A stretch of 64,000 nt of DNA from NCBI GenBank assembly GCA_044225365.1, contig JBGAIQ010000011.1, forward strand, positions 1 to 64,000, given 5' to 3'. The notes below the pieces were generated by a model. That model worked only from the letters and a program-made list of their open reading frames with translations. It was not told the DNA's origin and did no database searches. The stretch comes from Planctomycetota bacterium. Lineage in GTDB: Bacteria; Planctomycetota; B15-G4; JADJEK01. The first letter of the stretch is position 1. Each line of letters starts with the position of its first letter. Of this stretch, positions 1-64,000 are shown one piece after another. The position numbers and the translations under genes were made by a program.

Positions 1-20
1 GGGCGGAGCCCGGCGAGCCG
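1..20. repeat. Partial REP-like palindrome (type A variant) cut by the window edge
   Basis: GGGCGGAGCCCGGCG matches the core of TGCCGGGCGGAGCCCGGCGGTCC seen at 1274, 35991 and 57361. Confidence 0.6.
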
Positions 21-54
21 ACGAGAAAGGCAAGTTGATTTCCCGAGTCCGTTT

Positions 55-348
55 CTAAGCAATCAGATCCACTGCATTCAGGATAGCGAATACGACGAAT
101 GCGTAGGTCGCAAGGATCGCTGCCAAGGCAAGGCGTACGGGGATACGTCTCGCCTCCCATCGTAACCAGGCCCAAAGTCGCGACGCCACCACGACCAGAC
201 TCGCGACGAGCCCGAATACAACGCTCGCCGCGGCCGACTCCGCACGACCGAGAAAGCCGAGCGTCGCGCACGTCACGACTCCCAACGCAGCGACTAGATA
301 CCGCGCTGAAGGGGCCGTTCTGATTTGGCTGCTGAGCGAATTGACCAC
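55..348 (-). CDS. Small hypothetical membrane protein (3 predicted TM helices)
   Basis: 97-aa ORF with three hydrophobic stretches; AAGAG/GAGG next to the GTG start. Confidence 0.55.
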   Translation of the reverse strand: MVNSLSSQIRTAPSARYLVAALGVVTCATLGFLGRAESAAASVVFGLVASLVVVASRLWAWLRWEARRIPVRLALAAILATYAFVVFAILNAVDLIA

Positions 349-505
349 CTCTTGCCGACGTCGCTGGCCCTAACAATGACCCCTCGGGGTCACCACCGAC
401 GATCCGCGATCGAACTCCACGATTGCAACTCGTGATCACATGTCAGTGCGTGTGTTTGGAGCTCGGTTTGATCGCTCACAATTCTTGCGCGTCGCACCTG
501 CCTCG

Positions 506-1042
506 TCAGAATACTCCCCCACTCAGATCCTTCGAACACCATACCTCCTCTACGGTGTTGTACGACAAACCGATTCTCATGAACGCAACCGCGGTCGTCT
601 TCGGCCATTCCTCTGCGGAAGTCGCGATGCCCGCGGCGACCTCGATTTCGTAGATACCACCGTCCAACGTCTTTGTCGCCACGCGCAAGACATAAGCGCC
701 TCGAGCCGAGCGCGCGGTCACCGATCGAATCGCCGACACCGCCGCTGCATCGTCGTTCGACTTCACAGCGACAGCCCCTTGCTGGACTATGTCGGCCCCG
801 GAAGGCGGCATTGGATTGGAAACCACGATGACGATGTCGGATGGATGGTCCGTAACTCGGACGCGATCCGCAAACTTCGACGCGAGAAAAATCTGCAAAC
901 CCTTCCACTCTGCTTCGGAGGGACGATCCGTATCCAGATGGCTCCGCGTTGCGAACGATTGAGCATTCTCCTGGAGTCCACAGCCACAAATCGAGATGGC
1001 GACCGCGATGGCGCAAGCACAGAGACCACCAGCAGACTTCAT
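506..1042 (-). CDS. Hypothetical lipoprotein
   Basis: Start moved to ATG 1042 (MKSAGGLCACAIAVAISICGC, lipobox-like); the longer ORF runs into REP repeats. Confidence 0.55.
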   Translation of the reverse strand: MKSAGGLCACAIAVAISICGCGLQENAQSFATRSHLDTDRPSEAEWKGLQIFLASKFADRVRVTDHPSDIVIVVSNPMPPSGADIVQQGAVAVKSNDDAAAVSAIRSVTARSARGAYVLRVATKTLDGGIYEIEVAAGIATSAEEWPKTTAVAFMRIGLSYNTVEEVWCSKDLSGGVF

Positions 1043-1183
1043 GACCGGAGCCCTCGTGAGAACAGGAAAGCCAGCAGGACGTCGTGCCCGGTTCATCGTC
1101 GGTCCTTTGCGCATGAATCGAATGCGGCTCGGGTCTGGATTTGATTCGTTAGGCCGTCCCGCCCAGTCACGCCTTCCGCAGGC

Positions 1184-1350
1184 GGACCGCCGGGCTCCCG
1201 CCTGGCACTCCTCATCATATGCCGGGCAGAGCCCGGCGGTCCGATGGATGGCCAGGCCACGCTCCTCATGACATGCCGGGCGGAGCCCGGCGGTCCGATG
1301 GATGGCCAGGCCACGCTCCTCATGACATGCCGGGCGGAGCCCGGCGGTCC
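1184..1350. repeat. REP-like cluster: one inverted degenerate copy plus three direct copies at 54-bp period
   Basis: TGCCGGGC(G/A)GAGCCCGGCGGTCC at 1220, 1274 and 1328 with identical spacers; inverted copy at 1184-1207. Confidence 0.85.
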
Positions 1351-1883
1351 GAAGTGCGCGGGTCGGCGTCGCTTCGCAGGCGTGCGTAGAGCCAGGCATC
1401 GATCGCGTTGCCGTTCTTCACCACGGCCTGTCGCATCCGCGCTTCGACGGCGAACCCCGCCTTCTCGAGCACGCGGCGCGAGGCGGGATTGCCGTCGAAC
1501 ACCAGCGCCTCGAGGCGAAGCAGACCCTTCGTCGCGAAGAGCCACGGCGCGAAGGCGCGCAGTGCGTCCGTCGCGATCCCGCGTCCCCAGTACTCGCGGC
1601 CGAGCCAATACCCGACCTCCGCGGTGAAGCGGTGCACGTTGCACTTCTCCGTGAATCCGATGCCCCCCGCGAACGCGCCGTCGACCTCGATCGCGAAGTT
1701 CGAAGCGGGATCCTGGGTCGCGACGAAGTCGAGCCAAGATCGCGCGTCGCTCAGCGTGTACGGATTCGGGAATCCGTCGCGCAGGTGGCTCGCGATGCTC
1801 TTGTCATCGCCCTGCCGAGCGAGAGCTTCGAGATCGCTTTCGCGATAGGGGCGAACGAGGCACGAGTCGGCGTCGACGATCAT
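1320..1883 (-). CDS. GNAT N-acetyltransferase, RimJ/RimL family
   Basis: AEVGYWLGREYWGRGIAT and NPASRRVLEKAGF motifs. Confidence 0.9.
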   Translation of the reverse strand: MIVDADSCLVRPYRESDLEALARQGDDKSIASHLRDGFPNPYTLSDARSWLDFVATQDPASNFAIEVDGAFAGGIGFTEKCNVHRFTAEVGYWLGREYWGRGIATDALRAFAPWLFATKGLLRLEALVFDGNPASRRVLEKAGFAVEARMRQAVVKNGNAIDAWLYARLRSDADPRTSDRRAPPGMS

Positions 1884-1916
1884 CGCCGTACTTCACGGCA
1901 TGCGACTCGAAGCGAC

Positions 1917-1952
1917 AAAAGAAAAAGGCCGCCAGAGCGTTCCCTGGCGGCC
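1917..1952 (-). terminator. Rho-independent terminator downstream of the sigma-28 gene
   Basis: GGCCGCCAG-8nt-CTGGCGGCC hairpin followed by TTTTTCTTTT on the minus strand. Confidence 0.8.
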
Positions 1953-2111
1953 GCCTCCCACGGCGACCCGATCTTTGGGATCGAATCCACCGCCATGATC
2001 GACATTGCGATCGCTCCGCCGCGCCGCAACCGATTGGGCCGCGTGCGGAGCGAAGAGATCAGTGACCGCCGAACTGCCAGTTCATCGGTTCCTTCCTGTT
2101 CTCACGCGGGC

Positions 2112-2900
2112 TCACGGAGCGACTTCTTTGTACAGCCGTTGGCGCAGACGGCTGATCAGCTCGGTGTGCATCTGCGAGATGCGCGACTCCGAGAGCCGAA
2201 GGGCCGTCCCGATGTGCTTGAACGTGTGTTGATCCTGGTAGACGCTGCGAACGATCGTCCGCTCGCGCTTGCTCAGGTTCGAGTCGACGAGCTGCGCGAG
2301 CTCGCGGCGATGCACCTGCTCGGGCGGCGTCGGCACGGCGTCGATCGGCTCGCTGCGCGACTTCCACCCATCGAGCGACTCCGAGTCGTTCGAGTTGAAG
2401 AGCGGATCGAGCGAGACGTGCGACGCGAACGTGCTGTCGAGCGCCACCTCGCGCAGAACGGCGAGCGACACCCCCATCGCGGTCGCGACCTCCCACGGAG
2501 ACGGATCGCGTCCGAGCTCCTCGCGGAGCGCGCGCGCGCAGCGGCGCATCTCGTCGGTGCGGTCGCGAGCCTCGCGCGGCAGTGCGTCCTGCCGGCGGAG
2601 TTCGTCGAGCATCGATCCGTTGATGCGCTTCTTCGCGTAGATCTCGAACTTCACGTTGCGCGTCGGATCGAAGTGCTCGACCGCGTTCATGAGTCCGATG
2701 AAGCCCGCGCCACGCAGATCGTCGAGATCGATGCACCGCGGGAGCCGGCTCGCGAGCTTCGCCGCGAGACCGCGCACGAGCGGGAGGTACGTCTCCACGA
2801 GTTCGTTTCGCAGCTTCGTTTCGCGCGTCTGGAAGTAGCGCCGCCAGCGCCCTTCGATTCGGTCCTTGCGCGTCCACTTGCGCCGAGTTGCCGTCGTCAT
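2112..2900 (-). CDS. fliA: FliA/WhiG-family (sigma-28) RNA polymerase sigma factor
   Basis: RNELVETYLPLV, DLDDL..AG.IGL.NAVEHFDP, RINGSMLDELRRQD, SESRISQMH; start reassigned to MTTATRR after GGTGG. Confidence 0.85.
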   Translation of the reverse strand: MTTATRRKWTRKDRIEGRWRRYFQTRETKLRNELVETYLPLVRGLAAKLASRLPRCIDLDDLRGAGFIGLMNAVEHFDPTRNVKFEIYAKKRINGSMLDELRRQDALPREARDRTDEMRRCARALREELGRDPSPWEVATAMGVSLAVLREVALDSTFASHVSLDPLFNSNDSESLDGWKSRSEPIDAVPTPPEQVHRRELAQLVDSNLSKRERTIVRSVYQDQHTFKHIGTALRLSESRISQMHTELISRLRQRLYKEVAP

Positions 2901-3124
2901 GTCCACCATCACATGAACGGGCGAACCACAATGCCTGTGGTTCGAGCGAATTCGAAGCACCACAAGTAGTGCCTCGATGGGTTCGAATTTATAACTCTTC
3001 GCGAGCCGAAGGTGGTGGGAAAAGTCGCCACGAAGTTGCGACGACTGCAGGTGATGCGCGGACGTTTCGCGGCCGCATCGATCGGCCGCGAGTCGATGCC
3101 GGAGCCGTGGAGAGCTCGCGAGAC

Positions 3125-4855
3125 TCAGCGCGGCGCGGCGGCGCAGCCCGAAAGGCGATCGTCCGCGAACGCGAAGAGCTCGCCGTTCTCGCGCGCGATC
3201 ACGTGACAATCGCCGATGCGCGGCACGGCCTCGAGCGTGTGATGCATCGTGCGCAGTTGCGTGAGCACCGGCTCGCCCGCGCGCTCCTCGATCCTCGTGA
3301 CGTCGGGATAGAGCGCGTGATGCACCCGCGCCGCTTCGAGCGCCGCGCGCGGCGATGCTCCGCGATCGACGATCGCGGTGAGGACGCGCAGCACCGTCGA
3401 TGGAATCGTGCGACCGCCAGGCGTTCCGGCGACGAGGAGAAGGGCGCCGTCCTTCGTCACGATGACGGGACACATCGACGAGAGCATGCGTTGCCCCGGC
3501 CGAATCGTGTTGGGCTCGGTGCCGATGCGTCCCTTGCGCGTGCTCGATCCCGGCTTCGGATTGAAGTCGCCCATCTCGTCGTTGAGGACGATGCCCGTGC
3601 CCTCCGCGACGATCTTGCTGCCCCACGATTGCTCGAGCGTATACGTGTTCGAAACGGCGTTTCCAGAGGCATCGACGATCGAGAAGTGCGTGGTGTGCTC
3701 GGCTTCGGGAGGAAGCGTCGCCGCGAGCGGCGCGCCGAACCGTGCGACGAGTTCGTCCGACGGCGTCGCGCGATCGCGCACGATCGAGCTCGCGAGTTCG
3801 TCGCCCCGCGCCTTCCCGATCAATCGCTCGATCGGCACGTTCGCGAAGGCGGGGTCGGCGAGCAGGACGTTGCGATCGATGAAGGCGCGCTGCGTCGCAC
3901 TCGACAGGAGATGCAGTTCCTCGGCACTGCCGAACGCGACGCTCTCGAATCCGCTGGCATCGAGCTGGTTCAACGACTCGATGAGGACCTGACCGCCGCT
4001 CGACGGCGGCGGCGCGGCGAGGATGTCGCAACCGTGATGCTTCGCCTTCAACGGCTCGCGGCGGATCGCGCGATAGTTCTGGAAGTCGTCGAGCGTGAGG
4101 ATGCCGCCGCGCGCGCGCGAATCGGCGACGATCTGCTGCGCGATCTCACCGCGATAGAACGCCTTCGCGCCGTCCTTCGCGATTCTCGCGAGCGTGCGCG
4201 CGAGATCGGGTTGAAGCAGTTTCTCTCCCTCGCGCAACGGCGATCCATCGGAATGCAGGAAGAGGCTCGCGGCCGCCGCATTCTTCGCGAGGATCGGAGC
4301 GACTTCGCGGATCGAGTCCTCGAGACTCTTCGACACGACGAATCCGAACCGAGCGAGCCGGATCGCGGGCGCGAGCAGATCGCTCCACGGCAGCTTGCCG
4401 TACTTCTCGTGCGCGAGCGCGAGTCCCGCCACCGTGCCGGGGATGCCGACGCCGCGATAGCTGTGATCGATCGCTTCGTCGTCGACATTGCCGTCCTCCT
4501 TCAGGAACATCCACGGTGACGCGCCTTGCGGCGCGACCTCGCGGTAGTCGATGAAGTCGGAGCTTCCGTCGGACAGGCGCACGAGCATGAAACCGCCGCC
4601 GCCGATGTTGCCCGCGGACGGCCAGGTCACCGCGAGCGCGAACGCGGTCGCGACCGCCGCATCGACGGCGTTGCCGCCTTCGCCGAGGATCTCGGCTCCC
4701 GCGATCGCGGCGTTCGTCTCTACGCAGACGACGGCGCCCGCGGCCGCGCCGACCTCTCTTCCCGAAGTCACGCCGACAGTCGAGCAGCCGAGGGCCCCAA
4801 TCGACACGAGAGACAGGGCGACGAGGATCGAGAATCTGGTTACGATTCCATGCAT
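3125..4855 (-). CDS. ggt: Gamma-glutamyltransferase (exported)
   Basis: GGNAVDAAVA, GNIGGGGF, DYRE.AP, catalytic TTHFS, LNDEMGDF, RMLSSMCP, GTPGG. Confidence 0.95.
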   Translation of the reverse strand: MHGIVTRFSILVALSLVSIGALGCSTVGVTSGREVGAAAGAVVCVETNAAIAGAEILGEGGNAVDAAVATAFALAVTWPSAGNIGGGGFMLVRLSDGSSDFIDYREVAPQGASPWMFLKEDGNVDDEAIDHSYRGVGIPGTVAGLALAHEKYGKLPWSDLLAPAIRLARFGFVVSKSLEDSIREVAPILAKNAAAASLFLHSDGSPLREGEKLLQPDLARTLARIAKDGAKAFYRGEIAQQIVADSRARGGILTLDDFQNYRAIRREPLKAKHHGCDILAAPPPSSGGQVLIESLNQLDASGFESVAFGSAEELHLLSSATQRAFIDRNVLLADPAFANVPIERLIGKARGDELASSIVRDRATPSDELVARFGAPLAATLPPEAEHTTHFSIVDASGNAVSNTYTLEQSWGSKIVAEGTGIVLNDEMGDFNPKPGSSTRKGRIGTEPNTIRPGQRMLSSMCPVIVTKDGALLLVAGTPGGRTIPSTVLRVLTAIVDRGASPRAALEAARVHHALYPDVTRIEERAGEPVLTQLRTMHHTLEAVPRIGDCHVIARENGELFAFADDRLSGCAAAPR

Positions 4856-4913
4856 CCGCGAACTCCTGCTTCGACGGCCGTTGCGAGGCGCGCACTTCAC
4901 CGAGGTCTTCATC

Positions 4914-6509
4914 ATGATGCCAACCGCTTCGATCCTCCGCTTCAGCTTTGCCTTCGGAGTCCTGACCGCGACCGCGCTTTGCGGCGATTGGCCGAACTCG
5001 GGCGGCAACGCCGGGCGCAACGCACGCAGCACGGAGCAAGGACCCGCGACGCCCGCGCTGCTGTGGTCGTCGTCTTCATCGTCGATCATCGCGTGGCAGC
5101 CGGTCGTCGCCGGGTCGCGCGTCTTCCAGGTGCGCCAGACCGGTTTCCCACCGGCCGGTGAGCCGAACGGTTCGCCGATCGTCTGCCAGGACCTGAACAC
5201 CGGCGCCCAATTGTGGAAGGTGAACATCCCGTTCAATCCGAACGACTGGACGACGTTCGTCGCGGGCACCAGCAACGGCCTGGTCTACGCGTCGCGCGCG
5301 GGCAACGGCGGGAGCGTCGCGGCCAAGCTCTACGCGCTCGATCAGGCGACGGGCAACGTCGTTTGGGTCTCGCAGGACGTGATCAAGACGGGCGCGTACG
5401 ACGGCGTCGTCTTCGCGCCGAATGGAGATCCGATCGTCGCGTGGCACCAGAAGATCCTGCGCATCCGCGCAAGCGATGGCCTCACCTTGTGGTCGACGAG
5501 CCGATTGGGTTCGGTGTCCGGCAACTGCGGACCCGCGGTGCACGGCGATGCCGTGTACATCGCCGACGCCGCCGTCGGCGGCCACGTCATCAAGAAGCTC
5601 TCCCTCGCGACCGGCGCGTTGCTCTACTCGAGCCCGGTGATGACGGGGTTCACGTTGCAGAACACTCCCTTCGTCGGTCCCGACGGAACGATCTACCTCT
5701 CGCGCACGCAGAACAACGTGATCACCGACTTCTTCTACGCGTTCACCGACACGGGGAGCGCGCTCGTGGAGAAATGGCACGTGCCCGCGGGTTGGTCGAC
5801 GGGCTCCGAGTTCGGGATCGGACCCGATGGCTCGGTCTACATGCTCTCGCCGGCCTTCACGATCGATCGGCTCGATCCCTCGAACGGCGCCGTGCTGAAT
5901 TCTTCGCTCGCGCTCGGCTCCGGCGTGAATCCGCGCTTCGCGATCGACTGCGACGGCAAGGTGTTCTTCAGCAACGGTGCGTTCTCCAACGGCACGCTGT
6001 ACTCGTTCAACGCCGATCTTTCGCTGCGTTGGAGCGTCGCGGTGCCCAACATCAACATCGGCGGACCGGTGCTCGGCAAGGACGGAACGCTCGTGGTCTC
6101 CGGCATCGGGACGAACGTGCGCGCCTATCGCACGAACTCCGCGTGGAAGGATCTCGGCTTCGCGATGAACGGCACGCTCGGCAAGCCGACGCTCTGCGGT
6201 AGTTCGCCCTTGACCGCCGGCTCGAACACGACATTGCTCCTCGAGTACGCGCGACCGAACAGCTCGTTCTTCCTCTTCATCGGCGCGTCGCAGGCGAACC
6301 TGCCCTTGCTCTCGGGAACGCTCGTCCCGTCGCCCGACATCGTCTTTGGACCGCTTCCCACCGGGCCGCAGGGTATCCTCGCCTTGAGTTCCACCTGGCC
6401 CGCCGGAGTGCCGAGCGGCACGACGTTGTACTTCCAGGACTTCATCGCCGATCCGGTCGGACTCTTCGGCGCGGCGGCGAGCAACGCGCTCTCCGCGACG
6501 ACGCCGTAG
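4914..6509 (+). CDS. Secreted PQQ-like/BamB-type beta-propeller protein with a conserved C-terminal domain
   Basis: Signal peptide, DWPNSGGN start, repeated ALD..TG...W blades; C-terminal domain homologous to that of 24887..26470. Confidence 0.8.
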   Translation: MMPTASILRFSFAFGVLTATALCGDWPNSGGNAGRNARSTEQGPATPALLWSSSSSSIIAWQPVVAGSRVFQVRQTGFPPAGEPNGSPIVCQDLNTGAQLWKVNIPFNPNDWTTFVAGTSNGLVYASRAGNGGSVAAKLYALDQATGNVVWVSQDVIKTGAYDGVVFAPNGDPIVAWHQKILRIRASDGLTLWSTSRLGSVSGNCGPAVHGDAVYIADAAVGGHVIKKLSLATGALLYSSPVMTGFTLQNTPFVGPDGTIYLSRTQNNVITDFFYAFTDTGSALVEKWHVPAGWSTGSEFGIGPDGSVYMLSPAFTIDRLDPSNGAVLNSSLALGSGVNPRFAIDCDGKVFFSNGAFSNGTLYSFNADLSLRWSVAVPNINIGGPVLGKDGTLVVSGIGTNVRAYRTNSAWKDLGFAMNGTLGKPTLCGSSPLTAGSNTTLLLEYARPNSSFFLFIGASQANLPLLSGTLVPSPDIVFGPLPTGPQGILALSSTWPAGVPSGTTLYFQDFIADPVGLFGAAASNALSATTP

Positions 6510-6586
6510 TCGCGGATCCCATCTCGCGAAGTCGGGCCGTTGCGTTTACACTCCCCCGCGGAAAATCGTCTCCGGGAGAGTCGGTG

Positions 6587-7363
6587 ATGCAGCGCCTTGC
6601 CCTCGTCGTTCTGCTGTTCGTTTCGGCGTTCTTCTCGAGCGGCGCTGCAGCGCCAAGCGGCTCGTGCGCGCTCTGCACCGATGGATTCATCGCGTGCGCG
6701 CGCTGCGACGGGAAGGGTGTCTGCGAGACGGAGTGCTCCCGATGCAACGGCATGGGCACGATTCGCTGCGTCTTCTGCGGCGGTGAAGGCTCTTGGAACT
6801 GTCCCGCGTGCGTGAATGGGCAGGTGCACTGGCAGGGCGGCGACAAGGACTCGTGCAAGATGTGCGGCGCGACCGGCCGCATCACGTGCTCGGGCTGCAC
6901 CGGCTCGAAGCGTCTCGCCTGTCCGAAGTGCAACAAGACTCGCAAGGTGAAGGAACCGTGCTTCGCCTGCCTCGGACGCGGCGTCTTCCCCTGCCCCACC
7001 TGCAAGTCGCAGACATGCAAGGTCTGCTCCAACACGCACGAGATCGAGTGCATCTACTGCCGGGGCACGGCGCGCCTCGAGGAAACCTGTGAGAAATGCC
7101 TGGGCACCAAGCTGCGCTTCTGCGGCCAGTGCAACGTCGCGGGCCGCATCATGTGCACGAAGTGCCATGGCTCCGGGAAGGTCCGCTTCGTCACCGAACA
7201 GGGATCGAAGGCGGGCCAGCAGACTTGCGACACCTGCGGCGGCAAGGGCTTCACGAAGTGTGGGACGTGCAAGAACGGGCTCATCGCATGTCTCGAGGAG
7301 CCCGACTTCGAGACCTGCGACGGCTGCGTGAAGGGCTCGATCCCTTGTCCGGCGTGCAAGTGA
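6587..7363 (+). CDS. Secreted Cys-rich protein with DnaJ-type CxxCxGxG repeats
   Basis: GGGAGAG RBS, signal peptide, about 19 CxxC motifs, many as CxxCxGxG. Confidence 0.85.
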   Translation: MQRLALVVLLFVSAFFSSGAAAPSGSCALCTDGFIACARCDGKGVCETECSRCNGMGTIRCVFCGGEGSWNCPACVNGQVHWQGGDKDSCKMCGATGRITCSGCTGSKRLACPKCNKTRKVKEPCFACLGRGVFPCPTCKSQTCKVCSNTHEIECIYCRGTARLEETCEKCLGTKLRFCGQCNVAGRIMCTKCHGSGKVRFVTEQGSKAGQQTCDTCGGKGFTKCGTCKNGLIACLEEPDFETCDGCVKGSIPCPACK

Positions 7364-7496
7364 TGGGCACGTGAGCGAGGTCGCTGCGCGCGATGCGCAC
7401 GCGAGTGGCGCAGGTCGTATTGGCGAATAGAATCGCGAAATTGCTTCGGGGAACTAAACCGTTGCCTCGCTCCGCGAATCCATCGGAGACGCCCTC

Positions 7497-7805
7497 ATGT
7501 TCGTGCTTGCTCGCTCCAGCGCCCGGGTGTTCGCATCGATCGGTTCTTGCCGACGATCGAGATCGGCGTTCGTGATTGGTATCGCGCTGGCGACGAGCTT
7601 CATCCCCAGCTGGGCTGACTCCGAGATCGGCGCCCGCGCGAGCGCCCCGGCGCTGCCCCCAAGGCGTGTGCCCGACGGCATCCGCGACATCATGCACTGC
7701 TCCAGTTTCCGTGCGGATGTTGAAGCGGTTGGTCGTGTGCTCGTAGGACCTTCGTCGTCCGGGCGATTCGCCGAGGATCGTCGCGGCGAGCATGCAATGA
7801 CGTGA
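7497..7805 (+). CDS. Short hypothetical or truncated secreted protein
   Basis: GGAGA RBS and signal-peptide-like FVIGIALATSFIPSWA; the remainder is unrecognisable. Confidence 0.3.
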   Translation: MFVLARSSARVFASIGSCRRSRSAFVIGIALATSFIPSWADSEIGARASAPALPPRRVPDGIRDIMHCSSFRADVEAVGRVLVGPSSSGRFAEDRRGEHAMT

Positions 7806-8293
7806 CGCGTTGCAGGGGCGAGCCCCGATAAGGGACCGCGTCGCCCACCGATCCGCGCGCTTCCGCCTCCCCCTCGCGGGTAACTTGGCTTCATCGTCGG
7901 ATCTCCTCTCCGACTCTTCTTCCTGAGTCGCCTCGTCGATCCTCCTCGCCTGCGCACTTCTCGCTCGGCCTCGGTATCCAAGATAATCGTGGGCTCTTAT
8001 TTAGTTGAATCCGACCTTATCGAGATCCGAAACTCACGGGTCGAGGAATCTCGTCGAACCGTCAAGCAACCGTATAGATTCACCGAGAGCGTTGAAATGC
8101 GTGCGCGAGAACTTCTCATAGTCCCCGCTATCGGCGGCTTCGACCTTCCCGATAGAGAGGGGCCAGAGGCGGCCGCCTTCGCAGCTTCTGAGTCGGAGGT
8201 TGAGGGGCGCCGCATAGCCAGCGCTTCGATCGAGTGCCGACTATACCAAACGTGTAAAGAAGAGCGAGAACTCAGAATGTTGGTAGCGCGCTG

Positions 8294-8953
8294 CTATCTC
8301 TGCCCGACGTAGACATCGGATCCCTGCGAAACCCTCATGGGCGCGCTCGTCTCGATCAGACGAGAGCGAATTTGATTGACTGTGAGCCAGGGCTCCTGGG
8401 ACCCCTCGTTACCGTTGTCAACCACACCGGTGAGCCCCCCAACAGAATCGAGGAAGGCGGTTGTCGAGCCGCCATGAAGGGTGGGCTTGAATTCGGTGAA
8501 CTGGGCCTGATCGAGCGCAGCAGCAAGCGTCGCCACCGCCCAACGCACCGTTTCATCGTTTACTTTACACACGCGGTACGGAGGACCGCCGAACACATCA
8601 TCCCCAAAGAAAACCGTGCCATCCTCCCAGAGCGCAAAATCGATGCGTCGCCACTTCTCGTTGCCGCCAATTCGCGACGCCATCAGCCCCGTTCGGAGCA
8701 CTCCAAGCACCGCCTGCTTACTGACTCCAGCCAGCAACGTCCGAACTTCCGCGTCGACATCGTGAATTGCCTTTACCGAAACCTTTACGGGCGCACTCGC
8801 GTCGGACTCGGATGGCGCCGGTGGCGGCTCTTTCTCTTCGGCATGGGAAGGGGAGCGCGACTCGGATGGCGCAATATCACGTGCTCCGCCGCACGAGACA
8901 ATCGCCAGCGACACTCCGATGGCGACCAAAATGGGCTTGAGTGGAAACGCCAT
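8294..8953 (-). CDS. Hypothetical lipoprotein
   Basis: MAFPLKPILVAIGVSLAIVSC lipobox-like, Pro-rich linker; lower-GC segment. Confidence 0.55.
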   Translation of the reverse strand: MAFPLKPILVAIGVSLAIVSCGGARDIAPSESRSPSHAEEKEPPPAPSESDASAPVKVSVKAIHDVDAEVRTLLAGVSKQAVLGVLRTGLMASRIGGNEKWRRIDFALWEDGTVFFGDDVFGGPPYRVCKVNDETVRWAVATLAAALDQAQFTEFKPTLHGGSTTAFLDSVGGLTGVVDNGNEGSQEPWLTVNQIRSRLIETSAPMRVSQGSDVYVGQR

Positions 8954-9081
8954 ACACTTTCCTTGCCATCGCCGACAATTCGGCTCGATTGTCCAAATCA
9001 GGGCTGCCGGGACGAAACGGCCCATTTCCACGACGCGACCCAGGCCTTTACAACCGTTACGCCCTTGCCCCGGAACCTCAC

Positions 9082-9768
9082 TCATCCTCCGGCATGCATG
9101 GCTTCCAGCAATTCCTCAGAGAGGCGCAGAGACAGCTGTTCATTGCTAGGCCCGTCTTCCTCCCCACCTCCGACCAAGATGACGCTCATTTCTCCTTCAC
9201 CACGCCTCCCGACACGGCCAATCATGATCCAGACTCTCACGATGCCGATCGCATCGTCGCCATGCGCACGCATTCCATGCTTCTCGATTCGAACACCCGC
9301 CCGAGTCTCGCGCATTTCGCAAGACACGATATCGTCCTGACCTTCGACAGGCACGGAAACGAGTCGATCTCCTATCACACGATTCATGACGGCAACACGT
9401 CGACCAAGCGCGAGAACCGCTTCGATCTTCTCCGCATCGTAGCCGAGGCTCGAGAACACGCTGATTCCACGAATGCCGGCGCTCGAATACGGAGGGCCGC
9501 TTCCTCCAATCGGGCTCGGCAACAGATCCGCGACCTTTGTCAAGCCGGCATGTTCGAGGGGATCTAGCACGGCAGAGGCATAATCATCCACCCAATGCCC
9601 CTGCGGCGGACTCCCGGCACGGCTCCTACCACTACGAAACTCCAGTCCCCCAAGAGCAGCGATTCGCTGGCCTTCCTTCGCACTTATCAGCCCGTTCCGG
9701 TCGGGTTGCGCGTGATCACACCCCGCCAGGAGAATCAATGCCGCGAGCATGGCGCCTGCGTAGTTCAC
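9082..9768 (-). CDS. Hypothetical lipoprotein
   Basis: LAALILLAGC canonical lipobox. Confidence 0.6.
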   Translation of the reverse strand: MNYAGAMLAALILLAGCDHAQPDRNGLISAKEGQRIAALGGLEFRSGRSRAGSPPQGHWVDDYASAVLDPLEHAGLTKVADLLPSPIGGSGPPYSSAGIRGISVFSSLGYDAEKIEAVLALGRRVAVMNRVIGDRLVSVPVEGQDDIVSCEMRETRAGVRIEKHGMRAHGDDAIGIVRVWIMIGRVGRRGEGEMSVILVGGGEEDGPSNEQLSLRLSEELLEAMHAGG

Positions 9769-10202
9769 GATCGATCCGGTGCTCCGTCACGCCGTTCAAC
9801 AATCATACCCGGTCACCGAACGTCGGCCTTCGTCGCGCGCACGACGAGGATCGCGCAGCCCGTCGCGAGAAAGACAAGCCCAACGCAAGCGGCGACGCAG
9901 CATCGGAACATGCGGGGAGCGTACCCGGCATGGGCCGCCATCGGCGCGGCATCGCACCCCATGACCCGGTTCCGGGTCGACGCGCTCGCTGGGAAGTTCC
10001 GGCAAGTCCAATGTCTCTTCCGCGCCTTCGACGAGACGCACCGCGATGAGCGCCGAGCGTCACGAAGCGCGGCAGGGGCGACCGACTCGCGCGACGATCC
10101 GCGCGTGCTTCCGCCTCCATTCGCGGGTAGCGTATTTCCGATGATGGAGACGCTCGCACGCGTCCGGTTCTCGCCCGTAACCCTTGAAGATCCAGGTTCC
10201 AC

Positions 10203-11228
10203 TTGAACGGCCTCTACGATCTCTCCGAAGTCGAACCCTCGACCGTCGCTCGCCTCTCGCAACGCGCGCTCGCACTGCGGGCCGGCGCGGCGCCGAGCGC
10301 CTTCCCAGGACGCGCCCTCGGTCTCCTCTTCTTCGATCCTTCACTTCGCACGCAGGCATCGTTCCAGCGCGCGGCGGGATTGATGAGCCTCGACCTGGTG
10401 CACCTCGCGGGAACCGTGTGGAGTCTCGAGAGCGAGCACGGCGCCGTGATGGATGGTGACAAGGAAGAGCACGTCAAGGAAGCGGCGCTTGCGCTCGGCC
10501 GCTACGTCGACATCCTCGGCGTGCGCGCGTTCCCGCACGGCAAGGACCGCGCGACCGATCTCTCCGACCCGATCCTGCGCGACTTCGCGCGCTACGCCGA
10601 CGTCCCCGTCATCAATCTCGAGAGCGCGCGGTTCCATCCATGCCAGGCGCTCGCGGATCGCGTCACGCTCGATCAGCTCGCGATCTCCGAGAAGGCGAAG
10701 TTCGTCCTGACCTGGGCGTGGCAGCCGAAGGCGGCGCCGATCGCCGTCGCGCAATCGACGCTGCTGATGGCCGCGCAACGCGGGATGGAGATCGTGATGA
10801 TCCGTCCCGAAGGCTACGACCTGCAGGAAGACGTGATGGCGCGGACGAGCACGCTCGCGCGCGAAGCCGGCGGTTCGTTCTCGGTGACCGCGGACAAGAA
10901 GGCCGTCGAAGGCGCGGCCGTCGTCTACGCGCAGTCCTGGGGTTGCCTTGCGGATTACGGGAACGAAGCCGCCGAGGCGCGCCGCCGTTGGAATCTGCGC
11001 GACTGGCGGGTCGAGGCCTCGACGTTCGCCAAGGCGAAGCACGCCAAGTTCATGCATTGCCTACCGGTTCGTCGCAACGTCGTCGTCACCGACGAGGTCC
11101 TCGACTCGGATCGCTCCATCGTGATCGAGCAGGCCGAGAATCGGTTGTGGGGCCAGGCCGCACTGCTCGAGGAGATGCTCGCTTCGAACGCGCCGCGCCG
11201 ATCGGCGCGTCCGCGCAAGATCGTGTAG
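10203..11228 (+). CDS. argF: N-acetylornithine carbamoyltransferase (ArgF'-type)
   Basis: SLRT, HPCQ, HCLPVRRN, QAENR; LTWAWQPK loop typical of the acetyl/succinyl-ornithine transcarbamylases. Confidence 0.85.
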   Translation: MNGLYDLSEVEPSTVARLSQRALALRAGAAPSAFPGRALGLLFFDPSLRTQASFQRAAGLMSLDLVHLAGTVWSLESEHGAVMDGDKEEHVKEAALALGRYVDILGVRAFPHGKDRATDLSDPILRDFARYADVPVINLESARFHPCQALADRVTLDQLAISEKAKFVLTWAWQPKAAPIAVAQSTLLMAAQRGMEIVMIRPEGYDLQEDVMARTSTLAREAGGSFSVTADKKAVEGAAVVYAQSWGCLADYGNEAAEARRRWNLRDWRVEASTFAKAKHAKFMHCLPVRRNVVVTDEVLDSDRSIVIEQAENRLWGQAALLEEMLASNAPRRSARPRKIV

Positions 11229-11261
11229 TTCACCTGCGAAAGCTCGCACCTCGCGTGCGAA

Positions 11262-11705
11262 TCAATCCGGGATCTCGACCTCGACGAGCTTGCCGAGCAT
11301 CGTCAGCGATTCCTGCCAGCCGAGATAACAGGCGTCGGGGGGAATGACGTCGGGGATGCCCTCTTGCACGATGCTCAACTCCGTCCCCACGGACACGCGC
11401 TTCAGATCGATGGTGACGCGCATCTCGCCGCTGAGGTTGGGATCGTCGAACTTGTCGGTGTAGCGAATTCGCTCGCCGGGAACGAGCTCGACGTACTTGC
11501 CCCCGAACGAGTGGGACTTCCTCGAGCCGAAGTTCGTGAACGACATGCGATACCCGCCGCCGACACGGGCATCCATCTCATGCATTCGCCCGGTGAAGCC
11601 GTGCGGCGGGAGCCACTTCACCATCGCATCCGGATCGATGAAGGCCCGATAGACCTTTTCCGGTGCGGCTCGCAGCACACGATGAAATCGAACGGTGTTC
11701 GGCAT
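11262..11705 (-). CDS. SRPBCC/AHSA1-like domain protein
   Basis: APEKVYRAF.DP..M.KWLPP, DARVGG.YRMSF, CYLGWQESL. Confidence 0.9.
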   Translation of the reverse strand: MPNTVRFHRVLRAAPEKVYRAFIDPDAMVKWLPPHGFTGRMHEMDARVGGGYRMSFTNFGSRKSHSFGGKYVELVPGERIRYTDKFDDPNLSGEMRVTIDLKRVSVGTELSIVQEGIPDVIPPDACYLGWQESLTMLGKLVEVEIPD

Positions 11706-11832
11706 CACATCCTCCAGGTCGTTTCGCAACACGCGGGATCGCGCGGATCGTTCACGCGAGCGCGAAGAGATAGCTCAGTCTGCCGATTCTCCCATTCAAT
11801 CCGGGGCGAACGGCGAAGGGACGGCGCGAAAC

Positions 11833-13068
11833 TCACTTCGTCAGTTCTCGCAGCCGTCGATGCAGGAAGCGACGCTCGGGCTCCTGCTGCGCGAGGGAGA
11901 GCGCGCGCTCGTACGCAGCGATCGCGTCGGCGCTGCGACCGAGCCGGCGGCAGAGGTCTGCTCGCGCGGCGTGCGCGAGGTGATAACCGACGAGTTCTCC
12001 GCGACCGAGGAGGCCGTCGATCCGAGCGAGGCCCGCTGCGGGACCCTCCCACTCGGCAACGGCCATGGCGCGGTTCAACTCGGTGATCGGCGAGGGCGCC
12101 GCGATCACGAGCAGGTCGTAGAGCGCGACGATCTCCTCCCAGTCGGTCGAGCCGGCGTCCGGCGCTTCGGCGTGGACCGCCGCGATCGCGGCCTGAAGCG
12201 TGTAGGCCCCGAAGCGCCGCGTCGCGATCGCTCGCTCGACGAGCTGGCCGCCTTCGGCGATCTGCGATCGGTTCCAAAGCGATCGATCCTGATCCTCGAT
12301 CAACACGATCTCGCCGTCCTTCATGCGCGTGTCGCGCCGCGCATCATGGAGCAACATCAAGGCGAGGAGGCCTTGCGCCTCGGGTTCGGGACACGATTCG
12401 ACGACGAGCCGAGCGAGACGAATCGCCTCGTTCGACAGGTCGGTGCGGACGAGCTCGACACCGGAGCTGGCGTAGTACCCCTCGTTGAAGACGAGGTAGA
12501 TCACGGCGAGGACGGCGTCGAGCCGAGTTGGCATCTCCGCACGGGAGGGCACTCGGTACTCGACGCTGGCTTCGCGCAGCATCGATTTGGCGCGCACGAT
12601 GCGCTGGGCGATCGCCGGCGCGCCGACGAACAACGCGCGCGCGACTTCCTCCGTCGTGAGGCCGAGGACTTCGCGCAGAGTCAGGGCGACTCGCGCTTCG
12701 ATCGGCAACAGCGGATGACAGCATGCGAACACGAGGCGCAGGCGGTCGTCCTCCAGCTCGTCGGGTTCCACGATCCCTCGTCGTTCGTCGATCTTGGCGG
12801 CAAGACGTTCGAGGGATCGATCGAATCGCGCGCGCCGTCGCAGCGCGTCGACGGCCTTGTGCCATCCGGTCGAGACCAGCCAGGCGCGCGGATTCTTCGG
12901 TTCGCCCTCGCGCGGCCAATCCTCGAGCGCCGCCGTGAACGCCGCCGCGAGCCCCTCCTCTGCGAGGTGGAAATCGCCGAGCAACCGGATCAACGTGGCG
13001 AGCACGCGGCGGGACTCGCCGTTCCAGAGCGATTCCAGCCGCGTGCGCAGCGCGTCCGAGGCGCTCAC
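11833..13068 (-). CDS. ECF sigma factor with C-terminal TPR-like extension (DUF6596 type, YciI-associated)
   Basis: DDRLRLVFACCHP, VIYLVFNEGY, QDRSLW, YTLQAAIAAVH, DW..I..LY; GTGA overlap with the yciI stop. Confidence 0.9.
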   Translation of the reverse strand: MSASDALRTRLESLWNGESRRVLATLIRLLGDFHLAEEGLAAAFTAALEDWPREGEPKNPRAWLVSTGWHKAVDALRRRARFDRSLERLAAKIDERRGIVEPDELEDDRLRLVFACCHPLLPIEARVALTLREVLGLTTEEVARALFVGAPAIAQRIVRAKSMLREASVEYRVPSRAEMPTRLDAVLAVIYLVFNEGYYASSGVELVRTDLSNEAIRLARLVVESCPEPEAQGLLALMLLHDARRDTRMKDGEIVLIEDQDRSLWNRSQIAEGGQLVERAIATRRFGAYTLQAAIAAVHAEAPDAGSTDWEEIVALYDLLVIAAPSPITELNRAMAVAEWEGPAAGLARIDGLLGRGELVGYHLAHAARADLCRRLGRSADAIAAYERALSLAQQEPERRFLHRRLRELTK

Positions 13069-13469
13069 TTCGCGACGTTCTCCTTCTCGAGCTCGCGCGC
13101 GGCGACTTCCGCGTGACACGTCCCGATCGGCCGGATCTCGATCGCCCAACCGAGGTCCTCGCCCATCCGAGCGGCGGGATGCAGCGAGGCGACCCGGATC
13201 GCGTCATTGAGATCTCGCGCCTCGATCACGACGAGGCCGCCCACCTTCTCCTTGGTCTCGACGAACGGTCCGTCGCTCACGATGGGCTTCCCGCCGGTCG
13301 GCCGGAGGGTCACGGTGTCCCACTCGAGACTCTTCGCTTCGAGGTACTGCCCCGTCGCTTTCATCTCCGCGTCGAAGGCCTGACAGCGCTCGAACAGCGC
13401 GGCGAGTTGCTCCTTCGAGAGCTTCTCCATCTTCTTCGGATCGCCGTAGGCAAGGCATAGATACTTCAT
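13065..13469 (-). CDS. YciI/DGPF-family protein
   Basis: DGPFVETKEKVGG, EARDLNDAI, IEIRP. Confidence 0.9.
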   Translation of the reverse strand: MKYLCLAYGDPKKMEKLSKEQLAALFERCQAFDAEMKATGQYLEAKSLEWDTVTLRPTGGKPIVSDGPFVETKEKVGGLVVIEARDLNDAIRVASLHPAARMGEDLGWAIEIRPIGTCHAEVAARELEKENVAK

Positions 13470-13604
13470 GGTGTCCTCGTGGGTTCGACGGAATCGTCGG
13501 TAGGTTTCGTTCCGAACACCACTGGTCGTTCGGGGGCCGCTCGGATCGACGACTTTCCGCAGATTTGTTTCGGCACGGCCCGCGATGGCGCTCTTCGTCG
13601 ATTC

Positions 13605-15827
13605 CTACGGCAGGACGACGAACGCGCCTCCCAGCGGCGGCGGGGTGAGTTTCGACTTCACTCTCACGGACTCGCTGCTGTTCGCGAAGCCGAATACGTT
13701 GAGCGTGTAGTTCCCCGTCGAGTTCAAGGGAACGTTCGCGAGTCGGACGCTGCCATCTCCAAGCACGGAGACGAACGCCGAGACGTCGTACGCCGCGCCA
13801 TCCGGGCGCGTCAATCCGACGACGAGCGAGCCCGCGAAGTCCTTCTTGCTCACCTTCACGGTGAGCGTCGAGCCCGCGATTCCGGGGAGCGGGAAGTCCA
13901 CCATGGCCTGATTCGGCGGCGGCTTCAGAGTCTTCGAGATCGCGATCGACCCCGAAGGCAACGTCCGCTTCGTCTTCACGTCGAACGCCACCGGCGTCAC
14001 GCCATTCAGTGGAACGAAGCGCACGGAGAACAGACCGGTCGACGGCAGCTTCAGCTTCTTCGTCACCGGCTTCTTGCCGAGATCGACGTTCGATTCCTTC
14101 AGGACCGAACCATCGGCGGCGACGAGCTGCACCTTGGCCGTGAAGGGACTTTGCACCTTGCCGAACTCGAGCTCGAGCTTCATGCCGGCGATGCCGACGA
14201 ACGACGCCGCCGTGGGATCGACGAGCGAGTTGAACGTGACGTGCAGCCGATCACCGCAGTCGAAGTCCTTCGGGAAGCCAGAGAACACGAATGCGCGGCC
14301 CTCGTCGAGCTGTCCGTTGTCGAATCGCGACGCCCCGACGATGATCTCGGCGAATCCATCGCCGTTCACGTCTCCCGCGCCCGCCACGCAAAGTCCGAAG
14401 TTCGAGTTCGTCTGTCCGCACTGTCCACCGCGCGCCGGCGCGGCTTCGAGGCCGAGCGGAGAACCGAGGAAGACGTAGGCGCGACCTTCCGTGGTTTCGC
14501 CGTCATCGAAGTCCTTCGCGCCTGCAACGACGTCGGAATAACCGTCGCCGTTCACGTCCCCGGCGTTCGAAACGGAGAATCCGAACAGCGCGTCGGACTC
14601 GTCGCTCTCGAAGATCGACGTCGCGGTCGCCGAGAGTCCGATCGAGGAGCCCGAGAACACGTAGACGCGGCCTTCGTCGAGATCGGGGTTCTGATAGAGC
14701 GGATCGCCCACGAGGACGTCGGAGTATCCGTCGCCGTTGACATCGCCGCCGCCAGCGACGACGGAGCCGAACTCGGCGAACGGCTGATCGCTCTCGGCCG
14801 TCCAGGCGGGATTCGTTCCGATCCCCGACGCGCCGCCGAGGTAGACGAGCGCGCGGCCTTCGTCGCCCTGGCCATTCGCATAGGAGAGCGCGCCGACGAT
14901 CACGTCCGAGAAGCCATCGCCGTTCACATCGCCCGCACTCGCGACCGAGTACCCCAATTCCGCGTCCGCCTGGTTGCTCTCGGCCGACCAGATCGCGCTC
15001 GCGGAGAGACCGTTCGCAGCGCCGAGATAGATGGAGGCGCGACCCTCATTGTTCTCGCCATTGTCGAAGGCCGGTGAGCCGACGATCACGTCCAGGAAAC
15101 CATCGCCGTTCACATCGCCCGCACTCGCGACGGACCATCCGAACACCGCGGAGATCTGATGGCTCTCCGCAGTCCAACTCGGATTCGCCTGAAGCCCGTT
15201 CGCGGAGCCGAGGAAGAGATACGCCCGACCTTCGTCGTGTTGGCCATTGTCGAAGTCCGGCGCGCCGACGAGGACGTCGTCGTAGCCATCGCCATTCACG
15301 TCGCCCGCACTCGCGACGGAGTAGCCGAGGATCGCGTCCGTCTGGTTGCTCTCCGTGGTCCAGGCCGCGGTGGATGAAAGTCCCGACGCGGATCCGAGAT
15401 GGACGACCGCTCGACCTTCCTGGCTCTCACCGTTGGCGTAGCGAAATGCCCCGACGATCACGTCGTAGAAGCCGTCGCCGTTCACGTCTCCCGCGCTCGC
15501 GACGCTCGCCCCAAAGTATGCGTTGATCTGATCGCTCTCGGCGGTCCAGGCCAACGGCATCGCGACGGTTGGTTTCGAAAGAAGCGCGTTCGCGGGCGTC
15601 GGCGTCGCCGCGAAGCACTCGAACATGGAGCCTATGAAGCCGGCGATCACCGCGAAACACGATGCGCCGACCCAATGAGCACCGGGCTTCGAGCCGGTTC
15701 GCTCCTTCTTGGGAGCGCCGGGCTCCAGCCCGGCTATGGGTGAGTGCTTTGCCGAAGGAGCATGTCGTATCGCAAGAAAAGAGCCGGGCTGGAGCCCGGC
15801 GCTCCCAGTTCGTATCTGCCGTTGCAT
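13605..15827 (-). CDS. Secreted FG-GAP (integrin-alpha-like) repeat protein with two C-terminal PPC-like beta domains
   Basis: Seven AGDVNGDG(F/Y)xDxxxG repeats; GGAGA RBS before MQRQIR. Confidence 0.9.
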   Translation of the reverse strand: MQRQIRTGSAGLQPGSFLAIRHAPSAKHSPIAGLEPGAPKKERTGSKPGAHWVGASCFAVIAGFIGSMFECFAATPTPANALLSKPTVAMPLAWTAESDQINAYFGASVASAGDVNGDGFYDVIVGAFRYANGESQEGRAVVHLGSASGLSSTAAWTTESNQTDAILGYSVASAGDVNGDGYDDVLVGAPDFDNGQHDEGRAYLFLGSANGLQANPSWTAESHQISAVFGWSVASAGDVNGDGFLDVIVGSPAFDNGENNEGRASIYLGAANGLSASAIWSAESNQADAELGYSVASAGDVNGDGFSDVIVGALSYANGQGDEGRALVYLGGASGIGTNPAWTAESDQPFAEFGSVVAGGGDVNGDGYSDVLVGDPLYQNPDLDEGRVYVFSGSSIGLSATATSIFESDESDALFGFSVSNAGDVNGDGYSDVVAGAKDFDDGETTEGRAYVFLGSPLGLEAAPARGGQCGQTNSNFGLCVAGAGDVNGDGFAEIIVGASRFDNGQLDEGRAFVFSGFPKDFDCGDRLHVTFNSLVDPTAASFVGIAGMKLELEFGKVQSPFTAKVQLVAADGSVLKESNVDLGKKPVTKKLKLPSTGLFSVRFVPLNGVTPVAFDVKTKRTLPSGSIAISKTLKPPPNQAMVDFPLPGIAGSTLTVKVSKKDFAGSLVVGLTRPDGAAYDVSAFVSVLGDGSVRLANVPLNSTGNYTLNVFGFANSSESVRVKSKLTPPPLGGAFVVLP
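15711..15806. repeat. Inverted REP doublet (type D) inside the FG-GAP coding region
   Basis: GGGAGCGCCGGGCTCCAGCCCGGCT (15711-15735) and its reverse complement (15782-15806). Confidence 0.8.
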
Positions 15828-15892
15828 GGGGTCTCCGGACGAGTTCACTCGTGTCATGCGCGACCGCGCCGTCGGAGAGTCGCTACGCGTTC

Positions 15893-17839
15893 TCACTTCC
15901 ACGCCATGTACTCGGCAAGCAGCGCCGGCTGGGCCGTACGAAGTCGCGCCTGTTGGAGCAGGCCCTTTCCATAGTTGGCCTTCCCCATCCCGATGTAAGC
16001 GAGTCCGAGCACCGCGGTGTTCTCGTCCGAGGGATCGCGCTCGTTCAGGAGGAGCAGGAGCGGAAAGATCTCGGCCACCTTGGAGGGCGCGGCTTCGAGG
16101 GAGAGGAAGACCCATTGCTCGGCGACCGAGCGATGCGTGGGATCGGCGTCGATCGCCTTCGCGAGGCGTTGGTACGCGATCTCGAGCAGGTCTTCGCACA
16201 AGGCGCCGATCGCCTTCCACTCCTCCGCTTCCCGCCCTTGCTTCTTCGCTCCGAGCTCATGGATCTGTCGGATCACGTCGCGAGGTTCACCCGCCTTGCC
16301 CGGCAGTTCGAGTCCGCCCGCAACATCGGCGAGAGCGATCCTCACGATCTGCCCGACTCGGGCCTCGTCGGTCAACGGACCGAGGGACTTCAATCCGGCG
16401 ACGAGCGCACGAAGCGTGAGACGCCATCCATCGAACGATGCCTTGTTCAACTCGCTGCGCCGCAGCATCGTGAGCAGAGCGGCGTGATCGAGCGAGGGAA
16501 GGTCCGCCGCAGTCGATCCGTTCCTGGCGACGGAATTCGCGAGACTCGCGATGTCGAGGAGCTTCGCCGGATTGCCGTACTTCGATCCGAGCGTGCATCG
16601 CTTCAACGCGGACTCCGCGAGATCCGCATATTGATCGGGTCGCGAGATGCGGAAGTCCTTCTCGAAATAGGCGCGGCAGTCCTTCGCCAGCGACTCGAAA
16701 TTCCCTTTCAGAGTGTCTTCGAGCGTTTCCGTGACGGCGCGCGCGCAGTCGGCCGGCTTCATCTGGGCGTTCACGCGTTCTCGAAGCGCGGCCTGGAACT
16801 TCTGGAACAGCTCGTTCCGCTGACCATTCGCGAGATAATAAATGAGAGCCCACGACTGGGGATAGTATTCGTATTCGAACTTGGCGGAGTCGACGGAGGG
16901 GAGCTTGTCGATCTTGGTGGTCGTGCGATCGAGTTGCGCCATGAGATCGATCACGAGGTCCATCGTATAACGGCCCCGTGCGTTCTCACCGTCGGACGCG
17001 AGATAGCACGCCATTCCTTCGTGAAACCAGCGTGGAAGCGGCGCACTTCCGTAGGAGATGTCGAGCAGGAGGTGCGTGCATTCGTGCCGCGCGGTCAGGG
17101 CGATCTCGTCTCGGTTGTAGGGATCGTCGTAGAAATAGAGAGAACGAATTGCCGGCAGATAGAAGCCAAGCACGTTCTCACCGGTCTTGCCCTCGACCCA
17201 ATGATAGAAATGCATGTAGTCCGAACGATTCGCGAAGATCGCGACGTCGACGTTGGTCTGCAAGTAAGCGCGGAACCGGTTCTTCATCCCTCGGAAGTAC
17301 TCGTTCAGCATCTTCGAATGGATGTCGAGCTGGGGAGTGTCGAGGTCGGAGATGAGATCGAAGTACGTCGTCGGCTTCGGCGGCTTGAGCGAGCGGTCCT
17401 TGTCCTGAAGGAGTTTCTTCTTCTTGTCCGCGGGAGTCGGCGCGAGACTCGGCAGCGCGCGCGGTGTCGGGAGGAACCTCGGCGCATCGACGAGCGGCGG
17501 TTCGGCCGACGCCGGCGCTTTGGGATCGGGCGCAGTGAATCCGAGGATCTCGGCGACTTCCGGTTCCTTCTCGATCGGCACGAGGAGCGTGGGGATCCGA
17601 TGCTGGAGGCCCTTCGAAGCGCACCAGGCGGCGAGCTCGACGAGCTTCGCCTTGTCCTTGCCGGCGTCTTTCTCCTTCTCGCGGAACTGGTCCTCGAGAC
17701 CCTTGGCAACGACCCACGGTCGCCCGCCAGTCTCGTCCTTCACCTCGGACTTCGAGTCCTTCGCGGGCGGCGAGTTCTGCGCGAACGCGGAGTGCACTCC
17801 ACAGAGGATCCACAGACAGACGAGGTTCCCTGACCTCAA
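15893..17839 (-). CDS. Secreted zincin-like protein (peptidase MA/DUF1570-like)
   Basis: GGAGGT RBS, TTG start, signal peptide, HECTH...LPRWFHEGMA.Y. Confidence 0.75.
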   Translation of the reverse strand: MRSGNLVCLWILCGVHSAFAQNSPPAKDSKSEVKDETGGRPWVVAKGLEDQFREKEKDAGKDKAKLVELAAWCASKGLQHRIPTLLVPIEKEPEVAEILGFTAPDPKAPASAEPPLVDAPRFLPTPRALPSLAPTPADKKKKLLQDKDRSLKPPKPTTYFDLISDLDTPQLDIHSKMLNEYFRGMKNRFRAYLQTNVDVAIFANRSDYMHFYHWVEGKTGENVLGFYLPAIRSLYFYDDPYNRDEIALTARHECTHLLLDISYGSAPLPRWFHEGMACYLASDGENARGRYTMDLVIDLMAQLDRTTTKIDKLPSVDSAKFEYEYYPQSWALIYYLANGQRNELFQKFQAALRERVNAQMKPADCARAVTETLEDTLKGNFESLAKDCRAYFEKDFRISRPDQYADLAESALKRCTLGSKYGNPAKLLDIASLANSVARNGSTAADLPSLDHAALLTMLRRSELNKASFDGWRLTLRALVAGLKSLGPLTDEARVGQIVRIALADVAGGLELPGKAGEPRDVIRQIHELGAKKQGREAEEWKAIGALCEDLLEIAYQRLAKAIDADPTHRSVAEQWVFLSLEAAPSKVAEIFPLLLLLNERDPSDENTAVLGLAYIGMGKANYGKGLLQQARLRTAQPALLAEYMAWK

Positions 17840-17925
17840 ACGACACCTCCTCCGATTCGAATCGGAGAAAGGTACCGTGCGGACTCGATCGCGCAAGATG
17901 GGGCCCTGCGACTTCTCGTCGGCCG

Positions 17926-18363
17926 TTACGCCTCGGACTCGGCCGCGATCGCGTCGATTTCCGCCGCGGAGTGCAGCTGGCCCGTGCCGGCGCCGGGGCA
18001 GTCGCGCTCGATCTCTTCCTTCCAGACCTTGCGCACGAGGTTCTCGGGCCAGAACGGAAACGTCCGGCATTGAACGGGGCGCGCGGAGTAGACGGAGCAA
18101 CGTCCGCCCTTCAGGAACACGCACGCCCCATTTTCGAATCGAATCTCGCGGTTTCCGAGGTCGTCGAAGAACGCGTAGCGGCGCTCGAATTCGGCCGGGG
18201 TGAGCGAGAGTTTCTTCGCCATCGCCACCGTGTCGTCGTCGTCGGCATACACGTGGGAATAGGCGCCGTGCGCCTTGCAGCATTCGCCGCAGGCGGTGCA
18301 GGAGAAGCGCAAGCCCGCGTGATACCAGGGCTTCTTGGGGTTCTTCGTGGGCTTGCCGGTCAT
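17926..18363 (-). CDS. YkgJ-family CxxCxxCC cysteine-cluster protein
   Basis: GLRFSCTACGECC, CVFL...CSVY.ARP.QCRTFPFW, CPG.G. Confidence 0.9.
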   Translation of the reverse strand: MTGKPTKNPKKPWYHAGLRFSCTACGECCKAHGAYSHVYADDDDTVAMAKKLSLTPAEFERRYAFFDDLGNREIRFENGACVFLKGGRCSVYSARPVQCRTFPFWPENLVRKVWKEEIERDCPGAGTGQLHSAAEIDAIAAESEA

Positions 18364-18493
18364 GGTGCGGAGCATCTTGAGGAATGCCAAGGCGCGACGC
18401 AATGAAGAGTGGGTGTCGGAATCGGGGCTGGCCTCCGCCTTCATTGCTGCGGTCCGGCAACCAAGACAACCGGTGCCGCAATGGAGCCATACC

Positions 18494-20470
18494 ATGCGTA
18501 CCGAGTCGTCTCGCCTACCTTACTCGTCCGACCTCGCTGCACTCGCCCGTTCAGCGCGGTTCCCTCACCCGCTTGCAGGCTCTCGCCCTGCGCAACGAAT
18601 CGCGACGGAGTCGCAACCGCCTCCTGCGGACTCCGCACGGACCGCGCGGATCAAGAGCGAGTTCGAGAAGCGCTTCGGCGCGCTCGCGAACGACCCTGCG
18701 AAGTTCCACGAGATGCTCCGCACGATCTACGGCGAGAACTACGACTTCGCGAAGGCCGAGGCGCTGCGCGAGCGCGCGCTCGCCGGCGACTTCTCGTGGC
18801 TGCCGCCGATCGAGTTCGCGAGCGCCGTCGAACTTCACGGTGCGAACGGCGCCTACGACGCCAAGGACGGGGTCGTCTACCTCAACGAGGATCTCATGGG
18901 AGATCCGAAACTGCTCGCCGCCACGTATCTGGAGGAGGCGGGCCATCACCTCGACACACTGCTCGGCGCGGGAGATGCGGCCGGCGACGAAGGCGAATTG
19001 TTCCGCCGCCTGCTCTCCGGTGAGGATCTCTCGGCCGCACAGATCGCCGCGATCAAGAGCGAGAACGATCACGGCGTGATCACGGTCGACGGGAAACAGA
19101 TCGAAGTCGAGTTCTGGTTCGAAGACGTCGGCCAATCGATCTCCGACGGATTCAAGGCCGCGGGCGACTTCGTATCCGACGCGACGAAGCCGGTACGCGA
19201 TACGGCAAAGGCCGTGGGTGATGCCGTCGGCGCCGCGGGCTCGTCCGTCATGGGCGCCGTCCGCAATGCGGTCGAGTCGGCGGATTCTTGGCTCGGCGCT
19301 ACGTTCGGACCGTTCGGCGATGCGTTCGGCGATGTCCTGCGCGGCGCGGCCGGCGGTCTCGTCACGTTCGGCCAGGGCGTCGCCGACATCTTCGTCTGGC
19401 CGCTCATCGATGTGTTCGAAGGTCGCTTCGCCGACGCGCTCGAATCGCCGGTGCGCGGCCTCTCCAGGATCTTCATCCAGAGCCCCGAGCGATTCCTCAA
19501 CGGCTTCCTCGACGGCGCCGAAACGCTGACTCGCGCGATCCCGATCCCGATCGTCTCCGACGTGCTGACCCGCGGAGTGGACATCGTGCGGACGCTCTCT
19601 TCGATGTTTTTCGGCCTCGCCGACGACACCCTGCGCTTCTGCGGCTCGATGATCACGGATCCCGCGCGCCACCTCGAGACCGCGATCCACCGCCTGTTCC
19701 GCGGCGATTTCGGTGGCTTCGCCCTCTCGCTGCTATGGGCCGCGATCAGCCCGATCACGAACCTCGTTGGCTTCGTGACCGACGGAGCCTTCCGCGTCCT
19801 CTCCGCGATCGGCGCCATCGTGGGAGACCTCGGGGCGTCGCCGCCGTCGCGCGGCCTCTCCGCATCGGAGAAGGACGACCTGCGGGCGGTGTATGGCGAC
19901 TCCGTCGACCTCGATCAGATCCGCATCCGTCGCAACGATGTCTCGAATCAGGCCGGCATGAACCCGCACACGGTCGGCAACACGATCTACATGCCCGAAT
20001 CGATGACGGCTCCCGACGGCACGGTCATCCCCCTCTTCAACGCAGACGGTTCGCTCACGGACGCCGGCAAGATCGTGCTCGCGCACGAAGTCGGCCACGT
20101 GTGGCAGAACCAGAACGGCGGCGGCGACTACATGCACACCGCGGTGTGCGCGCAGTGCGAGGCGCTCGCCGCGTCGCTCGCGTCGGGATCGAACGCCAAC
20201 GTGGGCGCGGCCTACGACTGGCGGGCGCAGGCCGACCAGGGCGTGCCCTTCGACGAACTGACTCCGGAACAGCAGGCGAGCCTCATGGAAGACGCGGCGG
20301 CCGCGCAGCTCCTCGGCGATGGCGACGGCAAGCTCGAGACCTCGGACTTCGCATTCAACAGCGACTACACCGAGGACCCGATGACCGATGAGCAGCTCGC
20401 GTATCTGAACGCCGCGCTCGAGCTCGTGCGCCGTGGCGACGGGGCCTCGATCCACGGCGGACTCGGGTGA
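18494..20470 (+). CDS. Hypothetical protein with two zincin-like motifs (C-terminal DUF4157-like)
   Basis: GGAG RBS; LEEAGHHLD...DAAGDEG; hydrophobic middle region; TVGNTIY...LAHEVGHVWQ...EQQA. Confidence 0.75.
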   Translation: MRTESSRLPYSSDLAALARSARFPHPLAGSRPAQRIATESQPPPADSARTARIKSEFEKRFGALANDPAKFHEMLRTIYGENYDFAKAEALRERALAGDFSWLPPIEFASAVELHGANGAYDAKDGVVYLNEDLMGDPKLLAATYLEEAGHHLDTLLGAGDAAGDEGELFRRLLSGEDLSAAQIAAIKSENDHGVITVDGKQIEVEFWFEDVGQSISDGFKAAGDFVSDATKPVRDTAKAVGDAVGAAGSSVMGAVRNAVESADSWLGATFGPFGDAFGDVLRGAAGGLVTFGQGVADIFVWPLIDVFEGRFADALESPVRGLSRIFIQSPERFLNGFLDGAETLTRAIPIPIVSDVLTRGVDIVRTLSSMFFGLADDTLRFCGSMITDPARHLETAIHRLFRGDFGGFALSLLWAAISPITNLVGFVTDGAFRVLSAIGAIVGDLGASPPSRGLSASEKDDLRAVYGDSVDLDQIRIRRNDVSNQAGMNPHTVGNTIYMPESMTAPDGTVIPLFNADGSLTDAGKIVLAHEVGHVWQNQNGGGDYMHTAVCAQCEALAASLASGSNANVGAAYDWRAQADQGVPFDELTPEQQASLMEDAAAAQLLGDGDGKLETSDFAFNSDYTEDPMTDEQLAYLNAALELVRRGDGASIHGGLG

Positions 20471-20539
20471 GGCCGTCGAACCCAGGAATTCTTGTCGCGA
20501 ATTCGACCGTTTTCTCGTCCTCCAGCCCGGAGGTCCACG

Positions 20540-21877
20540 ATGTTCCGTTCCAGCGCGTTGCCATTCACGCTCCTGCTGCTCCTTGCTCCGCCAGCGCGAT
20601 CGAACACGATCGTCGTGTCGCCGACGGGATCGTTTCCGACGATCCAATTCGGCGTCGACGCGGCGCTCGCCGGGGATACCGTCGCGATCCAGGACGGCAC
20701 GTATCGGGAGAACATCGTCGTCCCCGCCGGCAAGAACGGTCTTCACCTCCTCGCGGCGGGCAAGGTGATCGTCGAAGCGCGAAAGGCGGCCGGCGCGGGC
20801 GGCGGGCCTGGGCTGACGATCCAGTCCGACGGAGTGCTCGTGAAGGGACTCTCCATTCGCAACGCGAAGGAGAATGCACAAGGAAACGACAACGGCGACG
20901 GGATCCGGATCCTCGCGAATTCCGTGACCCTTCAGTCCTGCTCGATCCTCGGCTCCGAGACGCACGGGATCTTCATCGGGGGTGACGGTGCGAAGTTGAA
21001 GAGCTGCACGATCGAGGCGTGCGAGATCGGCGCGCGAGCGGTCGACGCAAGCAATCTCGTCGTGTCGAAGTGCGCGGTGAACGGGTCGAGTCGAAGCGCG
21101 TTCGAGATCCAGAACTGCCCCGCGGCGACATTCACGAAGTGCTCGTTCAACTCCTTCGGCGATCCCGGCGCGATCGTGACGACGCAGGTCGCGAGCGATG
21201 GCGTCGTCGTGAAGCAATGCACGTTCACGTGCGGCGAGCGCGATGGAGTCTCGCTCCTGGGCAGCGGCGCATCCGTCCTCGCCTGCACGTTCACGGACAC
21301 GAGCGGCGGCATCGGCATCAACGGTGCAAATGTCACCGTCGAGAACTGCACTTTCGTGCGACTACGTGATGATGCGGCGGCGGTCAGCCTCGTCAACAGC
21401 AACGGTTCCCGCGTCGAGGACAACTCGATGACGGACGTCTCCGACCTCGCCGTGTTCGTCCGCACCGCCCTCGATGTCGTCGTTCGCGGAAACACCGTGA
21501 AGCGCGGCGGGTTCGAATTCGAGCCGGGATTCGAAGCCGATGACGACGCGAGCGTGGAGTTCGAGGACAACAGCGTCCTGGACAGCGGCGCGGGCTTCGA
21601 GATCCACGGACCGGATTGCGTGCTCCGCCACAACCTCGCGAAGCGAAGCATCCGCGACGGTTACTTCGTACAAGCGCTCGCGACGGGCGCGCTCATCGAC
21701 GGCAACGTCGCGGATCGTTGCGCGGCCGAGGGCCTCGATCATCGCGGCGCGGGATCGACGATTCGGAACAACGTCCTGAAGAAGTGCCGCCTCGATCTCA
21801 CGAACGACGGCACCGCCGTCTTCCAGAACAACGATTTCAAGACCGGCGGCACGAACGTCCCGGGCGAGATCGACTGA
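20540..21877 (+). CDS. Secreted right-handed parallel beta-helix (pectin-lyase fold/NosD-like) protein
   Basis: GGAGG RBS, signal peptide, TIQ.GVDAA..GDTV.I..GTY.E, repeated beta-helix rungs. Confidence 0.85.
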   Translation: MFRSSALPFTLLLLLAPPARSNTIVVSPTGSFPTIQFGVDAALAGDTVAIQDGTYRENIVVPAGKNGLHLLAAGKVIVEARKAAGAGGGPGLTIQSDGVLVKGLSIRNAKENAQGNDNGDGIRILANSVTLQSCSILGSETHGIFIGGDGAKLKSCTIEACEIGARAVDASNLVVSKCAVNGSSRSAFEIQNCPAATFTKCSFNSFGDPGAIVTTQVASDGVVVKQCTFTCGERDGVSLLGSGASVLACTFTDTSGGIGINGANVTVENCTFVRLRDDAAAVSLVNSNGSRVEDNSMTDVSDLAVFVRTALDVVVRGNTVKRGGFEFEPGFEADDDASVEFEDNSVLDSGAGFEIHGPDCVLRHNLAKRSIRDGYFVQALATGALIDGNVADRCAAEGLDHRGAGSTIRNNVLKKCRLDLTNDGTAVFQNNDFKTGGTNVPGEID

Positions 21878-21890
21878 GGAGCCGATTCCC

Positions 21891-23240
21891 ATGACGTACA
21901 AGATCCTCATCTCCTCCATGCTCTGCGTACCGTTGCTCGCGCTCGTCTCGCACGCCGCGACCATCACGGTTTCACCCATCGGAGCGATCCAGACCGTCCA
22001 GTCCGGCATCGACGCGGCGAGCCCGGGCGACACGATCATCGTGAAGGCCGGCGTGTATCAGGAGAACCCGCGCATCCCCGGCGGCAAGACGGGCCTTCGC
22101 ATCGTCGCCGACGGAAACGTCACCATCGAGGCGCTCCCCGCAGGTGGAGCCGAGGCCGGTGCGGGAATCGTCGTCGACTCGCAAGACGTCACGCTCGAGG
22201 GCTTCTCGATTCGCAATGCGAGGTCCTCGGGAGGGAGCGATGAGACCGCGGATGGCAATGGTGTCGTGGCGCGCGCATCCGGTTTCATCGCTCGCAAGCT
22301 GACGCTGATCGGCAACGAGCGGCTCGGCATCTTCGTGAACGCGAGCGGCGCACGCATCGACGGTTGCAAATTCCGTGGTGGAGAGGTCGGCCTTCGATTC
22401 GAAGGGACGAGCAACGGCGTCGTGACCGGCTGCGACTTCCGCCTCGTCGGCGAATACGGGATGTTGTTCGCGAACATCTCCACGCTCGAGATCGATCACT
22501 CCACCTTCTTCGGTATCGAGGACGGCAATGGCATCTCGAGCGATGGCGGCGTCAACACGGGCGTCGCCGTTCACGACTGCACTTTTTCGACCGGTGACAA
22601 CGCAGGTCTCGACATCGATGCGACGAACGTGACGATCGAACGCAATACGATCTCGAACACTGGAGGAGGGATCGTCGTCCATGGCTCGACCATCGTCGTT
22701 CGCGACAATTCGATCTCGCTCGTCCCGAACAAGCCGGCGATCGATGTCAAAGCCACCTCGAACGTCACGATCGAGCGGAACACGATCCATGACTTCGCCG
22801 ACGAAGGCATCTTCCTGCGAAGCACGACGATCGGCGCCCTCGTCCAGGACAACAAGGTGAGCCAGGGACGGCGGCGCGAGAGCGCGGCGTTCCGGCTCGA
22901 CGGCAAGGACCACGTCGTCACCGGAAACACCGTGAAGGATGTCGCCGGCGACGGCTTCTTGATCGAGGGCGATACGTCGACGATCTCGAACAACAGCGTG
23001 AAGCGCGCGGGCCGCGACGGCTACGACATCGCGAACTCTGCCGTCCTGATCGTCCTCGATGCCAACACGGCGAGCGACTGCAGAGCGGAAGGAATCGATC
23101 ACACGGGCATCTTCGCCACGATCACGAACAACATCGTGAAGAACTGTCGGATCGACGTGGCCGCGATCGGATCGCTGAACGCTTTCACGAGCAACGTGTT
23201 CACGACCGGCGGAACGTCAACGCTGCCCGAGATCGACTGA
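21891..23240 (+). CDS. Secreted right-handed beta-helix protein, paralog of the upstream gene
   Basis: GAGGAG RBS, TVQSGIDAA.PGDTI.V.AGVY.E, shared C-terminus. Confidence 0.85.
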   Translation: MTYKILISSMLCVPLLALVSHAATITVSPIGAIQTVQSGIDAASPGDTIIVKAGVYQENPRIPGGKTGLRIVADGNVTIEALPAGGAEAGAGIVVDSQDVTLEGFSIRNARSSGGSDETADGNGVVARASGFIARKLTLIGNERLGIFVNASGARIDGCKFRGGEVGLRFEGTSNGVVTGCDFRLVGEYGMLFANISTLEIDHSTFFGIEDGNGISSDGGVNTGVAVHDCTFSTGDNAGLDIDATNVTIERNTISNTGGGIVVHGSTIVVRDNSISLVPNKPAIDVKATSNVTIERNTIHDFADEGIFLRSTTIGALVQDNKVSQGRRRESAAFRLDGKDHVVTGNTVKDVAGDGFLIEGDTSTISNNSVKRAGRDGYDIANSAVLIVLDANTASDCRAEGIDHTGIFATITNNIVKNCRIDVAAIGSLNAFTSNVFTTGGTSTLPEID

Positions 23241-24797
23241 GAGCGGCCGCTCTTCCTTCAAGCTCTCGCGATCGATCGGATACTGCGCGTCGCGCGATGC
23301 GAGGAGTTCGAGCATCGTTCCGCTCAGCGTCTTCACTCGCTCTTGCTGTTGCGCGGCGAGGTCGTGGTTCTCGCCAAGGTCGTGCGCGAGGTCGTACAGT
23401 TCGTACCGGCGCGGAACCGCGAGCCAGATCAACTTGAAGTCGCCGACTCGCAGCCAGGTGAACGGCTCGTAGCCCTTTCCTTTGGGACCCCAAACGTGCG
23501 GGTAGTGGACGAGCAGCGGGCGTTCGCGCCGGAACGCGAACTCCTCGGCATTTCCCTTCGCGGCGGGATCGAGGAGCGGGACGATGCTGTGTCCGTCGAC
23601 GACGTGCGACGCCGGCACGCTCGCGCCCGCAAGCTCGAGAATGGTCGGGAAGAGATCTTCGATGATCGTCGGCGCATCGCACACGAAGTCCCGCGCGACA
23701 TGGATTCGAGCCTGCAGGGGCTCGTCGTCCCCCGTCTTCGCGAACGCCACGATCTGCGGAATGCGCGTGCCGCCTTCGTAGGCGTTGCCCTTCCCCGCGC
23801 GCAGCGGGAAGTTGTAGGAATGGTCGGCATCGCCGAACGGAATCGATCCACGCGCTTCCGTCGCGAGACCGCCGTTGTCGGAGGCGAAGATCACGAGCGT
23901 TCGCTCGGCCACACGCAGCCGATCGAGCATGACGAGGACCGCGCCGAGACTGCGATCCACGCCCTCGATCATCGACGCGTAGCGCGCTTCCTTCTCGTCG
24001 AGGCCGGCCGCGCGGTACTTCTCGATGTAGGGAGCATGCGGTTCGAGAGGGACATGCACCGCGTAGTGCGCGAGGTAGAGGAAGAACGGCTTGCCGTCCT
24101 TCACCGCACCTTCGACGGCGCGATTCGCTTCGATCGTGAGCGCGTCCGTGAGGTGCACCGGCAGACCGTGATACGCCTCGAGCTCGGGAACGGCCCACAC
24201 CGGATTCGCCGCGCCATAGCCGTTCTCGCCTTGATAGCTGCCCGGTGCACCGGCGGCGTGACCCGCGATGCTGATGTCGAATCCGAGATTCTCCGGCGCT
24301 TCGCCGGGAGTCGAGCGCGCGCCGAAGTGCGCCTTGCCGACGTGGATCGTGCGATAGCCGGCGTCCCGAAGCGCTCCGGGCAACGTCACTCCACCTGGCT
24401 GCAATCCGTTGCGCTTCCAATCCGGGGGACTGAGGAGTCGCATGCCTTGCGCGGACGGATCCGCGTCCTTCTCGCGCGTCCACTGCGTCACATGATGGCG
24501 CGCCGCATTCTGTCCCGTGAGGAAGCTCGTGCGCGACGGACTGCACACCGGACAGGCGTAGGCCTGAGTGAAGCGGACTCCCGACTTCGCGAGACGTGCG
24601 ACGTTCGGCGTCGCGTACCGCGTGTTCTGCGGCATCGGCTCGCCCGCGAGGGGCACGGACGTATCGAGCCAACCGAGGTCGTCGACGAGGAAGACGACGA
24701 TGTTCGGTCGATCACTTGATTCCCTGACTACCATCGCGTCGCCCGAGCACGGGACGAGGAGCGCAAAGATCAACGCGAGATGAAGACGCACGCGCAT
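23217..24797 (-). CDS. Secreted Cys-type (formylglycine) sulfatase
   Basis: PNIVVFLVDDLG, CSPSR, GKAH, SDNGG, YEGG.R.P, ELYDL..D.GE. Confidence 0.95.
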   Translation of the reverse strand: MRVRLHLALIFALLVPCSGDAMVVRESSDRPNIVVFLVDDLGWLDTSVPLAGEPMPQNTRYATPNVARLAKSGVRFTQAYACPVCSPSRTSFLTGQNAARHHVTQWTREKDADPSAQGMRLLSPPDWKRNGLQPGGVTLPGALRDAGYRTIHVGKAHFGARSTPGEAPENLGFDISIAGHAAGAPGSYQGENGYGAANPVWAVPELEAYHGLPVHLTDALTIEANRAVEGAVKDGKPFFLYLAHYAVHVPLEPHAPYIEKYRAAGLDEKEARYASMIEGVDRSLGAVLVMLDRLRVAERTLVIFASDNGGLATEARGSIPFGDADHSYNFPLRAGKGNAYEGGTRIPQIVAFAKTGDDEPLQARIHVARDFVCDAPTIIEDLFPTILELAGASVPASHVVDGHSIVPLLDPAAKGNAEEFAFRRERPLLVHYPHVWGPKGKGYEPFTWLRVGDFKLIWLAVPRRYELYDLAHDLGENHDLAAQQQERVKTLSGTMLELLASRDAQYPIDRESLKEERPLSVDLGQR

Positions 24798-24886
24798 CGC
24801 GGTTCGCTCCTTGACGGCTCGGGGTGGGGACAGGATACGCTGCTGTCGTCGTTCGCGGCAGTCACCCCCTCCCACCGAGTTCGCCC

Positions 24887-26470
24887 ATGCAACTTCCCGT
24901 GAGAACGAATCACGTCGCGTCGATCTTCATTGCCTTCGTCTCCCTGGCGCACGCGCAATGGAATCCCAATTCGGGGCAATGGGGCAAGACCGACTCGCGC
25001 GACCTGCGCATCATGACGTGGAACGTACAGGACGGGTTGTGCTCGACGAATTCGAAGGTCAGCGGCGCGAACAACTGGTCCGCACTCGCTCGCATCGTCG
25101 CCGCGATGAAGCCCGACGTGCTCTTCCTCCAGGAATGCGCGGACAACAACGGGAATGGAACGGGATCGAACGTCGACTCCGTCAGCAACCTGACGACGAC
25201 GCTCAACATGTTCCTCCATGGCGGCAGCGACTCGTTCCACGGCGGGTCACCGATCACGTCGTACGTGCAGCTCTACGCGCCCGGTTTCGACTTGCCGTTC
25301 ATCTTCGTCTCGACGATCACCGACGGCTTCAATCGCAACGTGATCCTCTCGCGCTACCCGTTCAAGGACTTGAACGGGGACACGAAGACGCAGCTCTCCG
25401 ACGTCCCGAATCTCACGGCGGAGCTCTACTCCGTCGGCGGGAACGGCGGGATCCGCGGCTTCATGACCGCGGAGATCGATCTGCCGGATCTTCTCTACGC
25501 CGGCGATCTCGTCGCGGGAACGTGCCACCTGAAAGCCGGATCCGCGGCTTCCGATCAGACCGAGCGACTGAACGCCGCGAAGAACATCGCGTACTTCATC
25601 GACTACTTCTGGAACGGGGGCGGCACGAGCCTTCCCGATCCGCACGGCAAGATCGCGGACAGCCCGGCCGCGACCAAAGTCCTCTCGGGCGCGACGGCGT
25701 TCATCTGCGGCGGCGACTGGAACGAGGACGAGGCGACCGACGGTATCAAGGGCCCGCCGGATTGGATCACCAAGGCGGCGACTCTGGATCCCGCCGGCAC
25801 GGACGGCCCGGATCGCAATCGCACGGACATGACGTTCGACTCCGCGGTCGACGTCTTCACCGGCAACAAGGGCACGATCGGAACAGGCACGACGAAGTTC
25901 GACTACATCGCGTGGCAGGACTCACTCGTCACCGTGCGGCGCGCATTCCGCTTCGACTCGGCAAGCGTCACTCCCGCTCTTGCGATGCCGCCCGAGATCG
26001 TCGGATTCTCACCCAGCGCGTCGCAGGCGAGTTCGTTCGCCTCCGATCATCGGTGCGTCGTCGCCGACTTCATCCTCGTGCCGCCGATCGGTTGCAACAC
26101 CGCGGGCATCGACGAGGGCTTTGCCAAGCTCGGCGGCAATTCGAAGTACCCGACCTTCGCCGCGTGCGGCAGTCTCGGCACGGGCGGCACCGCCACGGTG
26201 ACGCTCACCAACGCGGCGCCGACGGCTGCGGCGTTCGCGTTCGTCTCCCTGCAAGCCGGTTGGACGATCACGCTCGGAGGAACGCTCGTGCCGCAGAACG
26301 CGTCGATCCTCGGCCCGTTCTTCACGGATGCCACGGGCGGACTCGCCATTCCGGGCGTACCCGGAGGCGGTGGCCCCGCGGTCGTTCACGTGCAGTGGCT
26401 GATCCACGACACGCTCGCGAGTCAGGGCTGGAGCCTCTCCAACGCCGTCGGTCTCTCGATCCTGCCGTGA
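24887..26470 (+). CDS. Secreted endonuclease/exonuclease/phosphatase (EEP) family protein with a conserved C-terminal domain
   Basis: MTWNV, DVLFLQE, ILSRYP, HLKA, GGDWN, FDYI, SDH. Confidence 0.85.
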   Translation: MQLPVRTNHVASIFIAFVSLAHAQWNPNSGQWGKTDSRDLRIMTWNVQDGLCSTNSKVSGANNWSALARIVAAMKPDVLFLQECADNNGNGTGSNVDSVSNLTTTLNMFLHGGSDSFHGGSPITSYVQLYAPGFDLPFIFVSTITDGFNRNVILSRYPFKDLNGDTKTQLSDVPNLTAELYSVGGNGGIRGFMTAEIDLPDLLYAGDLVAGTCHLKAGSAASDQTERLNAAKNIAYFIDYFWNGGGTSLPDPHGKIADSPAATKVLSGATAFICGGDWNEDEATDGIKGPPDWITKAATLDPAGTDGPDRNRTDMTFDSAVDVFTGNKGTIGTGTTKFDYIAWQDSLVTVRRAFRFDSASVTPALAMPPEIVGFSPSASQASSFASDHRCVVADFILVPPIGCNTAGIDEGFAKLGGNSKYPTFAACGSLGTGGTATVTLTNAAPTAAAFAFVSLQAGWTITLGGTLVPQNASILGPFFTDATGGLAIPGVPGGGGPAVVHVQWLIHDTLASQGWSLSNAVGLSILP

Positions 26471-26477
26471 TCGTTGA

Positions 26478-27065
26478 TCAGCGCGGCGCGTCGTCGATGA
26501 CGCTCGCGTGGATCCCGAAGCGCGAGTTCGGGAACTCTCGCGCGCAGCGTTCCCACGACGCCCGCATCGCGGCGAAGTCCTTGTTGCCCGCGATGAAGCC
26601 CGCCATGCCCTGCAGGTACAGCGCTTCGGGGACGACCGGCGCATCGGCGAAGTCGCGCAGCAGTTCGTCGCACAGCGCCTTCGAGCCGACGGCGTCGCCG
26701 CGCTGCCATGCGGCCTGCGCCCGCACGAACAACAATTCGGCGCGATACGCTCGCGGCGGCAGCCAACCCGTGTAACGCCGGATCTCGCGGCCCTTCTCGC
26801 TGAAGATGAACGTGGGTGCGAACGACACGCGCTGCCCCATGCTCGCTTCCTTCATGTCGGGATGTCTCGCGAGGAGATCGATCTTCAGCCCGACGAAGCT
26901 GGAACGGAGTGCGCTCTCGACCTCGGAGTCTGGATACGTCACGGTATCCATGCGACGGCAGCCCAGTCAGCCGGGCGCGTGCACGAAGGTCATCAGGATG
27001 CGATTCTCGGCCTCGGCCTTGGTGCGAGCGTCGGCGAGGGAAGAGAGGAAGAAGTCATCGAGCAT
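26478..27065 (-). CDS. Probable selenoprotein: thioredoxin-like (UxxC) domain plus TPR-like helical tail
   Basis: In-frame TGA at 26967-26969 joins two ORFs to read HAPG-U-LGCRRMDTVTYPD; cis-Pro loop FAPT; hairpin downstream of the TGA. Confidence 0.85.
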
Positions 27066-27142
27066 GATCGGTCTCGTTCGTTGCGTCCCCCGCACGATAC
27101 AAGAATCGGGGCCGCGGCACACGACCGTGCACGCATGGGCCG

Positions 27143-28606
27143 TCAGCGACCGCTCCCCGACGCCGTCGCCTTCCAATCCGGATGCACCTCCAGGAACAAG
27201 GTGTCCGCGCCGCGCGTGACGAAGAGTGAGATCGTCGCCGCATGCGCCGCGGCGGCCGTCGCGAGTTTGTTCGACAGGTCCGTCGCGTCCGCGACGGACG
27301 CACCGTCCACCTCGCGAACGATGTCGCCGACCCGCACGCCCGCGAGGCCCGCGAATCCCGTTCGCTTCACGATCGTTGCCCGCGCGCCCTTCGCGTCGCT
27401 CGGCAGATCGAGATCGGCACGATCCGAGTAGACGAGATCGCGCGCGGTGATACCGAATGCCGGACTCTCCGCCTTCTTCGCGTCGTTCACCTGAGCCGGC
27501 GCTGCGACGAGTTGCGCCTTCGCCACGTCTTCCGTCTCCCCGCGACGATACGAGAGTGCAATCACATCTCCCGGAGCATGAGCGCCGAGTTTGCTCGAGA
27601 GTTCGGTCTGATCGCCCTCGGCCTTGCAGTGCAAGGCTTCACCGTCGATCGCGAACAGGAGATCACCGCTGCGAAGGCCCGCGTTCGCTGCGGGCGAGTC
27701 CGGCATCACGCGCGTGAGGAGCACGCCCATTCGTGCTTGGGGTACGCCCAGCGCCGCCGCGAGTTCCGGAAGGAGGACCTGCGACTCGATGCCGAGCCAC
27801 CCGCGCACGCTCGCCACGGGTTCCTTGGTGGATTGCGTTGCATTCTCCGGCGGCTGCGCGACGAGACTCGCAAAGCGCGAGGCGGGCACGACGACGATCT
27901 CGTCGCCGTTGTTGTCGTAGCCCTGGATGTCGGCGAGCAGGTCGAGCGACCGCTCACCGGTGACGGGGTCGGACTTCGGAGTGCGCGCGAGCAGCGACAG
28001 GTGATTCACGATGCCGACGATGCGTCCGTCGAACGCGACGACCGGAGCGCCGAGATAGTCGGAGATCGCATACGTCGTGACGTAGCACTTGGGATCCGCA
28101 ATGGCGGCGCTCACCATGAATGCATCGATGTACGGGGCGGAGCGGAAGCTCGGACCCGCGAGACGCAAGGTCGCGAAGAAGTCGCCGACGTCGAGAGCGT
28201 CGTTCTTCGCGAACTCGATCGGCGCGATCTCGAAACCGTCGTCCGCGAGCGACAAGAACGCGAGGCTCGTCGCCGCGTCCATTCCGCGAAGTTTGGCGTC
28301 GAACGTCTTCCCGCCCGCGATCGTGACTCGAATCGAAGTGATTCGCGAGCCGAGCGCCGCGCTCTCCTTGAACAGATCCGAGGGCGTCATCACGAGCCGC
28401 TTCTGAACGACCACTCCGATGCCATGGCTCTCGAGGTCGACGTCGACACCGTTGTCGAGTTGCTTGCGAACGACCGAATCGACTCGAACGACCGACGGAC
28501 CCACCTTCTGATGGATCGTCCGCAGTTGGCTCGAGTCGCTCGTCTGCGCCCCTGCGAGGTGTGAGAACGCGAGGACGAATGCGGTGGTCAGGATCCGAAG
28601 TCTCAT
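27143..28606 (-). CDS. HtrA-like protein with two PDZ domains, apparently non-catalytic
   Basis: PSVVRV, GIGVVV, G.PV...DGRIVGI, GWLGI PDZ; lacks the TNxH and GNSGG motifs. Confidence 0.8.
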   Translation of the reverse strand: MRLRILTTAFVLAFSHLAGAQTSDSSQLRTIHQKVGPSVVRVDSVVRKQLDNGVDVDLESHGIGVVVQKRLVMTPSDLFKESAALGSRITSIRVTIAGGKTFDAKLRGMDAATSLAFLSLADDGFEIAPIEFAKNDALDVGDFFATLRLAGPSFRSAPYIDAFMVSAAIADPKCYVTTYAISDYLGAPVVAFDGRIVGIVNHLSLLARTPKSDPVTGERSLDLLADIQGYDNNGDEIVVVPASRFASLVAQPPENATQSTKEPVASVRGWLGIESQVLLPELAAALGVPQARMGVLLTRVMPDSPAANAGLRSGDLLFAIDGEALHCKAEGDQTELSSKLGAHAPGDVIALSYRRGETEDVAKAQLVAAPAQVNDAKKAESPAFGITARDLVYSDRADLDLPSDAKGARATIVKRTGFAGLAGVRVGDIVREVDGASVADATDLSNKLATAAAAHAATISLFVTRGADTLFLEVHPDWKATASGSGR

Positions 28607-30024
28607 CGCTCACCTCCGCCACCCGTCGCGGGCGAGCTCGTCTTCTCCGACTCGGGGCGCAGCGCGATCCGCCATTCCGCACGCCCGCGAGCCACCTTGA
28701 GGACGACGGGAAGCCCCGATTCCGCCGCCGCGGCGAGTGCCGCGCGCAGACCCGCGGAGCTCTCGAGCGGCGTGTCGTCGACCGCGAGGAGCACGTCGCC
28801 CACCTTGAGCTTCGGCGTCGTGCGGTCGAGCGCGCCGCCGGGCCGCGCTCCGGTGAGCAGCAGCGCGGCATTGCACTTCAAGAAGCGCCGTCGCGTCTCG
28901 TCGGGCGCGAGCGGTCGCACCGTCAGGCCCAGCTCCGGAAGTTCCTCGTCCTCCTCGGCCGGCATCTTCCATTCGACCGTCGCGAGCTTCAGCGTCTCTT
29001 GTTCCGTACCGCGCGCAATTCGCACTTCGACCTCCGCGCCGATCGGGAGCGAGGTGAGCACTCGCAGGGCTTCGGGAATGTCCTCGTCGAAATGGACGTC
29101 GAGCACGTCGGCTCCGAACGCGAGCAAGCGATCACCCGGTCGCAGGCCTGCTTTCGCTGCCGGCGAACCCGGTTCGACCGATGCGATGACGGCGCCCTTC
29201 TCCTTCTCCTTCGACGGCGGAAGCGCCTGGATCGAGATGCCGATCTCCGAGCGGTCGATTCGGCCGTTCTTGCTCGCGAGCAGGCGATCGACCACTTCGC
29301 GGACGACTCGCGCCGGGATCGCGAATCCGAGATTGTCGGCTTTGTCGAATCCGCGCGCGTTGATGCCCACGATGCGTCCGGAGAGATCGACGAGCGGGCC
29401 TCCGCTGTTGCCGGGATTGATGGCCGCGTCGGTCTGGATCCAGGTGTTGAAGAGGCCGGTCGGCGAGCCTCCGTGGAGCGCGAGTTCGCCGAGGAAGCGC
29501 TGCGAGCACGACACGACGCCGAACGAAAGCGAGCGAGTGAGGCCAAGGGGCGAGCCCATCGCGATCACGAAGTCGCCCTCGATCGGGAGAGCTTCGTTGA
29601 ACTCCGCGGAGACCACGTGATCGAGTCCCAGCTCCGAGATCTCGAGTTGGATCAGCGTGAGGTCGGTCGGCGCGTCGGTTCCCACGAGGCGCGCGTTGCA
29701 CTTCCTCCGATCGGAGAGCGTGCAGATCATCCGCTTCGCCGTACCCGCGACGTGGAAGTTCGTGATGACGAGTCCGTCGGGACGAATGATCGCGCCGCTC
29801 CCCGTCGCCATCGATTCGATCTTGCGTCCGTTCAGACTGTAGTCGAACACCGGTTGGATGTTGACGAGCGTCGGGAAGACCTTGACGCGAGCCTGCGCGA
29901 TCGCGTCTTGCAGCGAAACGGCAGCGCTCTGCGCGCGCGCACTCGCGCCGGGCAAGGCGGCGATCGCGGCGACGAAGAACCCGAACGGAATGTGTCGCGC
30001 CGAAGTGAAATCGTGATGGAGCAT
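28603..30024 (-). CDS. HtrA/DegP-like serine protease with PDZ domains
   Basis: GSG.II, TNFHV, D..TDL, IQTDAAINPGNSGGPL. Confidence 0.92.
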   Translation of the reverse strand: MLHHDFTSARHIPFGFFVAAIAALPGASARAQSAAVSLQDAIAQARVKVFPTLVNIQPVFDYSLNGRKIESMATGSGAIIRPDGLVITNFHVAGTAKRMICTLSDRRKCNARLVGTDAPTDLTLIQLEISELGLDHVVSAEFNEALPIEGDFVIAMGSPLGLTRSLSFGVVSCSQRFLGELALHGGSPTGLFNTWIQTDAAINPGNSGGPLVDLSGRIVGINARGFDKADNLGFAIPARVVREVVDRLLASKNGRIDRSEIGISIQALPPSKEKEKGAVIASVEPGSPAAKAGLRPGDRLLAFGADVLDVHFDEDIPEALRVLTSLPIGAEVEVRIARGTEQETLKLATVEWKMPAEEDEELPELGLTVRPLAPDETRRRFLKCNAALLLTGARPGGALDRTTPKLKVGDVLLAVDDTPLESSAGLRAALAAAAESGLPVVLKVARGRAEWRIALRPESEKTSSPATGGGGER

Positions 30025-30106
30025 TCCGCCGACCCTCGTGCCGAGAAGAGACCGAATCTCTTATCGGCAGAACGTGGCTCGCCGTGGAATGGCTTTTTGC
30101 GTCGTT

Positions 30107-30913
30107 TCAGGGCCTCGGAACGACGCGAACGGCCTCGATCCCGTCGACGCGATAACCCTTGAGCAGGCGACTCGCCGCGTCGCGGATCTCGTCGGCCTCG
30201 AGTTCGCGCGAGCAGAAGAGGACGAGCCAGGTCTCGCCCTTGCCGCAAGGAACCGACGTATCGAGCGGAAGGAGCACTTCCTCCCCCGATGCGACCGACG
30301 TCATGATCGCGGGTCCCTTCACGGGGAGGATCTCGATCGAATCGTCACCCGAGCCGGAAGGATCGCGGTTCGGCCGAACCAGGGACACGAAGCCCGTGGT
30401 ACACACGTCGATGCTGACGCGACGCCGCACCGCAAGCGGATCGGTGGGATCGATGGGAGGACCGCGCGTCTCGAAACCGCCGGCGTCGGTCGGGTGGATT
30501 CCGGAAATCGGGAACGGGCGACGCGCGGGAGCATCGAGCGCGAGCCACGACGTCGCCGCGAGCAGGAATGCGGCCGCAAGGGACGCGACCGCAGACGCGA
30601 TCCATCGCTTTCCGACGCGCGGGATCGAGGTCACCGATGATGTTGGAGCCGAAGATGTCCTGCTCGGGAACAGTGCTCGTAGATTCGCATCGATGCAGTT
30701 GGGGCAGGTCACGAGGTGGCGCGCGAGGGCATGGCGCCGCGTCGCGTCGAGGATCTGCCCGCGCTCGAGATCGATGAGTTCACGCGGGTCCGGGCACGGG
30801 TGGATCGCGGCGAGGGATTTCTCCTCCGCCCACAGATCGGTGCCGGCTAGCGCCTCGATCCACTGCTCCACGGGATCCTCCGAACTCTCGTTCGGCTCCA
30901 GTTCAATGCTCAT
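30107..30913 (-). CDS. Putative membrane anti-sigma factor (zf-HC2/ZAS)
   Basis: HPCP...HLVTCPNC, single TM helix, extracytoplasmic domain; ATGA overlap with the sigma gene. Confidence 0.75.
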   Translation of the reverse strand: MSIELEPNESSEDPVEQWIEALAGTDLWAEEKSLAAIHPCPDPRELIDLERGQILDATRRHALARHLVTCPNCIDANLRALFPSRTSSAPTSSVTSIPRVGKRWIASAVASLAAAFLLAATSWLALDAPARRPFPISGIHPTDAGGFETRGPPIDPTDPLAVRRRVSIDVCTTGFVSLVRPNRDPSGSGDDSIEILPVKGPAIMTSVASGEEVLLPLDTSVPCGKGETWLVLFCSRELEADEIRDAASRLLKGYRVDGIEAVRVVPRP

Positions 30914-31689
30914 CGGTCGTCGTCGTCACCTTCCTCGTAACGGCCGGACCCCGACGATGGGGCCAACGGGCCTTGCGCGAATTGAGAGAGTCTCTTGCGC
31001 AGGAACGTCAATCCGAGGGCGAAGTCGCGCTTCATCGTGCGCACCGATGGGCCGAGCCCCGAGAGTTGCTCGTAGGTTTTCCCCTCGATCAATCTCGCTC
31101 GCACGACCAGAGCGGCCCGCGGGTTCTCGGTCGCGAGGGCCACGAGCGCGTCGAGGACGGCGTTCGCGAATTCGGGCTCCATCGCCATCGTCGCGTCGGC
31201 GCTCGGGCCGATCGCGGATTCATGCGGCAGCTCGGTTGGAGTTCGCCTCAACTCGAATCCTCGACACGCAGGATCCAGCGCGCGCGGATCCTGCGTCGCC
31301 GCGACTTCACGATGCGTCCACTCATGATCCGGTCGCAGGCAACGCCCGGAGAACGCAGCGAACTGCTTGCAGTTCCCGCATCGCACGCGGCCGAGTTCCC
31401 GGCGTTCAGCGGTGATCGCGCAACGAACCGCCGTGCTCTTCAAATAACCGAGGAACGGCGCGATACCCTCCGCGAAGCCGCCGCTTCGGACCTTGGGGTC
31501 CTTGAGCAGGCGCGCGACCACCTCCTGGGTCAGATCCTCCGGTTCCAGGAGCGAGCGTGGCCGCTGCGCGAGGAAGCGCACGGCAAAACGCCGGAGCCAG
31601 TCCTTCAGGTAACACGGCTCCTGCCGCAGGAAATCATCGAGAGGAACCCGACTCGCCTGGTCGACGACGGCGCATCCGCTGCCCTGCAT
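30910..31689 (-). CDS. ECF sigma factor with a Cys-rich insertion
   Basis: EDLTQEV region 2, EGKTYEQL...SVRTMKRD region 4; exact start uncertain. Confidence 0.75.
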   Translation of the reverse strand: MQGSGCAVVDQASRVPLDDFLRQEPCYLKDWLRRFAVRFLAQRPRSLLEPEDLTQEVVARLLKDPKVRSGGFAEGIAPFLGYLKSTAVRCAITAERRELGRVRCGNCKQFAAFSGRCLRPDHEWTHREVAATQDPRALDPACRGFELRRTPTELPHESAIGPSADATMAMEPEFANAVLDALVALATENPRAALVVRARLIEGKTYEQLSGLGPSVRTMKRDFALGLTFLRKRLSQFAQGPLAPSSGSGRYEEGDDDDR

Positions 31690-31810
31690 GCGATGCTGCG
31701 CGCACGAGAAGCACGGCTCGTGGTCGACGAGAGTCGCGGGTCGTTCCGTCACAGCGATATTGTGCCTTGGATTCGTCGTCGCCGAAAGGCGCACTTCGCT
31801 GTTGCGATTT

Positions 31811-31896
31811 CCGGAGCCGCGCTGGAGCGCGGCGGTCCCCCGGAGCCGCGCTGGAGCGCGGCGGTCCCCCGGAGCCGCGCTGGAGCGCGGCGGTCC
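31811..31896. repeat. Three tandem REP-like units (type C), 29-bp period
   Basis: CCGGAGCCGCGCTGGAGCGCGGCGGTCC(C) x3. Confidence 0.85.
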
Positions 31897-31949
31897 GGTA
31901 GGGGCGCACGGCTGTGCGCCCGGCGTTGCGGCTCGAACAGAACCACGCG

Positions 31950-34508
31950 TCAGTTCTTGTGCTCGAGCTTCTCGAGGCGGGCCTTCAGCTCCTCGATCTC
32001 CTTCTTCAGCTTCGAGCTGCCGTCGTCCTTGCCCGCCTTCTCGCGGATCGCCTTCGCAGCGTTCTCCGCGCCGCGCTTCTGGAACTCGCTGCTCGACGAC
32101 GCCACGAGCGCGTCGAGCTTCTCCAGCGCCTCGGTCGCGCCAAGCCCGGAGAACGCGTCGATCGCCGCGCGCTTCATCCGTCCGGACTTCTGATCGAACG
32201 CGGCCATGGCGATGTCGATCGCCTTCTTGCGATCCTCTCCTTCGAGCTTCAACCGTCCGAGCGCGCGAATCGCGTCCTGGCGCAGTTCCACGGGCATTCC
32301 GTTCGCGGCGAGCTCGAGCGTTCTCGCCGCCGCCTTCGATGGATCGAGTTGGATCATGGCGTCGAGGCCGGCACTCGCGAGCGTTCCGCCAGCCGATGGA
32401 GTGCCGAGCAATTGCTCCGCGAGCGGGAACGCGCTCTTGTCCTTCAACTTCGCGAGCGAGCGCAGCGCGTTGCCACGCGGGTTGTAGGCAGGATCGCTCG
32501 CAACGACCTTGCGCAGGCGTTCGTTCGTGGCGGCGTCGGCGGGGAATTCACCGAGCCGTGACGCCGCCTCGCGCCGCACGCGCGCATCCGCGTCGTCGAG
32601 CGCCGCGAGGAGGGCTGCGCGTGCATTGTCGCTCTTCTTCTTCGCCAGCCCGGCGATCGCTTCGTTCTTGATGCTGCGATGATCCTTCGAGGCGAGCACC
32701 TTCACGAGGCACGCTTCCGCCTTGGGATCCTTGCTGTCTTGCAGTGCGATGACGGCCTCGATGCGGCCCACGGCGTCGTCGTCATTCAGGGCGATATCGA
32801 CGAGTTCGTCGACGCTCTTGTCGAACTTCAGCTCCTTGCAGATCCATCCGCCCTTGTCGAAGCGCACGCGGCTCGGCCGCTTCGAGAGCGCGAAGTCGAA
32901 GCGCTGCTCGCGCTCCGAGATGAAGATGCGATGGATCTCGCTGTGACCGTCGACGACGAATTCGACGTCGACCGGGGTGCGGAACACGGGAACGAGCGGT
33001 CCCGTCTTTTGCGTCTGCTTCACACTGAGCGCGCCCGACTTGTGCTCGGCGTCGTAGTCGAACGTGACTTCGAACTTCGGCCACCCGCACAGGTACACCC
33101 ACTGTTCGAAGAACCACTCCAGGTTCTTGCCCGTCGCGTCGGCGATCGCGATCTGCAGATCGTGGGAATCGACGAGGCCGTCGCGATGCGTCTTCAGGTA
33201 GTGCGAGATCGAACGGCGATAGCCGTCGTCGCCGAGAACGAAACGCAGCATGTGCAGGACCGACGCGCCCTTCACATAGACGAAGTGATTCCACTGATCG
33301 TCCGAGCGCGAGAAGAAGTCGGCGACCATCGGTCGCGGCTTGTCGCCTTCGCTGCGTTGATAGTTCGATTGATTACCGCGCATCTCGAGCCGGAACTCGT
33401 CCTGGCCGAGCTTGTACTCCATGTACAGCGCCTCGTAGTACTGCGCGAAGCCTTCGTTCAACCAAAGGTCCTTCCACGTGCGACACGTCTGCAGATCGCC
33501 GAACCACTGATGCGCGGCCTCGTGCGCGACGAGGCTGCGGCTTTCGGTCTCGAGGTGCTGGGTGGCGTCATGCAATGTGCGATCGGTCTGCAGCGTGCAG
33601 CTCACGTTCTCCATGCCGCCCACCACGAAGTCCTCGACAGCGACCTGCGAGTACTTCGGCCACGGATACTCGACACCCGTCTCCTTCTCGAAGAACGCGA
33701 GGATCTCCGGCGTCTCCCCGAACGAGCGACGGCATGTCTCTTCGCCCACGCCTTTGTTCACGTAGTAGTCGACGAGGATGCCGTGGAGCGAATCCGTGTA
33801 GTGCTCCCAAGGTCCCACCGCGAAGGCCATCAGATACGTGACGTTCGGCTGCTCCATCTTCCAGTGGAACCGCTTCTTGCCGTTCACATCCTTCGTGTCG
33901 AGGAGCACGCCGTTGCTCACCGCCGTCAGCGAGGGATCGACGGTCAGCGAGATCTCCCAGCTCGTGCGATCGTTCGGGTGGTCCCAGATCGGTACCCAGT
34001 AGTGGTTGTCCTCGTCCTCACCCTGCGTCCACGCCTGGTTCGTCTTCTTCTCGTCGGACGGATCCGCGTGGACGAAGAACAAGCCCTTCGGCGGGTGGTC
34101 GCCTTCGTACTCGATCGTGACTTCGAAGCTCTCGCCGACCCTGTAGATCTTGGGGAGCGAGATGCGGAGCTTGCCTTGTTTGTGGTCGTAGCGGACGGGC
34201 TGGCCGTGGATCTCCACCTTCGTGATACGCATGCCATCGGCGTCGAGTTCGATCTCCTCCACGCCCTCGCGGAGCGGCGACATCTTCTCGGCGACGATTC
34301 CCTTGAACGTCTCCTTCTCGATATCGAGATCGAGGTCGACCGCGACATGCTGCAGATCGCACGCGCGCTCCCACTCGGCGGTCTTGCCGAAGTCGGGAGA
34401 CGGCTCGTTGACGATTCCGACCTGAGCGAACGCAACGGATCCTGCGAGCAGTGCGATGCCCGCCGACCAACTCGCTACGACGCCCGGCTTGCTGCGATGA
34501 CGCGACAT
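31950..34508 (-). CDS. pepN: Secreted M1 aminopeptidase with HEAT repeats and a coiled-coil tail
   Basis: GGMEN, HEAAHQWFG...WLNEGFA, YVKG; GGAGG RBS. Confidence 0.9.
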   Translation of the reverse strand: MSRHRSKPGVVASWSAGIALLAGSVAFAQVGIVNEPSPDFGKTAEWERACDLQHVAVDLDLDIEKETFKGIVAEKMSPLREGVEEIELDADGMRITKVEIHGQPVRYDHKQGKLRISLPKIYRVGESFEVTIEYEGDHPPKGLFFVHADPSDEKKTNQAWTQGEDEDNHYWVPIWDHPNDRTSWEISLTVDPSLTAVSNGVLLDTKDVNGKKRFHWKMEQPNVTYLMAFAVGPWEHYTDSLHGILVDYYVNKGVGEETCRRSFGETPEILAFFEKETGVEYPWPKYSQVAVEDFVVGGMENVSCTLQTDRTLHDATQHLETESRSLVAHEAAHQWFGDLQTCRTWKDLWLNEGFAQYYEALYMEYKLGQDEFRLEMRGNQSNYQRSEGDKPRPMVADFFSRSDDQWNHFVYVKGASVLHMLRFVLGDDGYRRSISHYLKTHRDGLVDSHDLQIAIADATGKNLEWFFEQWVYLCGWPKFEVTFDYDAEHKSGALSVKQTQKTGPLVPVFRTPVDVEFVVDGHSEIHRIFISEREQRFDFALSKRPSRVRFDKGGWICKELKFDKSVDELVDIALNDDDAVGRIEAVIALQDSKDPKAEACLVKVLASKDHRSIKNEAIAGLAKKKSDNARAALLAALDDADARVRREAASRLGEFPADAATNERLRKVVASDPAYNPRGNALRSLAKLKDKSAFPLAEQLLGTPSAGGTLASAGLDAMIQLDPSKAAARTLELAANGMPVELRQDAIRALGRLKLEGEDRKKAIDIAMAAFDQKSGRMKRAAIDAFSGLGATEALEKLDALVASSSSEFQKRGAENAAKAIREKAGKDDGSSKLKKEIEELKARLEKLEHKN

Positions 34509-34575
34509 TGCGATCCTCCGTCACGAAAGGGTGGGGAGGCGCAGTGTAGGGATTGCGCGAATTCGCGCGAGGGGC

Positions 34576-35661
34576 TCAGTGCGTCTTGGCTGCCGCGGCG
34601 GTCTGCTTCTTCGCCTTGCCCTCGGCGATGCGACGTTCGGCGACCTTGTCCGCGGCTTCGGCGGTGGTGATGCCTTCACGCTTCGCGGTCGCGAAGACTT
34701 CCTTCAACTGCTTGTAGATGTTGTCGACCTTCTTGAGCGACCACGACTCGTCGTAGCCACCCTTCAGGAATTCGGCGGCGACGTTGATGATCCCGCCCGC
34801 GTTGATGACGTAGTCCGGCGCGTAGAGGATGCCGCGCGCTTCGAGAGCCTTCGCGTGACGCGGCTCCTCGAGCTGGTTGTTCGCGCAGCCCGCGACGATC
34901 TTGCCCTTGAGGCGCGGAATGGTCTTGTCGGTGAGGATCGCGCCGAGCGCACAAGGCACGAAGACCTCGGCCGGCGCGTCGAAGATCTCGTCGACGCCGA
35001 CGATGGTCGCGTTGACGTGCTTCTTCGCCCACGCGAGGTTGTCCGGGTTGACATCGCTCGCGATGATCTTGCCGCCGAGCTTCACGAGTTCCTCGCAAAG
35101 CGGCTGCGCGACGGCGCCGACACCTTGAATGGCGAACGTCTTGCCCTTCATGTCGGCCGATCCGTAGACCTCTTCGAGGCACGCCTTGATGCCGACGAAC
35201 GTGCCGCGCGCCGTGTACGGCGACGGATTGCCCGAGCCGCCGACCGCTCGCTCGCGACCGCTCGTGTACTTCGTCGTCTTCGAGACGAGATCGATGTCCT
35301 TGGTGCCGATGCCGACGTCTTCGGCAGTGATGTACTGACCCTTCAGGCTGTCGATCAGCTCACCCATCGCGGCGAACAACTCGGGCGTCTTCTGAGTCTT
35401 CGCGTCGCCGATAATCACCGACTTGCCGCCGCCGAGCCCAGTCTCCGCCACGGCGGACTTGTAGGTCATGCCGCGCGAGAGGCGCAGGACGTCGTAGAGC
35501 GCCGCGTCCTCGTTCGCGTACGGCCACATGCGCAGACCGCCGAGCGCGGGACCCAGCGTCGTGTCGTGCACCGCGACGATGCCGTGAAGGCCGCGCGCTT
35601 TGTCGATGCCGCGAACGACTCGCTCATAACCCTTGACCGGGATCTGCGTGATCTCGAGCAT
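34576..35661 (-). CDS. ldh: Leu/Phe/Val dehydrogenase
   Basis: HDTTLGPALGG.R, MTYK, GGGKSVI, TAEDVG, QG.G.V, YAPDYVINAGG. Confidence 0.92.
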   Translation of the reverse strand: MLEITQIPVKGYERVVRGIDKARGLHGIVAVHDTTLGPALGGLRMWPYANEDAALYDVLRLSRGMTYKSAVAETGLGGGKSVIIGDAKTQKTPELFAAMGELIDSLKGQYITAEDVGIGTKDIDLVSKTTKYTSGRERAVGGSGNPSPYTARGTFVGIKACLEEVYGSADMKGKTFAIQGVGAVAQPLCEELVKLGGKIIASDVNPDNLAWAKKHVNATIVGVDEIFDAPAEVFVPCALGAILTDKTIPRLKGKIVAGCANNQLEEPRHAKALEARGILYAPDYVINAGGIINVAAEFLKGGYDESWSLKKVDNIYKQLKEVFATAKREGITTAEAADKVAERRIAEGKAKKQTAAAAKTH

Positions 35662-35899
35662 CGATTCACTCCATGGATGATTCGGGGAAGACCGGCTGCG
35701 GACTTGGTTCTGGCTGCGATTCCGAAGCGCTCGAAATCGTCCGAGCCCGGCTCCGCACGACCCCAATCTTGGGTCGAATACAAAGGCCGTGCATCTTACC
35801 CCGACGACGCCGCCCGCGTGAAGTGGCTGCCTCCGCGAAACGCGTCTTCGCGGCCGAACTTCACCGTCATGATGACAAGTTCGGGAAGCCGCCTCCATT

Positions 35900-36079
35900 G
35901 GACCGCCACGCTCCAGCGTGGCATTCCTTCCGACTCCCCCGGCCGCTCCGATCGGACCGCCACGCTCCAGCGTGGCATCCATTCCGACCATGCCGGGCGG
36001 AGCCCGGCGGTCCGGCAGATCCATGCCCGGCGGAGCCCGGCGGTCCAGCAGATCCATGCCGGGCGGAGCCCGGCGGTCC
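35900..36079. repeat. REP-like cluster: two type B plus three type A copies
   Basis: GGACCGCCACGCTCCAGCGTGGCA at 35900 and 35954; TGCC(G/C)GGCGGAGCCCGGCGGTCC at 35991, 36024 and 36057. Confidence 0.85.
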
Positions 36080-36126
36080 GAATCGTGTGGCCTCCGCACC
36101 TTGCGAGCTGTCCAATGGTTGAAACC

Positions 36127-37044
36127 ATGACACTTCTTCCGCTCGCCTTGGAGGCAAAGGGCGTCTCCAAATCCTACGGGCGCCAGCGCGCGCTCGACGC
36201 GCTCGACTTCCGCATCGAGCGAAACGCGATCGTCGGCCTCGTGGGACCGAACGGCGCTGGCAAGTCGACGTTCTTCAAGATCGTCCTCGGCCTCGCCCGC
36301 GCCGACTCCGGAAGCGTCGAAGTGCTCGGACTCGATCACGCGAAGTCGTCGCTCGAGATTCGCAAGCGCATCGGATTCTTGCCGGGAGATCTCGGTTTCT
36401 ACCCATCGTGGACCGGTCGAAGCTGGCTCGAGTTCTGCATCGCCTGCCATGATGCCGCCGATCTTCGTCGCGGGGTCGCGCTCGCGAACGCGCTCGAAGT
36501 CCCGCTCGATCGCAAGATCAAGACCTACTCGTCCGGAATGCGCCAGAAGCTCGGCATCCTGCAGGCCATCGCATCGAACGCAGAATTGCTGATCCTCGAT
36601 GAACCTTCCCGCGGCCTCGACCCGACGAGTCAGGAGCAGTTCCTGGATCTCCTGAGGGAGGAGAAGGCGCGCGGCAAGACGATCCTCCTGTCCTCCCACG
36701 CGCTCGGCGAAGTCGATCGCGTCGCCGATCGCATCGAGTTCATCGGCGGCGGGCGACTGCTCGATCGCGAAGCCGTCGAGCGCGTTCGCGAGGAGCAGCG
36801 ACGCAGACTGAAAGTGAGCCGCGGCGCAGTCGAGATCGCGGCGATCGAGGCGATCGCCGGCGTGGCGAGCATCGAGGTCGACGGCCTCGAACTGTCGATC
36901 GAGATTCAGATGGGCGGCGACGTCGCCGAAGTCGCGGCGACGCTGCTTCGCCTCGGTGTCCTGTCGCTCGAATACAACCGACCGAGCCTCGACGAGATCT
37001 ATCGAAGGCTCTACCTCGGCGGGAAGAACGCGGTGCCGCGATGA
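36127..37044 (+). CDS. ABC transporter ATP-binding protein
   Basis: GPNGAGKST, YSSGM.QK, LILDEP, SSH. Confidence 0.93.
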   Translation: MTLLPLALEAKGVSKSYGRQRALDALDFRIERNAIVGLVGPNGAGKSTFFKIVLGLARADSGSVEVLGLDHAKSSLEIRKRIGFLPGDLGFYPSWTGRSWLEFCIACHDAADLRRGVALANALEVPLDRKIKTYSSGMRQKLGILQAIASNAELLILDEPSRGLDPTSQEQFLDLLREEKARGKTILLSSHALGEVDRVADRIEFIGGGRLLDREAVERVREEQRRRLKVSRGAVEIAAIEAIAGVASIEVDGLELSIEIQMGGDVAEVAATLLRLGVLSLEYNRPSLDEIYRRLYLGGKNAVPR

Positions 37045-37820
37045 GGCTCGTTCGCCGCATCCTCCGCGACGATTCGTGGAAGCTCATCGCGTACAGCGTG
37101 ATCCTCCTTGGAAACGTGTTCCTCACCGTTCTGACGTTTCCCACGTTCGAGTCGAACTACCTGGCGCTGCTCAATCTCGTGCCGGGGTTCATGAAGAGCC
37201 TGAAGGGCGCGCTCCTCGATGCCGGCTCGGGCGGGCTTCCGGACTTCGCCGCGATCAACCACCTGTTCAAGGGCACGAACGTGATCGGCGCCGCGGTAGC
37301 GATCCTGCTCGCCACGGGCGCGATCGTGCGCGAGGTCGAGATCGGCTCGATCGGGATGCTCCTGTCGCGGCCATGGTCGCGACGGAGGATCCTCCTCTCG
37401 TTCGCCATCACGCAGATCCTCGAACTCGCCGTGCCGATGCTGCTCGCCACGGTGGCGCTGCCCCTCGTCGCGTCCCTGTGCATTCAACGCGACGTTCCGC
37501 TGACTCCGTTGCTACGCGGCGCCGTTCATTCGTGCGCGTTCCTCGCGCTCATCTACTCGGTCACGCTCTTCGTATCGATCCTGATCACCGAACAGCTCAA
37601 GGTTGCGGGGATCGCGGGCGGCGCGCTCGTCGTGTCGTTCGTCCTGTACTTCATCGATGCCACGCGACCCTACACGCTCTACCGCTTCTCGACGATCGAG
37701 ACCTACGCGGCGCTCGCCAAGGGTGGCGCGCTCGATGTCGTCCGCACGGGCGGGCTGTACGCGGCGGCGGCGGTCTTCGTCGGCCTCGCACTGCGCGCGT
37801 TCTCGCGGCGGGATTATTGA
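37041..37820 (+). CDS. ABC-2-type permease
   Basis: About six TM helices, E.E.G....LLSRP.SR, F.RRD; ATGA overlap. Confidence 0.88.
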   Translation: MRLVRRILRDDSWKLIAYSVILLGNVFLTVLTFPTFESNYLALLNLVPGFMKSLKGALLDAGSGGLPDFAAINHLFKGTNVIGAAVAILLATGAIVREVEIGSIGMLLSRPWSRRRILLSFAITQILELAVPMLLATVALPLVASLCIQRDVPLTPLLRGAVHSCAFLALIYSVTLFVSILITEQLKVAGIAGGALVVSFVLYFIDATRPYTLYRFSTIETYAALAKGGALDVVRTGGLYAAAAVFVGLALRAFSRRDY

Positions 37821-37847
37821 ACGTGAAATGTAGGGGTCGAAGGCGGG

Positions 37848-37870
37848 GCCGCGCTGGAGCGCGGCGGTCC
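37848..37870. repeat. Single REP-like unit (type C) between convergent genes
   Basis: GCCGCGCTGGAGCGCGGCGGTCC. Confidence 0.75.
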
Positions 37871-37880
37871 GAAGGAGGAC

Positions 37881-38495
37881 TCAGCGCACGAAGTGCGGCT
37901 GCTTCCGCGTGACATGCACGTCCATGAACGCGAGGACTCGCGCGCAGTGCTCGCGCAGCCGGATCCCCGTGCGCAGGAAGGACGACGTGTCCGCTTCGCA
38001 CGCGACCGCATCCAATCCGAACGCCTCGGCGAGGTACAATGCACGCGCGACGTGGAAGTCGTCGCTCACCACGATCAGGGAGGAGAAACCGAACGCGCTC
38101 TTGGCACGCGCGACGGAATCGAGCGTGCGGAATCCGGCGTAGTCGAGCACGATCGCGCTCTCCGGGATCCCGCGCGCGATCAGTGCTTTCTTCATCGCCG
38201 TCGGCTCGTCGTAATCGGCGCGACGATTGTCGCCCGACACCAGGAGTCGCTTCGCCTTTCCCATGCGATAGAGCTCCGCGGCGAGGTTCATCCTTCCTTC
38301 GAAGTGGAGATTGCGGCGGCCATCGGCGACCCATGGGCTGGTGCCGAGCACGAGCGCCACATCGTGCGGTGGGACCGCGTCGGGCGTGAACACGCGATGC
38401 GAGCGCGCATTCGAGACCACACCGTCCATCGCCGCGAGTGCGATCGCAAGGACGAGGCAGAGGGCGAAGACGGTGCGGATGAGTCGGCGCACCAT
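37881..38495 (-). CDS. sanA: SanA/YdcF/ElyC (DUF218) family protein
   Basis: LVLGT, LLVSGDN...YDEP.AM, DYAGFRTLDSV.RA, FH..RALY. Confidence 0.88.
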   Translation of the reverse strand: MVRRLIRTVFALCLVLAIALAAMDGVVSNARSHRVFTPDAVPPHDVALVLGTSPWVADGRRNLHFEGRMNLAAELYRMGKAKRLLVSGDNRRADYDEPTAMKKALIARGIPESAIVLDYAGFRTLDSVARAKSAFGFSSLIVVSDDFHVARALYLAEAFGLDAVACEADTSSFLRTGIRLREHCARVLAFMDVHVTRKQPHFVR

Positions 38496-38502
38496 CAGCG
38501 CG

Positions 38503-39912
38503 TCACTTCTCCAGCGCTGCCGCGATCGCGCGAGCGAACGAAGGCAGAGTCGGATCGCGCGCTCCCAGCACGAGGACGACATCGCCCTCCGTGGCGTTGC
38601 GAGCGACGTAGTCGACGAAGCCCTCGCGTTCCTTCGCGACGAACGCGTGCTTGGCCCCGAGGCGTCGAATGTCGTCGATGAGCATCTCCGACGAGATGTC
38701 CTTCGCGACGGTTCCGCCGGCGAAGAAGATCGGCGCGAAGTGGATTTCGTCGTCCTCGCGCAATGCCGACGCGAACGCGCGGGTCAGTTCGTCGCGCAGG
38801 AAACGCATGGGTTGGAAGCCGTGCGGCTGGAAGCACGCGATGACGCGGCGACTCCTCGCCTTCGCGGCTTCGATCACCGCTGCGACCTTCTGCGGATTGT
38901 GCGCGAAGTCGTCGACCACTTCGACGCCGCCCGCGTTGCCGACGATCTCGAAGCGCCGATGCACGCCGGAGAACTCCGCAAGCGCCCCGGCCGCGACTTC
39001 GAGAGGGATCCCGATCGCGCGCGCGGCCGCGGTCGCCGCGATGGCGTTCCACACGTTGTGCAATCCGGGATGCGGCACGAAGAACTCGACGCCGTCGATC
39101 GTGAATCGAGCGCCGTCTCGACCTTGCCGCACGTCCGTGCCGCGGACATCGGCGTCGTCGGAGAAGCCGAAGACCAGCGCTCCCGGCTGGAACTCGAAGA
39201 GTTCGGGGTCGTCGCTCACCGCGAACTCGCCGCGCACGCGATTGCGAAACGTGCGGAACTGTTCGAGCACGAGCGATGGTTCCATGTGGTCGCGATGCAG
39301 ATTGAGCAGCACGCCGGTCTGTGGCGCGTGCTTCACGAGGCTGCCATCGCTCTCGTCGGCCTCGACGACGACGGGGCCGCTCCCGTGCCACGCGTTTCCG
39401 TAGTGGCCTTGCCGCATGAGACCGAGGATACGTCCCCCGGTGATGAGCCCCGGATCGCGGCCGGCGGCGCGCAGGATCTCGAAGGCCATCGCTGTCACCG
39501 TCGACTTTCCGCTCGTCCCCGCGATCGCCATCGAAGGTCCCGCGACATGCATCGCGAGGAGATCGGCGCGATGGAGGATCGGCAGGCCGAGCGCTTTCGC
39601 TTTGGCGATGTCGGGGATACTCGCCTCGATGGCCGTCGAGATGACGACGACCGCAGCCCCATCGACCCCGGAGCCATCCTGCGTGTGGAGCGTCACTCCG
39701 AGTCGCTCGAGCGACTGTCGCTCCTCGACCATCAGGCCTTGATCGAACGATCGATCACTGCCCGAGACCTTCGCCTTTGCGAACGCACGATACTGCGCGA
39801 GCGCACTCATGCCGGTGCCGCCCACGCCGACGAAGTGAAAACGTGCGCCGGGGTCGCGCAGCGCACTTTCGACGGCGCTGTGCGACCCCGGATTCGAGAT
39901 GCGATCGCTCAA
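38503..39912 (-). CDS. murC: Mur ligase, MurC/Mpl-like
   Basis: HFVGVGGTGMSALA, GTSGKST, EADESDG, DHM, DDFAHNP, FQPH. Confidence 0.8.
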   Translation of the reverse strand: MSDRISNPGSHSAVESALRDPGARFHFVGVGGTGMSALAQYRAFAKAKVSGSDRSFDQGLMVEERQSLERLGVTLHTQDGSGVDGAAVVVISTAIEASIPDIAKAKALGLPILHRADLLAMHVAGPSMAIAGTSGKSTVTAMAFEILRAAGRDPGLITGGRILGLMRQGHYGNAWHGSGPVVVEADESDGSLVKHAPQTGVLLNLHRDHMEPSLVLEQFRTFRNRVRGEFAVSDDPELFEFQPGALVFGFSDDADVRGTDVRQGRDGARFTIDGVEFFVPHPGLHNVWNAIAATAAARAIGIPLEVAAGALAEFSGVHRRFEIVGNAGGVEVVDDFAHNPQKVAAVIEAAKARSRRVIACFQPHGFQPMRFLRDELTRAFASALREDDEIHFAPIFFAGGTVAKDISSEMLIDDIRRLGAKHAFVAKEREGFVDYVARNATEGDVVLVLGARDPTLPSFARAIAAALEK

Positions 39913-39936
39913 CTCGAGCCTTTCCGCTGCACTCGA

Positions 39937-41106
39937 TCAGCGATACGACAACAGCTCGACGTAGAACACGAGGGTCGACTTCGGCGGGATCTTGTCGCCC
40001 GCGCCCTGATCGCCGTATCCGAGTTCGGGCGGGATCACGAACAGATAGATCGAGCCCGGCTTCATCATCTGCAGCCCCTCGACCCAACCGGGGATCACCT
40101 GTCCGACGCCGAACTCCGCCGGCTGCTTGCGATCGTACGACGAGTCGAACTTGCTGCCGTTCGCGAGCCAACCGCAGTAGTTCACGTTGGCGCGCTGTTG
40201 GAGGCGCGGCGAATCACCCGAGCCTTCGCGGATCACTTTGTACTTGAGGCCGCTCGCGGTCTTCTGGAGCTCCTCGTCCTTCGGCAGTTTGAATTCCGGC
40301 GGCGTCATGTCGATGATCCGGTCGAGTTCGAGGAGCCACACCGTCGGCTCGCCTTCCTTCACGTGCGGCGGCATGCGGTTCTTGTCGAACGTAAGATCAG
40401 CGGGCGCTTCGAATCGCATCGACTGCCCGACCTTCATCATCGGCAGCGCTTCCTGCAGGAACTTCATGCGCACCATCGCCGGCTTCGCGATGAAGGGCGT
40501 GTTCTCCATGTGCGTCGACTGCAGCATGTGGCCATCGGCGGCCCAATACGTGAAGTGGAACGCGAGAATGTCGTCGGGCTTGGCCTGCGCCGCGGCGTCG
40601 GCGCCCGCGTTCTTCACTTCTTCGCAGAGGATGCCGGAGCCGGTCTTCTTCGCGGTGTCCGCTTTCACGCGCGTGAACTCCGGGACCTCCGCAGTTCCGC
40701 CCACCTCGAGCAACTCGACATCGAAGAGGAGCGTCGAATTCGGCGGGATGGCCGGCGGCTGGCCCTGCGCGCCATAGGCGAGCTCGGGCGGAATCGTGAA
40801 CTTGTAGCGAGCGCCGGGGGTCATCAACTGCAGCCCCTCGTTCCAGCCCTCGATCACTCCGCCGATGCGGAATTCGACCGGCTCGCCCGAGCGCGAGGAA
40901 TCGAATTCCTTGCCGTCGGGGAACGTGCCCGTGTAGTGCACCTTCACCTTGCTGTACATCTTGGGATGCGGGCCGTCCGCCTTGCCGGGCGCGACGACTT
41001 CGTACTTCAGCCCGGAGGCCGTCGTGACGGGATCGCCTGCGAGCGCGAGCGAGAACGGTGAGAAGAGGGCGAGGGCGGTCACGATCTGCGGCGCAGGGAT
41101 TCGCAT
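39937..41106 (-). CDS. Exported multi-domain FKBP-type peptidyl-prolyl isomerase
   Basis: Two canonical FKBP domains (FDSS, VI.GW.EGL, IPPEL.YG) flanking a degenerate one. Confidence 0.9.
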   Translation of the reverse strand: MRIPAPQIVTALALFSPFSLALAGDPVTTASGLKYEVVAPGKADGPHPKMYSKVKVHYTGTFPDGKEFDSSRSGEPVEFRIGGVIEGWNEGLQLMTPGARYKFTIPPELAYGAQGQPPAIPPNSTLLFDVELLEVGGTAEVPEFTRVKADTAKKTGSGILCEEVKNAGADAAAQAKPDDILAFHFTYWAADGHMLQSTHMENTPFIAKPAMVRMKFLQEALPMMKVGQSMRFEAPADLTFDKNRMPPHVKEGEPTVWLLELDRIIDMTPPEFKLPKDEELQKTASGLKYKVIREGSGDSPRLQQRANVNYCGWLANGSKFDSSYDRKQPAEFGVGQVIPGWVEGLQMMKPGSIYLFVIPPELGYGDQGAGDKIPPKSTLVFYVELLSYR

Positions 41107-41253
41107 GCGAGTTTCCAAGGTTCGTTGTTGGCCAAGGTTCGAGGTCGGAGGCACTCCGCGCCGCAGTGTAAGCGAGGACGGACTTCAGCGCGACCTTGTG
41201 TTTCGGGGCGGAAGCGCTCATTCTGGCAGCGTCAAGAACGTATGGAGAATCGA

Positions 41254-41943
41254 ATGACCGTCGATCTGGCCAAACGCGCCGCGGGCCGCGCCGCCGCCGA
41301 CTTCGTGACGAACGGCATGACCCTCGGCCTCGGCACCGGGTCGACCGTCTACTTCACGCTCGAGCGTCTCGCGGAGCGCATCCGCGACGAACGGATCGAG
41401 ATTCGCGGCGTGCCGACCTCGATCGACACCGAGAAGAAGGCCGGCGAATTCGGGATCCCCACCCTGACGCTCGACGCCGTGGAGTCGCTCGATCTCACGA
41501 TCGACGGCGCCGACGAGATCGACGCCCAGTTCCATCTCGTGAAGGGCGGCGGCGGAGCACTGCTGCGCGAGAAGGTCGTCGCGAGCATCTCGAAGCGGGA
41601 GATCATCATCGCGACCCCCGACAAGGTCGTGGAGAAGCTCGCGAAGAAGTTTCCCCTACCGATCGAGATCGTGCCCTTCGCGCGCTCGGTCGTCGAGCGT
41701 CAGCTCGCGCTCCATGGCGCACACCCCTTCCTCCGCCAGCGCGATGGCCAACCCTACGTCACCGACAACGGGAACTGGATCCTCGATTGCTCGTTCGCGC
41801 ACGGAATCCCCGATCCCGCCGCGATGGAGATCACGCTGAAGCGGATCGCCGGAATCGTCGAGGTCGGCCTGTTCATCGGCCTCGCGCACGTGCTCGTGCT
41901 CGGAATGATGGACGGCACCGCGACGGTGACGCAGCGCGCATAG
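41254..41943 (+). CDS. rpiA: Ribose-5-phosphate isomerase A
   Basis: GLGTGST, DGADEID, KGGGGALLREKVVA, TDNGN. Confidence 0.95.
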   Translation: MTVDLAKRAAGRAAADFVTNGMTLGLGTGSTVYFTLERLAERIRDERIEIRGVPTSIDTEKKAGEFGIPTLTLDAVESLDLTIDGADEIDAQFHLVKGGGGALLREKVVASISKREIIIATPDKVVEKLAKKFPLPIEIVPFARSVVERQLALHGAHPFLRQRDGQPYVTDNGNWILDCSFAHGIPDPAAMEITLKRIAGIVEVGLFIGLAHVLVLGMMDGTATVTQRA

Positions 41944-41958
41944 GAATCGCGAACTCGA

Positions 41959-43458
41959 ATGAATCCTCGTCGTTACTTCACATTCGCGCTCGCGATCCCA
42001 TTTATCGCTGCATTGATCACGGTCGTCGCGATTCGAGTCTACTGGGGATATTGGATTACGCCGCCGTCGATCGATCGGATCCTCGGTCCGGTGGCGTCGA
42101 TCGATCGGTTCACGAAGGTTTATCCCGACGACCTCGCGGCAAAGGTTGAAGACGCCCCGAACCCAATTCCGCTGCCCTGCTTCAAGAGCACTGAATTCGC
42201 TGCGGCGGGGATCGCCGCCTTCGAGCACCAAGGTTGGTCCAACGAGAGAGAAATCGGCTCGCTTCCGATGTGGAGGCTGACGGAAGGCCTCCGCGACCGT
42301 GGACTGAGTCCAACGGACGCGACTCCGATCTCTTCGAATTTGGCTCTCGCGGTCCGGACCGAGCTCGAGGCCAAGGGGCTCTTCCCCGACCGACTGCCGG
42401 AAATATTCTACCCCTCGGGCCCTTCGCTCCTGCTCGCCACCGGACGCGATCGCGCGAATCACGAGATCGTGCTCGCCGCGTTCGTCGGCGGTGAGATCCG
42501 GCACGATACGTATCCTTACTATGAAGCGCGCTTCCGCGTCGTCGACGCGGATCACGTCGCCCTCGAAGCGAGCAACCGTTTCCGCTTCGACCACGCGGGG
42601 CTCGAAGGCGGCCTGCACTGGATCCTCGCGATCGGCAGCGCGCTGATCCTGTTCGGACTCTGGGCGCTGGGCGGGCTCGTTCTCTCGGTGCGATTCGTAT
42701 GGACCTTCTTCCGCCGCGCCGGCGTCGTAATCGCCGTGACCTGCCTGGCGTTCTTCCTCGGGGCGCGGTCCTATCGTGGCTACTTCTGGCCACCGCAGGT
42801 CGAAGGCGTTTTCGGCTCGATGACGTCACTCGATCGATTCACGACTTTCTTCGAATTCCCGCCGCAGAGCGGCTGGAGCGGCGTCGAGATCATTCCCAAC
42901 GACGAATCTCGACTCTCTGGCGGTTCCTACGTCAGCTCGGGATCGTTGGCCCTGCAATGTGCGGCGAGGGATCGGTCGTCAGAAATGGGTTCGTGCCCGA
43001 TGTGGCGGATTCCAGCTGCGCTCGAAGAGCGTGGCCTGACGCCCAAAGGCTCGAATCCGATCGACCCTCTATTGCTTCGATCCGCGCTCATCGAGCTCGA
43101 ACGGGCCGATGCCTGGCCAAATTCGTTTCTCTACTCGGAGGGACCGACACTCCACGCTGCGCTCGGCCGCGACTCCTCCGGCTCCGAGATCCTCCTCCTA
43201 GCGAAGGCGGGCGATCATCAGTGGAACGCTCGCTACCGATACGTCGAGGCGCGCTTTCGGCGAACCGCCCCAGAGCGCGTATCGCTCGAGACCTTCGAGT
43301 CCTTCTGGTTCGATCACGAACGCGGCGACCGCGATCCCGCCGAACCCTGGGGAACCGGGATCATCTTCGGAGGGATCGCTCTCGTCGTCAGCGGGCTGAT
43401 CGTGTTCTTCTACACAATAGATCCGATCGTCTGGGGCGGGCGACGAGCGGTCGCGTGA
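41959..43458 (+). CDS. Hypothetical membrane protein with an internal tandem duplication
   Basis: Both halves share Y.GY...P, GS.PMWR, RGL.P, GRD, EARFR, F.FDH. Confidence 0.75.
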   Translation: MNPRRYFTFALAIPFIAALITVVAIRVYWGYWITPPSIDRILGPVASIDRFTKVYPDDLAAKVEDAPNPIPLPCFKSTEFAAAGIAAFEHQGWSNEREIGSLPMWRLTEGLRDRGLSPTDATPISSNLALAVRTELEAKGLFPDRLPEIFYPSGPSLLLATGRDRANHEIVLAAFVGGEIRHDTYPYYEARFRVVDADHVALEASNRFRFDHAGLEGGLHWILAIGSALILFGLWALGGLVLSVRFVWTFFRRAGVVIAVTCLAFFLGARSYRGYFWPPQVEGVFGSMTSLDRFTTFFEFPPQSGWSGVEIIPNDESRLSGGSYVSSGSLALQCAARDRSSEMGSCPMWRIPAALEERGLTPKGSNPIDPLLLRSALIELERADAWPNSFLYSEGPTLHAALGRDSSGSEILLLAKAGDHQWNARYRYVEARFRRTAPERVSLETFESFWFDHERGDRDPAEPWGTGIIFGGIALVVSGLIVFFYTIDPIVWGGRRAVA

Positions 43459-43728
43459 GTGCCGCGCGTGGCGAGTGTAAGATTGCATCACCCTGGCGGA
43501 TTCGTAGGGCGTTGAACTCGAGCCATCGCCGGATCATCGTTCTACGGCTCACCGGACGAGCGCGGGTTCGCCCCGATCTGTCGAGAACTCGTCGCGGAAA
43601 CGGCAGAATGTCGTGGCGCGCAGCAGCGCGGAAGATTAGGTCAGGAGACCCTAAGAATGCAGACTGTCGTGGCGCGCAGCAGGGCCAGCCACTCCTCATG
43701 CTATCAGCACGCGGCACAACGCGTAGAA

Positions 43729-44175
43729 TTAGTCAAATCGCCAATCTCCAGTTATCCTGTACGATCTCGCACCAGCGGAAAGTTCTTCGTCGTAGACGAA
43801 TCCGCGCCTCTCCAACTCGCTTTTGAATAGAGTCAAGGCCTTCAACGCCGCACTAAATTCTGCGCGCTCATCTCCTTGACGAAAAGTAACCGTCGTCTCC
43901 TCGAGAGTGTGCATCGATATTATCTGAGATGACTTATTCCCGTTGACGTACCCTGCGCGCAATGCATAATCTCCTCCTCCCATCAGGATTGGTTTATCGA
44001 CCCTGGCTGACAGCTTCTCCGCTACGGCTCGCAGGGCGTCATCCGCCGCCGCTCGCTGATCTAGCCGCTGCTCCGCTGTCCCTGGAGCGAATATTACGTT
44101 CTTGACGCGGCCGTACTCCCATGCGCATCCAGTTAGCGCAACGGAAAGAAGGCCTATGACAATTCTGCGAATCAT
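43729..44175 (-). CDS. Hypothetical lipoprotein (lower GC)
   Basis: MIRRIVIGLLSVALTGC lipobox. Confidence 0.65.
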   Translation of the reverse strand: MIRRIVIGLLSVALTGCAWEYGRVKNVIFAPGTAEQRLDQRAAADDALRAVAEKLSARVDKPILMGGGDYALRAGYVNGNKSSQIISMHTLEETTVTFRQGDERAEFSAALKALTLFKSELERRGFVYDEELSAGARSYRITGDWRFD

Positions 44176-44343
44176 GGACTTGTGCTCCCATGGGCTTTCG
44201 GGCTCTTGAACTCGCTATCAGCGAGGCCGTCGATTCCGAATGGCGCTGTCTCAAAGACGGCGTACGCAGTGGATATTGGGCCGGCCCATTGATGAGGGAC
44301 GACGTGGAATAGGCCGCGTCAGGAAACCGAGGCAGGACGGCGT

Positions 44344-45645
44344 TCATGGTTCGCGTTTCGATTTGTAGTACTGCATCCGCTTGAGGATCTCGCGTTCGAA
44401 GCCGATCTCCTTCGGATCGTAGAAGACGCGATCCCGAATCGCATCCGGCATGAATTGGATCTTGTATCCCGCCTCGCTCTCGTGGGGCGTGACGTAGCCC
44501 TTGCCGTAACCCATTCCCTTCATCATCCCCGTCGGCGCGTTGCGGATCTCGAGCGGGACGGGCAATGTGCCGCTCGAGGCGATCTCCGCGACCGCTTCGT
44601 TGTAAGCGCGGTAGACCCGATCGGATTTGGGAGCCGTCGCGAGATAGACAGCAGCTTCGACCAGCGCGAGCACGCCTTCCGGCATACCTAGGAAGTCCAC
44701 GGCCTCGCGCGCGGCGATCGTCACCGACAAGGCTTGCGGGTCCGCCGCGCCGATATCCTCGCTCGCGATCCGGACGAGCCGCCGCGCGATGTAGAGCGGG
44801 TCTTCGCCGCCTTCGAGCATGCGGACGAGCCAATACACCGAGGCCTGGACGTCGCTGCCGCGGATCGACTTGTGCAGCGCCGAGATGACGTTGTAATGTT
44901 CCTCGCCGGTCGCGTCGTAGCGCGGCGCTTTGCGCGCGAGGATCTTGGATACGAGAGCGAGATCCGCGCCCGGGCTCCCTTGCTGCTCGCAGCCGATCGC
45001 GACCCATTCGAGATCGGTGAGCAACGCGCGCGCGTCGCCGTCGGCCCGATCGACGAGCCATTGCTTCGCCTCGGGCTCGAGGACCAGTTCCAACGAGCCG
45101 AGCCCGCGCTCCTTGTCGAGCATGGCTCGATCGAGCAACTTCATCAGGTCGCTGCGCTCGATCGGCTTCAGCGGCAGGACGCGGCATCGCGATAGCAACG
45201 CCGAATTGAGTTCGAACGACGGGTTCTCGGTCGTGGCGCCGATGAGGATGAGCGTTCCATCCTCGACGGGCCCGAGGAATGCATCCTGCTGCGCCTTGTT
45301 GAAGCGATGGATCTCGTCGACGAAGAGCAACGTTGCGCCGCGCCCCGCAGCGACGTTCTCGCGGGCCTTCTCCACGATCTCCTTGATGTCCTTCACCCCC
45401 GAGGTGACGGCGCTGATGGCGACGGGCTCGCGCTTCAACGTGGCGCCGATGATCCGGGCGATCGTCGTCTTGCCGCAGCCGGGCGGGCCCCACAGGATCA
45501 GCGAAGGCGGCCGCGCGCTCTTCAGCAACGCGGGCAGGACGCCGCCCGCGCCGAGCACTTCCTCCTGCCCCACCATCTCGGCGAGGTCCGTTGGGCGCAT
45601 CCGCTCCGCGAGCGGCGGTCGTTCGTTCGGAGCGGATGCGTTCAA
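44344..45645 (-). CDS. rarA: Replication-associated recombination protein A (AAA+ ATPase)
   Basis: PLAERMRP, WGPPGCGKTT, DEIHRFNKAQQD, GATTENP, SALHKS.RGSD, SEDIG.ADP. Confidence 0.95.
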   Translation of the reverse strand: MNASAPNERPPLAERMRPTDLAEMVGQEEVLGAGGVLPALLKSARPPSLILWGPPGCGKTTIARIIGATLKREPVAISAVTSGVKDIKEIVEKARENVAAGRGATLLFVDEIHRFNKAQQDAFLGPVEDGTLILIGATTENPSFELNSALLSRCRVLPLKPIERSDLMKLLDRAMLDKERGLGSLELVLEPEAKQWLVDRADGDARALLTDLEWVAIGCEQQGSPGADLALVSKILARKAPRYDATGEEHYNVISALHKSIRGSDVQASVYWLVRMLEGGEDPLYIARRLVRIASEDIGAADPQALSVTIAAREAVDFLGMPEGVLALVEAAVYLATAPKSDRVYRAYNEAVAEIASSGTLPVPLEIRNAPTGMMKGMGYGKGYVTPHESEAGYKIQFMPDAIRDRVFYDPKEIGFEREILKRMQYYKSKREP

Positions 45646-45655
45646 GAGGTCTGCC

Positions 45656-46000
45656 TCAGTGGCCGGTCACGATGGTCTCGTACTTGGCGTAGAGACCGAA
45701 GAGGATGATGTCGATGGTGCAGTCGACTTGTTCGACGACGTCGATGCGGGCCTTCTGCGCCGCAGAGGTCACGGTCGCATCGCCCCACGCGAACAGTCCG
45801 AACATGCTGTACGACGCGGAGCGGCCCTCGCGCCCGCCCATCTGGGTCTGATCGAAGGTCGTGTCGACGGGAACTCCAATGTTGGTGAATCCCGTGCCGA
45901 TCGGCGGCGGATTCAACACCGGACTGCGGATGTAGACGCACGCGCCGTTCGTGCCGAGCAGCGCCGCGAGGAGAGCGAATCGAAGAGTCTTGATCTTCAT
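45656..46000 (-). CDS. TRL-like family lipoprotein
   Basis: Lipobox, G.S.S.S.FGLFAWGDA....AA, T.V.G end. Confidence 0.75.
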   Translation of the reverse strand: MKIKTLRFALLAALLGTNGACVYIRSPVLNPPPIGTGFTNIGVPVDTTFDQTQMGGREGRSASYSMFGLFAWGDATVTSAAQKARIDVVEQVDCTIDIILFGLYAKYETIVTGH

Positions 46001-46009
46001 GGTGGCGCC

Positions 46010-46387
46010 TCAGGTTCCGTACACACGAATGGTCGTGATGGAGAAGATCCCGAGGATCTGCATGAACTCGTAATCCGCGTACGAGACCTTGCTGATGTTG
46101 CTCTCTCGCGCGATCCGAGCGATCGTCGCGTCGTCCCAAGCGAAGCTGAGACCCGTGAACAGGAAATCACGGAAGTAGTGAACGCTGCGCTCCTGCGCCA
46201 TGTGGACGCTGCTCGGGCCCGTGAGGTTCCCGTTGACGTTCGTGGTGAGCGGAGCGCGGAAGGACGTGAAGAAGAACCCACGCGGCGGAATGACGGCTCC
46301 GCCCGTGTTGTCGCGCGGCTCGGAGGCACAGCCCGCGAGCGTCGCGAGCAGCAACCCACCGAGGAGCGTCAGTGATCGGGATGTCAT
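46010..46387 (-). CDS. TRL-like family lipoprotein
   Basis: LAGC lipobox, PP.G..FT...APL, FAWDDA.I..IA, I.....ADY, T.RVYG. Confidence 0.75.
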   Translation of the reverse strand: MTSRSLTLLGGLLLATLAGCASEPRDNTGGAVIPPRGFFFTSFRAPLTTNVNGNLTGPSSVHMAQERSVHYFRDFLFTGLSFAWDDATIARIARESNISKVSYADYEFMQILGIFSITTIRVYGT

Positions 46388-46401
46388 GGTCCCATCCCTC
46401 G

Positions 46402-46734
46402 TCAATTGCCGTACGCCCGCACCGTGAAGCGCTCGTACATGAACATGATGTTCAACGCTTGATAGTCCGCGTGCTCGATCGTCTGCAGATTCCCGTTCCG
46501 CGCCGCGGAGTCGAGGGAGCAGTCACCGAACGCGAACATGTTGAGGAAGAACGCGCTGGAACTCGCTTCTCCCATCTTCGAACAAACGGGTGTCTTGTTG
46601 GCGTCGATGTCGAGCGGAGCCGACACCGACGTGAACATGAGTCCCTGAGGCGGCATCACCGGTGCCTGGTAGAAGATGCAACCGGTTCCCGAAAACGCCA
46701 GGACGGCACAAGCAGCCAATGCGCGCAAACTCAT
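46402..46734 (-). CDS. TRL-like family lipoprotein
   Basis: GTGC lipobox, PPQGL.FT.V.APL, K.GEA, FA.GD.S...AA.NG, HADY. Confidence 0.8.
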   Translation of the reverse strand: MSLRALAACAVLAFSGTGCIFYQAPVMPPQGLMFTSVSAPLDIDANKTPVCSKMGEASSSAFFLNMFAFGDCSLDSAARNGNLQTIEHADYQALNIMFMYERFTVRAYGN

Positions 46735-46977
46735 TCGATCCTTCTTTCTATTCGTCGTTCTTGAAACACCTACGACGACCGACGCAAACCCCGCGTCGGC
46801 CCTCTTGCCCGAGCATTCTTTCTGCCTTGAGAACGAATGCAACGATTCCGCAGTCATTTCACAGGCCGGATCGCGATGCGAAACCCGGGCCTCGCGGTTT
46901 GCGCTGAATTCGACCCCTTCTGATTCCGATCCTATTCCAGCGGTCGCCTGCCCGGGTGGATCGCCTGGACCATCGCC

Positions 46978-49900
46978 ATCTCGCGATATCTTCGCCTCTG
47001 CGGCTTCCTGCTCTTCGCTTGTCCGGCCTTCGCGGCGAACGAAGTCTCGCTGCCCGCGCGCTTCGACTTGAAGCCCGCCGTGGCCGGCTACAAGGCCGGC
47101 TACACCGGCGTCGACTCGTCGCAGACGTTTACGAGCGGGACCGGCTACGGCTTCGAGTCGCCCGCAACGGATTCGCGCTACGGCGGGCATCCGTGCGACG
47201 ACGTCGTCGACCGCGACGATCCCGAGCGCGACCTGTTGCGCGGTTGCGTGCGGGTCGCGAACGGCACGCGCTTCTCGGTGCGACTGCCGCCGCTCACGAA
47301 GGTCCGTGTCCGCGTCGTACTGTCGAGCGTTCCGTTCTGGTACTCGCCGGGAACGACGCATTATCAAATCTCGCCGTCGCGGATCGACGACCTCTCCATC
47401 TCCATCACCAAGGGCAGTTCGAGTGCGGCGATCGTCGCGGGCAACATCGATCTGCGGACCGCGTGGCAGAAGGGGTCGCTCGACACCGAGATCGGCTCGT
47501 ATCGCAAGGTCTGGTTCACGGGCACGAGCGGCAATGACGGCGTACTGCGCATCGGGTTCTTCGGTCCCTCCGGCGTCCTCATCCCGATCGCCGCCGTCGA
47601 GGTGTATCCGTTCGAGGCCGCGCCGCTCGTCTATCACCGTCAGGGATCGGTCTGGCTCGCGAGCCCCACCGGCGCGAACGTCCCCGGCCTCGCGTCGTTC
47701 CACGCGCATGACTACGCCGCCGCTCGCGCTGCATTCGCGACGATCGGCGATCCCTTGTTGCGCGCCTACGCCTTCGCCTTCATGGGCGGCTGGCTCGATG
47801 GAACGAGCGACGATCCCGGCGCCGACCTCCTCGCCTGCGAATCCGCGCTCGACGATCCCTCGCTCGCGACCGATCCGCGCGCCATCGAACTGCGCGACGA
47901 ACTCTCCGACTTCACCTGCGCCGAGAAGCACTATCGACTGCGGGGCTTCTCCTGGTCGTATCCGATGCCGCCGGAAGGCGAGGGTTGGTTCAACAGCACC
48001 GACCCGAACGTCTTGCTGTGCGCGTCGTCGACCGCGAAGTCCGCGGAGAAGCATTACTATCTGGCCGAGGCGATCTACGCGCAGGCTTGCGGACATACGA
48101 TCGATCCGATCGTCGCGGAGAATGCGGGCACGCACACCGATGGCGAGTTCGAGCCCTCGCCCTTCGCATTCCGATCCCTCGAGCGCATCAGTGCGATCCA
48201 TCTCGGCCTGAACGCCACGCACGGTTACATCTCGGGCGGCGCCGCGCAGGCGGGCAAGCTCGCGGCGCTCGATCTCGCCGAAGCGATCCTTCGCGCATTC
48301 GATACAGGAAGTTTCCTGTCGAAGGAGTTCGCCGGCAACTCGGGACTCGCGTCGCTCGCGTATTCGGCCCGACCCGAAGTGCACCATCACAGTGAGAACG
48401 GTGGCCTCTTCACGAACTGGGACGGCACGGATATCTCGATGACGGCCTTCGACCCCTCGAAGGCTTGGTGGAAGAATTCGATCCTCGCGCAGGATCCGGA
48501 CCCGAGCGTGCCGCCGTGGGCCGATCTCGAGCGACGCTATCTCTCGCTCTTTCGCGCCGGTGTGAAATGGTGGGTGCTCACTGCTGCGAAGAACCACGAA
48601 TATGGCGGCGGATTCGGCGACGACCCGGAACTCGCTGGCCTGCTCGTCCTTCCCTATGCCGCGATCGAACATCCGTCGGATCAGGCGATTCGTGATGAAC
48701 TCGTGGCGGCCGGTCAGAAGACTCTGAATTCGAGCTGGGTCGGAAATGGTTATTACGACGACGTCGCGATCGACGTGGAACACTCCGCGGAATTCACGAC
48801 GTATCCCCTGCTCACCAGCCTCTCACTGAAACCGAAGGAGCCGGCGTTGATGCAGCGGTGCCTCGACGTCGCGCGCCATCTGGCGGCGCCGCCCTCGGGA
48901 TCGCAGCCGTGGACGGTCGTCGACGCTCAGGGAAGGCGATTCTTCGCTTCCTACATCTTCAACTCCGCGGGCCCGGTCGACCTCACGGATCCGAACGCCG
49001 CGCCGTTCGGGATCGATGTCCCGCTCGACTGCAAGGCACTCGTGCCCTCGCTCCTGTTCCTCGGCCAGATGAAGAATCCGACTCTCCAGTCCGACCTCTT
49101 CGATTGGCTGAAATCGTGGCGCGACGAGGCGATCGCGCCCGCCGCGCCGCTTCCGAAGGGCTTGGTTCCTGCGGGCATTCGCGCCCTCGACCATTCATAC
49201 GGCACGAACGGCCATTGGTGGGAAGTCCCGGTCGCCCCCAATTCCTACTGTTTCCCGGCGAACCTGTCGCAGATGGTCCAACTCTACGCCGGCTTCTTCG
49301 GCGACGCGCACGATCTCGACGACCAGACTCCTTATAAATGGCTCCTGCCCGCCCTTCGCCTCACGCAGGGCGTGCTCGGACTCGAAGCCGCGATCGCCGC
49401 CGGTCAGACGCCTTCCGACGTCGGCACCGTCGGCACCGCCAACTGGGCGCTCGATCAACTCCGCGCGTCGAGCAGCTTCTGGCAGCTCGCCGCGTGGTCG
49501 CGTCCCCGCTTCGCCACCGATTCATACCTGCGCACGACCGACGACCCCGAGGTCGGCGGCACGTCGCCCTACGTGAGCGATACGTTCCTCAGCACGCTCG
49601 ACGCCGCGCTCAGTGTCCACGACGTCGGTTATCCGACGCACCTCGCCGTGCCGCAAGGACCGATCGACGTCCAGGGCGGCCAATACGGTCGAAAGGGGAA
49701 GAACGGCCTCACGATGCAACTGACGCGCGGGACGAAGTGGCTCACGAACTACTTCCCGCTCGCGACGACATCGGTCCTCTACACCGATCGCGCGTTCCTG
49801 TTCAACCAGTCGTCGCACCAGACGCTCTACGGCATGCTCACGGGCGGCGACGTCGGACTCGCGGCGCCCAACAACGTGTGCACCTGGACGACGCCGGCGC

Positions 49901-50748
49901 CGGGAGACCCTCCGCTCGACGTGAGCATCCTCGTCAACGACCTTGCCACCGGCGCGGGCGGGACGAATCCGCGCTTGCGTGTCCTGCTCTTCAATTTCGA
50001 GAACGGGCAACGCAACGTCGGCATCCGCCTGTGGCATCGCCTGCCGTTCGGCCAGTACGCCCTGCGATACGGCGAGGCGCTCGCATCGACGGACTACTTC
50101 AAGAATGGCCAATACAACGAGAAGACGATCACCTTCGACCAACGCGGTGACGAATTCGACTTCCCGCTCGACGGCCGAAAGCTGACCCTCCTCGAGATCG
50201 AGCACATCGGTCCGGCGACGGCCGCTCCCGGCTTCGACCTCGCTCTATCGAACGCGCAATCACCGTTCTCGATGGACTCCGGTCCCGACTTCTTCACCGC
50301 GAATGCCGCCGCCTCGAACTTTGGCGACGCCAGCGTCCCCGCCGCCAACGTCGAAGCGCACGTCGTGGTGAAGCGCGCGACGGGCGAAGCGGTCGTCCTC
50401 GACAAATTGGGTACGACCGAACTCGTGCTTCCGCTCGACTCCGATTTCACGGGTGTCTCGGGGTTCAACGGTTACGACCTCCCGAGCGTCGCGCTCGAAC
50501 GAACTCTTCCTCTGCCGAAGGAAGCGCTCGCACTGCTTTCCTATGGCTGCCGGATCGAGATCACGTTCGTGAGCACACTCCCCGATACCGACGCCACGAA
50601 TGACTCCGTGAAGCTGACGTTCGACGCGTCGACGCTCTCCGGCCTCGACCCCACGATCACGCTGCCGAAGGCGCCGAAGAAGGCGGCGAAGCTCGAGAAG
50701 GCGCTGAAGAAGGCGGGCAAGGCCCTGGCGAAGGCCTGGGCGCCCTGA
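46978..50748 (+). CDS. Large secreted hypothetical protein (N-terminal galactose-binding-like domain, helical core, Ig-like C-terminus); start uncertain
   Basis: Frame is open upstream of TTG 47068 through a signal peptide (RYLRLCGFLLFACPAFA); FD....V.GY..V.....F....GYG motif; YGGG.GDD.E and DVEHSAE. Confidence 0.75.
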   Translation: MSRYLRLCGFLLFACPAFAANEVSLPARFDLKPAVAGYKAGYTGVDSSQTFTSGTGYGFESPATDSRYGGHPCDDVVDRDDPERDLLRGCVRVANGTRFSVRLPPLTKVRVRVVLSSVPFWYSPGTTHYQISPSRIDDLSISITKGSSSAAIVAGNIDLRTAWQKGSLDTEIGSYRKVWFTGTSGNDGVLRIGFFGPSGVLIPIAAVEVYPFEAAPLVYHRQGSVWLASPTGANVPGLASFHAHDYAAARAAFATIGDPLLRAYAFAFMGGWLDGTSDDPGADLLACESALDDPSLATDPRAIELRDELSDFTCAEKHYRLRGFSWSYPMPPEGEGWFNSTDPNVLLCASSTAKSAEKHYYLAEAIYAQACGHTIDPIVAENAGTHTDGEFEPSPFAFRSLERISAIHLGLNATHGYISGGAAQAGKLAALDLAEAILRAFDTGSFLSKEFAGNSGLASLAYSARPEVHHHSENGGLFTNWDGTDISMTAFDPSKAWWKNSILAQDPDPSVPPWADLERRYLSLFRAGVKWWVLTAAKNHEYGGGFGDDPELAGLLVLPYAAIEHPSDQAIRDELVAAGQKTLNSSWVGNGYYDDVAIDVEHSAEFTTYPLLTSLSLKPKEPALMQRCLDVARHLAAPPSGSQPWTVVDAQGRRFFASYIFNSAGPVDLTDPNAAPFGIDVPLDCKALVPSLLFLGQMKNPTLQSDLFDWLKSWRDEAIAPAAPLPKGLVPAGIRALDHSYGTNGHWWEVPVAPNSYCFPANLSQMVQLYAGFFGDAHDLDDQTPYKWLLPALRLTQGVLGLEAAIAAGQTPSDVGTVGTANWALDQLRASSSFWQLAAWSRPRFATDSYLRTTDDPEVGGTSPYVSDTFLSTLDAALSVHDVGYPTHLAVPQGPIDVQGGQYGRKGKNGLTMQLTRGTKWLTNYFPLATTSVLYTDRAFLFNQSSHQTLYGMLTGGDVGLAAPNNVCTWTTPAPGDPPLDVSILVNDLATGAGGTNPRLRVLLFNFENGQRNVGIRLWHRLPFGQYALRYGEALASTDYFKNGQYNEKTITFDQRGDEFDFPLDGRKLTLLEIEHIGPATAAPGFDLALSNAQSPFSMDSGPDFFTANAAASNFGDASVPAANVEAHVVVKRATGEAVVLDKLGTTELVLPLDSDFTGVSGFNGYDLPSVALERTLPLPKEALALLSYGCRIEITFVSTLPDTDATNDSVKLTFDASTLSGLDPTITLPKAPKKAAKLEKALKKAGKALAKAWAP

Positions 50749-50862
50749 TTCGAGTCCCCCGTCGGGCAGCTTCGCAAGATCGAGATCCGTCGTTATGATC
50801 GGCGCACTTCGTCGAAGACGCTTCGACCATCTCGACATCGATCGTTCCGGGAGGTTCCAGTC

Positions 50863-51915
50863 TTGTCGACATCGCTGCTGAAACGTCTGTTGGGGCTTGG
50901 CGCCGTCGCCTGCGTGCTCGCAGTCGGCGCGCACGCTGAGGTCAAGGTCGGCGACAAGGCCGCCGAGATCAAGGCGGACAAGATCCTCAACTCCAAGTTG
51001 AAGAGTCTGAAAGAGGTGCGTGGCTCGCTCGTCCTCTACGAGTACTTTGCGTACTGGTGAGGTCCTTGCAAGGCCGGTGTGCCTCACATCAACCAGTTGG
51101 TTGAGAAGTATGCGAAGAAGGGTCTTGTCGTGGTGGGCTTGACGGACGAGCCCGAAGCTCCGACGGCGAAGTACATCACCGATACGGGCTTCAAGGCGAC
51201 GGTCGTGTTCGAACCGGGCCTGAAGAGCATGAAGGACTATGGTTTCACGGGATTCCCATCGTCCGCGCTCGTGAACTCCAAGGGCGACGTCGTGTGGACC
51301 GGCCATCCCGCTGGACTCACGGAAGCGATCATCGAGGAGAACCTGAAGGGCGCGAGGCCGCCGGGTGCGCCCTCGATCTACGCCGACCTCAAACCGGATA
51401 TCGATGCCCTGCCCAAGTTCCAACCGATCAGCAAGAAGATCGCGGGCGGACAGGTCGGTGCCGGACTCGGTGACATCGAGAAAGCGCTGACGGGCAAGTT
51501 GACCGACGCCGAGAAGAAATCGCTCGACGCCATGTCCACCGAGATCAAGGCGATCTACGACGAAGAGATGAAGGCCGCCGACGAGGCCGTCGAGACCCAG
51601 CGCTGGTTCGATGCCAAGTTCGCGTGGGCGCGCCTCGAAAAGGCGTTCAAGGGCCATACGCTCGCGGAGGAGCCGACGAAGAAGCTCGCGGAACTCGCAC
51701 AGAACACCGCGATCGGTGAAGAGCTGGCCGCTGGACAAGAGATCCAGAAGGCGCTCGCGCTCAAGGAAAAGGATGACGTCGACGGCTGCGTGAAGGCTCT
51801 GAAGCGCGTCACGTCCGGCCCGCTCAAGGCAACGGCCGAGGCGGGACGCGCGGGAAAGCTCCTCGAGGAGATCGAGGCCGAGACCAAGAAGAGCAAGACC
51901 GCACCGAAGAAGTGA
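50863..51915 (+). CDS. Probable exported selenoprotein: TlpA/redoxin (W-U-GPC) plus a helical C-terminal domain
   Basis: GGAGG RBS, signal peptide, VGDKA.E, FAYW-TGA(51058-51060)-GPC...PH.N.L..KY...GL.VVG, GFPS..LV. Confidence 0.9.
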
Positions 51916-51954
51916 GTTCGATCGACGCGTCGCGTGGCTCGCGCCGTGCGCGGG

Positions 51955-53178
51955 TCACGCGATCGCGTTCGACAACTGCATCGCCGCCGAGAGTTCCCCG
52001 TCGATGAGCGACGTCAATCGCTTCTGCATGTCGCTGAGCAGTTTCTCCGTGTCCTTCCCGCCCAGGGGAAAGTCCTTCACGAGCCACTGATCGAGTTGCT
52101 GCTGACGCTCGGCGTGCTTCTTCATCTTGGGGATGAACTCGGCGCCCTTCCGGCGGAACAGCGAGTAGCGCTCCTTCCAGATCTGCTTCGTTTCCCGAAA
52201 CGGCGCACAGTCGTTCGGCAGACAGGCGTCTGCGAATTCGGTCCAGTCGTGAGCGAGTTTCCTAAAAGGCTTCCCCATCGCCTCGATCTTCCTCGACTTG
52301 ATCGCCGCGCCCGCCTCTTCGAGGAATTCAGCGAACAACTCGCGGTGCAAACCGCCGCCGGTCATCGCCTCGGTCGTGGCGTAGACATCGCGCAGTGCGG
52401 AGTAGAGTTTTCCGCCTGGATAGAGTCGCGCCCAGGCCTTCGGATGTTTCTCGTTCTTCAGCGCGCTCGCGAAATCGCGGAGGGCGTCGAGGGAATGCGA
52501 GGCGTTCTTCGGCCGAGTGATCTCGAGCACGCAGGCTTCGATTCCACGGCGAACGGCATTGCTGAGCCGATCGAGAGGGATCGGCGGGGTCCGCACGAGC
52601 GGGACGTGCAGCACCCGATTCTGGGCATTCGCCAACATCGAGCGCGCGGTGAGGAGCGAGTCCGAAGGAACGCTGAGTGTGCCGACGGGAAGGTCGCCGA
52701 GGATCGCGTCGCCATTCGCGGCGTCGAAGCCGTATACGACGACGAGATGGGACCAGCCATGCGCGGCATACTGTTGAGGCAGCCCCCAATGCGAAAGATA
52801 ACAAGGCTGCGTGTAGACGATCGGTAATGCTCCGGCGGCGAGCGCATCGTCGACGCTTCGTTGCGCGAGTTTGCCGGATGGCGATTCCTTCACTTCGAAT
52901 GGAATGCCGAGGCGATCGAGCGCGCCGGCGAGGAACTCGGGGCCGGTCGAATAGAGCTTGTGGCGACCGACGATCGTGATGCCGCTCGTCCATCCCACCG
53001 GATTCGTCGAGTGCGCGTATCCCGCCCCGATCCCACCCGCGATGCCGAAGAGCATCGCCTCGCTCGGCGGCTGACCCTGCGGCGCGAGGCGAACCTCGGC
53101 GCGGGCGAGCGCGGCATGCAATGCGGCGCTCTCGGAGTGTCGTCCTCCGACGTGTGCAATGGCACCTAGCAGGGTCAC
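51955..53178 (-). CDS. BtrH N-terminal/DUF4872-like protein
   Basis: GG.H.ESAAL, SEAMLFGIAGGIG.GY, H.VVVYG.D, GGG..R.LFAEFL.EA; GGAGG RBS. Confidence 0.7.
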   Translation of the reverse strand: MTLLGAIAHVGGRHSESAALHAALARAEVRLAPQGQPPSEAMLFGIAGGIGAGYAHSTNPVGWTSGITIVGRHKLYSTGPEFLAGALDRLGIPFEVKESPSGKLAQRSVDDALAAGALPIVYTQPCYLSHWGLPQQYAAHGWSHLVVVYGFDAANGDAILGDLPVGTLSVPSDSLLTARSMLANAQNRVLHVPLVRTPPIPLDRLSNAVRRGIEACVLEITRPKNASHSLDALRDFASALKNEKHPKAWARLYPGGKLYSALRDVYATTEAMTGGGLHRELFAEFLEEAGAAIKSRKIEAMGKPFRKLAHDWTEFADACLPNDCAPFRETKQIWKERYSLFRRKGAEFIPKMKKHAERQQQLDQWLVKDFPLGGKDTEKLLSDMQKRLTSLIDGELSAAMQLSNAIA

Positions 53179-53351
53179 GGCTCGATCCTCCGATCGACGT
53201 CGCTTCGAGGGGCAGTCTGGTCGCGTTGTCGTCCGCATCGCATCGTACCGGCTCGCTCTTCGGATCTGCATTGCCGCGGTGCGCGGCAATTCGAGTTTCG
53301 GCGCTCTGCTGCTACTCTCACGTCCTGGACCGAACCTCGCGTGAGCCCTCG

Positions 53352-54041
53352 ATGAATGTCCTGAAGTCCGGACTGCTACGCCTCGTCGCCCTCGCGCTCG
53401 TCGCGCTTTCGTGCGAGGCCTCGAAACGGGCGCCGACTGCGCCCTCGCCGCCAACTCCTCCATGGCACGACCTTCTCGCGGGAGTCACTTCGGAGTCGCT
53501 CTCGAACTGGAAGAAGTGCGGTTTCGGGGGCGAAGGCGAAGTCCTATTCGACGACGGCCGTCTCGTGCTCGCGCAGGGCGAGCCCCTGACCGGCATCACC
53601 TGGGCCGGGTCCCCCGAAATGCCGCGCGGGGAGTACGAGATCGAGGTCGAAGCGGCCCGCCTGCTCGGAACCGACTTCTTCTGCGCGCTCACGTTTCCCA
53701 TCGGCGAACAGAGCGCGAGCGTCATCCTCGGCGGCTGGGGTGGATCGCTCGTGGGACTGTCGTGCATCGACGGCGAAGACGCATCGCAGAACGCCACCAA
53801 GACCTTTCGCGGATTCGAACGGAGCCGGTTCTATCGGCTGCGGGTCAAAGTGACGAACGATCGCGTCCAAGGTGTTCTCGACGACACGGACGTTCTCTTC
53901 GACGTCGATCGCGGGGCGCATGCCTTCGCCGTGCGCACCGAGGTGGAGCGTTGCCGACCGCTCGGGATCGCGTCGTACAACACGCAGGCGGCGATCCGGC
54001 GGCTCGCGTGGCGTCCTCTCCGATCGGACTCGCCGAAGTGA
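53352..54041 (+). CDS. DUF1080 (3-keto-disaccharide hydrolase-like) lipoprotein
   Basis: LVALSC lipobox; FGGEGEV, DFFC.LTFP, GGWGG.LVGLS.IDG.DAS.N. Confidence 0.8.
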   Translation: MNVLKSGLLRLVALALVALSCEASKRAPTAPSPPTPPWHDLLAGVTSESLSNWKKCGFGGEGEVLFDDGRLVLAQGEPLTGITWAGSPEMPRGEYEIEVEAARLLGTDFFCALTFPIGEQSASVILGGWGGSLVGLSCIDGEDASQNATKTFRGFERSRFYRLRVKVTNDRVQGVLDDTDVLFDVDRGAHAFAVRTEVERCRPLGIASYNTQAAIRRLAWRPLRSDSPK

Positions 54042-54127
54042 TTCGGATCAAAGACCCGCTTCCGCCATTCCCGAAGCATCCCGCCTCCATTATGGTGGAA
54101 CCCCCTTCGCGCCGATAATCCACGACT

Positions 54128-55825
54128 ATGAGCGAGCCCAGAACCGTCATCGACTTCCTTCGGCTGCGCGCCAAGACCGCGCCGAACAAGCTCCACGCGC
54201 GCTACCTCTTCCCCGATCGCGAACCGGTCGATCAGAGCTACGCACAACTCGAGGATCGCACGCGGCAGTACGCCGCAGCGCTCGAGAAGGTGGGCACGCC
54301 GAAAGGTCGCGTCGTCCTCATCATCTTGCAGCACTGCGAGGACATGCTCCCCGCGTTCTACGGCGCGATGTGGCTCGGCGCGATTCCCGCGTTCCTGCCC
54401 TTCCCCACGGGTCGCCTCCACATCGGCAAGTACTACTCGGATCTGCGCGCACTCATCCAGACGACGGTCCCTCACGCCGTCATCACCTATCGCGAGCTCG
54501 CCGGCGAGCTGAAGGATCTGATCAAGGAGTACGAAAAGCCGCCCCTGGTCCTCGAGCAGGAGGACATCGGCAACGACGCACCCCGCTGCAAGGATCCCGA
54601 TCCGGCGAGCGTCGAGGACGTCGCCTGCATCCAGTACTCGTCGGGCAGCACGGGTCTGCAGAAGGGCGCGGCTCTGTCGCATCGCGCGCTCCTCGCGGAG
54701 TGCGACGGCGTCGGCGACTTCTTCAAGATGTCCGCGAAGGACGTCTTCATCACCTGGGTGCCGCTCTATCACGACTGGGGACTCGTGTGCGATGCGATCC
54801 ACCCGCTCGTGCTCGGCGCCGAGTTCATCCTGATGTCGCCGATCCACTGGGTCGGTCGTCCGGCAGCCGCGCTCGAAGCCATCACGAAGTACAAGGCGAC
54901 GGTCTACTGGCACCCGAACTTCGCGTTCAACTTCATGACGAAGCGCGTGAAGGAAGACGAGATGAAGGGCCTCGATCTCTCGTCGCTGCGGCTGTGCGGC
55001 AATGGCGCGGAGCCCTGCCTCTACGAGAGCCACGAGATGTTCGCGGAGCGCTTCGAGAAGGTCGGCTTCAAGCGCGCCTCGCTCGGCATCGTGTACGGAA
55101 TGGCCGAAGTCGTGAACTCGGTGATCGGCGCGGGCGGTGTCGACAGCGGTGAGCCGATCCAGGTCGACGTCATCGATCGCGTCGCACTTCAGGAGAAGCA
55201 CGAGGCCGTTCCCGTCGCCGCCGATCATCCCAACGCGATGCGCATGCTCGGCGTCGGCCGCGGCTTCAAGGGCACGCAGTTCAAGGTCGTCGACGACGAC
55301 TACGTCGAGGTGAAGGACCGCAAGGTCGGCGAGATCCTGATCCAGAGCAAGGCCGTCTTCCACGGTTACTACAACAACGAGGCCGCGACGAAGAAGGCGC
55401 TGATCGACGGTTTGTCGGGCTGGTACATCTCCGGCGACATGGGTTATCGCGCGAATGGCGTGCTCCATGTGACCGGACGCAAGAGCGACCTCATCATCAT
55501 CGGCGGCGAGAACATCTATCCGCAGGACATCGAGTACATGGTCGCCGAGCATCCGCAGGTGGTCGCGGGCCGCGTGGCCGCGATCGGCATCCCGGATGAG
55601 ACGCTCGGCACTCAGAAGCTCGTGGTCATCGCGGAATCGAAGTCGGAGGATCCCGAGATCGTCCGCGACATCGTCAAGTACGTTCGCCGCGAGGTCGCGC
55701 AGCGGCTCAACGTGCGTTGCGACGAGGTGTACATCGCGCCGCACAAATGGCTGTTCAAGACTTCGTCCGGCAAGATCGCGCGGCAACCGAATCTGAAGCG
55801 CCTCCACGAACTGAAGAAGCAGTGA
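54128..55825 (+). CDS. Fatty acyl-AMP ligase (FAAL)-type adenylation enzyme
   Basis: QYSSGSTG..KG, W.PLYHD.GL, PNFAF, YGMAE plus insertion, GD.G, GRK.DLII.GG.N.YPQDIE, KTSSGK. Confidence 0.88.
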   Translation: MSEPRTVIDFLRLRAKTAPNKLHARYLFPDREPVDQSYAQLEDRTRQYAAALEKVGTPKGRVVLIILQHCEDMLPAFYGAMWLGAIPAFLPFPTGRLHIGKYYSDLRALIQTTVPHAVITYRELAGELKDLIKEYEKPPLVLEQEDIGNDAPRCKDPDPASVEDVACIQYSSGSTGLQKGAALSHRALLAECDGVGDFFKMSAKDVFITWVPLYHDWGLVCDAIHPLVLGAEFILMSPIHWVGRPAAALEAITKYKATVYWHPNFAFNFMTKRVKEDEMKGLDLSSLRLCGNGAEPCLYESHEMFAERFEKVGFKRASLGIVYGMAEVVNSVIGAGGVDSGEPIQVDVIDRVALQEKHEAVPVAADHPNAMRMLGVGRGFKGTQFKVVDDDYVEVKDRKVGEILIQSKAVFHGYYNNEAATKKALIDGLSGWYISGDMGYRANGVLHVTGRKSDLIIIGGENIYPQDIEYMVAEHPQVVAGRVAAIGIPDETLGTQKLVVIAESKSEDPEIVRDIVKYVRREVAQRLNVRCDEVYIAPHKWLFKTSSGKIARQPNLKRLHELKKQ

Positions 55826-55833
55826 GCGAGCCC

Positions 55834-56076
55834 ATGGCCATCGACCGCGAACCCATCGTCGCCTACCTCGCCGAGAAGATCGGCGGCGACCGCAGCCTGC
55901 TCCCGAAAGGGGCGGATTCGCTCGTCGACGAGGGCATCCTCGACTCGTTCGGACTCGCCGATCTCGTCGCGATGATCGAGAAGGCGTACGGAGTGAAAGT
56001 GCCGGACAAGGATCTGGCGCTTGCGAACTTCGACACGGTCGACAAGATCGCGAGCTACGTCGAGAAGCGAAAGTAG
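55834..56076 (+). CDS. Acyl carrier protein (DltC-like)
   Basis: L...GILDSFG phosphopantetheine site, NFDTV..I..YV; alternative GTG 55822 overlaps the FAAL stop. Confidence 0.88.
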   Translation: MAIDREPIVAYLAEKIGGDRSLLPKGADSLVDEGILDSFGLADLVAMIEKAYGVKVPDKDLALANFDTVDKIASYVEKRK

Positions 56077-56145
56077 TTTCGCGGCTCGATCCGGCGATCT
56101 TCCGCACGACCCGCACTACCAAAGTCTCGAGGCACGTAGAGCCCC

Positions 56146-57345
56146 TTGGACCTGTTCAGCCACACGACGCTGATCTTCCTCGTCGCCGCGGCGATCGCCT
56201 GCGCGTTGCCCCTCGGCAAGGACTTCCGTCGGCTCGCGCTGCTCGCGTTCAACGCGTACTTCCTCTACACCTTCGATCCGCTCGCGCCCGTCCTCTTCCT
56301 CGCGACGTCGCTCATCGGGTTCTTCGCAGCGAAGACCGCCGCCCGCGGCACGACGAACGCCACGTTCGCCCTGTGCTGCGCCCCGCTCCTCGTGCCACTC
56401 TTCCTGCCCAAGCTCGGGTGGCTCGTCGATCTGTCGCATCTGTTCTCGGGCGGCACGGTCGGCAATGCGGTCGGCGCGCGCCTCGCGATCTTCATCGGCG
56501 CGTCGTACTACACGCTGCGCGCGCTGTCGTTCGCGCTCGATGCGAAGCGCACTGGCGCGCTGCATTTCAGGCTCTTCGACTTCCTCGTCTACAACTCGTT
56601 CTTCCCGACGATCATCTCGGGACCGATCGAGCGGCCCGACCACTTCGCAAAGACGTTCGATCGTCTCGGCGCTCCGAATGGCGAGGACTTCAAGGAAGCC
56701 GCGATCCGCATCACGCTCGGACTCCTCAAGAAAGTCGTGCTCGGCAGCATCGCCGCGTCGTGGGCGGCGCCGGTCATGGGATTCACGAAGGACCCGTCGC
56801 TCACCACCTTCGAAGCGTGGCGCTCGCTCTACGCGTGGCTGCTGTACACGTACCTCGACTTCGCGGGTTATTCCGATCTCGCGCTCGGCGTCGCGCGGCT
56901 CTTTGGGATCCGTCTCGCGGAGAACTTCGACAACCCGTTCCTCAAGCCGTCGATCGCGGAGTTCTGGAAGGGCTGGCATCTCTCGCTGTCGTTCTGGATC
57001 CGCGACTATCTGTTCGTGCCGCTCTGCGGGCGATCGACATCCGTCCTCCGCCCGCACCTCGCCGCGCTCGCGTCGATGACTCTATGCGGCCTGTGGCACA
57101 ATCCGAACCTCGGCTGGATGCTGTGGGGACTCGCGCACGGCGCGGGCTTGTCCGTGCATCAGGCCTGGACGATGAAGCTGCGGAAGAACTTCAAGCTGAA
57201 GAAGAAGCTGCAGGCGTCGACGGCGTTCCGCGCCGTTTCGATCTTCGCGACGTTCAACTTCGTCGCGTTCACCTGGACGCTCGTGATCGATCCGTATCAC
57301 CTGCAAACGGCCGCGGAGTTCTGGAAGATCTTGCTCGGAAGGTGA
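56146..57345 (+). CDS. MBOAT O-acyltransferase (AlgI/DltB-like)
   Basis: G.SYY, FFP...SGPI.R, Y.DFAGYSD.A, ENF..P, EFW..WH.SLS.W.RDY, G.WH. Confidence 0.92.
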   Translation: MDLFSHTTLIFLVAAAIACALPLGKDFRRLALLAFNAYFLYTFDPLAPVLFLATSLIGFFAAKTAARGTTNATFALCCAPLLVPLFLPKLGWLVDLSHLFSGGTVGNAVGARLAIFIGASYYTLRALSFALDAKRTGALHFRLFDFLVYNSFFPTIISGPIERPDHFAKTFDRLGAPNGEDFKEAAIRITLGLLKKVVLGSIAASWAAPVMGFTKDPSLTTFEAWRSLYAWLLYTYLDFAGYSDLALGVARLFGIRLAENFDNPFLKPSIAEFWKGWHLSLSFWIRDYLFVPLCGRSTSVLRPHLAALASMTLCGLWHNPNLGWMLWGLAHGAGLSVHQAWTMKLRKNFKLKKKLQASTAFRAVSIFATFNFVAFTWTLVIDPYHLQTAAEFWKILLGR

Positions 57346-57360
57346 GCAGGTCGAAGACGA

Positions 57361-57508
57361 TGCCGGGCGGAGCCCGGCGGTCCGGATGCGGGGTTCCAGC
57401 GGGAGCAAGGGACCGTATGCCGGGCGGAGCCCGGCGGTCCGATTCGCCGGACCGCCACGCTCCAGCGTGGCATTCCTTCCGACCATGCCGGGCGGAGCCC
57501 GGCGGTCC
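57361..57508. repeat. REP-like cluster: three type A and one type B copy between convergent genes
   Basis: Type A at 57361, 57418 and 57486; type B at 57449. Confidence 0.85.
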
Positions 57509-57518
57509 GGAGAACGAA

Positions 57519-59252
57519 TCACATCTTCTCGAGCCGGATCTCGATCGTCTTCACGCTTGTGAAGCCGCCCATCGGGATCTCGAACTCGGTCTCCACGTCG
57601 CGATAACCCTTCGTCCGAATCGTGACGGCGACGCGGCCCGCCGCGAGTCGATCGGTCGGCAGGCGATAATGCTCGATCGAGATCTTTGGAAAGGCGCCGT
57701 CCTTCGGTCGGCTTCCGAAGCGTGATTCGGTGATCCGTTCTCCGCTGGAATCGCAAAGCGCGAAGCTCGGCGACGCGGAATCCACCGGCTCGTTCGTCTG
57801 CGCATCGAGGAGATGTACGACGACTCCGCGCGGCACGAGCACGACGCGGATCGGAGCGCGTCCGGGCTCGACAGCGCGCGTGATCTGCTCCCAGTCGATC
57901 CCGGTGATCTCGTCGTGCCAACGAAAGACGAGGTCCTTCGCGGCAGCATCGCAGAGCATCGCAACGAACTCTCCCGCCGCGTTCGTTTGCTCCGATACGC
58001 TTCCGAACTCGAGACTCGCACTCACCGCCGGCGATCCATCCTCGAACACGGCCGTGCCGCGCAGTTCGACCTTGCGCGCTGCGAAGCGCACGTCGCCGAC
58101 ATCGATCTTGGATCCAGAGTGCAGCTCGAACTTCACCCCCGGATCGCGACAGCGCTTCTCGCAGCGCAATTCGTAGACGGCAGGCTCGAGTCCCTCGATG
58201 AGAAATCGGCCCTCGGCGTTGGTCGACCAGAAAGGACGGATGGCCGTTTCGGGCTGCGACCCACCACTGACGAATTTGAATTCGATACCGCCGCGAACGT
58301 CTCGCCCGTCGCGCGTCAGGTACACCTCCGTGCGAGGCACCGGAATCCCGTCCGCATCCACGATCCGGCCATAGATCGTCGCCCCCGGACTGCGCATGAC
58401 GATCGTCGGCATCTCATTCGTACCCGCTCCCGCTTCGAAGAGCATCGTCTCGGGCTCCAGATACTTGGGATGCTCGGCCCGAATCTCGAGGACGCGGCGC
58501 GCGCCCTCGACCGAGCCGCCGGGATCGACGTCGGGAAGCGAGAAGCGCCCCTTCGCATCGGAGGTGCCGAACGTCGATCGCGCGCCCGGCGTCGATCTCG
58601 CGACGGCGTGGATCTTCACGCCGGCAAGCGGCTTCGCGTCCGGATCGATCACGAGCCCCGTGAGTTCGATCGCCGGGCGCGCCGCGAGGATCACGACCTG
58701 CTCGGTCTTGTCGGCGCCGTCGAGAATGTCGACCTGGACGTCGTCGCCGAACACGCAACCGCTGTCGAGCGCGACGCGATGATGCGCAACTCTCAATCGG
58801 CCAAACGAAACGCTGCCGCTCGCGTCCGTCGTGCCCGACCGCTCCCGCACGTCCTCGTAGATGGGAAGTGAGCCCGGTTTCTGCGAAAGCGAGGCTGGAT
58901 CGAGGCGCTGTTCGCGAAGGATCACGGGCACGTCGGCGAACGGCTTCCCGCTCGGCATGTCGAGCACGCGCACGACGAGCGTTCGTCCCTTCGTCTCGCT
59001 CGTTTCGATCCGTGTACGCTTCGGTGAATCGCTGCTCTGGAGCGCGCGTCGAACGAGCTCAGTCCACAGCACCGGGGAACTCTTCGAAGTCGGAGAGGCC
59101 TGTTCATCCGTTCCGCCCTCGTCCAGAGTGGCCGCGACTCGCTCCCCCGGCTCTTGGATCGCATCCCGGCGCGCGACGAACAACGCCTGCCACAGCGCGA
59201 TCGCTGCGATTACGAGGACGATGCCGGCGACGAACGGTCTCTTCTCATTCAT
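57519..59252 (-). CDS. Membrane-anchored carboxypeptidase-regulatory-like (transthyretin-like) repeat protein
   Basis: N-terminal TM; repeated G.V.D.DG.P...V / TD..GRF. Confidence 0.8.
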   Translation of the reverse strand: MNEKRPFVAGIVLVIAAIALWQALFVARRDAIQEPGERVAATLDEGGTDEQASPTSKSSPVLWTELVRRALQSSDSPKRTRIETSETKGRTLVVRVLDMPSGKPFADVPVILREQRLDPASLSQKPGSLPIYEDVRERSGTTDASGSVSFGRLRVAHHRVALDSGCVFGDDVQVDILDGADKTEQVVILAARPAIELTGLVIDPDAKPLAGVKIHAVARSTPGARSTFGTSDAKGRFSLPDVDPGGSVEGARRVLEIRAEHPKYLEPETMLFEAGAGTNEMPTIVMRSPGATIYGRIVDADGIPVPRTEVYLTRDGRDVRGGIEFKFVSGGSQPETAIRPFWSTNAEGRFLIEGLEPAVYELRCEKRCRDPGVKFELHSGSKIDVGDVRFAARKVELRGTAVFEDGSPAVSASLEFGSVSEQTNAAGEFVAMLCDAAAKDLVFRWHDEITGIDWEQITRAVEPGRAPIRVVLVPRGVVVHLLDAQTNEPVDSASPSFALCDSSGERITESRFGSRPKDGAFPKISIEHYRLPTDRLAAGRVAVTIRTKGYRDVETEFEIPMGGFTSVKTIEIRLEKM

Positions 59253-59289
59253 GTTCGGACGGTTCTACCGCACGGACGACACGCGGGTA

Positions 59290-60948
59290 TCACTCCGGCT
59301 CGAGCGCGGCTTCGAGGACTTCGCGCTTCGCGTAGCCATCGCGGGGGATCTCGAACGTGAGATCGCTCGTGCGATAGCCGCTCGCGGAGATCCGCAGGGC
59401 CACCCGCCCGGGGGCGCAGTTCTCGGTGAGGAGTCGGTACTCACCGTTTTCGATCTTGGATCGATAGGTGCCGAGATCGCCCCGCGAGTCGAGGAGCGTC
59501 ATCACCACGGTTCGGGGTTCGAGGGTCGATCGCGTCTTCGAGTCGTAGAGCCGCAGGACGAGACCAGCGGGCGCGATTGTGATTCGCAGCGGCCCGCCGC
59601 CCGGATTCACTGCCTTCTCGGTATGCGACCATGCCAGCCGACTATCGGATGTCTCGCGCCACGAGAATGCCAGGTCTCCCGGTGCGGCCGAGCACAGCAT
59701 GAGCGAGAACTCGCCCTTGTCGTCAGTCTTTCCCACCTCGATGGAATCGGCGGCGCGGAACGTGAACGAAACCTGGGACGCGGGGGCGCCGTCCTCGAAA
59801 ACGACGACGCCCTTCAGTTCGACTCTGCGCTCGGCGCCGCGCACGTCTCCGATGTCCTTGTCTTCGTGGTCGCCGAGCTCGATAGGTCCGAATTCGCGAA
59901 TGCAGAGCCCCTGGCACGTCAGAAGGAAATGCCCACGATGGAGGCCTGTGAGGAGGAAGCGACCGCGCACATCCGTCGTGTCGTCCGCCGCCCGGCGATC
60001 GGTGGAGTCGAGGGCGATGAGTTCGACGCGGGCACCATTGTGGGGCCGGCCGTCGGGATCCACGATCCGCCCCTCGATCGATCCCCCGCGTTCGCGCAGG
60101 ACGAGGGGACGATCGAGCGTATTCGCGCCGGAACCGATTTCGACGTCTCGCGAATCGCGATCGATGTAGGCGGGCGATGACGCGGTCACGGTGAGGCGGC
60201 ACGTCTTACGATCGCGGCTCGGCACTTCGATCCGCGGAAAGACGAATTGGCCGAGCTTGTCGGTCCTCACCGGCGCGGGAACGTCGAAACGGATCTCGAC
60301 CGGAGCGAGCGCAACGGCCGCGTTTGCGATCGGCTTTCCGTCGGCGTCGACGACGGAGCCGGAGAGCTTCGCCCCGAGTATCGAGATCGTGCTCGCTCGA
60401 ATCTCGATCGTGCGATCGGACTCCGCCGTGAACTCGACGTCGACCGGCGCAGCCTCGAGATGATCGCCAACGATGTCGACTCGGTAGCGGCCGGGCCGCA
60501 CGTTGCGATAGTGGGCTTCCCCATCCTGGCCGGTCTTCGCCGTGCGCGAGTCGAAGTCGGTGAAGCGACGGGTTTCGGCGCCGCTCGCAGCCGCATCGAC
60601 GGGGATCTCGATCTGCTCGACGAGGGCGACGGCGACGTCCGGCTTCGGCTGCGAGGTCTCAGCGCCGATGACTCGAACCGAGAGAACCCGTCCCTCGGTG
60701 TGAAAATCACCGCGCGATGGATCCGGCATTTCCGAACCACTCGCCTCCTCGCGCGCCGCGGGTTGTGCGGGAGGTGGCGATAGAACCTGCGGTTCGATTC
60801 GCGACGATTCGGTCGGCGCAGTTTCGACGCCGGGTGAGCGCGCTTCGAATGGGGTCGCCGGAGCGCTCGGTGCAAAGAGCGTGCGAGCGAGCATCCCCAC
60901 GAGTCCCGCTGCGAGGAGAAGTAGAACGAGCGCGGTCGACTTCCTCAT
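59290..60948 (-). CDS. Carboxypeptidase-regulatory-like repeat protein, paralog
   Basis: Same architecture; GGAGG RBS. Confidence 0.8.
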   Translation of the reverse strand: MRKSTALVLLLLAAGLVGMLARTLFAPSAPATPFEARSPGVETAPTESSRIEPQVLSPPPAQPAAREEASGSEMPDPSRGDFHTEGRVLSVRVIGAETSQPKPDVAVALVEQIEIPVDAAASGAETRRFTDFDSRTAKTGQDGEAHYRNVRPGRYRVDIVGDHLEAAPVDVEFTAESDRTIEIRASTISILGAKLSGSVVDADGKPIANAAVALAPVEIRFDVPAPVRTDKLGQFVFPRIEVPSRDRKTCRLTVTASSPAYIDRDSRDVEIGSGANTLDRPLVLRERGGSIEGRIVDPDGRPHNGARVELIALDSTDRRAADDTTDVRGRFLLTGLHRGHFLLTCQGLCIREFGPIELGDHEDKDIGDVRGAERRVELKGVVVFEDGAPASQVSFTFRAADSIEVGKTDDKGEFSLMLCSAAPGDLAFSWRETSDSRLAWSHTEKAVNPGGGPLRITIAPAGLVLRLYDSKTRSTLEPRTVVMTLLDSRGDLGTYRSKIENGEYRLLTENCAPGRVALRISASGYRTSDLTFEIPRDGYAKREVLEAALEPE

Positions 60949-60999
60949 GCCTCCCCACAGTGTACGACCGAGACGTGCAAGCGGGGCCCCGAGTTCTGA

Positions 61000-62613
61000 T
61001 CAGAGTTTCTCGAGCGGGACCTCGACGACGTGGCGGTCCTCGTATCCGTCCTTCGGCGGCTCGTACTTCATCTCGAAGGCGCCGTATCCTCGAGCGACGA
61101 ACCTTAGCGTGACCGGTGGATCGAGATCGTCGAGATCGAGGCGGAACTCCCCGCCGGCCTTCGGAAAACGATAGCTGGAGGCCTGCCCCACGCGATCGAG
61201 GCAGCCGACTTCGATCTCGGGATCCTCGATGAGCGCGTGCGAAGCGGCATCGACGAGGCGGAAGACCACGCCCTTCGGGGAGAGCACGACTCGCAACGGC
61301 GGACCGCCCGGGACGACGTCGCGCTTTACTTGTCCCCAATGCACGTACTCGTTCGTCTCGTGCCAGCGAAAGAGGAGCGTCACCGGCGCGGAGTCGCATC
61401 GCGAGAACGAGAACGAGCCGTCGGCCGCGATCACGACGGGCTGGTTCTTCAGGTGAACGGTCGCTCCCGCCGCGGGCCGTCCATCGTCGAAGAATGCAAA
61501 GCCGGCGACGTCGAAGCGCGTGGGAGGCGGTTTCAGATCGCCGACGTCGACCTTGGCGCCGAGGGCGATCTCGATCGGCTCGGATTCCTCGAGGCAGATA
61601 CTCGGACAGGCGATGGCGAATCGACCCGGTGCGAGCGATCGGAAGACGAAGCGACCGCGATCATCCGTCGTCGCGGTGAAGGGGCCCGCGGATTTCGAGA
61701 GCAGCGTGCGGCATTCGACGGATGCCCCATTCACCGGCACGCCGAGCGCGTCGACGATGCGGCCAAAGAGCGAAGCGGCGCGCGTATGCATCACGAGCGG
61801 CGCAGCGAGCTCGTTCTTGCCCGCGCGCAGCTCGAACTCGATCTCGGCGATGTCGAGCCACGATGGACTCGAGGCACGGATCCGCGTCGCGATGCCGCGC
61901 GCGCCGTCCTCGTGGACGTCGATGTCGGCGATCCGGAACGATCCGTCGGCACCGCTGTAGCTGCTCGTCGTCCGCCTTCCGATCGTTCGGATGGGCATCG
62001 CGCTGATCGATGCGTCGTCGACGGGTCCGCCGGATTCATCGAGCACGAGGCCGGTGAGCTCGGCTGAGGGCCAGGCCTTCAACTCGATGCGCTGCGTCGG
62101 TTCCTGCGAGGTCTCGATCGTCAGCTCGTCGGAGAACGCCGACGGTCCATCGCAATGAACTTTGAAGCGACCGATCGGGACCTCGAGGAACGTCGCGTCT
62201 CCCGATTCGTCCGTCGTCCGCGAACGTTGACCGAATTCGAGGAGTTGGGGCGAAGGGCCTGCTGCGGTCTTCCACGCTTCAGCGGAGCGCAGCTCGACGA
62301 GAGTCACTTCGGCGTTCACGCAGGCGACGAGATGGATCGGATCGATCACGTGAACGACGAGGCGGCGCTCTTGCCGGGAGCTCTTTGCATGAGGCGAATC
62401 CGGAGTCGCGACGATCTCACGCGTGAGGGGTCCGGAGTCGTCGCTCGCGACGCGCAGCGGATCCGGGAGTCGCGGCGCGATGGGCGCGGGTGGATTCGAA
62501 TCCGAGGCCCGATCCGGGGCGCGCGCGGCGTCGTCGCCGTGCGTGCTCTTTCGAAGCACGTAGACGAGGACGATCAGGACGATCGCGGCGACGACGAGCG
62601 AAGTGCGGCGCAT
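61000..62613 (-). CDS. Carboxypeptidase-regulatory-like repeat protein, paralog
   Basis: Same architecture. Confidence 0.8.
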   Translation of the reverse strand: MRRTSLVVAAIVLIVLVYVLRKSTHGDDAARAPDRASDSNPPAPIAPRLPDPLRVASDDSGPLTREIVATPDSPHAKSSRQERRLVVHVIDPIHLVACVNAEVTLVELRSAEAWKTAAGPSPQLLEFGQRSRTTDESGDATFLEVPIGRFKVHCDGPSAFSDELTIETSQEPTQRIELKAWPSAELTGLVLDESGGPVDDASISAMPIRTIGRRTTSSYSGADGSFRIADIDVHEDGARGIATRIRASSPSWLDIAEIEFELRAGKNELAAPLVMHTRAASLFGRIVDALGVPVNGASVECRTLLSKSAGPFTATTDDRGRFVFRSLAPGRFAIACPSICLEESEPIEIALGAKVDVGDLKPPPTRFDVAGFAFFDDGRPAAGATVHLKNQPVVIAADGSFSFSRCDSAPVTLLFRWHETNEYVHWGQVKRDVVPGGPPLRVVLSPKGVVFRLVDAASHALIEDPEIEVGCLDRVGQASSYRFPKAGGEFRLDLDDLDPPVTLRFVARGYGAFEMKYEPPKDGYEDRHVVEVPLEKL

Positions 62614-62644
62614 GTTCCACTTTCACGCCGCACGCGGCGCTGCG

Positions 62645-64000
62645 TCAATTCCGCCGGGGAACCATCATGCCGCGGGCGAAGTAGATCACGAGGCCGATGG
62701 CGAGCCAGATGCCGAAGCGGAGCCAGGCATCGACGCCGAGTCCGTACATGGTGTAGAGGCAGGATGCGATCGCGAGCGGCGCGACGATCCATACGCCCGG
62801 CACTCGGAACGGACGATGCTGATCCGGCTTGGTGATGCGCAGGACGAGCACGCCGGCGCACGCGATCACGAATGCGAAGAGTGTTCCGATGCTCGTGAGG
62901 TCGAACGTTGCGTCGTCGTCGATCACCGCCGAAGCGATGGCGACCACGAGACCGGTAATGATGGTCGTGACGTGCGGCGTGCGGTAGATGGGATGGACTC
63001 GCGCGAACGTCTCGGGGAGCAAGCCGTCGCGCGACATCGCGAAGAAGATGCGCGGTTGTCCGAGCTGGAAGACGAGGAGAACGGCCGACATCGAGATGAC
63101 GGCACCGAGCGAGACGATGAGTTCGATGGCAGGGAGATGCGCACCCTTCAACGCGTTGGCGAGGGGGTCGGCGCCTTCGGCGAGACGGTTGTAGGGAGTC
63201 ATTCCGGTCGCCACGGCCGCGACGAGGATGTAGATCACGGTGCAGATCGCGAGTGAACCGAGGATGCCGATCGGCATGTCGCGCTTCGGATTCTTCGTCT
63301 CCTCGGCGGCGGTCGAGACGGCGTCGAAACCGATGTAGGCGAAGAAGACGGCGCCTGCCGCATCGCGGATGCCACCCCATCCGTGCGGCGAGAAGTCCTT
63401 CCAATTCGACGCATCGAAATGGGCGATTCCGACCGCAACGAAGAGAGCGAGGACGCCGAGCTTGATCACGACCATGATCGTGTTCGCGCGCGCGCTTTCC
63501 TTCACCCCTCGAACGAGGAGCCACGTGATGAGCATCACGATGAGCACGGCCGGGATGTTGACGAGGATCGGATGACCCATCACGTGTGGAGCGGCATCGA
63601 GGCGGTGCTGCCAAGTCGCGAGGTTCGAGGTTGCATCGCTCAGGGCGGCCTTCAGCGCTTCGAGCTTGTCCGGCGCGATGTCGGTGACCGCACTGGCCAA
63701 GTCCTGATTCGCTGCCGCGACCGCTTTGGTGAAGGTGGCGATGCGCTCGTGGACGTCGCCGACTCCGAAGGCGAGCCAATCCGGCAGCGTGACGTGGAAT
63801 GCCGAGAGCAACGATTGGAAATAGCCGGACCATGAGATTGCTACCGCGACATTGCCGATTGCGTACTCGAGGATCAGGTCCCAGCCGATGATCCAGGCGA
63901 TGAACTCGCCCATCGTCGCGAAGGCGTAGGTGTACGCCGAGCCGGAGACGGGGATCATGGCGGTGAGTTCGGCGTAGCAGAGGCCGGCGAGCGCGCACAC
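62645..64000 (-). CDS. APC-family amino acid permease (cationic amino acid transporter-like), 5' end outside the window
   Basis: CYAEL..MIP.SGSAY.Y, GW.L.LEY, FFAYIGFDA.ST.AEE..NP.RD.P, SRDGLLP. Confidence 0.92.
   Translation of the reverse strand: MCALAGLCYAELTAMIPVSGSAYTYAFATMGEFIAWIIGWDLILEYAIGNVAVAISWSGYFQSLLSAFHVTLPDWLAFGVGDVHERIATFTKAVAAANQDLASAVTDIAPDKLEALKAALSDATSNLATWQHRLDAAPHVMGHPILVNIPAVLIVMLITWLLVRGVKESARANTIMVVIKLGVLALFVAVGIAHFDASNWKDFSPHGWGGIRDAAGAVFFAYIGFDAVSTAAEETKNPKRDMPIGILGSLAICTVIYILVAAVATGMTPYNRLAEGADPLANALKGAHLPAIELIVSLGAVISMSAVLLVFQLGQPRIFFAMSRDGLLPETFARVHPIYRTPHVTTIITGLVVAIASAVIDDDATFDLTSIGTLFAFVIACAGVLVLRITKPDQHRPFRVPGVWIVAPLAIASCLYTMYGLGVDAWLRFGIWLAIGLVIYFARGMMVPRRN

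Follow-up and report, generated by a model that had tools for sequence, protein, structure and literature searches.

A planctomycete gene with a conserved in-frame UGA predicted to encode a thioredoxin- and TPR-like selenoprotein related to a family described in Geobacter

In CxxC motifs, the nucleophilic Cys is a classic site for selenocysteine (Sec), and a selenoprotein known as "thiol:disulfide interchange protein" was reportedly first described by Kryukov and Gladyshev in 2004. The sections of later work that concern this family describe it by the Pfam domain PF13098, a UxxC motif, and the representative WP_011366075.1 (PMC13188914, PMC9312934), and the corresponding part of Zhang et al. 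(2006) lists it for Geobacter metallireducens, G. uraniumreducens, and Syntrophus aciditrophicus (PMC1794560). Another selenoprotein, TsoB, is given the motif UxxxxU where it is treated in PMC13188914. Thioredoxin (Trx) and TPR domains occur together in the chaperedoxin CnoX/YbbN, to which the relevant sections of three papers attribute a holdase and a redox-protective function (PMC10998233, PMC6282202, PMC8129009).

Here, we analyze a 64,000-nucleotide stretch of the contig JBGAIQ010000011.1 of a Planctomycetota bacterium, referred to as the window, which very likely encodes a 195-residue, two-domain selenoprotein in which UGA-33 would be decoded as Sec by means of SelB and a downstream hairpin. 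The frame running from the ATG at 27065 on the minus strand translates as MLDDFFLSSLADARTKAEAENRILMTFVHAPG-U-LGCRRMDTVTYPD..., with the codons around the TGA (GCG CCC GGC TGA CTG GGC TGC CGT CGC ATG GAT ACC) read as APG-U-LGC-RRMDT, and read-through joins a 32-codon piece to a 157-aa ORF (26478..26951, from M39) to give 195 aa. Solely the 157-aa piece appears in the standard ORF list. The ATG at 27065 is the predicted start codon, and in the alignment the N-terminus of the protein lines up with the starts of its orthologs. An initial annotation of this DNA had proposed that the APG-U-LGC frame unites two fragments into a 195-aa protein and that a perfect 7-bp stem lies 16 nt past the TGA; the sequence is as it described, and its positions are exact. 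The features of the gene are as follows.

26478..27065, minus strand: full coding sequence of the predicted selenoprotein, 195 codons plus TGA stop, ATG start at 27065
26478-26480, minus strand: genuine stop codon TGA
26967..26969, minus strand: in-frame TGA, codon 33, predicted to specify selenocysteine (U33) at the head of the redox motif U-L-G-C
26958..26960, minus strand: TGC codon of Cys36, predicted from column conservation to be the resolving cysteine of UxxC
26951..26966, minus strand: 16-nt spacer from the UGA to the hairpin, identical in length and ungapped in 30 of 30 aligned loci
26931..26950, minus strand: putative SECIS hairpin of the bacterial type, in which a 7-bp stem (UGGAUAC/GUAUCCA) closes the loop CGUGAC, within codons M39-D-T-V-T-Y-P45
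26950-26944, minus strand: 5' stem of the hairpin, UGGAUAC
26943-26938, minus strand: loop of the hairpin, CGUGAC
26937-26931, minus strand: 3' stem of the hairpin, GUAUCCA
26757..27065, minus strand: predicted thioredoxin-fold domain, residues 1-103, DsbD-gamma/Thioredoxin_7-like (Pfam, AF2, VIA, PDB profile)
26814-26816, minus strand: codon of the conserved, cis-Pro-type P84
26490..26756, minus strand: predicted C-terminal five-helix TPR-like domain, residues 104-192 (AF2, VIA, PDB profile)

The in-frame UGA is conserved across a wide range of relatives. A six-frame search of 401 genomes of the same phylum, with stops read through, returned an in-frame TGA in each of the best 56 rows (E <= 5.6e-14), the first TGA-free row being a partial match to residues 5-116. 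Among the 64 rows listed that span the query from residue 20 or earlier to residue 160 or later, 63 contained the TGA and the one without it was a weak match of 29 bits. In the relatives whose loci we fetched, independently assembled and sharing from 54% down to 26% identity with the window protein, the TGA occupied one and the same codon position at all 30 loci and neither TGC nor TGT was present there, although the initial annotation had raised either triplet in relatives as a sign of a sequencing error or pseudogene. The UGA was embedded in the motif [AS]-[PE]-G-U-L-G-C at 21 of these loci and in P-[QEGDT]-U-[GT]-[GA]-C at the other 9. Upstream of it, W6, A13, and P31 are each at least 90% conserved among 27 aligned read-through sequences, indicating that the approximately 30 residues preceding the UGA are coding, and the C36 column is invariant in the same alignment and at least 90% conserved in an alignment of full-length homologs. 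Beyond the phylum, 59 family matches were found in 151 Geobacterales genomes, 38 with one TGA and 21 without.

As a single sequence, the 76-nt region containing the hairpin folds no better than expected (z = 0.34; folds of equal or better quality arise in 128 of 200 shuffles), and in a GC-rich sequence such a fold is worthless as evidence alone. The comparative evidence goes far past what chance would give. The 63-nt stretch around the TGA aligns without gaps across the 30 loci, and pairing of helix columns 25-32 with 39-46 was found in 86.3% of cells, compared to 12-40% when the 3' partner was slid by 1-3 columns. Double-sided compensatory changes were present in 4 pairs and 13 cells, and the covariation score was reached by 0 of 500 shuffles. 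One example is a change from GAU to GGU (Asp to Gly) matched by a synonymous change from UAU to UAC, and pairing is likewise restored by each of two nonsynonymous changes, Tyr to Cys (locus L035) and Tyr to His (locus L043). Loci L028-L030 encode a very different peptide at the hairpin site; a same-register minimum free energy (MFE) stem is kept in L028 and L030, and pairing in L029 was obtained only by hand. Overall, inspection by eye found the same-register hairpin in 28 of the 30 MFE folds. The loop bases of the hairpin are at least 90% conserved, as are the third positions of its codons for Val (GUG) and Thr (ACG). The overlapping peptide motif M-x-x-V-T-Y/F-P-D is conserved in Cys forms of the protein too, and some of the conservation at the nucleotide level is thus owed to the protein sequence. 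At the same register, 7 of 10 Geobacterales Sec-form genes had 6-7 of the 7 stem pairs and 3 had a bulged variant hairpin, whereas 11 Cys-form genes from Geomonas and Citrifermentans had just 2-4 of 7. A search of Rfam at E <= 10 over 26700-27150 returned no bacterial SECIS model and one chance snoRNA match of 13.4 bits. With its spacing from the UGA and a G/U in its loop, the hairpin conforms to the bacterial SECIS pattern, and the 3' SECIS element postulated in the initial annotation is thus borne out as a conserved, covarying hairpin at SECIS distance.

The genome of the window (6.53 Mb in 103 contigs, 94% complete) contains the machinery for Sec insertion, as the initial annotation had suggested checking: selA (486.6 bits), which adjoins selD (361.5 bits), selB (346.5 bits), and one tRNA-Sec (68.5 bits) with anticodon TCA according to ARAGORN, with all matches above curated cut-offs. 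On contig C90, selA occupies 85984-87345 and selD lies directly downstream at 87455-88375. The selD gene has one in-frame TGA of its own, which suggests that the selenophosphate synthetase of this genome is probably a selenoprotein too. A second tRNA-Sec candidate on contig C103 (47.5 bits) was identified by ARAGORN as tRNA-Ser(TGA) and rejected.

Homologs with a standard amino acid in place of Sec were retrieved by searching 1.84 billion representative proteins with a profile of the 27 read-through proteins, which yielded 295 proteins at E <= 1e-30. Inspected by eye, 57 of the 150 matches listed were shortened forms starting just past the U column. The remainder consisted mostly of full-length proteins in a single stretch (about 186-222 aa), with multi-repeat TPR or multi-domain Trx proteins making up the rest. 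Several tandem Trx domains of the family type occur in some matches (P0056, P0060, P0073, and similar), with three WCxWC repeats in the 379-aa P0056, and other matches are very long TPR arrays that align with the C-terminal domain alone. In 30 aligned full-length homologs, the U column held Cys in 28 and Ser in 2, so that Cys homologs aligned at the TGA, another proposed check, do exist; the second Cys of the motif was replaced by Ser in 2 of the 30. Exchange of Cys and Sec at what appears to be the nucleophilic position of CxxC is the classic signature. The full-length homologs bear names such as "thioredoxin family protein," "DUF255 domain-containing protein," and "thioredoxin fold domain-containing protein," an example of the Cys form being WP_135869447.1 from Geomonas terrae.

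Database records of Sec forms are truncated almost without exception. None of 54 relatives of the window protein retrieved by a word-index search covers more than 81% of the query. In 52 of these records, the annotated start is the Met following the TGA (P0004 and P0054 differ), and nearly all of the 54 are 156-163 aa in length and begin with "MDTVTYPD." Likewise, all 120 listed of at least 120 Geobacter-form relatives lack the N-terminal part, and nearly all start at the post-UGA Met. Such records are labeled "hypothetical protein" or "tetratricopeptide repeat protein," and because they start past the UGA, the active site is missing from them. An NCBIfam scan found no dedicated model and returned weak matches to TsoB and DsbD far under their cut-offs. 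The annotation error therefore spans the whole family, in keeping with the earlier suggestion that gene callers split this selenoprotein.

Both domains named in the initial annotation, one thioredoxin-like and one TPR-like, can be recognized in the protein. Its best Pfam match is PF13098 (Thioredoxin_2; 35.8 bits against a cut-off of 27 bits), and PF13899 (Thioredoxin_7; 31.4 bits) is also above its cut-off, while with the single window sequence the Pfam TPR matches were all under theirs. An AlphaFold2 (AF2) model built from the 27-sequence alignment (pLDDT 97.3, pTM 0.92) predicts a thioredoxin fold for residues 1-103, with a CxxC-type motif, U-L-G-C (33-36), at the N-terminus of helix 1, here the start of helix 34-43. 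In VIA comparisons, this domain matched 3f9u with a Z of 13.6. Both the read-through and the full-length-homolog alignments show no variation at P84, which belongs to the loop "W-[AT]-P-T" and is presumably placed where Trx-fold enzymes carry their cis-proline. The C-terminal TPR-like domain is modeled as helices 104-121, 125-138, 145-159, 164-177, and 182-192, with a TPR geometry comparable to that of the designed TPR 1na3 (VIA Z 11.4, rmsd 1.9 over 82 residues). No signal peptide was visible by eye in the window protein, and it is probably cytoplasmic. Three Sec-form members (L041, L047, and L049) have a hydrophobic N-terminal extension that by eye resembles a signal peptide and is absent from the window protein and its close relatives, suggesting that the family may include both exported and cytoplasmic versions.

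A quick IQ-TREE phylogeny of 80 rows (SH-aLRT support only, midpoint root, with L081 and P0082 excluded) placed the window protein within a clade of 21 Sec forms with a support of 99, and the Sec and Cys labels on this tree require at least 7 changes. The Cys forms of Geomonas and Citrifermentans (L070-L080) formed a single clade (support 94) nested in the Sec forms of Geobacterales, which suggests a replacement of Sec by Cys in this group and is consistent with the decay of the hairpin there. Other Geobacterales copies (L094-L103) use Sec and have kept the hairpin. A search for related loci from the single protein P0082 returned only Geomonas-type relatives and one metagenome-assembled genome of the Acidobacteriota, in which the match (L081:1480-2060) is a Sec form with the motif APSU-PGC; Sec forms thus reach a third phylum.

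The neighborhood of the gene in the window comprises the following features.

27143-28606, minus strand: HtrA/DegP-like gene with Trypsin_2 and PDZ, upstream of the selenoprotein gene
28603-30024, minus strand: HtrA/DegP-like gene with Trypsin_2 and PDZ, upstream of the selenoprotein gene
23217-24875, minus strand: sulfatase (PF00884, E 1.9e-44), downstream of the selenoprotein gene
24824-26470, plus strand: 548-aa protein with a weak Exo_endo_phos match, downstream of the selenoprotein gene

The tandem HtrA-like genes overlap by 4 nt and share the strand of the selenoprotein gene, from which 77 nt separate them, and both have apparent signal-like segments at their N-termini, as judged by eye. 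ORFs at 20 homologous loci and in the window (84 proteins) were compared to Pfam, and no conserved gene partner was found across the 20 loci: the tandem HtrA-like pair was not seen at any of them, nor did the Exo_endo_phos-like or sulfatase genes recur. Among loci of the family f51, an isoleucyl-tRNA synthetase (4 loci) and a histone-deacetylase-family protein (2 loci) were recurrent neighbors, which we take as synteny of close relatives. Redox genes occur sporadically near the family, namely an MsrA-MsrB fusion (L051:4843-6117), a glutathione peroxidase (L052:4935-5495), and a glutaredoxin-domain protein (L067:5023-5694). Since the neighborhood is not conserved across the 20 loci, it offers no functional clue, and the selenoprotein gene looks like one that stands alone.

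We propose that SelB, together with Sec-tRNA(Sec), would bind the stem-loop that begins 16 nt past the UGA, and that the ribosome would read UGA-33 as selenocysteine with no termination. In the resulting protein, U33-L-G-C36 would mark the N-terminus of helix 1 of a thioredoxin fold resembling DsbD-gamma, and a TPR domain of the CpoB/YbgF type would follow. Judged from fold and motif only, its function is most likely that of a thiol-disulfide oxidoreductase, in whose cycle Sec33 would attack a substrate disulfide or an oxidized cysteine and Cys36 would resolve the mixed selenylsulfide, with the TPR domain most likely holding a protein partner or client.

Other readings of the locus need to be weighed against Sec insertion. 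The TGA could have arisen in an ordinary CxxC thioredoxin-like gene through faulty sequencing or assembly, or through a recent nonsense mutation that left a pseudogene. It is true that this codon is TGC or TGT in homologs of the Cys form and that the single-sequence fold of the hairpin region is nonsignificant. However, the same TGA is present in all 30 independently assembled loci, despite identities of 26% to 54%, and in 38 of the 59 Geobacterales matches, the frame upstream of it is conserved as protein, and the hairpin covaries; the conservation of the UGA effectively refutes such an origin, to which we assign a negligible probability. If translation instead stopped at the UGA or started at M39, the functional product would be a 157-aa protein without the redox motif, as is annotated for 52 of 54 relatives and for nearly all of the 120 listed Geobacter-form relatives, but shortened annotations are to be expected from any gene caller that respects stops. 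Judged by the AF2 model, a protein beginning at M39 would be deprived of the active-site motif of the Trx fold and also of its strand 1 and helix 0. The 32 codons ahead of the UGA show in-frame conservation, and the Cys-form homologs are each a single full-length protein of approximately 190 aa, all of which makes this reading highly improbable.

A further possibility is that the UGA is read through without Sec-tRNA, by near-cognate insertion of Trp or Cys, with the hairpin a mere stimulator. UGA-C is a leaky context and is found in all 21 genes of the clade to which the window protein belongs, yet UGA-G and UGA-A contexts occur in other clades and the genome encodes the full Sec machinery. 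The position is moreover that of the nucleophilic Cys of CxxC, and the spacing of the hairpin and the G/U in its loop match the bacterial SECIS pattern. Read-through of this kind is consequently very unlikely in our view. Sec insertion at UGA-33 remains the reading that we favor by far, and the proposal of a genuine selenoprotein in the initial annotation is upheld by the Sec genes, the conserved UGA, the covarying hairpin, and the Cys homologs.

Among proteins of known structure, the closest solved relative of residues 1 to approximately 120 is DsbD-gamma (1vrs, 2fwe, and 1uc7; profile E 3.6e-15), with 1vrs_D superposing at a VIA Z of 13.1 and an rmsd of 2.4 over 108 residues at 26% identity, a Foldseek E of 3.4e-6, and a CxxC-type motif at the matching place. 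DsbD-gamma relies on Cys and belongs, as a periplasmic domain, to a membrane electron transporter, whereas the window protein is predicted to be small and soluble, to use Sec, and to have an additional TPR domain. For residues approximately 110-190, the closest solved relative is the TPR domain of CpoB/YbgF (2xev and 6g5s; profile E 3.6e-11; VIA Z 12.3 for 2xev), and some database copies of the family are labeled "TolA-binding protein"; in contrast to the window protein, YbgF, a Tol-Pal protein of the periplasm, lacks a Trx domain and has a coiled coil as its N-terminal domain. TsoB (NF045694), a rhodanese/DsbD-fusion-like selenoprotein, is the best NCBIfam match, with residues 16-104 aligned to the DsbD-like C-terminus of the model, but membership was rejected, as the match scored 26.5 bits against a cut-off of 805 bits and both architecture and motif differ.

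The family might also be a selenium-dependent functional analogue of CnoX, in which the TPR domain would capture clients and Sec33 would form a reversible selenylsulfide with their oxidized cysteines. This idea derives from the shared domain order, Trx and then TPR, and from a poorly superposed top Foldseek match to YbbN (3qou from E. coli, E 1.2e-6), and from nothing more, and we think it unlikely to be correct. The Foldseek alignments do cover both domains (196 columns for 3qou and 205 for 3qdn_A), but an rmsd of 11.7 and a TM of 0.38 indicate that the domains are arranged differently, the window protein is approximately 90 residues shorter, and YbbN was not among the best 60 of 85 PDB sequence-profile matches. 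Membership in CnoX itself was rejected, with PF00085 at 14.1 bits against a cut-off of 23.5 bits and no match to TPR_19 or TPR_20, leaving a shared architecture only. Were the analogy to hold, Sec might have been retained since it is hard to over-oxidize irreversibly, and the repeated switching between Sec and Cys might track the ecology of oxidative stress.

Compared to the published thiol:disulfide interchange selenoprotein, the protein that we predict here has the same best Pfam match, PF13098, and a motif of the same UxxC type (U-L-G-C). The comparison runs through Geobacterales, where 10 Sec forms read NPGU-IGC-KQMDAVTYP (NPNU-IGC in 2 of the 10) and have the TGA codon and the hairpin in the same place as the window gene. 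The copy in one Geobacterales genome, G428, is identical at 152 of 152 positions to a record named G. metallireducens RCH3, and in that genome it is the only above-cut-off PF13098 match that contains a TGA. G428 has a further thioredoxin-like PF13098 match with an in-frame TGA and a score of 24.1 bits, below the cut-off (G428:C1:182559-182801), which is presumably another of the Trx-like selenoproteins listed for that organism. By this chain of sequence matches, the published "thiol:disulfide interchange protein" and the Geobacterales form are very probably one and the same, and the window gene is in turn likely to be a distant member of that family, an assignment that goes through the G428 copy. 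The selenoprotein family is thus very probably not new, having already been predicted computationally in other bacteria, and our understanding of selenocysteine decoding is unchanged by a finding that will not surprise the specialist. Nevertheless, the window protein shares merely 24-28% identity with the wider family sampled, belongs to a different phylum, and falls in a separate clade, made up of 21 Sec forms with the motif PGU-LGC (APGU-LGC in the window). The gene would therefore extend the Geobacter-type selenoprotein to a second large phylum, Planctomycetota, document its Trx and TPR architecture, and provide a clean natural set for the comparison of Sec and Cys. The seed for a model of the family could be taken from a SECIS in fixed register and the pattern [P]-x-U-x-G-C followed by M/L-x-x-V-T-Y-P, with Sec forms in at least 3 phyla and Cys forms elsewhere.

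Follow-up and report, generated by a model that had tools for sequence, protein, structure and literature searches.

The gene at 50863–51915 is, with a probability of about 0.9 as judged from sequence comparison, a genuine selenoprotein gene in which the in-frame UGA at 51058–51060 would be translated as selenocysteine (Sec). It lies in a stretch of 64,000 nucleotides (the window) that forms part of contig C75 of a planctomycete genome, a metagenome assembly of 6.53 Mb in 103 contigs with 65% G+C and 94% completeness. The DUF1501/DUF1553 and Sigma70_ECF families that it encodes fit this phylum. A single frame of 350 codons runs from a TTG at 50863 to a TGA at 51913–51915. The sole TGA inside this frame is that at 51058–51060, which is surrounded by TAC TGG TGA GGT CCT TGC. 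Under translation table 11 the same frame is divided into two ORFs, one of 65 aa (50863–51060) and one of 278 aa that begins with a GTG (51079–51915). Reading through the TGA gives a 350-residue product whose residue 66 is U. The initial annotation had recognized here a WCGPC motif with TGA at the first Cys that joins two ORFs into a 350-aa protein; this is confirmed on the sequence, and a Pfam domain match extends across the TGA. The features of the gene are as follows.

50850–50854, plus strand: putative Shine–Dalgarno-like GGAGG, 8 nt upstream of the TTG start, proposed from the sequence
50863–51915, plus strand: proposed selenoprotein gene, 350 codons and the terminal TGA (51913–51915), aligning end to end with 17 orthologues of 317–339 aa
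50863–50937, plus strand: predicted Sec-type signal peptide, residues 1–25, read by eye from the sequence
50944–51315, plus strand: thioredoxin-fold domain (Redoxin/AhpC-TSA; ResA/DsbE/TlpA-like), from Pfam and Foldseek
51055–51069, plus strand: active-site motif W-U-G-P-C (TGG TGA GGT CCT TGC), with W65, C/U66, P68 and C69 invariant in 18 sequences
51058–51060, plus strand: predicted UGA codon for selenocysteine (residue 66), the column holding TGA in 37 related loci and Cys in three
51071–51084, plus strand: weak hairpin AGGC-CGGUGU-GCCU, an alternative SECIS that is not supported
51089–51104, plus strand: most likely SECIS, UCAACC-AGUU-GGUUGA, from covariation, rare codons and a genome-wide hairpin rule
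51373–51900, plus strand: all-helical TPR-like C-terminal domain, residues about 171–346, eight helices, from AlphaFold models

The position of the TGA is conserved among relatives. A six-frame search finds homologues in 59 of 60 related genomes (60 of 61 when its own is counted), and 16 of the 19 non-self loci fetched carry TGA exactly at the U66 column, within W-*-G-P-C or minor variants of it. Cys occupies this column in L020, L027 and L028, of which L027 has one Cys copy and one Sec copy. TGA is again found at the U66 column in L155, a second copy within one genome, and in all 20 additional loci from a wider search. The TGA thus stands at one column across 37 loci whose proteins share 25–49% identity, with the sequence conserved on both flanks. 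Across the phylum, 134 of an even sample of 301 genomes contain a full-length match at E ≤ 1e-40. Among the 150 matches listed (56 further matches exist) an in-frame TGA is present in 122 and absent from 28, its exact position having been verified in the 37 loci above. The UGA aligns with a Cys of homologues, both in the three loci named above and in eight full-length database proteins. Metagenome contigs scanned with the post-TGA ORF yielded nothing beyond L153 and L154, both distant relatives with Cys.

The genome contains the machinery for Sec synthesis and insertion. A tRNA-Sec with anticodon tca, 98 nt in length and with a long extra arm, was located by ARAGORN at C95:99943–100040. The selA match (486.6 bits), the selD match (361.5 bits, TIGR00476) and the selB match (346.5 bits) all exceed their curated cut-offs; that of selB spans positions 1–579 of the 581 of TIGR00475 and is accompanied by a SelB-wing_2 match. 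The search for Sec machinery that the initial annotation had proposed therefore recovered selA, selB, selD and tRNA-Sec, with a full-length SelB, and the hidden selenoprotein that it had postulated is upheld by this complete set and by the common TGA column in 37 loci. The selA gene is directly followed by selD at C90:85984–88375 (plus strand), and selD, which has its own in-frame TGA and a CGUGA-loop hairpin, appears itself to encode a selenoprotein (S-C-A-G-U-A-A-K). As TGA is the stop codon of 1381 of 1596 confident long ORFs (86.5%), that of the present gene included, the genetic code is standard and TGA has not been reassigned.

Searching the genome for TGAs that lie in frame between two stretches with coding signal gave 522 candidates, of which 40 were chosen by eye for a redox-like context and tested with Pfam with the TGA read through. 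In 12 of the 40 a domain match crosses the TGA (for SelD this is the TIGR00476 match), and two more were kept without a Pfam match, giving 14 candidate Sec genes. A hairpin rule was fixed beforehand: the stem had to be perfect and 5 bp or longer, and the loop had to measure 3–8 nt, include GU and begin 15–37 nt past the UGA. Hairpins that satisfy this rule at ≤ −6.3 kcal/mol follow the UGA in 13 of the 14 genes, with loops that begin 18–35 nt past it and read CGUGA(N), AGUU(G), GGUC, GUU or GUC; by comparison, such a hairpin at ≤ −6 kcal/mol follows 6.05% of 4000 Cys codons in confident ORFs. In addition to selD and the gene described here, the candidates with assigned coordinates are:

C82:80873–82973, minus strand, and C85:67161–67892, plus strand: three Redoxin paralogues with D-F-W-G-F-W-U-G-P-C-R-A-M, two of them in tandem, sharing an identical CACGAGC-GGUC-GCUCGUG hairpin
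window 26577–27176, minus strand, TGA 26969–26967: Thioredoxin_2/Thioredoxin_7/DsbH-like protein with P-G-U-L-G-C and a TPR_16-like tail, the domain crossing the TGA
C31:24081–24704, plus strand, TGA 24312 (L046): NMT1_2/SsuA-like ABC-transporter substrate-binding protein with V-T-U-H-L-T-C-P, the TGA lying within the Pfam match
C2:36750–37532, minus strand, TGA 37142 (L040): W-Q-Y-G-U-L-C, coding on both sides, no match in Pfam or NCBIfam; hairpin GGCCGU-CGUGCU-ACGGCC, 24 nt past the UGA
C85:11014–11796, minus strand, TGA 11406 (L041): G-C-T-U-N-N-G, coding on both sides, no Pfam or NCBIfam match, no hairpin by the rule

A Pfam match also crosses the TGA in a Prx/BCP protein with a CGUGA loop, in an AhpC-TSA protein with U-V-S-C and in a CMD/AhpD-like protein with C-x-x-U, while Thioredoxin_7-like and ArsC-like candidates have domain matches under the Pfam cut-off. 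The minus-strand gene at 26577–27176 is the other UxxC gene of the window to which the initial annotation had referred; it was found with its TGA at 26969 and a 7-bp hairpin (UGGAUAC-CGUGAC-GUAUCCA) whose loop starts 24 nt past the UGA. L046 has a 7-bp hairpin with an AGUUG loop 22 nt past the UGA. The preprint on SaoB (10.1101/2022.07.06.499078) states that before SaoB no Sec-containing binding protein was known, and L046 may represent a further family of this kind.

The other candidates among the 40 are neighbouring genes that share a frame, for example L35/L20, FlgH/FlgI and S8/L6. A TRL-like (PF13146) tandem in the window (45659–46402, minus strand; the candidate pair at 46012), whose two genes share a frame and are separated by a TGA that precedes an ATG and a signal-peptide-like start, is a look-alike rather than a selenoprotein. 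When the hairpin rule was applied to all 522 candidates it gave 48 matches, many of them terminator-like stems past true stops, and no further clear selenoprotein.

From this non-exhaustive scan the selenoproteome is put at about 11–14 genes, which makes the genome selenoprotein-rich without being record-sized. The expectation of a very large selenoproteome is thus borne out in part, as the set is rich by the criterion of six or more selenoproteins given by Zhang et al. (2006) and remains far from the 31 given in the same study. The suggestion that the SECIS would be relaxed or atypical did not hold, given the GU-loop hairpin in 13 of 14 genes against 6% of controls and the full-length canonical SelB match. 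The 13 hairpins of this one genome provide a usable organism-specific SECIS set.

In the present gene the SECIS is most likely the hairpin UCAACC-AGUU-GGUUGA at 51089–51104, which is formed from a 6-bp stem and an AGUU loop starting 35 nt past the UGA. With a free energy of −6.3 kcal/mol it is the weakest of the 13 hairpins and the farthest from its UGA. Bacterial SECIS elements are allowed a spacing of 16–37 nt, and 35 nt is near the far end of this range. Sequence comparison indicates that the hairpin is under selection. Its 3' arm uses codons that are rare in the genome (UUG, 7.7% of Leu; GUU, 5.9% of Val), and the N-Q-L-V codons that encode it are identical in four of four close orthologues, the corresponding figure for the remaining conserved degenerate codons being 51 of 126 (Fisher p = 0.03). 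Two more distant orthologues have the AGUU loop at an equal distance, with a C-G to U-A exchange in the stem. In an alignment of six related sequences 95.2% of the cells are paired, a value matched by one of 500 shuffles; slid controls pair in at most 47.6%. Two of the base pairs change on both sides in a compensatory manner (C-G to U-A and G-C to C-G). Minimum free energy folding of 51050–51130 gives a stability no greater than that of shuffled sequences (z = −0.33), and a search of 50700–51400 against Rfam at E ≤ 10 returned chance miRNA and snoRNA matches and no SECIS model. Further afield, 7 of 20 more distant orthologues satisfy the same strict rule and the loops of L016–L018 (AGGA or AAGA) lie at 41 nt, so the position of the SECIS is not fixed across the family. 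In L019, L021 and L031 the hairpin lies nearer the UGA, its loop starting 18 nt past it, and in other members the strict rule detects none, so that the element shifts its place in the course of evolution.

It is possible, and on balance unlikely, that the gene encodes a selenoprotein whose working SECIS is instead AGGC-CGGUGU-GCCU (51071–51084), or a larger composite fold involving GUGAGG and CCUCAC. The far-end spacing of the preferred hairpin would fit this, as would the nearer hairpins of three relatives, since L019 and L021 have their strongest hairpin, GGUGCGGC-GGU-GCCGCACC, at that nearer position and L031 has CGUGCC there; SelD, Prx and the second gene of the window also have loops (CGUGA) similar to its CGGUGU. 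The AGGC hairpin has 4 base pairs only, however, and across six orthologues of the same architecture 66.7% of its cells are paired, a value equalled by 134 of 500 shuffles, compared with the one in 500 for 51089–51104. Of the two candidate hairpins put forward in the initial annotation, CAACC-AGTT-GGTTG is accordingly favoured by the hairpin rule, the identical codons and the covariation, and AGGC-CGGTGT-GCCT, while present, is not. Sequestration of the UGA by GTGAGG/CCTCAC, also proposed there, fares no better: both strings occur, but the region folds no more stably than its shuffles and the CCU that is needed reads CCC in two close orthologues.

That the TGA is a true stop, separating two genes or marking a pseudogene broken by a nonsense mutation, is a very improbable reading. 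Gene callers produce exactly such a split, with the 278-aa ORF starting from the GTG at 51079, and TGA is the usual stop codon of the genome. The 65-aa piece, however, would amount to a signal peptide and an incomplete (half) thioredoxin fold that stops one residue after the active site begins, and neither would be present in the 278-aa piece; a break at the same column also recurs in the 37 loci, at 25–49% identity and with both flanks conserved. A divergent 211-nt contig that stems from another study (X4) shows 13 differences, none of them in the TGA; they fall mostly at third codon positions and on both sides of the TGA (8 of the 11 differences listed, including 51063 and 51066). The same contig speaks against a sequencing or assembly error in which the true codon is TGC, for which a one-base difference would suffice and which a metagenome assembly of 103 contigs might be thought to harbour. 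The site is also unchanged in contigs from three runs of a sample from which this DNA may come (X1 and X2 with 0 differences), a comparison made between contigs rather than raw reads and one that a minor variant could escape. With TGA at the same column in 37 other loci, an error is scarcely credible and the least probable of these explanations. Translation of the UGA as Trp, Cys or another residue, through near-cognate suppression or a changed code, is about as improbable as a true stop. UGA is the leakiest of the stop codons, and this general point, with nothing specific to the gene, is what can be said for it; against it stand the standard code, with TGA ending 86.5% of confident ORFs including this one, the full Sec machinery and tRNA-Sec, the alignment of the UGA with the catalytic Cys and the conserved GU-loop hairpin downstream. 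Decoding of the UGA as Sec is therefore the reading adopted below.

The N-terminus of the protein resembles a signal peptide, with K7 and R8, a hydrophobic run and A-H-A before E26. It is hydrophobic in all 18 aligned sequences and has a pLDDT below 50 over residues 1–22 in the AlphaFold model. The protein is thus predicted to be exported. Residues 28–160 form a thioredoxin-like domain in the model, and Pfam matches to Redoxin (PF08534, 49.4 against 26.6 bits) and AhpC-TSA (PF00578, 47.1 against 26) cover residues 28–151 and cross the TGA. The top Foldseek matches are 4nmu, DsbE (3gl3), ResA (2h1b and 1st9), Etrx2 and the C-terminal domain of DipZ, with E values of 3e-9 to 1e-7 and TM scores (target) of 0.75–0.83. 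The domain has a ResA/DsbE/TlpA-like fold in which helix 1 begins with the CxxC-type motif, and in addition to W65, U/C66, P68 and C69 the G130-x-P132 loop is invariant in the 18 aligned sequences. The C-terminal domain (residues 171–346) consists of eight helices, with a pLDDT of 92 when modelled alone. Searched by itself with Foldseek it has no match at E ≤ 0.001. In VIA-align its best matches are TPR proteins, at a Z of 8.7 that is below the level trusted for helical repeats. Weak matches to TPR_14, TPR_16 or TPR_19 in Pfam occur in 5 of 18 orthologues (best 9.1e-6) and none in this protein. The Pfam, Foldseek and model results support the initial description of an exported TlpA-like W-U-GPC oxidoreductase with a helical C-terminal domain, the export signal having been read by eye.

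Given the ResA/DsbE-like fold, the Sec motif and the helical tail, the protein is most likely a periplasmic disulfide reductase or isomerase in which Sec would be the attacking residue and the helical domain would serve as an adaptor. As regards substrate and direction of electron flow, this assignment is somewhat more likely than not to be right. In the mechanism envisaged, the UGA at 51058–51060 would be decoded with Sec-tRNA(Sec) delivered by SelB, a small hairpin in the coding sequence, most likely 51089–51104, serving to recruit SelB. The 350-residue product would be exported through its N-terminal signal peptide and would act outside the cytoplasm as a thiol-disulfide oxidoreductase of the ResA/TlpA/DsbE type, with Sec66 in place of the attacking cysteine and Cys69 resolving the mixed selenenylsulfide. 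A DsbD/CcdA-type protein would keep the enzyme reduced, and the genome encodes a DsbD_TM protein at C93:61852–62493. The TPR-like tail would probably hold a partner or substrate. The flanking genes of 18 orthologues have no family in common and give no pointer to the substrate. In the window the gene is preceded by a 1226-aa ORF (47068–50748, plus strand) without a Pfam match at E ≤ 0.001 and followed by a BtrH_N/DUF4872 protein on the minus strand (51955–53463).

Most database entries of the family are shortened at the UGA. The nine nearest database proteins (40–100% identity) are all of 247–285 aa and cover the post-TGA part only. At E ≤ 1e-10 a profile of the C-terminal domain detects 634 cluster representatives. 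Of the 150 that score best, 132 are of at most 290 aa, lack the motif and start a few residues past the active site, 8 are full-length with CxxC, 7 are full-length with a degenerate motif that mostly retains the second Cys alone, and 3 are long repeat proteins. Full-length non-Sec forms that keep only the second motif cysteine (x-x-x-C) are P0063, P0114, P0116, P0171 and P0176, and in P0109 and P0184 the active-site motif is entirely lost. This pattern suggests that within the family Sec has often been lost rather than replaced by Cys. The gene and most of its relatives are in consequence stored as N-terminally shortened ‘Redoxin’ or ‘hypothetical’ entries that have neither signal peptide nor active site, and as no NCBIfam model reaches its cut-off a dedicated profile would mend hundreds of annotations.

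These proteins may constitute a large, undescribed family of exported proteins that combine a thioredoxin fold with a TPR-like domain and occur in close to half of the genomes sampled from the phylum, with Sec as the rule, Cys as the exception and many non-Sec full-length forms lacking the first active-site residue. This proposal is tentative and we rate its chances slightly below even. No description of this particular family was found in the literature; an earlier listing under a generic name, as in the sequence sets of the 2005–2008 surveys, is possible. If the proposal is true, selenium would be near-obligatory for some extracytoplasmic redox reaction, and the periplasmic selenoproteome of the phylum would be systematically absent from protein databases. 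With about four in five members containing Sec and predicted to be exported, the family would be a good system in which to ask what selenium buys outside the cytoplasm. The established picture of bacterial Sec decoding is unchanged.

Selenoproteins with a thioredoxin fold and a UxxC motif have been described since 2005, so this kind of protein is already known; what is less ordinary is the abundance of the family, its strong Sec dominance and the helical tail. Those described in 2005–2006 went by the names ‘Prx-like’, ‘thiol-disulfide isomerase-like’, ‘thiol:disulfide interchange protein’ and ‘DsbA-like’ (PMC1794560). As outlined in that source, they share with the present protein a thioredoxin or Redoxin fold, a Sec that comes first in UxxC and aligns with Cys, and a small hairpin past the UGA with a G in its apical loop. 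A TPR-like tail of 180 residues and so high a share of Sec do not figure in the descriptions given there (PMC1794560). Kim et al. (2016; PMC4807772, Table S9) list ‘thiol-disulfide isomerase-like thioredoxin’ selenoprotein candidates from Planctomycete P1, which probably belongs to the same phylum. These too are annotated as pairs of neighbouring genes divided by a TGA, the counterpart of which in relatives is Cys; both are marked ‘SECIS present: no’ in that table. The NCBIfam family NF041054 (‘ResA-like WAxxUGC motif-containing protein’, 354 positions) is likewise ResA-like, of about 350 residues and with an active-site Sec. The present protein matches this model in its thioredoxin part alone, at 25.9 bits where 300 are required, and has W-U-G-P-C rather than WAxxUGC, and is not a member.

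The closest structural parallels are the Cys-containing extracytoplasmic thiol-disulfide oxidoreductases ResA (1st9/2h1b), CcmG/DsbE, TlpA and Etrx (3gl3, 4nmu, 4hqz), which similarly contain a WCGPC-type motif, an export signal (predicted here) and the G-x-P loop seen at 130–132. The curated cut-offs of these families are not reached (ResA NF002854, 66.5 against 170 bits; DsbE TIGR00385, 34.7 against 123.15; TlpA NF047696, 28.2 against 230), and neither the window neighbours nor the flanks of 18 orthologues include cytochrome-maturation or Cu-chaperone genes. The protein would work like ResA, DsbE or TlpA and is an equivalog of none of them. A thioredoxin fold joined to a TPR-like helical domain, as here, is also found in CnoX/YbbN-type proteins, but these are cytoplasmic chaperone-redox proteins without Sec. 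In contrast to ResA, CcmG/DsbE, TlpA and Etrx, the present protein would have Sec in place of the attacking Cys and carries an additional helical domain.
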